Source: Methanobacteriota archaeon (lineage in GTDB: Archaea; Thermoplasmatota; Thermoplasmata; SG8-5; DAIRED01). Taken from it: DNA of 13,528 bases. The stretch lies in NCBI GenBank assembly GCA_043799545.1, contig JAZDNO010000013.1, positions 1 through 13,528 on the forward strand, given 5' to 3'. Under the pieces are notes generated by a model. It ran no database searches, was not told where the DNA came from, and saw nothing but the letters and a program-made list of their open reading frames with translations. How positions within the stretch are numbered: the stretch's first letter is position 1; each line of letters starts with the position of its first letter. Shown here piece after piece: positions 1 to 13,528 of the stretch. The position numbers were made by a program, and so were the translations under genes.

Positions 1-238
1 ACTTGGCCTTGTAGTCCTTGACCCCACGGAGGATTGCCCTTTCCATGATTATCTTGAAGAATGTGTAAATAACTGTGAAAGCTACCATGGTCTGGAGCGT
101 CTTCCCCATGAACGGGCCGAGGTTGACCGAGAGCACCGTCAAATCCGGGTATTTTCGTTCAACGTAAAACAAGGCGATTATTGCGACAATCAACCCTGCC
201 ACTATCGAGATGCGCTCGCTGATTTCCGCATACTTCAT
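1..238 (-). CDS. 5' part of a membrane protein, probably a second MscS-family mechanosensitive channel (runs off the window edge)
   Basis: Not in the ORF track; translated by hand from ATG at 238: MKYAEISERISIVAGLIVAIIALFYVERKYPDLTVLSVNLGPFMGKTLQTMVAFTVIYTFFKIIMERAILRGVKDYKAK, open to base 1. Two hydrophobic segments, GGAG upstream, ATGA overlap with the stop of the upstream MscS gene. The MscS assignment is by resemblance only. Confidence 0.6.
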   Translation of the reverse strand, partial: MKYAEISERISIVAGLIVAIIALFYVERKYPDLTVLSVNLGPFMGKTLQTMVAFTVIYTFFKIIMERAILRGVKDYKAK

Positions 239-1641
239 CCTGTGTTCTCCTTCGGAGGCCATTCGTACTTCCAGGCCTCGTCTCTCCGGATGATGTTCCA
301 TGATGGAGACAGTATCTCAACGCCACCTGAGTCGAAGGCTTCCTGCACCTTCGCGATGAGGTCGCTCCTCGTCATCTTCATGACCTTTGCGGTCTCGGTG
401 TAGGCGAAGAGCTCGTACTCGATGTAGAAATTGGCCAGGTTCGTCGCGAAGACTGTCGGCGCGGGATCCTTGACTATCCCCGGAGTCCCCTCTGCGGCTT
501 TCGTGAGCAAGGCCTTCACCGTCTCGAACTTTACGTCGTAACCGATGCTGAGCGTGATGGAAATAGCGTAGCGGCCCGACTGCGAGAAGTTGATTATCGG
601 CCCCCCGGTTATGTCGTTGTTCGGTATATCCACTAATTCGTTCTGGAGCGTGCGAACTTTCGTGAAGAGTATCCCCTGTTCGACAACGTCGCATATTAAA
701 CCATCCTTGAACTTCACCCGGTCTCCGTCCTCGAACGGCTTGAACGCCATCAGCACTACACCTGACAGAATATTTCCAATTGATCCTGTGGCAGCGAAGG
801 CGAATATCAGACCAACGAAGGTTGTACCGAGTATCAGCATCGTCTGACCGATTTCTCCGAGGTTCGCAAGCGTCAGCATGGAGAATAATATCAGTACAGC
901 GGCAAAGGCGTAAATCCCCCAACCGATCGCTTTACCGGCGAGGTTCGCGAGGTCAGGGCGCAGTTTGCTCCCGCTGCCCTTTGCGTAATCGGCCACGACC
1001 GTCTGTGCGAATTTGTTCGCGAAGTAGGCGACAATCACCAGCAGTACGATGAATCCCAGAATATTGCCGTTCTCGGCTATAAAGTCCAATATGCCGCTGC
1101 TCACGGAGTCCCCGACCTGGGGAATCTGGGTCATTAGAACGAGCATGCATAGGACTGCTGCGATGCCATAGATGATGTATTTCAGTACGAGGCCTGTTAT
1201 CGAGAGTGTCCTGGCCCGCACATCCTTCGTCGCGTCGCCTTTGTAGCTTGCCAGAAGGTATTGTATCAATCTCCTCTGGATCTTCACGAGGACCATCGCG
1301 ACCAAGACTATCAGAGCGATTGAGAAAACGGACGGCAGATACTTCAGCATCGGCGCCCAGATGTTGTCGTGGACCCACGGGATGGAGGCCGCCCCGATCA
1401 AGGTCATCAGCAGAACGATGGAGCCAGCTATTGAGATTTTGATTACCTTGTCTATTAAATCAATGGTATCGTGGTCGAAGTACTTGCTCTCGACCTTGCG
1501 CAGCTCTTCGAGGTGGTACCCGACGCGGACGGCAACGTAGACTATGGCGATAAGAAGCGCTACCAGCACAACCATCACGAGACCGTAGGTCGTGAGGAAA
1601 TCCGCAACTGCGTTGAAATCTATGCCGAACAGGTCAATCAC
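235..1641 (-). CDS. mscS: MscS-family small-conductance mechanosensitive channel with extended N-terminal transmembrane region
   Basis: C-terminal MscS signature (GNILSGVVLMAFKPFEDGDRVK, TKVRTLQNELVDIPNN, ISITLSIGYD, LANFYIEYEL) preceded by many TM helices; GTG start. Confidence 0.93.
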   Translation of the reverse strand: MIDLFGIDFNAVADFLTTYGLVMVVLVALLIAIVYVAVRVGYHLEELRKVESKYFDHDTIDLIDKVIKISIAGSIVLLMTLIGAASIPWVHDNIWAPMLKYLPSVFSIALIVLVAMVLVKIQRRLIQYLLASYKGDATKDVRARTLSITGLVLKYIIYGIAAVLCMLVLMTQIPQVGDSVSSGILDFIAENGNILGFIVLLVIVAYFANKFAQTVVADYAKGSGSKLRPDLANLAGKAIGWGIYAFAAVLILFSMLTLANLGEIGQTMLILGTTFVGLIFAFAATGSIGNILSGVVLMAFKPFEDGDRVKFKDGLICDVVEQGILFTKVRTLQNELVDIPNNDITGGPIINFSQSGRYAISITLSIGYDVKFETVKALLTKAAEGTPGIVKDPAPTVFATNLANFYIEYELFAYTETAKVMKMTRSDLIAKVQEAFDSGGVEILSPSWNIIRRDEAWKYEWPPKENTG

Positions 1642-1693
1642 CTACGCTTTCGTCCATGTTAGAATATTCCCTTGTTGTATATATTATTTTCCG

Positions 1694-2812
1694 TCAGAAG
1701 AGCCCGGCGAGCTTAGCCGCGATGGCCGCGACGGCGATTGCGACCGCTGCAACTGCTGCGCCAATCTTGGCCCAACTGTACGGCGCGTCCCCGTCGATTT
1801 TACCTGTCTGGCCGTTGACCATGAACGCGAACGTCTTGTCCCCGTAGCGATACGAGGCGATGTACAGCGGGAGGAGGAGATGCTTCCACTTGACGTCCGA
1901 GAAGTCGGTTTGCACGCTGAGGTCGCGCTGGGTGTCTCCATCCAGCATCGCCGAGCATGACTTTCTCTCGGAATCCGACATTTGCCCCCTCGCGGTCTGC
2001 CAGCAGTCGCGAGGGTCCACACCATAGGCCTCAGCCCCGAAGCCGGCGAGGAACTGGGACGAGTAGGGAACCAGCGCCGTCAGGTTATATGGGTAGATGC
2101 GCCCTATCCGTTCCTTGACCAGCCCCATAGACGCCGCCACCAGGACATCGTTGTAGAACGCCGCGTGGCTGCCAGACCTGAACTCCCACCGTATCTTCTG
2201 CACCTGCCTCGTCTGGCGCACGGACTTGCCGTTCACCACAGTCGTGTAAGACTCCGTGACGTAGTAGTAGTGGCCGGCGAAACCCGTCCATCGCGAGTTC
2301 GCGTTGGCGTCGAAAGTGAAATGCGGAACGTACGTCCCGTTTATCTGGGAGAGCATCGCCCTTTTCTTCAGGTCCGACGGGCGGAACCACAGGCCGGAAA
2401 TCCAGTTTTTAAAGAGATTGCCCCCGCGCGCCTTGTCGATGGCGAACGGGACGAGGCTCTCCGGGGCGACCATCCCGGGTATCGGCGGCACCTCGACCAC
2501 GACAGGCGAGTCGCAGAAGGCGCACTTCGTAGTCATCTGCGTGCCTGGAAGCGCCGAAGTCGCGCCGCACCTGTCGCACTTGAAGAATCGGGCGCTCGTG
2601 CCGAACCCCTCAGCGGTGGCGTGGGGGACCGGGTCCAACTCGTTGAAAGGATGCTCGATAATCGGCCTCTGCGGTATCGGAATCGGCTGCTCCTTCGAGC
2701 AGAACGGGCACTTCATGTTCACCGTGCCAGGCTCGTACTCGACGGCCGCACCGCAACCCGAACAGTTGAACTTGAGCTCCGAAACTTCGACGCCTTGCTG
2801 CATAGGAACCAT
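1694..2812 (-). CDS. Double zinc-ribbon protein with C-terminal membrane anchor, YdjG-like
   Basis: CSGC..CPFC and CDRC..CAFC pairs, 'VPFAID', 'YVPHFTFD', 'LLPLYIASYRYGDKTFAFMVNGQTGKIDG' and a terminal TM helix. Start moved to ATG 2812 because an AT-rich TATA-like box (2833-2844) lies about 25 nt upstream. Confidence 0.75.
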   Translation of the reverse strand: MVPMQQGVEVSELKFNCSGCGAAVEYEPGTVNMKCPFCSKEQPIPIPQRPIIEHPFNELDPVPHATAEGFGTSARFFKCDRCGATSALPGTQMTTKCAFCDSPVVVEVPPIPGMVAPESLVPFAIDKARGGNLFKNWISGLWFRPSDLKKRAMLSQINGTYVPHFTFDANANSRWTGFAGHYYYVTESYTTVVNGKSVRQTRQVQKIRWEFRSGSHAAFYNDVLVAASMGLVKERIGRIYPYNLTALVPYSSQFLAGFGAEAYGVDPRDCWQTARGQMSDSERKSCSAMLDGDTQRDLSVQTDFSDVKWKHLLLPLYIASYRYGDKTFAFMVNGQTGKIDGDAPYSWAKIGAAVAAVAIAVAAIAAKLAGLF

Positions 2813-2907
2813 GACAGAAAGTGCCTGTGAGGTAATAAAATATAGCTTGCGCATACTGGAAAACTATTCATACCTCTTTCTGTTTAGGCGAAGCCACGAA
2901 ACTGTAG

Positions 2908-2916
2908 TTATTAAAT
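2908..2916 (+). promoter_or_regulatory. TATA-like box upstream of the degenerate tRNA-Asn copy
   Basis: TTATTAAAT 21-29 nt upstream of 2937. A related box (ATAAAAT, 3046-3052) sits at the same spacing before the intact tRNA. Confidence 0.5.
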
Positions 2917-2936
2917 CCCTTTACACGAATGAATCT

Positions 2937-3000
2937 GCCGTCGTAGCTCAGCTGGTGCATCGGCCGAGCTGCGCAATTGGTGTACGTCCATGCCTCGGCG
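2937..3000 (+). pseudogene. Degenerate tRNA-Asn-like copy (pseudo-tRNA or tRNA-derived ncRNA)
   Basis: 2936-2957 is identical to 3072-3093 (22 nt). The 3' end TCCATGCCTCGGCG matches the tRNA end TCCTTGCGACGGCG at 11/14. The middle is 9 nt shorter, with no GTT anticodon loop and no T-loop. Confidence 0.65.
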
Positions 3001-3072
3001 AACCGCAAGGCATTTGGAGAGGTTCGCCTTCGGGAGTTCGTTCGGATAAAATCCTTTTGTTCGCAAACCCTT

Positions 3073-3145
3073 GCCGTCGTAGCTCAGCTGGTGGAGCGGC
3101 TGACTGTTAATCAGCAGGTCCAAGGTTCAAATCCTTGCGACGGCG
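3073..3145 (+). tRNA. tRNA-Asn (GTT)
   Basis: Cloverleaf: GCCGTCG/CGACGGC acceptor, GCTC/GAGC D-stem, GCTGA-CTGTTAA-TCAGC anticodon arm, CAAGG-TTCAAAT-CCTTG T-arm, G discriminator; no encoded CCA. Confidence 0.97.
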
Positions 3146-3147
3146 CT

Positions 3148-3194
3148 ATTTTTCATATGAAAATATTTGCTGGCGGGATCCGCCAGCCAAAAAT
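3148..3194. terminator. Probable bidirectional terminator region
   Basis: T-run right after tRNA-Asn, palindrome TTTTCATATGAAAA (3150-3163) and perfect 8-bp hairpin GCTGGCGG-GAT-CCGCCAGC (3169-3187), between the tRNA (+) and a convergent small ORF (-). Confidence 0.55.
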
Positions 3195-3379
3195 CAACCC
3201 CACCCTTCGAGCCGACCCTGGCAGTCATGACAGAAAGCCCTTGAGGAAGGCATCGGATTGCCACAGCGTGGACAGGGCCGAACGTTCTCCGCACCACCCT
3301 CAAAATCCTTGGGTGGAACTCGCTCGAGGTTGCCACGCCTGGCACGCGTTCGGATACAATTCGTGGTTTCCCGGCTCAT
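3194..3379 (-). CDS. Small putative zinc-ribbon protein (61 aa)
   Basis: MSRETTNC...CPRCGNPMPSSRAFCHDC; CxxC-x10-CxxC spacing; ends just before the hairpin at 3169-3187. The start is uncertain. Confidence 0.4.
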   Translation of the reverse strand: MSRETTNCIRTRARRGNLERVPPKDFEGGAENVRPCPRCGNPMPSSRAFCHDCQGRLEGWG

Positions 3380-3571
3380 AAGGTATCCCCGATTATTATG
3401 GCATTGCCCGAGCCCCTTGAAATAACCTGTCATTCATCCGTTTTCCATACAGCGCCATGCCAGTGGTCCAAAGATTGTTTCAGATGGCTGTAAAACAGCT
3501 ATAGATGATAATTAACAAAATAGGTTTATAATCATGTAATGACAATTCGCTATCGTAGAAAGAAGTGACAA

Positions 3572-3886
3572 ATGCTCCCCTCCTCTGCGATAAATTTAAC
3601 AATCGGTTCATGCGAAAACTTAATTCTTCTTATATACATTGGGTTACACGATGACTCTGGCATCGGAATGTACGAACTCGAAAAAAGCGGCAACGGATTC
3701 TCGCGTTGGTCACTCTACAAGAGCCGCGACGCGCTTCTGGCCCTCGCTCTCATCGAACGCGCGCCGGCGACGCATCTGGCAAGGAAGCCTTACCGTCTGA
3801 CACAGCGCGGGAAGGAAGTCGTTATCCTTTTCGATGATGCATTCACTCGTTTGAATTCAATCCTGGAAAGCGGCCATTGTAAATAG
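3572..3886 (+). CDS. Winged-helix DNA-binding protein
   Basis: Helix-turn-helix-like segment followed by the wing motif KPYRLTQRGKEVV; GAAGTGA SD-like site and TTTATAA box in the upstream AT-rich stretch. Confidence 0.65.
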   Translation: MLPSSAINLTIGSCENLILLIYIGLHDDSGIGMYELEKSGNGFSRWSLYKSRDALLALALIERAPATHLARKPYRLTQRGKEVVILFDDAFTRLNSILESGHCK

Positions 3887-3942
3887 CCTTTCTGGAGCAA
3901 CCGACCTTAGACGCCAACTCGATCGCGCAGAACCCTATTGGC

Positions 3943-4224
3943 TCACCGCTTGCCAGTAACCTTTATCACGTGGTAACCGAACTGGGTCTTCACGGGCGCG
4001 GACAGCTGGCCGACCTCCAGGTTGAACGCCGCGTCCTCGAAGGCCTTCACCATCCGGTTGCGGCCGAAGTACCCCAGGTCCCCGCCGCCCTTGCCGGAGG
4101 GGCAGGTCGACACCTTCTTTGCAATCTCCTCGAAGCTGGCCCCGCCCTTGACCTTCTGTATGATGTCCAGGGCTTCCTTCTCCGTCTTCACCAGTATGTG
4201 GCTCGCGCAGACTTCCTTTGGCAT
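3943..4224 (-). CDS. ppiC: Parvulin-type peptidyl-prolyl cis-trans isomerase (stand-alone, Par10-like)
   Basis: ASHILVK, FEEIAKKVSTCPSGKGGGDLGYF, MVKAFEDAAF, PVKTQFGYHVI; TTTTATA box at 4255-4261. Confidence 0.96.
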   Translation of the reverse strand: MPKEVCASHILVKTEKEALDIIQKVKGGASFEEIAKKVSTCPSGKGGGDLGYFGRNRMVKAFEDAAFNLEVGQLSAPVKTQFGYHVIKVTGKR

Positions 4225-4279
4225 GATAGCACCGGCAAGCCATTTGAAAACAGGTATAAAATTGTGCGCACTGCCCGAT

Positions 4280-4525
4280 TCACTCTTCCAGCTTATCGTC
4301 GCCGAATTGGCGGGCTACGCTCCGTATCATCGCGCCCTCCGCCAGGAAGGCCATGCCCGCTATCACGACGAAAACGTTGAGCCAGGTGATTATCGTCACT
4401 GCCATGACGAGCCAGCGCGGGTCGTCGGGGGACATGTCGCCCAAAGTCGCCACTCCGAGCGCAAACATGAGGAAACCGACGAGCATCATCATCACGCCGG
4501 TGCGGACCTTTACCGTCCTGACCAT
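4280..4525 (-). CDS. Small two-TM membrane protein
   Basis: Two hydrophobic segments joined by DMSPDDPRW; fills the gap between ppiC and the crotonase; ATG 4525 preferred over TTG 4534. Confidence 0.6.
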   Translation of the reverse strand: MVRTVKVRTGVMMMLVGFLMFALGVATLGDMSPDDPRWLVMAVTIITWLNVFVVIAGMAFLAEGAMIRSVARQFGDDKLEE

Positions 4526-4616
4526 GCATGACAATATGTATCACGGAGGATAAATTACTTTCGTCTCATGGTTGCGGCGCCATGCCAGAGCCTTGGTGCG
4601 CCTATGAAATCTTTCC

Positions 4617-5396
4617 TCAACGGCCCTTGAACGACGGCTTCCTCTTCTCCGCGAACGCGCCGGTCCCCTCCCGAAAATCTTCGGTCGCACCGGAAATCGA
4701 GATGAAATGCCTCTCCAGTGCCAGCTGCTCCTCCAAGGTGTTGTCTTTGGCGTGGTTGAGCAGCGCCTTCGTCCTGGTGATTGCAAGCAATGCGTTCACG
4801 GACAGCTCGGAGGCTTTCTTCCTGGCAAAGGGCATCAGGTCATCGGGTGGCACGACCCAGTTGGCGATGCCCCATTCCAAAGCCTCGGATGCGCCCAGCC
4901 GTTTGCCCGCCAGAAGCATCTCGGAAGCGCGCGCCCTCCCCACGTGCTCGACCAGCAGTTCCGTGCCGCAGCCGGGAGCCAGGCCTATTCCGGCGAACCA
5001 CATGCTCAACCGCGCCTCCGTAGACAACACTTTCAAATCGCAGGCCAGCACGAGGCTGCATCCCGCCCCTGTGGCGACGCCGTTCACGGCGGCGAGCACG
5101 AGCGCCGGCGAGCGCCTCACGGCGAGAACGACATCGTGAATAGGTTTCACCAGCTCCATCAGGAAACGCTCCGGATTCTTCGCCTCCCCCATCGCCTTCA
5201 CGTCACCGCCCGAGCAGAAGGCCTTGCCGCTGCCAGTGATTATTATGACCTTCGCATTCTGGCGCTCCGCGTCCTTCAGCGCGACGAAGAGCGCCGCTGC
5301 CGTCTCGGCGTCGAGGCAGTTCATCCTCTCTGGCCGCGTCAATGTCACGGCCGCCGTCCCGTCATCGACTTTCAGGGAAACCGCTTCGCCTGGCAT
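4617..5396 (-). CDS. Enoyl-CoA hydratase/isomerase (crotonase) family protein, PaaG-like
   Basis: TLTRPERMNCL, TGSGKAFCSGGDV, AAVNGVATGAGCSLVLACD, ASEALEWGIAN, DFREGTGAFAEKRKPSFKGR; GGTGA SD 4 nt before ATG 5396. Confidence 0.92.
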   Translation of the reverse strand: MPGEAVSLKVDDGTAAVTLTRPERMNCLDAETAAALFVALKDAERQNAKVIIITGSGKAFCSGGDVKAMGEAKNPERFLMELVKPIHDVVLAVRRSPALVLAAVNGVATGAGCSLVLACDLKVLSTEARLSMWFAGIGLAPGCGTELLVEHVGRARASEMLLAGKRLGASEALEWGIANWVVPPDDLMPFARKKASELSVNALLAITRTKALLNHAKDNTLEEQLALERHFISISGATEDFREGTGAFAEKRKPSFKGR

Positions 5397-5499
5397 GGTT
5401 TCACCGACCCCCATCGCGCACGCGGCTTATATTGGCTTCGCAGGGCCGCACAAAGCGCTTACCAGAAACGTAATATGCGCTGACCCCCATTCAGTGCCG

Positions 5500-6447
5500 A
5501 TGAGCCCCTTGAAGAGGTACGCTCCGCTCGTGGCCGTGGTCGTAGCCGCGTTCCTTGCCGGCAACCTCGTTTACAACGTGGAGAACCTCGATTGGGGGGA
5601 CGAGCAGGACCCGCCGGAGGGGTACTCCCAGCCCGTCGAGGGGCAGAGCGTCTCCAATTCCAATTCCATAGCCAACTCGCTGCGGTACGTCTTCGCAGGG
5701 ACGATAATCCTGCTGATGTGCGGCGCGATAGTCATGTCCGCAGGCAAGGCCGCGAAGGACCCGAAGGGGTTCCTGAAATCTATGGGGGCGTACCTCCTGG
5801 CCGGAGGGCTCATCATCGGGTTGTTCGGAATCATGGCCATGAGCGCCAACCCCCACGGCTCCGTCGGAAGCGTAATACCGTTCATAGGCAGCCAGACATC
5901 TCAGGGCACCGGAAGCACGGGGGACGAGCCGGGCGCGCCGACGCCGCTTGCATCTATCCTGGTTGTCGTAGCGCTGGCGTTCTTCGTCCTCATGGCCGTC
6001 GCGGCGTTCATATTCCTCGGCAAGGCCAGGCGCCCGATTTCTCTCGGCGGCGACAAGGACGATAAGAAGCGGGAGGTCGCGGCGGCGCTCGGGCGCGCGC
6101 GAGACGAGCTGGCAGTCGGCGGGGATTATCGCATCGCGGTGCTGAGGTGCTACAGGGACATGGTCAAGCTCCTGTCTGGGAAGGGCGTGAAGGACAGGGA
6201 CAGCATGACCGCCAGGGAGTTCGAGGCGCTGGCAAGCGCGGAGCTTGAGCTGGGAGACGAGCTTGGGGAGCTGACCGCGCTATTCGAGGAGGCAAGGTAC
6301 AGCCAGCATGACGTGGCAGAAACGCAGAGGGAGCGGGCAGCTCGCGCCTTCGACATGGTCCGAACGACCCTCCTGAAGACAGGGGATGGGCATATGGACG
6401 CTGTTGCATCAGTAAATGCGCTGGGGGTGATTGGCAATGGCAAATGA
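5500..6447 (+). CDS. DUF4129-domain membrane protein
   Basis: Several TM helices and a C-terminal domain with YRDMVKLL..MTAREF..LTALFEEARYS. The upstream part of the called ORF (5224-5499) is antisense to the crotonase gene and its promoter, so start at ATG 5500. Confidence 0.85.
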   Translation: MSPLKRYAPLVAVVVAAFLAGNLVYNVENLDWGDEQDPPEGYSQPVEGQSVSNSNSIANSLRYVFAGTIILLMCGAIVMSAGKAAKDPKGFLKSMGAYLLAGGLIIGLFGIMAMSANPHGSVGSVIPFIGSQTSQGTGSTGDEPGAPTPLASILVVVALAFFVLMAVAAFIFLGKARRPISLGGDKDDKKREVAAALGRARDELAVGGDYRIAVLRCYRDMVKLLSGKGVKDRDSMTAREFEALASAELELGDELGELTALFEEARYSQHDVAETQRERAARAFDMVRTTLLKTGDGHMDAVASVNALGVIGNGK

Positions 6448-7120
6448 CGATGAAATCGTGGCTGAGAACGTTAAAGGAGTTGCGCACAATGCGCAATACT
6501 TATCGCCCACGGATTCAAGCCTCGCGCAGGGCGACGATAGTGACTGGCGGGAGTACGTCGGCGAGACCCTGCTGGTCATATCGTTCCTTGGCGTGGCGTT
6601 CGCGATGCTGGCAATCCCCTTTGTGGTCTACGCCACGTACAGCGGTTCGTTCCGCTGGATAATCACCCTCGGGCTCGTCACCGTGGCAGCGGTCGCGGCC
6701 TTGTGGTTCATCTATCCCCTCGGGGCGAGGCCCAGGCATGAGCCCGAGCTAGAGTCGTTCGGAAAGGACCGGGGCAACTACGAGCCCTTGATGGAGATGG
6801 CCGATCGCGCGAGCCAGGGTTTTTCCTACAGCCAGAAGGCGCTAAACGAGCGCATGGCGGAGGCGTTCCTGGAGAAGCTCAGGATACGCAAGGGCCTGGA
6901 CCCGGGCGAGGTTTTCAGGCTATCGGAGAATGAGAAGGCGCTGGCGGTGGCGTGCGGGGATTCGGAGCTGGCCGCTTTCGTCGTGAGAAGCAAGGCCGCG
7001 ATAACGGAGCAGGCTGAGAGGAAGAGGTTCACCTCAAGGCGCCTGATGGCCAGCCGCGGCGCGAAGTTCAATGTCGAAGCGGCGAGAATCATCGAGCGAA
7101 TAGAAGCATGGGAGGGTTGA
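6437..7120 (+). CDS. Hypothetical two-TM membrane protein of the MoxR operon
   Basis: GGGGGTGA SD then ATG 6437; overlaps the previous stop; two TM helices followed by a soluble helical domain. Confidence 0.8.
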   Translation: MANDDEIVAENVKGVAHNAQYLSPTDSSLAQGDDSDWREYVGETLLVISFLGVAFAMLAIPFVVYATYSGSFRWIITLGLVTVAAVAALWFIYPLGARPRHEPELESFGKDRGNYEPLMEMADRASQGFSYSQKALNERMAEAFLEKLRIRKGLDPGEVFRLSENEKALAVACGDSELAAFVVRSKAAITEQAERKRFTSRRLMASRGAKFNVEAARIIERIEAWEG

Positions 7121-7121
7121 A

Positions 7122-8072
7122 ATGAAAGCGGACGAGGTTAAAAACGTGTGCGGCCAGGTGGCGGTCGAGGTGGAGAAGGCGATAATAGGAAAGAGAAGCG
7201 TCGTGGAACGGGTCATAGCCGCGATGCTGTGCGACGGGCACGTCCTTTTCGAGGATTTCCCGGGGCTGGCGAAGACCATGCTGGCAAAGAGCACCGCCGC
7301 CGCGACGGGGTGCGTGTTCAAGCGCGTCCAGTTCACGTCGGACCTCATGCCCGCCGACATAACTGGCACGTACGTCCTGAACCCGAAGTCCGGCAGCTTC
7401 GAGCTGCGGCGGGGGCCCGTATTCACGAACGTCCTGCTGGCGGACGAGATAAACCGCGCGCCGCCCAAGACGCAGTCCGCGCTGCTGGAGGCCATGCAGG
7501 AGCGCCAGGTTACTCTTGAAGGCGAGTCGCAGACGCTCCAGAGGCCGTTCGTCGTGCTGGCGACCCAGAACCCCATCGAGTACGAGGGCACGTACCCCCT
7601 GCCAGAAGCGCAGATAGACCGCTTCCTGATGAAGCTCAGCGTCGGCTACCCGGAGAAGGCTGACGAGATAGAAATCCTGAAGCGCAGGAAGGCCAGGGGC
7701 AAGGATGAGCCGGACATCGCGATGGTGGCCAGCGCTCAGAAGCTCCTGGAGATGCAGGCCTTCGTCGAGACCGTCCACATAGACCCGTCGATAATGGAGT
7801 ACTGCGCCGAGATAACGAGGAAGACCAGGGGCCACGGCCAGGTAGAGATTGGAGCCAGCCCCAGAGGCTCGCTCGCGCTCATGCGGCTGTCGTGCGCGAT
7901 GGCGGCGATGGCGGGCCGGGACTACGTTCTCCCAGACGATGTGAAATCGATCGCGGTGGAGGCGCTGGCCCACAGGATAATCCTCAAGCCGGACCCGTGG
8001 ATAAAGGGAATCAAGGCCGAGGTAGTGGTCCAGAAAGTGCTGGAGGAAGTACCGGTGCCGAAGGTGAAGTGA
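7122..8072 (+). CDS. moxR: MoxR-family AAA+ ATPase
   Basis: GHVLFEDFPGLAKT (Walker A variant), RVQFTSDLMPADITG, VLLADEINRAPPKTQSALLEAM, ATQNPIEYEGTYPLPEAQIDRF, ASPRGS; GGGAGG SD. Confidence 0.97.
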   Translation: MKADEVKNVCGQVAVEVEKAIIGKRSVVERVIAAMLCDGHVLFEDFPGLAKTMLAKSTAAATGCVFKRVQFTSDLMPADITGTYVLNPKSGSFELRRGPVFTNVLLADEINRAPPKTQSALLEAMQERQVTLEGESQTLQRPFVVLATQNPIEYEGTYPLPEAQIDRFLMKLSVGYPEKADEIEILKRRKARGKDEPDIAMVASAQKLLEMQAFVETVHIDPSIMEYCAEITRKTRGHGQVEIGASPRGSLALMRLSCAMAAMAGRDYVLPDDVKSIAVEALAHRIILKPDPWIKGIKAEVVVQKVLEEVPVPKVK

Positions 8073-9334
8073 GCTTGCTCACCCGCAAGATAGCCATGCT
8101 GGGAGCGCTGGCAATCGCGCTCGTCGTCGCCGGGATGTACCTGCAGAGGGGGACGCTGATAGTCCTCTCGCTCGTGCCTTCGGTTTACCTCGCCCTCCTG
8201 GCCGCGTTCCCCAGGCCCGTGTCACTGGACGTCGACGCATCCAGGTCGATCTCCGAGACTCGCGTCGCCTCGGGGCAGAGGCTCACGGTGACGCTCAGGC
8301 TGGCGAACCGCTCGGAGGCCGCCCAGATTGTCGAGGTCGAGGACGCAGTGCCGGATTGCCTCCGGATCGTCTCGGGGAGCCCTTCGTGCCTCGTCAATCT
8401 GGAACCTGGCGAGGTGCGCACTTGCGAGTACGCCGTCGAGGCGACGAAGAGGGGGCGCCACGTACTAGGCCCGCTGAGGCTCAGGTGCGCCGACCCGTCG
8501 GGGGTTAGGGACCTGGAGCGAACGCTGGCAATCATGACGACCGTGACCGCGATAGCTGAGGTCGAGCCGGAGCGCGAGATACGCATCGCCCCGAACCGCA
8601 CGAGAAATTGGGTCGGCCAGATTGTCTCACGCAGGATAGGCATCGGAAGCGAGACCTGGGGGCTCCGCGAGTACGCGCAGGGGGACGAGATGCGCCATAT
8701 CAACTGGAAGGCCACCGCGCGGACCGGACGTTACATCACAAACGAGTACGAAGCGGAGCGAAGCGGCGACGTGACGATAATACTGGACGCGCGGGAAGGC
8801 TCCGGAAAATCGGACTCGCGCAACTCGCCCATCGAGTCGTCGATCAGGGCGGTCTCGACCATCGGGGCGCACGTGCTGATGGCCAAGAACCGCGTCGGCC
8901 TCATAGTCTTCCGCGACTGCCTGGACACCGTGAATCCCGCATTCGGCAAGCGCCAGTTCTACAGGATTTCCGAGAAGCTCCTGGATGTGCGCTCGGCTGG
9001 CACGATGCCCTTCGAGAACGTCTCGTGGCTCGTCACGAAGTACTTCCCCGTCGAGTCGCTGGTCGTCGTCGTGAGCCCGCTGGCAGACGAGGGAATCGTC
9101 AGGGCCATCGCGGACTTCTGCGCGCGCGGCTACGACGTCGTCGTCGTCTCCCCTTCGCCGCTGGTGACTGCCAAATCGCACGGCCTGGACGGCATCGCTT
9201 TCGGCGTGGCCTCCGTAGAGCGCTCGAACATCCTCAGGGAGCTGGCCAGGTACGCCCGCGTCGTCGATTGGAACCCCGACGAACCGCTTGCCACATCGCT
9301 GCGCACGGTCTCGCCCAGGAGGGGCTCCGCATGA
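8069..9334 (+). CDS. DUF58 (vWA-like) protein
   Basis: LREYAQGDEMRHINWKATARTG, VTIILDAR, NRVGLIVF; GTG 8069 overlaps the moxR stop (GTGA) and follows AGGTGA. Confidence 0.92.
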   Translation: MSLLTRKIAMLGALAIALVVAGMYLQRGTLIVLSLVPSVYLALLAAFPRPVSLDVDASRSISETRVASGQRLTVTLRLANRSEAAQIVEVEDAVPDCLRIVSGSPSCLVNLEPGEVRTCEYAVEATKRGRHVLGPLRLRCADPSGVRDLERTLAIMTTVTAIAEVEPEREIRIAPNRTRNWVGQIVSRRIGIGSETWGLREYAQGDEMRHINWKATARTGRYITNEYEAERSGDVTIILDAREGSGKSDSRNSPIESSIRAVSTIGAHVLMAKNRVGLIVFRDCLDTVNPAFGKRQFYRISEKLLDVRSAGTMPFENVSWLVTKYFPVESLVVVVSPLADEGIVRAIADFCARGYDVVVVSPSPLVTAKSHGLDGIAFGVASVERSNILRELARYARVVDWNPDEPLATSLRTVSPRRGSA

Positions 9335-9888
9335 GGGGAACGACCGCTGCAGCGTGGGGATTGCTGTCCGCTCTAGCGGCCTGGGATATCGCAAGTGCGC
9401 TCGGCGGTCCCATCTCAGATTCCATCGCGCTCTGCGCCCTCGCCTTCGTTGCGGCTGCGCCAGCGCTCGTGCGTTGGGAGGTGCGCAACGCCTTGACGTT
9501 GCGCCTCCGCAACTTCCTTGGAAGGGTGGCGCCATATGCATCGGCGGGCCTGCTGGGCGCATCGCACTTTGTCCTGAAGGACCCATCGGGGAGCTCGCTC
9601 ATGTTCTCCGTCATCTACATTGTCGCACTGCTGGCTTTCGCGGAGCTGGCGAGGTGGGCCCGGTACTCCTCGGGGTTCGGAGAGAACGTGGCATCGGGCG
9701 TAGATTCCGCCTGGTCCAGGACGTTCGGTTCGAGGTTCGTCCCGCTGCTGGCGCTCAGCGTCGGGCTGGCAATGGCTGCGGTCGTTCTGGCCGTCGGCCT
9801 GGACGGCACATGGACGGCACTGGCGCTCGCGGTCGGGCTCATAGTGACAATGGCGCTGACTGCGAGGACGGCGGCCCGGGTCGCCTAA
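9331..9888 (+). CDS. Multi-TM hypothetical membrane protein, last gene of the MoxR operon
   Basis: ATGA overlap with the DUF58 stop, GGAGGGG SD, about six hydrophobic segments. Confidence 0.75.
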   Translation: MRGTTAAAWGLLSALAAWDIASALGGPISDSIALCALAFVAAAPALVRWEVRNALTLRLRNFLGRVAPYASAGLLGASHFVLKDPSGSSLMFSVIYIVALLAFAELARWARYSSGFGENVASGVDSAWSRTFGSRFVPLLALSVGLAMAAVVLAVGLDGTWTALALAVGLIVTMALTARTAARVA

Positions 9889-10571
9889 TCCTTCTGCGAT
9901 GGCTTCTGCGCCGGCTCGGGTTCTTCCACGACCTCGGACTCCTCGGCCTTTGAGAGGTATTTGGCTGGCACGTCGGATATCAGAAACACCGTCGTCCCGG
10001 CCTTCTGGATTGTCATCCCGTCCGCGACGGCCTGCTTAGAGTCTATCGCGAGAATCGCCGGGTCTTCGACCCTGACCCTTCCCGCGACGACCGCCGCCTC
10101 GTAGGTCTTGCTGAGGTGGACCATCTTTCTGTCCGCTGGCTTCAGGCCGGTCTCGAGCAGAAGCTCCATCTCCTCCTGGGTGGTCGGATAGTAGAGCACG
10201 TCCGGTATGTCCCTCGTTGGCAGGTCCAGCTTCACCTCAATCGAGTGTGCGTAGGTGGCGCGTATCTTCCCCTCGCGGAACTGGTACCTGCCCTTCGGGT
10301 CCGTCTCGATGACGGCCATGATGTGGTGGGTCTTGAGCCATCGGAACATTCTCTGCCTCGCCTGGACCGCAGTGACGAACTGTTCCAGGTCTATCCAGCC
10401 CTGTTCGTCCATTGTCAGGCCGTACCTCTCGGGGAAGTGCCTGAGCACGCCGGCCATGGTCCTTCCTATCCTGTCCAGCTCCTCCTCGTTCATGAGGAAG
10501 CGTCCCTCGTCCCCGCATACCGGGCAGTCCTCAGCCCTGAAATATCCGTGCGTCCTGCACTCCTTCAGCAT
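9885..10571 (-). CDS. kptA: RNA 2'-phosphotransferase (KptA/Tpt1) with N-terminal zinc ribbon
   Basis: LRHFPERYGL, DPKGRY, IRATYAHSI, LYYPT, RKMVHLS; N-terminal CRTH..CPVC; GGGGGA SD before ATG 10571. Confidence 0.95.
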   Translation of the reverse strand: MLKECRTHGYFRAEDCPVCGDEGRFLMNEEELDRIGRTMAGVLRHFPERYGLTMDEQGWIDLEQFVTAVQARQRMFRWLKTHHIMAVIETDPKGRYQFREGKIRATYAHSIEVKLDLPTRDIPDVLYYPTTQEEMELLLETGLKPADRKMVHLSKTYEAAVVAGRVRVEDPAILAIDSKQAVADGMTIQKAGTTVFLISDVPAKYLSKAEESEVVEEPEPAQKPSQKD

Positions 10572-10646
10572 AAAACATCCCCCTAGCTTCGGGGTGGGAT
10601 GGGGGAGATGGTAAAAAAGCTTTGGCATACGCGATGAGCCGAAACG

Positions 10647-10654
10647 TATATATA
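10647..10654 (+). promoter_or_regulatory. TATA box between divergent kptA and the CxxC-x17-CxxC gene
   Basis: TATATATA in an otherwise GC-rich intergenic region. Confidence 0.55.
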
Positions 10655-10732
10655 CCAGGGACGTACTGACATCCCTTAATACGTGCATCCCAGGGTGCAA
10701 ATCCGAGGAGGGCGCGTATAGAAAGGTATAGA

Positions 10733-10903
10733 ATGAGCGACAGAAAGTATGACCGCGGCTTTGACCGGGGTCCAAGAGAAATGCACACTGTGAAGTGCTC
10801 CGACTGCGGACAAGAGGACCAGGTCCCCTTTAAGCCGAAGGAAGGCAGGCCAGTGTACTGCAAGCAGTGCTTCGAGAAGCACCGCCCACCGCGAAGATAC
10901 TGA
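10733..10903 (+). CDS. CxxC-x17-CxxC zinc-ribbon miniprotein (56 aa; missed by the ORF track)
   Basis: Hand translation: MSDRKYDRGFDRGPREMHTVKCSDCGQEDQVPFKPKEGRPVYCKQCFEKHRPPRRY*. Exact family spacing with VPFKP..GRPVYC. Confidence 0.93.
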   Translation: MSDRKYDRGFDRGPREMHTVKCSDCGQEDQVPFKPKEGRPVYCKQCFEKHRPPRRY

Positions 10904-11044
10904 GCCAAGCCTCAAGCTAGGTAGAGTATCGAAAAACCTTTTCAGATTTACCTTTCCTCGATTTTCAGGGATTCTCTGGGTCATTATGGCATCGTTTTTT
11001 ACCACGGCGAGATTCAGCATCTAAAATTCGCTCACCGTGGAGTC

Positions 11045-11107
11045 GGACTAGCTTCCCGCTGAGTGAATGACAAAAACCGCTAGTCCTTTCCGGGTGGGAG
11101 CCCATCC
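11045..11107. repeat. Hairpin plus inverted copy of the tRNA-Val 3' end
   Basis: GGACTAGC/GCTAGTCC stem (11045-52/11079-86), then TCCGGGTGGG-ag-CCCATCC (11089-11107), the reverse complement of 11131-11147 with a 2-nt insertion. Confidence 0.8.
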
Positions 11108-11133
11108 TCAATACTGGCGAATAAAGAATCGGA

Positions 11134-11207
11134 TGGGCCCACCCGGATTCGAACCGGGGACCTCCGCCTTGTAAAGGCGACGTCATAACCGACTAGACCA
11201 TAGGCCC
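11134..11207 (-). tRNA. tRNA-Val (TAC)
   Basis: GGGCCTA/TGGGCCC acceptor, TCGCC-TTTACAA-GGCGG anticodon arm, CCCGG-TTCGAAT-CCGGG T-arm; TTAAAATA box at 11232-11239. Confidence 0.97.
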
Positions 11208-11254
11208 GCGCGGCGAGGATTGGCCTGAACGTATTTTAACGTTGGCAACGGAAA

Positions 11255-11482
11255 TCAGTGGGTGGAGTACAGCGTGAACCGAACGTTGGTGCCCCGCAAC
11301 GCATCCTGAAGCTTGTCCAGCATCCTGCGGAACGATTCGCCAACGCCCTCGCCCGGACCCGCCTCCAGCACGAAATCGTATTCCCCGATTACCGGCTTCC
11401 AGTCCAGCTCCTCGAGGCGCTTGATGACCTCCGAGGGCTTCGCCCCCTCGCTGCTGAACTCAAGTTTCAGGTAGGTCTTCAC
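11255..11482 (-). CDS. Small conserved-looking hypothetical protein (75 aa)
   Basis: GGTGA SD then GTG: KTYLKLEFSSEGAKPSEVIKRLEELDWKPVIGEYDFV...; from memory it resembles small proteins of Thermoplasmata (not verified). The longer 134-aa call runs through structured non-coding DNA. Confidence 0.75.
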   Translation of the reverse strand: MKTYLKLEFSSEGAKPSEVIKRLEELDWKPVIGEYDFVLEAGPGEGVGESFRRMLDKLQDALRGTNVRFTLYSTH

Positions 11483-11551
11483 GGATTCACCGGGGGTGGA
11501 TTGGCGTGAATGGTAAAAATCTATCGTTTGTGAGGAACATAATGAAACCAT

Positions 11552-11653
11552 TGGCCCGAGAATGTGACGGTAATTGAACTCGGGCCAGACACGGCCTAGC
11601 TCGCAAATTCCATATTGAACACATACCGCTAGGCCTATCCCGACACCCTTTGC
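11552..11653. repeat. Two hairpins plus inverted copy of the tRNA-Gly T-arm and 3' end
   Basis: TGGCCCGAG/CTCGGGCCA (11552-60/11579-87), GGCCTAGC/GCTAGGCC (11593-600/11628-35), then ATCCCGACACCC (11637-48), the reverse complement of 11673-84. Confidence 0.8.
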
Positions 11654-11669
11654 TTTCATGAAAAACCTG

Positions 11670-11743
11670 TGCGGGTGTCGGGATTTGAACCCGAGTTATC
11701 AGCTTGGCAAGCTGAAGTGATAGCCAGACTACACTACACCCGC
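11670..11743 (-). tRNA. tRNA-Gly (GCC)
   Basis: GCGGGTG/CACCCGC acceptor, TCAGC-TTGCCAA-GCTGA anticodon arm, TCGGG-TTCAAAT-CCCGA T-arm, A discriminator, followed by a T-run. Confidence 0.97.
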
Positions 11744-11771
11744 GCTCTGCATATCAAATGTTTTTATCCGC

Positions 11772-11827
11772 GCGGGTTCCCTCGGAAAAGGCTCCCAGAT
11801 TGGCTTCCTTTTCCTCGGTACACCCGC
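11772..11827 (-). ncRNA. Candidate 56-nt structured RNA, unit 1
   Basis: GCGGGT-GTA-CCGAGG-AAAAG-[17 nt]-CTTTT-CCGAGG-GA-ACCCGC; rod hairpin with a tandem G.A pair; covaries with unit 2. Transcription is inferred. Confidence 0.7.
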
Positions 11828-11854
11828 ATTTTGCTTATTAATGCTTTTTGTCAT

Positions 11855-11910
11855 GCGGGTTCTCTCGGGAAAGGTTCGCACATCAGCGGTCTTTCCCTCG
11901 ATACACCCGC
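11855..11910 (-). ncRNA. Candidate 56-nt structured RNA, unit 2
   Basis: GCGGGT-GTA-TCGAGG-GAAAG-[17 nt]-CTTTC-CCGAGA-GA-ACCCGC; TTTAATA box 28-34 nt upstream (11938-11944). Confidence 0.7.
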
Positions 11911-11951
11911 CCTGGCGTTCGGGGAATTATTGCCTCGGTATTAAACGTTTC

Positions 11952-12236
11952 CTACTTCTGCTTCTTCAGCATCTCGTTTATCTCGGCTGAGTTCATATGC
12001 CCCTGGACGTTGATGTCGACATTGGTGACGCCCTCGACCTGCGCCACGGCGCTCTTTATCGCCACGGCGAGCTGGATTCCCATCGGGCAGAACGGGCTCG
12101 TCGGAGTGAAAGTCAAGGAGACCTTTTCCGGCTCGACCTTCAAGTTGGTTATCAGCCCCATCGTGTACACGTCAAGCCCCGTGTGCGGGTCCATCACGGC
12201 CTTCAGCTTCTCCACCACCTTTTCCTCTTTTTCCAT
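11952..12236 (-). CDS. DUF59/MIP18-family iron-sulfur cluster assembly protein
   Basis: VMDPHTGLDVYTMGLI and TPTSPFCPMG motifs; GGAGGTG SD overlapping the valS end. Confidence 0.9.
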   Translation of the reverse strand: MEKEEKVVEKLKAVMDPHTGLDVYTMGLITNLKVEPEKVSLTFTPTSPFCPMGIQLAVAIKSAVAQVEGVTNVDINVQGHMNSAEINEMLKKQK

Positions 12237-12238
12237 AT

Positions 12239-13528
12239 TTACACCTCCACCAGTACCGTCAATCCTCGAATCGAAACCGAATTCACCATCTTGCCATGAG
12301 ACTTCAGCCCCTTCTCGATTTTCACGTCGCCCTTGGAAATTTCAGCCTGCGTGCCGTCGTCGAACGTGAGCAGTAGGTGTCCAGATTCCAGGGCCTTGGC
12401 CGCGTCCTCGACGGGCATGCCTGCCAATGCATCGTAGACTTCTTTGGCTTTTCCCCTGAATTTCGGACCGAGCGTCGCCTTGTTGGGCTTCACAGCCGTC
12501 GGTACCTCTTCCACAACCGAATCCTGGGTTATCACCAGGCGATTTATCTTCAGCGTCCCAACGATGTCGTCCTCGCAGCCCAGAAGGGCCGATGAGCCCT
12601 CGCCGGAAATCTCGATGGCGGCCAGCTCCGCGTTGAGGGCCATCCGGTTGTCCGACTTCCACGATCTCACGCCCGCGATGACGTCCCGCAGCAGATCGCC
12701 GCGCTCCTCCTCCTCGTCGTCGAAGAGCGCTGGCTCTGGCCACGGCGCGGTCGTGATGCTGAGCCACGGCTCAGTCTGGATGAAGTGCGAGTGGTAAATC
12801 TCCTCGGCGATGTGGGGCATTATCGGGGCGAGCATCCTCAGGACGCCCAGCGAAACCGTGTAGAGCGCGTACTGGACCCCCTTGTCACCCGCAGCCATCC
12901 GGTGCTTCGCCATCTCGAGGTAATGGTCCGCGAACTCGTGCCACAGGAACTGCTCGACTGCGCGGAGCGCCGCGTCGAACTGGCAGTCCTCCATCGCCTT
13001 CGTCGCCGCCTCCACGGTCCGGCTGTACTTGGAGAGAATCCATAGGTCTGCCGGCTTGAGGTCTTCCGCCGTCGCCCCCGGCTTACCCTTCACGCTTATC
13101 CCGACGAACTTGCAAACGTTCCAGAGCTTGTTGCATAGCTTCTGGCCGTGGACGACCTCCTTCACCTGGAAGGCCTGATCGACGCCGAGGGTGCACGTGG
13201 CGGCGAAGTAGCGCATCGCGTCCGCCCCGTACTGCTCCAGCAGCGGGATGGGGTCTATGATGTTGCCCAGCGAGGTGTGCATCGGCGTGCCGTCCGGAGC
13301 CATGATGAAACCGGAAATCATCGTCTCGCCCCAAGGCCTTTTTCCGGTTATCTGGAGGCATCGGAGTATCGTGTAGAACGTCCAGGTGCGGATGATCTCG
13401 TGGCTCTGGGGACGGATGTCCTCCTCGCCAGCGAAGCCGCCGGGGACGTCGCGCTGCTCGGCGGTGCAGCCGGGGGGTGTCAGTCATCGGGTCGATGGGG
13501 AGCTGGTCGATCGATGGCAGGATCGGGT
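12239..13528 (-). CDS. valS: Valyl-tRNA synthetase, 3' part (archaeal type); frameshifted near 13478 and apparently missing an internal segment
   Basis: The frame extends upstream of the called ATG through RPQSHEIIRTWTFYTILR; GNIIDP..YGADAMR, KLCNKLWNV, FLWHEFADHYLE and the anticodon-binding tail are present. LPIDPMTD lies in a different frame upstream of 13478. Confidence 0.9.

What the first reader, a model, noticed from the sequence alone, without database searches (positions are those of the whole stretch)
2937..11910. Window-wide pattern: all three tRNA genes carry structured 'satellite' copies of themselves
Asn has an upstream direct remodelled copy, Val a downstream inverted 3'-end copy, and Gly both upstream acceptor-mimic hairpins and a downstream inverted copy. 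No integrase, transposase or reverse transcriptase is visible in the window, so ordinary att-site duplication does not explain it. Inference: a lineage-specific class of tRNA-derived ncRNAs or a trans-acting process that generates them. kptA lies close to the Val/Gly cluster, but it is common in archaea, so the link is unproven.
Basis: inference. Interest (0 to 1): 0.7.

Follow-up and report, generated by a model that had tools for sequence, protein, structure and literature searches.

The report
End-echo insertion modules flanking stable-RNA genes
In this uncultured Thermoplasmata archaeon most tRNA genes, and also the SRP RNA and RNase P RNA genes, are flanked by small gene-less hairpin modules carrying sense and antisense copies of the gene's own ends. 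They behave like miniature insertion elements that keep the host gene intact, a kind of element not described in the literature I could search.

Summary
All three tRNAs in the window carry the described copies, and so do 33 of 42 tRNAs genome-wide, plus the SRP RNA gene and an RNase P RNA 3' fragment.

Downstream modules hold an antisense copy of the gene's 3' end, one or two conserved hairpins, and often a sense copy. In the main scaffold family, 13 of 19 base pairs covary. Upstream modules start with an exact copy of tRNA nt 1-21.

Comparison with a same-genus genome shows the modules are indels. The tRNA-Asn "remodelled copy" is the displaced original 5' end and promoter. A 136-bp segment sits at D-loop position 21/22, flanked by 21-nt repeats, and brings its own TATA box and a replacement 5' end.

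- Scaffold families are lineage-specific and are swapped between congeners.
- Modules stack in tandem.
- Their helices show little G·U bias.
- Real integrase-bearing elements exist elsewhere and split tRNAs from their modules.

Best reading (about 0.5): cargo-less, non-autonomous insertion modules specialised on stable-RNA gene ends. An RNA function is not excluded. kptA shows no link.

The scan has seen this design before, in this genome and in CPR bacteria.

The parts
2838..2936 (+). Original promoter region of tRNA-Asn, with a TATA-like AAATCC motif about 21-26 nt before 2937
   Evidence: Aligns at about 90% with the sequence directly upstream of the module-free tRNA-Asn of same-genus G001.
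2937..2957 (+). S': the displaced original first 21 nt of tRNA-Asn (direct repeat 1)
   Evidence: Exact copy of 3073-3093. It is contiguous with the ancestral promoter.
2958..3072 (+). U1 insert body. It holds hairpin A (2958-2992), hairpin B (2997-3028), a conserved TTCGGGAG motif, and its own TATA-like GGATAAAATCC (3044-3054) with a leader.
   Evidence: Absent from G001. The same scaffold sits before tRNA-Thr(CGU/UGU) of G000, Thr(UGU) of G001 and Asn of G014. 9 of 27 predicted pairs are compensatory among 5 copies.
3073..3146 (+). tRNA-Asn(GUU). Its nt 1-21 form direct repeat 2.
11134..11207 (-). tRNA-Val(UAC)
11090..11107 (-). AS arm of the Val module. It is antisense to the tRNA's T-stem 3' strand, acceptor 3' strand, discriminator and 3 trailer nt, with a 2-nt bulge.
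   Evidence: (I8) and 83: 17-bp hairpin, z -4.9.
11002..11086 (-). F1 scaffold of the Val module: hairpin 1 (11045-11086) and hairpin 2 (11002-11040)
   Evidence: Model R1 hit at 10999-11091, 81.6 bits. Fold. G001 has a different module family at this tRNA.
11669..11743 (-). tRNA-Gly(GCC)
11637..11648 (-). AS arm of the Gly module: a perfect 12-nt antisense copy of tRNA nt ~59-70
   Evidence: I3; z -5.7. Unchanged in G001.
11553..11640 (-). F1 scaffold of the Gly module: a 3-bp outer helix with hairpin 1 (11587-11640), then hairpin 2 (11553-11586)
   Evidence: R1 hit at 11548-11640, 82.1 bits. Both hairpins carry compensatory changes against G001.
11769..11827 (-). Upstream hairpin unit 1 (F2 family). 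It starts with tRNA-Gly nt 1-9 and ends in the complementary ACCCGC.
   Evidence: z -4.8. Conserved in G001 with a compensatory stem change.
11852..11912 (-). Upstream hairpin unit 2 (F2 family), a tandem copy preceded by a copy of the promoter-like flank
   Evidence: D1 at 75%, D2 at 74%; z -5.6. Absent from G001, which has one unit.

Best explanation
The "satellites" are small (about 60-140 bp), gene-less, hairpin-structured insertion modules. They occupy the two ends of stable-RNA genes: tRNAs, SRP RNA and RNase P RNA.

Shown:
- A module lies either inside the gene's 5' part (upstream type) or just behind the gene (downstream type).
- Direct copies of the gene's terminal 7-29 nt flank or close the module, so an intact gene remains.
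- The Asn upstream module carries a TATA-like motif at the same spacing as the native promoter, and downstream modules begin with a T-tract.
- Downstream modules also carry an antisense copy of the 3' end next to one or two conserved hairpins.
- Modules differ between congeneric genomes by presence, family and copy number, and new units sit nearest the tRNA.

Inferred:
- The TATA-like motif and the T-tract act as the gene's replacement promoter and terminator.
- The modules are non-autonomous. Either a recombinase or transposase acting in trans moves or duplicates them, or recombination through the conserved gene ends does so.
- The arms stay identical to the local gene through duplication at insertion or through repeat- and palindrome-templated correction.
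- They are probably co-transcribed with the gene. Any benefit to the host is secondary.
For: 1. Filled versus empty site. G001's tRNA-Asn lacks U1, and its promoter aligns with the DNA upstream of the distal copy in G000. The 136 bp between the 21-nt repeats is therefore an indel at D-loop position 21/22. U1 is also present at tRNA-Asn of G014, in another family, but was not seen in the six congeners of G014 examined.
2. Turnover between G000 and G001:
   - Thr(CGU), Gly(CCC), Val(UAC) and Met carry different module families.
   - Gln(CUG) and Phe(GAA) have an extra unit inserted next to the tRNA.
   - Gly(GCC) has 2 upstream units against 1.
3. Tandem arrays of 2-4 units occur at Ile, Cys, the RNase P fragment and G005 Phe.
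4. Scaffold family F1 is structured: 97% of cells paired, 13 of 19 pairs changed on both sides, 0 of 500 shuffles as good. It was found only in two families of the order.
5. Of 20 F1 hits in G000, 19 lie directly behind, and co-oriented with, a tRNA gene, the SRP RNA gene, or a displaced tRNA or RNase P RNA 3' end.
6. F1 helices show 19 G·U against 12 A·C pairs. tRNA stems of the same genome show 27 against 4. This fits a DNA-level or two-strand constraint.
7. The sense copies carry the local allele at Gln(CUG), Met and Phe.
8. Modules share the niche used by real mobile elements. At tRNA-Val(GAC) an integrase-bearing element separates the tRNA from its old 3' end plus module, now on contig C28.
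Against: - No enzyme is identified.
- The modules encode nothing.
- The three tRNA-adjacent integrase loci and the Y1-transposase genes have flanks unrelated to the module scaffolds.
- More than 30 different target ends would need either many specificities or a target-copying mechanism that is not known.
- In the Gln(CUG) pair the old T-tract seems to stay with the tRNA. This fits neither a simple target-site duplication nor a simple att crossover.
- An indel flanked by repeats can also be a precise deletion, so its polarity is not shown.
- The antisense arm is kept complementary across scaffold families, and once through a compensatory change in trailer sequence (G000 contig C28 versus G001 Val(GAC)). 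F1 is also strictly co-oriented with its gene. Both would equally fit a selected RNA structure.
Confidence: 0.5

Rival explanations
1. Host-selected structured RNAs. The modules are leaders and trailers co-transcribed with the stable RNA. Their arms rebuild or engage the parent's terminal helix (an acceptor/T minihelix mimic, or a hairpin with the 3' end and U-tract). This helix would direct end processing, termination or quality control, or release small hairpin RNAs, much as tRNA-like punctuation does.
For: - Near-universal presence: 33 of 42 tRNAs plus the SRP RNA gene and an RNase P RNA 3' fragment.
- Fixed position and orientation.
- Strong covariation in the hairpins.
- The antisense arm always matches its own gene in G001, G002 and G005, even where the scaffold differs.
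- A compensatory change in the trailer helix.
- A TATA-like motif at the same spacing before the upstream units.
- The 210-nt S'-U1-tRNA transcript is predicted to fold with S' as the acceptor strand, z -3.3.
Against: - Scaffolds are swapped or missing at orthologous tRNAs of congeners.
- Copy number varies.
- The F2 unit occurs in both orientations relative to its tRNA.
- There is little G·U bias.
- A T-tract separates the gene from the module.
- Pairing of the antisense arm with the tRNA would compete with the cloverleaf.
- No expression data exist.
- A similar "controls folding" reading for bacterial look-alikes was later marked as fallen in this scan (not checked here).
Confidence: 0.27
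2. Decayed scars (attL/attR remnants) of ordinary integrase-bearing viruses or plasmids that once sat in these genes and lost their interior.
For: - The direct copies end exactly at the gene's end, as in att identity blocks.
- Integrases lie next to tRNA-Glu(UUC), Trp/Arg(UCU) and Val(GAC).
- Known archaeal tRNA fragments come from such integrations (PMC9897764).
Against: - Inserts have a uniform small size.
- Their hairpins are conserved and covary.
- The same scaffold sits at unrelated genes.
- An antisense arm is present.
- Tandem arrays occur.
- Modules occur at the SRP RNA and RNase P RNA genes.
- The ends of the real integrated elements show none of these features.
- In Thermococcaceae the fragments lie 9-23 kb from the gene.
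Confidence: 0.1
3. Programmable, guide-bearing elements. The antisense arm would act as a guide that selects the insertion site, like IS110 bridge RNAs or the left-end guide next to the hairpin foot in IS200/IS605.
For: - The arm sits immediately 5' of a conserved hairpin and matches a site 17-45 nt upstream.
- Y1 transposase genes are present, mostly one or two copies per genome, in most genomes of the order.
Against: - No IS110 transposase was found and TnpB gave only a sub-threshold match.
- The Y1 gene flanks do not resemble the modules.
- G022 has modules but no Y1 match.
- The equivalent reading for CPR-bacterial look-alikes was later marked as fallen in this scan (e1-720555; not re-tested here).
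Confidence: 0.08

Closest known systems
attL/attR duplications of tRNA-targeting integrative elements, and their integrase-less derivatives (CIMEs)
   Same: A direct repeat of a tRNA segment flanks an insert. The identity block runs to the gene's end, so the gene is restored. Tandem accretion occurs. The elements share sites with real integrase elements.
   Different: - The insert is only about 60-140 bp with no gene.
- It holds conserved hairpins that covary.
- It carries an antisense copy.
- More than 30 different genes are targeted, including SRP RNA and RNase P RNA.
- A 5'-end version brings its own promoter.
- No cognate autonomous element was found.
E. coli tyrT 178-bp repeats / RtT RNA (Rfam RF00391). 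The lead comes from earlier scan note e1-5201711; the details are from my own knowledge.
   Same: Tandem non-coding units lie behind a tRNA gene, and each ends in a copy of the tRNA's 3' end. Their origin and function are unexplained.
   Different: RF00391 gave no match here. The case here is archaeal, genome-wide, has an antisense arm, and includes 5'-end and non-tRNA versions.
REP/BIME elements with RAYT, and IS200/IS605-derived PATE/MITE elements
   Same: Short, extragenic, hairpin-forming repeat families that are lineage-specific, stack in arrays, and have mainly Watson-Crick helices. A Y1 transposase is present, mostly in one or two copies.
   Different: The arms are specific to the neighbouring gene, and the location is restricted to stable-RNA gene ends. 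The Y1 genes are not flanked by the modules.
Non-canonical archaeal tRNA introns and split or permuted tRNA genes
   Same: U1 interrupts the gene at D-loop position 21/22. G001's tRNA-Val has a 44-nt intron at the same position. The long transcript can fold with the distal exon-like copy as the acceptor strand.
   Different: The interrupted gene is also complete downstream. The insert carries a promoter and an exon-1 duplicate. No bulge-helix-bulge motif was shown.

Membership tests
Classical tRNA-targeting integrative element (att duplication) | Direct repeat of a gene segment on both sides of the insert, reaching the gene's end | tested here: met
   Asn has 21-22-nt repeats at 2937 and 3073. 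Downstream sense copies end at the discriminator.
Classical tRNA-targeting integrative element (att duplication) | Integrase gene and kb-scale cargo between the repeats | tested here: not met
   Inserts are 60-140 bp. The ORFs listed over them overlap the tRNA genes and hairpins and are taken as chance frames. The genome's integrases lie at other tRNAs.
CIME-like non-autonomous integrative element | A related autonomous element with the same ends or att site in the same lineage | tested here: not met
   Flanks of the integrase-adjacent tRNAs Glu(UUC) and Val(GAC), and the attR on contig C28, lack the scaffolds. Only this genome and G001 were examined.
RtT RNA (RF00391) | Match to the Rfam covariance model | tested here: not met
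   No hit in gathering or E-value mode.
REP/RAYT system | Y1 (RAYT) gene flanked by copies of the repeat | tested here: not met
   Y1 genes are present, but their flanks match no module.
IS110-type bridge-RNA element | DEDD (IS110) transposase in the genome | tested here: not met
   PF01548 was not found in a genome estimated 94% complete.
tRNA gene or tRNA pseudogene | Cloverleaf recognised by ARAGORN or Rfam RF00005 | tested here: not met
   Only the three real tRNAs are found in the window.
Archaeal tRNA intron (BHB-dependent) | Bulge-helix-bulge motif at both junctions | not tested
   Only an MFE fold was made. No BHB search tool was on hand.
Structured RNA family (as opposed to a DNA palindrome) | G·U tolerated much more than A·C in helices | tested here: inconclusive
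   F1 helices have 19 G·U against 12 A·C. tRNA stems have 27 against 4.

The most novel reading that the evidence does not exclude
A previously undescribed class of cargo-less "end-echo" elements that colonise both ends of any stable-RNA gene (tRNA, SRP RNA, RNase P RNA). An unknown copying or recombination mechanism would rebuild the gene's terminus in sense and antisense. The elements supply a replacement promoter or terminator. Their long transcripts might be resolved like intron-containing or split pre-tRNAs. The same design in CPR bacteria (earlier scan notes) would make this a cross-domain phenomenon.
Probability: 0.3. Interest if true: 0.9.

Novelty: new variant of a known kind. Interest (0 to 1): 0.72.

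Why it matters
If these are mobile modules, they are a minimal form of gene-restoring insertion. They show that stable-RNA gene ends, 5' as well as 3', can be colonised on a genome-wide scale without any encoded enzyme. That points to an unrecognised mobilising activity or recombination route.

If they are RNAs, almost every tRNA, the SRP RNA and the RNase P RNA of a whole archaeal order would have a dedicated antisense-bearing partner.

There are practical consequences too:
- The copies confuse tRNA annotation and genomic-island detection.
- They break MAG assemblies.
- They offer natural markers of lineage history.

Tried and rejected
- Rfam in gathering and E-value mode, on the window and on 23 other module loci, gave only tRNA, SRP RNA and RNase P RNA. 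No family covers the modules.
- ARAGORN with introns finds no hidden tRNA in the Asn copy.
- C/D box, H/ACA, K-turn and sarcin-ricin-like readings of the junctions GA(N)AGG and CCG(A/U)AUC were considered by eye only. They were dropped because the box or bulge positions do not fit (inference).
- RT (PF00078) and IS110 (PF01548) were not found. TnpB (PF07282) gave only a sub-threshold hit.
- RAYT/REP idea: Y1 genes exist, mostly in one or two copies, across the order. Their flanks are not module-like, and one module-bearing genome lacks a Y1 match.
- 5S rRNA has no module.
- The RNase P RNA gene itself was not found in G000. Only a 3' fragment with three modules was seen.
- kptA: no association beyond adjacency in this window.
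- Literature searches found no description. PMC9897764 attributes archaeal tRNA fragments to kb-scale integrations or CRISPR only.
- Strand test by G·U against A·C was inconclusive.
Full report
**What is in the window**

The window is a whole 13.5-kb contig (C26) of a 2.06-Mb, 31-contig assembly. Earlier notes of this scan call the organism an uncultured Thermoplasmata archaeon (I did not verify the taxon). ARAGORN and Rfam agree on three tRNA genes: Asn(GUU) 3073-3146(+), Val(UAC) 11134-11207(-) and Gly(GCC) 11669-11743(-).

- The 32-nt stretch 2936-2967 repeats at 3072-3103, and its first 21-22 nt are exact.
- A perfect 12-nt inverted copy of the tRNA-Gly 3' end lies 24 nt behind that gene (I3).
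- A gapped inverted copy of the tRNA-Val 3' end lies behind that gene (I8). It folds with the tRNA end and trailer into a 17-bp hairpin, z -4.9.
- Two ~60-nt hairpins lie in front of tRNA-Gly. Each begins with the tRNA's first nine bases behind a copy of its AT-rich upstream flank (D1/D2). Their z-scores are -4.8 and -5.6.

**The pattern is genome-wide**

I aligned each of 46 ARAGORN tRNAs to its own ±300-nt flanks and used the flanks of other tRNAs as the null. Many loci score far above the 99th percentile. Four doubtful predictions were then removed, leaving 42 tRNAs for exact-match counting.

| Feature | Own flank | Mismatched tRNA/flank pairs |
|---|---|---|
| Inverted copy of the 3' end, ≥9 nt, within +12..+90 | 22 of 42 | 7.4% |
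| Direct copy of the 3' end, ≥11 nt | 18 of 42 | 2.0% |
| Direct copy of nt 1-21..24 upstream, ≥11 nt | 7 of 42 | 0.9% |
| At least one of these | 33 of 42 | n/a |

**Anatomy of the modules**

Downstream modules have this order:
1. The gene, then a T-tract.
2. An antisense arm (AS, 10-16 nt) complementary to the gene's 3' region.
3. A junction GA(N)AGG, hairpin 1, and a second junction CCG(A/U)AUC.
4. Then one of two endings:
   - Type a: a sense copy (S) of the gene's 3' end that pairs with AS.
   - Type b: a second hairpin. Both window modules are type b.

Scaffolds are shared by unrelated tRNAs. For example, Gly(CCC) and Leu(UAA) share 83% identity over 90 nt.

I aligned 11 copies of the main scaffold (F1) and counted pairs for a structure I specified. 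97% of cells pair, 13 of 19 pairs change on both sides, and no shuffle or slid register comes close. The covariance model R1 built from this alignment finds 20 copies in the genome. Of these, 19 lie directly behind, and co-oriented with, a tRNA gene, the SRP RNA gene, or a displaced tRNA or RNase P RNA 3' end.

Upstream modules mirror this design. They hold a sense copy of tRNA nt 1-21..24, then hairpins, and in some families an antisense arm. The Asn module belongs to family U1, which also sits before the Thr tRNAs. Among five U1 copies, 9 of 27 predicted pairs are compensatory.

**The modules are not tRNA-specific**

- One F1 copy follows the SRP RNA gene (C20:16590-16900). Its AS (GGCCGCTGAA) is the complement of the SRP RNA's 3' end.
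- In same-genus G001 an F1 copy lies behind the RNase P RNA gene.
- In G000, a 3' fragment of RNase P RNA on contig C12 is followed by three tandem type-a units. Their arms are AGGTGAAGG and ACCTTCACCTGGCA.
- 5S rRNA has no module.

The register of AS varies between loci. It can cover the T-loop and T-stem, the T-stem and acceptor strand, or the acceptor strand, discriminator and trailer. It can also cover only the last bases plus the U-tract. In the last class there is a compensatory change between species. G000 contig C28 has CCATTTTTTC paired with GAAAAAATGG, while G001 has CCACTTTTTCC paired with GGAAAAAGTGG.

**The modules are indels**

This is the key result for the window. G001's tRNA-Asn has no U1. 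Its upstream region aligns at about 90% with window ~2838-2936, the DNA in front of the distal copy. So 2937-2957 plus its promoter is the displaced original 5' end. The 136 bp up to 3072 is an insertion/deletion polymorphism at D-loop position 21/22, flanked by 21-nt repeats. It contains hairpins A and B, a new TATA-like motif (3044-3054), and a replacement copy of nt 1-21.

U1 also sits at tRNA-Asn of G014, in a different family, where the copy follows that genome's own tRNA sequence. It was not seen in the six congeners of G014 examined.

Other G000/G001 pairs show swaps and tRNA-proximal additions.

| tRNA | G000 | G001 |
|---|---|---|
| Thr(CGU) | family F3 | family F1 |
| Gly(CCC) | F1 | F7 |
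| Val(UAC), in the window | F1 | F6 |
| Gln(CUG) | extra unit inserted next to the tRNA | none |
| Phe(GAA) | none | extra unit inserted next to the tRNA |
| Gly(GCC), upstream units | two | one |

The Gly(GCC) downstream module is conserved, with compensatory changes in both hairpins.

The sense copies carry the local allele.

**Relation to real mobile elements**

The genome has four tyrosine recombinases. Three lie next to tRNA-Glu(UUC), Trp/Arg(UCU) and Val(GAC), and those tRNAs lack adjacent modules.

Contig C28 holds the displaced 3' end of tRNA-Val(GAC), followed by an F1 module that G001 still has directly behind the intact gene. Ordinary integrases therefore use the same sites and split genes from pre-existing modules. 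The ends of those elements carry no module scaffold.

No RT or IS110 transposase was found, and TnpB gave only a sub-threshold match. Y1 transposase genes occur, mostly one or two per genome, in most genomes of the order, but they are not flanked by modules.

**RNA or DNA?**

F1 helices are almost purely Watson-Crick: 878 Watson-Crick pairs, 19 G·U and 12 A·C. tRNA stems of the same genome show 27 G·U and 4 A·C. F2 hairpins occur in both orientations relative to their tRNA. Both points lean towards a DNA-level or two-strand constraint.

Compensatory changes in palindromes can also arise by templated correction (established knowledge; inference here). On the other side stand strict co-orientation, fixed spacing, and maintenance of AS complementarity across scaffold families. 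The 210-nt S'-U1-tRNA transcript is also predicted to fold with the distal copy as the acceptor strand, z -3.3. These keep an RNA role open.

**Distribution**

- F1 was found only in two families of the order.
- Other families and classes use different scaffolds with the same layout.
- A phylum sample of 35 tRNAs from 27 genomes was near background, with a few clear cases such as G037 Lys and G032 Val. That sample was small and dominated by tRNA-Lys and tRNA-Thr.

**Comparison with what is known**

Published archaeal tRNA fragments are ascribed to kb-scale integrations or to CRISPR (PMC9897764). I found no description of such modules.

This scan has already noted the phenomenon elsewhere in this genome, and a similar layout in CPR bacteria. 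For the bacterial cases a guide-type reading and a folding-control reading were later marked as fallen, and E. coli tyrT/RtT was proposed as the nearest known case. I treated these notes as leads and lowered the guide reading accordingly.

**Verdict**

The best-supported reading is a set of cargo-less, non-autonomous insertion modules specialised on stable-RNA gene ends (about 0.5). A selected RNA function is the main rival (about 0.27).

Noticed in passing
G000 contig C12:~98040-98330 (locus L087): Only a ~25-60-nt 3' fragment of RNase P RNA is present. AT-rich, foreign-looking DNA precedes it and three tandem modules follow it. The full RNase P RNA gene was not found in this assembly, although G001 and 18 other relatives have it.
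   Followed up: partly
G000 contig C28:~16010-16146 (locus L043): An orphan 3' end of tRNA-Val(GAC) with its F1 module. It is probably the attR of an integrase-bearing element whose attL is tRNA-Val(GAC) on contig C25 (integrase at C25:2690-3220). This would link the two contigs.
   Followed up: partly
L014/L071 (G001 contig C24), tRNA-Val(UAC): The G001 ortholog of the window's tRNA-Val has a 44-nt insertion after nt 21 (D-loop) that G000 lacks. It looks like a non-canonical intron, and it sits at the same position as the U1 junction.
   Followed up: no
window 11255-~11490 (-): A small ORF between tRNA-Gly and tRNA-Val is well conserved in G001. It has no Pfam match and may be co-transcribed with the tRNAs.
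   Followed up: no
window 12239-13321 (-) and 13083-13526 (-): The 360-aa ORF holds only the C-terminal part of a class I aminoacyl-tRNA synthetase (end of tRNA-synt_1 plus Anticodon_1). The N-terminal part must lie beyond the contig end, or the gene is split or frameshifted near 13083-13321.
   Followed up: no
G000 C10:219117-219668 and G001 tRNA-Glu(UUC) locus: The integrase-side flank behind tRNA-Glu(UUC) is conserved between G000 and G001. This tyrosine recombinase may therefore be long-resident rather than a recent arrival.
   Followed up: no
G000 C12:58590-58937, C25:29957-30301; relatives: A Y1 (IS200-type) transposase gene without TnpB occurs, mostly in one or two copies and with similar scores, in 15 of the 21 relatives searched in the order. 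It was matched in only 2 of the 9 other families sampled in the class. The C25 copy lies beside a partial duplicate of tRNA-Leu(GAG).
   Followed up: partly
window 3147-3190 (+): Behind tRNA-Asn the U-tract is part of a small palindrome (TTTTCATATGAAAA). A GC hairpin follows (GCTGGCGG..CCGCCAGC), and there is no end-echo module.
   Followed up: no
window 5224-9334 (+): A gene run encoding a DUF4129 protein, a MoxR-type AAA ATPase and a DUF58 protein. It is unrelated to the finding.
   Followed up: no

Follow-up and report, generated by a model that had tools for sequence, protein, structure and literature searches.

Two-hairpin cassettes carrying inverted copies of the host gene end downstream of tRNA and SRP RNA genes in uncultured Thermoplasmatota

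Introduction

The tRNA-linked repeats of Escherichia coli comprise the tyrT 178-bp repeats, rtT, and the rrA, rrB, and rrF units behind 5S rRNA, and three of them are transcribed by read-through and then processed, according to the passage on them in PMC8144298 (citing Egan and Landy 1978). The same passage portrays them as short gene-less units that lie directly behind tRNA or rRNA genes, sometimes in tandem, carry part of the upstream gene's 3' end, and sit between terminators, with a function that is largely open. In the archaeon Methanopyrus kandleri, a conserved palindrome is located about 10 bp behind half of the tRNA genes, and it was proposed to take part in 3' maturation (PMC5217627).

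Here we analyze a window of 13,528 nt, that is, the whole stretch considered, from the genome of an uncultured member of the Thermoplasmatota (contig JAZDNO010000013.1). The two repeated units found in it, behind tRNA-Val and tRNA-Gly genes, are members of a lineage-specific family of gene-less cassettes located 3' of stable-RNA genes, whose range covers one genus and a neighboring family of uncultured Thermoplasmatota. Each cassette consists of an arm, which is an inverted copy of the end of its host gene, and two hairpins, H1 and H2.

The closest analogue of the cassettes in behavior appears to be the E. coli tRNA-linked repeats, with which they share, as far as the account in PMC8144298 goes, the short gene-less form, the place directly behind stable-RNA genes and between terminators, the occasional tandem arrangement, and the piece of the upstream gene end. 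The likeness is one of design; similarity of sequence is not expected. The cassettes are archaeal, have the SRP RNA gene among their hosts, and are built on a covarying two-hairpin scaffold common to about 20 loci. Both window copies lie directly downstream of a tRNA gene and are co-oriented with it, as the E. coli repeats are. However, where the 3' end of an E. coli unit repeats 18–19 nt of the gene end, the window copies have an inverted copy at the 5' end and no direct one at the 3' end, although sibling cassettes at Arg, Gln, Ile, Pro, and Met tRNA genes do possess a direct copy. The M. kandleri palindrome is likewise archaeal, can form a hairpin, and closely follows many tRNA genes, but it is one constant short motif, without a copy of the tRNA end or a second hairpin (PMC5217627).

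Results

Structure of the Two Cassettes

The order of elements in a unit is the host gene, a T-rich spacer of 12–30 nt, the arm, 1–2 nt, hairpin H1, about 5 nt, hairpin H2, and a short tail. The cassette itself is about 110 nt long and contains no integrase, cargo, or gene.

All features of both units lie on the minus strand. The host of the first cassette, tRNA-Val(TAC) (11134..11207; ARAGORN; Rfam RF00005, 67.5 bits), is followed by a T-rich spacer with terminator-like T-runs (11108..11133), so that the cassette starts 26 nt past the tRNA. The arm antisense to the tRNA-Val 3' end (11089..11107) precedes H1, an 8-bp stem with a 26-nt loop (11045..11086), and H2, a 10-bp stem with a 19-nt loop (11002..11040), which was derived from the consensus fold and is also predicted in the RNA fold. 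The second host, tRNA-Gly(GCC) (11669/11670..11743; ARAGORN; Rfam RF00005, 66.4 bits), is separated from its cassette by 16 nt (11654..11669), T-rich and with a T5 run within a small palindrome. Here the arm (11637..11653), aligned to the cognate tRNA, is antisense to its 3' end, H1 has an 8-bp stem and a 27-nt loop (11593..11635), and H2 (consensus fold and RNA fold) has a 9-bp stem and an 18-nt loop (11552..11587).

The 19-nt Val arm covers the 3' strand of the T-stem, the 3' strand of the acceptor stem, the discriminator, and three trailer nucleotides, with two extra nucleotides inserted, and starts 2 nt from the H1 stem. The Gly arm starts 1 nt from the stem, matches tRNA positions ~59–70 perfectly over 12 nt (11637–11648), and continues with three extra and then two more complementary nucleotides. 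Neither of the two window arms has a pairing partner inside its own cassette. Since the arm is the reverse complement of the gene 3' end, it can pair with that end across the spacer to give a third hairpin, H0, with the spacers behind tRNA-Val and tRNA-Gly as its loop.

Part of this architecture had been anticipated from the window alone. The hairpins behind tRNA-Val and tRNA-Gly are present where the original prediction placed them, their H1 stems do differ by a single compensatory pair, and the inverted copies of each tRNA's own 3' end indeed contain a short insert (2 nt in Val, 3 nt in Gly). The distance of exactly two nucleotides between the inverted copy and the stem holds for Val and is one nucleotide too long for Gly. 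H1 and the arm, which were taken for the entire module, are real but amount to about half of the element: H2, which emerged on alignment of the copies behind other tRNA genes, was missed, and in the Val copy it falls outside the region originally delimited (11045–11684).

A 5-bp core of the H1 stem with a gap of 20–30 nt occurs twice in the window, against 0.11 occurrences expected, and only one of 200 shuffles reached two. The full 8-bp stem pattern has just six matches in the 2.06-Mb genome. In a search of positions 10500–12300 against Rfam 15 with E-values up to 5, only the two tRNAs scored.

Distribution of the Cassettes

The covariance model R1, built of H1 plus H2, recognizes the Val cassette at 10996–11087 (80.9 bits) and the Gly cassette at 11545–11636 (77.8 bits), each hit containing H1. 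It detects about 21 significant copies in this genome (G000), 27 in the sister species (G001), and, in the neighboring family, 12 in genome G002, with arrays of an 88-nt period, and 27 in genome G005, often in tandem arrays with a period of ~112 nt. The module first noticed at two tRNA genes is thereby found to recur throughout the genome and in three relatives. R1 found no match in a further 36 genomes from this order and class. When all species genomes were scanned for the exact pattern of the H1 loop consensus, the sister species alone was recovered, apart from scattered single chance matches in bacteria.

Wherever an upstream RNA gene or gene fragment could be identified for a copy in this genome, the cassette is downstream of it and co-oriented with it. 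Besides tRNA genes, the SRP RNA gene and a single unannotated small RNA-like gene serve as hosts. Behind the archaeal SRP RNA gene (RF01857, 139 bits) lies a cassette whose arm is directed against the 3' end of the SRP RNA, and in G005, from the other family, the SRP RNA gene likewise carries a cassette and an arm against its own 3' end. One cassette array follows the short unannotated RNA-like gene. The tRNA-specific design that had been assumed at first is therefore too narrow.

The Arm Matches the Host Gene

A host could be identified for 19 modules, and the 25 nt preceding H1 in each of them were matched against the 3' ends of all 41 tRNAs and the SRP RNA. The cognate 3' end is the best of these 42, alone or tied, in 17 of the 19 modules, in agreement with the original view of a common scaffold whose arm tracks the adjacent tRNA. 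The Val arm scores 27 with its cognate (rank 1 of 42); the Gly arm scores 24, and this top score is tied with that of tRNA-Gly(TCC), which has the same 3' end.

In 39 module-host pairs from four genomes, the perfectly matched core of the arm is 9–17 nt long, and the arm overall is 9–19 nt, sometimes with the first trailer bases. Three registers were observed. Arms of the first start from tRNA position 53 and cover the T-loop and T-stem; those of the second, to which both window copies belong, start from position 59 and cover the T-stem and acceptor strand; and those of the third cover the last four bases and the trailer T-run. A complement of CCA was never found in the arms of these 39 pairs, and trailer bases can be included; thus the arms mirror the gene or the primary transcript rather than the mature CCA-tailed tRNA.

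Covariation of the arm with tRNA identity, proposed together with the module, is observed between the sister species. A five-base difference in the T-stem of tRNA-Leu(TAA) is followed by the arm, as are single changes in tRNA-Ile and tRNA-Pro. At tRNA-Val(GAC), the arm follows a trailer base just past the discriminator, that is, outside of the mature tRNA.

Stem Covariation and Folding

In the alignment of H1 and H2 from 53 copies in four genomes, the stems are 98.6% paired and contain 181 double-change cells. The consensus fold has 16 pairs, 12 of them with compensatory changes, and eight of the nine H2 pairs have changed on both sides. The covariation score is 0.64, compared with 0.18 in shuffles and at most 0.09 with slid partners.

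In many of the changed pairs, purine and pyrimidine have traded strands. Among 785 cassette stem cells there are five G·U and three A·C combinations, so G·U is no commoner than A·C, whereas in tRNA stems from this genome 18 of 480 cells are G·U and none is A·C. The arm duplexes present the same low-G·U, strand-symmetric picture. This symmetry fits DNA-level maintenance better than selection at the RNA level. The consensus of the H1 loop, which is not palindromic, has been conserved both between copies and between species.

When a read-through RNA is modelled, it adopts H0, H1, and H2 (z-scores of -3.8 and -4.6), and in the modelled fold the tRNA would lose its acceptor and T arms to H0. T-runs precede the arm, and a second T-run follows H2 in roughly half of the copies. 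The T-runs behind cassette-bearing tRNAs are not significantly weaker than those behind the other tRNAs (median 4 versus 5, p = 0.13). The T-rich spacer lies ~20–33 nt before H1, the distance expected of a TATA box if transcription began at H1; should it contain one, the arm might stay untranscribed.

Age and Turnover

The Gly cassette is orthologous in this genome and the sister species. Its arm is conserved, and its stems are kept, H1 via a compensatory change of G-C to A-T in the sister species and H2 via two compensatory changes, while the loops and the adjoining intergenic DNA have strongly diverged. Dispersed copies at different loci are at most 81% identical, with the exception of a tandem Ile pair (98%), which argues that they are old and gives no sign of recent transposition. 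Since the stems, arms, and H1 loop consensus persist in such old copies, something maintains them.

Other loci have been reshaped. Behind tRNA-Val(TAC), the sister species has a cassette of another family, and the tRNA itself is interrupted by 46 inserted nucleotides, so this site did not provide a clean pair of a filled and an empty locus, nor was such a pair found elsewhere: the flanks of Thr(CGT) are not homologous between the species, and synteny is gone beyond the genus. Copy number differs between the sister species at Leu(GAG), Ile, Pro(CGG), and Thr(CGT), and different core variants occupy Leu(CAA) and Val(CAC) in the two genomes.

The direct copy of the tRNA end in the sibling cassettes forms the cassette tail, and it ranks first for Arg, Gln, and Ile. 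The tails of the Val and Gly cassettes resemble the end and trailer of their own tRNA no more than those of other genes (rank 12 of 42 for Val and 6 of 42 for Gly). Flanking direct repeats of the kind left by target duplication are absent at the window copies and were seen only at the copies of the T-loop register and one Leu copy.

Comparison with Mobile Elements and RNA Families

At the left end of IS608-type (IS200/IS605) elements, a short segment 5' of the hairpin foot is complementary to the flanking target about 20 nt upstream on the same strand. This guide is 4 nt long and fixed per element, and the activity of the elements depends on single-strand hairpins. The cassettes are similar in that the segment directly 5' of the hairpin foot complements the upstream flank on the same strand, but their arm is 9–19 nt long and different at every locus. 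A gene-less IS200/IS605 derivative or a REP/REPIN element was rejected: the hairpins flanking the transposase of this genome are unrelated to H1 and H2, and near-identical dispersed copies are lacking. This transposase is IS200-type (113 bits) and scores below the REP-transposase cut-off. The type occurs in 16 of 22 genomes from the order, but its end hairpins are unlike the cassette and give no support to it as a mobilizer.

Folded single-strand recombination sites of the attC and CTX-phage type retain structure over sequence, have imperfect hairpins with extra-helical bulges, and may form arrays. The cassettes, too, conserve structure, have imperfect hairpins with small bulges, and can form arrays. 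They are not integron attC sites, as the core motifs RYYYAAC/GTTRRRY occur in only 3 of 53 copies, the cassettes have no ORFs, and both window copies have GCT in place of the conserved GTT of attC.

Among small RNAs, C/D box sRNAs were excluded: the C box is found in none of the 53 copies in the tRNA direction and in three on the opposite strand, and C followed by D never occurs. An H/ACA sRNA was likewise excluded: ACA is present within the last 12 nt of only one copy of 53, and the arm is a single stretch outside the hairpin. A K-turn in H1 was rejected by eye, the two bases after the 3-nt bulge not being GA. The bulge-helix-loop site of the splicing endonuclease (3-nt bulge plus 4 bp) was rejected as well, since it can be formed in H0 in only a few Leu copies and is absent from Val, Pro, and the Gly orthologue.

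A retroelement primer-binding site, one of the roles originally offered for the inverted copy, does not agree with arms that complement trailer bases and not CCA, and no RVT_1 domain was found in five genomes. Origin of the position-59 start by a stop of reverse transcriptase at m1A58 was rejected because it would explain just one of the registers, the arms lack a CCA complement, and the five genomes yielded no reverse transcriptase. An att remnant of a tyrosine integrase is at odds with the exclusively inverted copies of the window, and the genuine case at tRNA-Val(GAC) looks different.

Discussion

Full-text literature searches found nothing published on cassettes of this kind in Thermoplasmatota or other archaea, PMC5217627 coming nearest. 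In that literature the family appears not to have been described, and Rfam contains no counterpart of it.

We tentatively suggest that the cassette is a cis-acting fail-safe module for 3'-end formation on read-through transcripts, and favor this reading over DNA-level maintenance of a fold-back cassette and, further down, over a strict guide RNA. In the proposed scheme, RNA polymerase would read through the weak oligo-T stop of the host gene and transcribe the cassette. The arm in the read-through RNA could then fold back on the host 3' end, leaving a U-rich stretch in the loop, and H1 and H2 would come next, often followed by the second T-run. Together, H0, H1, and H2 may stop the read-through transcripts, insulate them, or mark them for processing. 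The match between arm and host would be upheld either by selection for pairing or by templated correction within the inverted repeat.

An RNA role is favored by the strict co-orientation with the host, the site directly after its T-run, the second T-run in about half of the copies, the conserved H1 loop, and the fold of the modelled read-through RNA, and the precedent of the E. coli tRNA-linked repeats may be counted on the same side. Against the read-through module stand the strand-symmetric pairing, the T-runs that are not significantly weakened, the unfolding of the tRNA by H0, and the spacer position that would suit a TATA box and could leave the arm untranscribed. The variation in copy number, the swap of cassette families, and the long tandem arrays count against it as well, because an indispensable processing signal should be stabler.

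Several of these same observations would be natural if the cassettes are maintained as DNA, which we consider a possible but somewhat doubtful alternative. The H1–H2 core would then be, or have been, a non-autonomous element joined to an inverted duplication of the target end, formed by snap-back or template-switch synthesis or by recombination of folded single strands, and all hairpins, including H0, would be kept perfect by templated correction of the quasipalindrome type rather than by an RNA function. The arm behaves as a copy of gene DNA, with trailer bases and without the CCA complement, and its H1-side end falls at three tRNA positions, as variable switch points would produce. Strictly Watson-Crick pairing with no excess of G·U, the frequent purine/pyrimidine flips, tandem arrays, differences in copy number, families swapped at one tRNA between the sister species, and siblings at Arg, Gln, Ile, Pro, and Met that finish with a direct copy of the tRNA end all fit it. 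Among the roles first proposed for the inverted copy, an element that copies its target in inverted orientation accordingly describes the arm best (trailer bases, no CCA complement, strict Watson-Crick pairing). However, the lack of near-identical dispersed copies means that no recent movement is seen, and no enzyme is linked to the cassettes: no reverse transcriptase was found, and the hairpins of the IS200-type transposase are unlike theirs. The window copies lack a flanking direct repeat, and the conserved non-palindromic H1 loop is beyond the reach of correction internal to a hairpin.

It is also conceivable, though unlikely, that the cassettes form a self-addressing system, in which the scaffold gains an address of 9–19 nt by inverted copying of its insertion target and recruits a host factor. 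If so, the address would be used, as RNA or as folded single-stranded DNA, at the end of a stable-RNA gene, and the coupling of element and target would be of a new kind, without a dedicated array or protein-coding gene.

The constant scaffold and the variable 5' segment that abuts it at a fixed 1–2 nt, along with the conserved H1 loop consensus, recall a guide RNA in the strict sense, with H1 and H2 as a protein-binding scaffold and the arm as a 5' guide to the 3' region of the neighbor for modification, cleavage, or recombination. We regard such a guide as improbable. The three target registers argue against a single modified nucleotide, the arms range in length from 9 to 19 nt, neither C/D nor H/ACA boxes nor an Rfam match were found, and no partner protein was identified. 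Moreover, the guide adjoins its own target, which a trans-acting guide would not need. For a guide of T-loop modification, as envisaged in the original prediction, the three registers and missing boxes leave little room.

Decaying att scars of tyrosine-integrase elements once integrated in these tRNA genes are very improbable and largely refuted. Integrases do adjoin several tRNA genes of this genome, and one element did integrate at tRNA-Val(GAC), leaving 15 nt of the tRNA end as a direct copy; but there the cassette predated the integration, being already located behind the displaced tRNA end. The tRNA-end copies in the window are inverted, not direct, the cassette has ~110 nt and neither integrase nor cargo, its stems are maintained via compensatory change, and the same design is present at the SRP RNA gene. 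Finally, an assembly artefact from chimeric fold-back reads, which had been named as a caveat at the outset, or a chance resemblance has nothing in its favor beyond the inverted-repeat geometry and is practically eliminated by the comparative data, namely contig-internal sites, ~20 loci here plus three other assemblies (four independent assemblies in total), the Gly copy conserved at the orthologous locus with compensatory changes, and the low chance expectation for both the arm matches and the stem core.

The cassettes confound the annotation of tRNA genes and integration sites in metagenome-assembled Thermoplasmatota genomes. Their natural variants, that is, the three registers, the arrays, and the swaps between species, could be used to test stable-RNA 3'-end formation against self-maintaining DNA palindromes. 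As far as the account in PMC8144298 allows the comparison, the cassettes would be an archaeal and far more regular counterpart of the E. coli tRNA-linked repeats, a family that has awaited a function since 1978. In this lineage, a structured appendage mirroring the 3' end of its own host is maintained at about half of all tRNA genes, at the SRP RNA gene, and at no fewer than one unannotated small RNA-like gene.

Hairpin units and cassettes at other RNA genes

In the genome under study (G000), the tRNA-Val(GAC) gene is the site of a classical integration event, which is split between two contigs (G000:C25:2690-3404 and G000:C28:15985-16149; loci L091 and L092). One contig carries the intact tRNA adjoining a tyrosine-integrase gene, and the second retains the last 15 nt of the tRNA, which were displaced, together with the original trailer and an H1-H2 cassette, that is, the two-hairpin core with an arm antisense to the 3' end of its host gene. 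A stand-alone IS200-type transposase, flanked by hairpins of its own, is found at G000:C12:58590-58937 (L085:1393-1896), and no TnpB gene adjoins it at this locus. Of 22 genomes from this order, 16 contain a homologue, in most cases with one to three copies.

Immediately upstream of tRNA-Gly, a tandem pair of ~56-nt hairpin units occupies window positions 11772-11910 (minus strand), each preceded by an AT-rich promoter-like box. Each unit opens with 9 nt from the start of tRNA-Gly and closes with the acceptor 3' strand of this tRNA. The units look like tRNA genes with a hairpin in place of the body. On contig C12, an unannotated short RNA-like gene (G000:C12:98040-98400 with its units, minus strand; L120:340-700), for which Rfam gave no match, consists of a promoter-like AT box, ~45 nt, and a T-run. 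Behind it lie three tandem units of the arm-hairpin-sense type, another cassette family of the same genome, built on the 3' end of that gene.

Val and Gly loci in the window and in relatives

Among the protein-coding neighbors of the Val cassette, the gene at window positions 9888-10568 (minus strand) resembles, by eye, an RNA 2'-phosphotransferase of the KptA/Tpt1 type. The gene at 10733-10903 (plus strand), which resembles a small CxxC zinc-ribbon protein, is convergent with the cassette and runs into it.

The tRNA-Val(TAC) gene (window 11134-11207) has an orthologue in the sister species (G001, L053:1777-1896) whose D-arm region contains 46 inserted nt, absent from the G000 gene. Behind this orthologue, the H1-H2 cassette is replaced by module D, a different cassette family that is also present in G000 (C24, about 15500-15640).

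Downstream of tRNA-Gly(GCC) in a relative from family f4 (G009, L100), the H1-H2 cassette is absent. The T-run there is nevertheless bracketed by an 8-bp inverted repeat, made up of the final bases of this tRNA and four bases of the trailer. Thus a fold-back similar to H0, the potential third hairpin formed by the host gene end, T-rich spacer and arm, is possible without the cassette core.

Follow-up and report, generated by a model that had tools for sequence, protein, structure and literature searches.

The tRNA genes of a genome are normally among its most static loci. In the stretch of archaeal DNA analyzed here (the window, 13,528 nt), two tandem hairpins that begin with a copy of the start of tRNA-Gly lie directly upstream of the tRNA-Gly(GCC) gene, and an essential single-copy tRNA is now found 167 nt behind its promoter with both hairpins in between. 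What these hairpins are, how they came to this position and whether they act as RNA are the questions that this locus raises. The initial annotation had proposed that they are excised from a common transcript with the tRNA as small RNAs with a constant scaffold and a variable, guide- or decoy-like payload.

Two fold-back units ahead of tRNA-Gly(GCC)

All features of the locus lie on the minus strand. After the stop codon of an Fe-S assembly gene comes a canonical BRE/TATA promoter (AAACG-TTTAATA-C, 11938–11950), recognized by its sequence and by the motif and spacing seen in relatives and located 28 nt ahead of the first base of the distal unit U2 (11855–11910). The TTTAATA box noted earlier ahead of U2 was confirmed as part of it (11939–11945). 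U2 is followed by an A-rich linker of 27 nt (linker 1, 11828–11854), the proximal unit U1 (11772–11827), a second A-rich linker of 28 nt (linker 2, 11744–11771), the tRNA-Gly(GCC) gene (11669–11743) and a T5 run (11661–11665), the likely terminator of the tRNA transcript. The tRNA was called by both ARAGORN and cmscan and is the sole gene with that anticodon found in the assembly. Linker 1 contains a BRE/TATA-like box at non-canonical spacing and a T5 run on the opposite strand, and linker 2 is of the type found ahead of other tRNAs that carry such units. Two plus-strand ORFs that overlap the units (11669–11944 and 11848–12369) had no Pfam match.

Re-reading of the sequence showed that U2 and U1 are real 56-nt hairpins located where they had been placed. 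Both start with GCGGGTGTA, nucleotides 1–9 of tRNA-Gly(GCC), and both finish with ACCCGC. In U2, the copy of tRNA nucleotides 1–9 (hereafter X1) occupies positions 11902–11910, the 17-nt loop 11874–11890 and the complement of nucleotides 1–6 (X') 11855–11860; the corresponding parts of U1 are 11819–11827, 11791–11807 (a loop of the GAAGCCA type) and 11772–11777. A repeat finder returned the 83-nt start-to-start period, and a comparison of the repeats showed that the linkers resemble each other. The arms of the two units differ at positions 10, 16, 42 and 48 only, which form two compensatory pairs (C-G/T-A and A-T/G-C), as had been stated.

Each unit folds to a single hairpin, of −30.7 kcal/mol for U2 and −28.7 kcal/mol for U1 (z = −5.1 and −6.0), and none of 200 shuffled sequences was as stable. 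Folds of the opposite strand are weaker (−24.5 and −25.7 kcal/mol). As the initial annotation anticipated, no known RNA family was found, with no Rfam call for the units at the gathering score or at E ≤ 10; the top non-tRNA match in Rfam 15, to a fly lncRNA model at 18.7 bits against a threshold of 40, is a chance one. ARAGORN and cmscan called only the three true tRNAs, no match of the units to the tRNA clan (RF00005) appeared even at E ≤ 10, and the units have no T-arm-like domain. Several known RNA architectures were considered and rejected. An archaeal box C/D or H/ACA guide sRNA does not fit upon inspection, since the tandem G.A pairs lie in a symmetric 2×2 loop with no 3-nt bulge and there is no pocket; the ACA that follows U2 is not conserved in U1 or in the units of tRNA-Gly(UCC). 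A K-turn does not fit by inspection either, and, judged from sequence and folds, the conserved loops produce the 3-4-3 arrangement of a bulge-helix-bulge motif in no register.

Downstream of tRNA-Gly(GCC) an inverted 12-nt copy of the tRNA 3′ end (T-stem and acceptor strand; 11637–11648) is present, with 12 of 12 positions complementary and a spacer of 24 nt. Together with a further hairpin that comes after it, this copy is the 3′-side counterpart of the upstream units. This arrangement is seen twice in the window: behind tRNA-Gly (11590–11648, minus strand) and behind tRNA-Val (11040–11105, minus strand) a spacer of ~24–29 nt with a T-run precedes an inverted copy of the tRNA's own 3′ end, and near-identical hairpins, GGCCTAGC..GCTAGGCC and GGACTAGC..GCTAGTCC, lie beyond the copies. 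Upstream of tRNA-Asn (3073–3146, plus strand), in the segment 2937–3072, a TATA-like box is followed by 21 nt identical to the tRNA-Asn 5′ end, then by hairpins of a different module type (CCTCGG...CCTTCGG flanks, loop GCAAGGCATTTGGAGA) and lastly by an A-rich linker, an architecture that is the same as that at tRNA-Gly.

Elsewhere in the window, the ORF 12239–13321 (minus strand) encodes only the final ~48 residues of a class I tRNA-synthetase catalytic domain and the anticodon-binding domain. Between it and the contig end, the upstream sequence stays open in a different frame and had no Pfam match; the ORF may be short because of a frameshift, because the gene is a truncated paralog, or because the assembly is faulty at the end of the contig.

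A family of modules that copy the end of the neighboring tRNA

A relaxed pattern search, followed by a covariance model (R1) with six copies from this genome as its seed, revealed that U1 and U2 belong to a family with the scaffold YCGAGG-stem-loop-stem-CCGAGRGA. The scaffold comprises a 3×2 purine loop (G-K-A opposite G-A), two base pairs followed by tandem G.A in CCGAGG/CCGAGG, and a stem of 6–8 bp with a loop of 16–19 nt. In this genome R1 gave six strong matches and several weak ones, and almost all of them lie next to a tRNA gene. Apart from U2 and U1, two copies lie ahead of tRNA-Gly(UCC) and others downstream of tRNA-Ala(GGC), tRNA-Pro(GGG) and tRNA-Cys, with weaker matches upstream of tRNA-Ile and tRNA-Arg. 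U2 and U1 are seed sequences of the model and score 72.6 bits (E 6e-19) and 75.9 bits (E 5e-20), respectively; members outside the seed, in two related species, reach 72.5 bits. Both units have the family scaffold and covarying stem, and in both the outer stem is formed by a copy of the adjacent tRNA end and its complement, within ~300 nt of the tRNA.

The two related species, one of the same genus (G001) and one of another family of the order (G002), have 6–7 matches each, and three more relatives have weak ones. The covariance model places the scaffold at no fewer than eight sites in this genome (G000), and also in these two species. A tRNA gene (Gly, Glu, Ala, Pro, Asp, Arg or Phe) is the neighbor at 11 of the 14 loci fetched from relatives. 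When a degenerate pattern was run against 185,579 species genomes, 52 matches were obtained; five of them, in two Thermoplasmatota MAGs, had complementary stems and tRNA context, and the remaining ones had no complementary stems. A scan of viral contigs returned two matches, which are attributed to chance because both are inside coding sequence of GC-rich phages. Two metagenome contigs carry the module, one identical to a G001-like species and the other from a third species with the same synteny. Full-text literature searches returned no description of such modules. They make up a lineage-restricted, apparently undescribed family of small folded modules, or cassettes, beside tRNA genes in a few uncultured Thermoplasmata.

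In an alignment of 25 members, 95% of the stem cells are paired and 12 of 15 pairs are altered on both sides, compared to 19–52% paired in slid controls. The search of related genomes with the covariance model therefore upholds the earlier idea of a conserved structured family with compensatory changes in the arms. The description of the core as variable in sequence and fixed in length needs correction. The loops of U1 and U2 are indeed both 17 nt long and mutually unrelated, but at the level of the family loop length varies between 16 and 19 nt and is greater in some members, and most loops share the consensus GAAGCCA-(A/T-rich)-NNNN-AGC, from which the U2 loop is an outlier. In its 5′ half the loop is specific to the genome, with GAAGCCA shared by G000 and G001 and GACUACA present in G002. 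Between species, arms are identical and loops differ. The Asp and Gly units of G002 have a common 40-nt core with 2 nt different and unrelated X1 and X', which shows concerted evolution and a recent spread to a new tRNA.

The “tRNA-Gly ends” of U1 and U2 are one case of a general rule. In units for which the downstream copy was located, X1 is 9–12 nt long and identical to the adjacent tRNA end as read in the orientation of the unit. In upstream units (Gly, Ile, Arg) it is the tRNA 5′ end in sense, and in downstream units (Ala, Pro, Cys, Glu, Asp, Phe and, in G002, Gly) it corresponds to the T-stem and acceptor 3′ strand read as the reverse complement. X' is complementary to X1, and the internal order is X1, scaffold, X', an A-rich linker of ~27 nt and the tRNA end. 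The acceptor ends ascribed to the hairpins are therefore present in U1 and U2 but are not a general property, as the outer stem takes its sequence from the tRNA end that happens to lie next to it, antisense T-stem sequence among others, and is not an acceptor mimic as such.

To place the rule on a genome-wide scale, copies of at least 9 nt of a tRNA's own end were counted around 49 ARAGORN predictions and compared with a permuted-tRNA control. Direct copies of the 5′ end were found upstream of 13 tRNAs (control, 1.2), direct copies of the 3′ end downstream of 21 (control, 1.5) and inverted copies of the 3′ end downstream of 22 (control, 3.3). Copies of the opposite polarity were at the control level. 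In this genome, about half of the predicted tRNA genes are accompanied by structured, covarying modules that contain copies of the genes' own ends. As to the orientation of the units themselves, eight lie on the 5′ side of a tRNA and read in sense, and 11 lie on the 3′ side and read antisense. This polarity rule is not absolute, because composite trailers at other loci hold similar hairpins in the other orientation.

A related arrangement was observed in a further relative, G005, in which one trailer, consisting of a hairpin (GCCGCATCC..GGATGCGGC), a second hairpin and a copy of the tRNA tail, lies behind many different tRNAs (C41:10690-11400 and six other loci). In the same genome, six or more CGAGG-like units stand in an array behind tRNA-Gly(GCC); their constant outer stem is a copy of the trailer hairpin, not of the tRNA.

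Insertion behind the promoter and candidate roles in RNA

The empty state of the locus is preserved in relatives. At the syntenic locus of G002, marked by the same Fe-S assembly gene, BRE/TATA is followed by 27 nt and tRNA-Gly(GCC) with no cassette in between, and in six further relatives BRE/TATA and 24–27 nt immediately precede this tRNA. In G000, in G001 and on the metagenome contig of the third species, the equivalent promoter and ~28 nt are found ahead of the distal cassette. Thus, the cassettes were inserted behind the promoter and must lie within the leader of pre-tRNA-Gly. Their number varies in the genus: where G000 has U2 and U1, G001 has a 23-nt remnant and one unit, with arms and linker that match U2 and a loop that resembles that of U1.

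Canonical tRNA promoters of G000 begin 31–38 nt before tRNA +1. All tRNAs with 5′ cassettes in this genome have an A-rich linker box of the CATTGA type at −22 to −5 instead, and at several of these loci a canonical promoter lies ahead of the distal copy. Both linkers at tRNA-Gly(GCC) (11828–11854 and 11744–11771, minus strand) contain canonical-looking BRE/TATA boxes (CAAAAAGC-ATTAATAA) 7–9 nt before the next unit or the tRNA; these were rejected as promoters, since such spacing would put the start inside the tRNA or the unit. The sense strand from the promoter to the tRNA has no T5 run, and both linkers have one on the antisense strand. When inverted, the 5′ linkers read like tRNA trailers. 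Co-transcription of U2, U1 and the tRNA, as assumed in the initial annotation, is strongly implied by the sequence: the sole canonically spaced promoter precedes U2, and no sense T5 run occurs before the tRNA. Given the promoter position, the lack of a sense T5 run and the fact that no other gene with this anticodon was found, tRNA-Gly(GCC) should be transcribed through at least U1, and transcription through both units is most likely.

The reading that we favor, to which we assign about an even chance of being right, is that U1 and U2 are tandem gene-less fold-back cassettes of DNA-level origin, transcribed at this locus as a self-sequestering leader. They would have arisen by insertion into DNA and tandem duplication behind the tRNA-Gly promoter, and because of this position they would be transcribed as the 5′ leader of pre-tRNA-Gly. 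Each cassette would fold co-transcriptionally to a very stable hairpin in which the spare copy of the tRNA 5′ end is tied to X' and hence unable to compete for the 3′ acceptor strand of the tRNA. X' would then be the part that neutralizes the duplicated tRNA end, and the whole leader would be removed by an RNase P cut at tRNA +1. When the full precursor is folded to minimum energy, the tRNA 3′ end is taken up by X1 of U1 and the true tRNA 5′ end by X', and this mispairing suggests that an unsequestered spare copy could misfold the precursor. The hairpin in which X' is paired with X1 (hairpin A) has −30.7 kcal/mol, an advantage of ~15 kcal/mol over the pairing of X' with the tRNA (−15.5 kcal/mol).

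The same two pairings could be used as a two-state switch, with the tRNA free when X' pairs with X1 and blocked when X' pairs with the true tRNA 5′ end (hairpin B); in this model a factor that binds the scaffold or loop might gate the maturation of tRNA-Gly. Hairpin B is 8 bp long, since the outer 2 nt at both ends of every Gly linker examined pair together; in linker 1 these outermost nucleotides lengthen the pairing between X' and the next X1. The linker ends show a compensatory change between orthologs (AT/AT in G000 and AC/GT in G001), hairpin B has energies of −15.5 and −12.1 kcal/mol (z between about −2.5 and −2.8), the alternative pairing is the one adopted when the full precursor is folded to minimum energy, and the scaffold sequence is conserved. 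However, hairpin A has the advantage in stability given above and is the first to form, the mirror arrangement on the 3′ side, with the scaffold antisense, is at odds with a single RNA logic, and the compensatory change can be explained by template-switch repair of a quasi-palindrome. We consider such a switch very unlikely.

The proposal of the initial annotation, that U2 and U1 are small-RNA genes of their own, cut out by RNase P and tRNase Z and acting in trans through their loops as a guide, decoy or, by extension, a protein sponge, is in keeping with the implied co-transcription. It also agrees with the position of the acceptor-like 6-bp stem, which begins precisely at the equivalent of tRNA +1, with the high stability of the folds, with the conservation of the tandem G.A and of the GUA/GA loop on the sense strand, and with the conserved 5′ half of the loop, as would be expected for the binding site of a trans-acting factor. 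The loops, however, do not behave as a payload. They follow a family consensus that is genome-specific, and a search of both genome strands with all loops (exact matches, up to two mismatches, and 11–12-mers) returned chance-level copies and complements only; the closest, a 14-nt same-sense match of the U2 loop within a coding region (C28:13861), has ~0.06 expected by chance and was judged a chance match. Thus, the idea of a constant scaffold with a variable guide or decoy was not borne out. Loops that depart from the consensus are found in distal units (U2 and a unit on metagenome contig L113). Furthermore, the 11 antisense units downstream of tRNAs lie behind a T-run and have T-stem sequence in the outer stem, with no acceptor end, and neither the lack of a T-arm-like domain and of an Rfam tRNA score nor the near absence of G-U pairs (see below) fits a processed small RNA. 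Small-RNA genes of this kind are therefore unlikely.

A probable origin at the level of DNA

In the family, only 2 of 346 stem pairs are G-U and 3 of 346 are A-C. Typical structured RNAs do not show such strict Watson-Crick complementarity, which speaks for an origin at the level of DNA. The mirror symmetry of the units, sense at tRNA 5′ ends and antisense at 3′ ends with a constant internal order towards the tRNA, is likewise to be expected if the underlying process works on duplex DNA. If the cassettes were purely selfish or neutral, however, there would be no obvious explanation for the non-Watson-Crick loops conserved on one strand, the conserved 5′ half of the loop and the compensatory 2-bp change at the linker ends.

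One DNA-level alternative is that the cassettes are recombination sites recognized as folded single-stranded DNA, similar to REP sequences with a RAYT/Y1 transposase or to integron attC sites, which a host recombinase reads and places at tRNA ends. Mismatches that are conserved strand-specifically in a hairpin that is otherwise fully Watson-Crick paired and does not tolerate G-T, concerted evolution inside genomes with spread to new tRNAs, and the G005 units, which are a dispersed repeat with a constant outer stem, would all be natural for such sites; a Y1 transposase gene, mostly single-copy, is present in 18 of 25 related genomes. The Y1 genes, however, are flanked by different hairpins with no CGAGG module seen beside them, they occur also in relatives that have no CGAGG module, and insertion of the IS200/IS605 type duplicates no target, either direct or inverted. 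We regard this alternative as quite unlikely. No enzyme could be linked to the cassettes in G000: it has one serine recombinase, four tyrosine recombinases and three Y1 transposase domains, and none of these genes adjoins a module. Cas1, reverse transcriptase and IS110 transposase were not found in this 94%-complete genome.

Could the cassettes be scars left in tRNA genes by ordinary integrase integration, or partial tRNA duplications that are decaying? A tRNA end copied directly beside a tRNA gene is the classical mark of an att site, X1 on the 3′ side stops at the T-loop boundary, a known integrase crossover site, and three integrase genes adjoin tRNA genes in G000. A true integration event in the same genome allows a comparison. 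A 20.6-kb element (C12:53840-74695) is integrated at an intron-containing tRNA-Trp, with the integrase beside the tRNA, an IS200-type Y1 transposase within and, at the far end, two att copies at a distance of 106 nt. Its junction is plain; at the far end of the element, an older array (trailer, inverted copy, hairpins and direct copy) is still attached to the original 3′ end that was displaced, and hairpin arrays therefore predate this integration and are independent of it. The cassettes differ from such a junction in their gene-free 83-nt period, in the covarying structured scaffold found at many different tRNAs and in the inverted copy X' that is always present, and arms that are identical across species next to loops that differ are the opposite of uniform decay. 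Duplication of an integrase att site was rejected on these grounds, and scars or decaying duplications in general are highly improbable.

Each of the nearest known systems shares one feature with the cassettes and fails on others. The attL and attR sites of tRNA-targeting tyrosine integrases of archaeal viruses and plasmids are also direct copies of a tRNA end outward of an intact tRNA gene, with 3′-side identity that ends at the T-loop boundary; unlike them, the cassettes are 83-nt units with no integrase or cargo, always have the inverted copy and structured scaffold, and are found at tRNA 5′ ends behind the promoter as well. The RtT small RNA of Escherichia coli (Rfam RtT) comes from 178-bp repeats that lie distal to tyrT. 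These too are arranged in tandem within the transcription unit of a tRNA whose own end is copied in each of them, but they are bacterial, lie on the 3′ side, are far longer and do not fold back around the copy, and the cassettes have no Rfam match. REP/BIME elements with RAYT, MITEs and integron attC sites resemble the cassettes as short gene-less imperfect palindromes in which structure is conserved more than sequence and which evolve in concert in each genome. The cassettes, in contrast, are strictly tied to the ends of tRNA genes, have an outer stem templated from the target and could not be linked to an enzyme.

The t-elements are tRNA-like structures that serve as processing signals for RNase P and tRNase Z in plant mitochondria (PMC1920247), and in Haloferax a t-element was used for RNA release (PMC4326828). 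As in the cassettes, an acceptor-stem-like helix lies beside a real gene in one transcript, and release by tRNA-processing enzymes is conceivable; in contrast to t-elements, the cassettes have neither a T-arm-like domain nor a tRNA score, and many copy non-acceptor sequence or lie antisense. In Aciduliprofundum boonei, of the same phylum, the 3′ end of tRNA-Pro with its T-loop palindrome is the target of a casposon, and ~15 bp of the target are duplicated directly (PMC5137440). That duplication overlaps the tRNA by 5 bp only and no inverted copy of the target is formed. Since Cas1 was not found here and the geometry of target duplication is different, a casposon model was rejected.

The gene-less fold-back cassettes favored here may belong to an as yet undescribed Thermoplasmata system that builds fold-back modules on either side of tRNA genes, templated by the tRNA end in one direct and one inverted copy. 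It would be either a new mechanism of target-templated insertion or a two-state RNA device that gates maturation, presumably with a trans-acting factor that reads the purine-loop scaffold; this we put forward as a tentative possibility. Mobile modules would represent an element that has no genes and adapts its ends to each target; modules acting as RNA would add a new layer of control or quality assurance to tRNA maturation. Either way, they account for many of the “partial tRNA” and “att-like” repeats in Thermoplasmata assemblies, and the covariance model allows them to be annotated. The 5′-side version with its comparison to empty sites, a covariance model of one module family, the evidence against a guide function and the demonstration that a real integrase event does not make modules are new here.

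Three further observations concern Y1 transposase genes. A Y1 (IS200-like) gene lies directly upstream of tRNA-Leu(GAG) in G000 (C25:29915-30700) and in G001 (contig L120), and in both species of the genus a copy of the middle part of the tRNA is present between the two genes. The motif AACAAGCCTCGTCTGTAAGGGCGGGG follows tRNA-Leu(GAG) in this genome and is found directly after the Y1 gene in G002 and G005, which suggests that tRNA-Leu(GAG) may sit inside an IS200-like unit. Finally, a gene at C28:10918-12276 of G000 (minus strand; L087:1419-2777) encodes a 452-amino acid protein in which a Y1-transposase-like domain is combined with a C-terminal domain similar to the nuclease of Shedu SduA.
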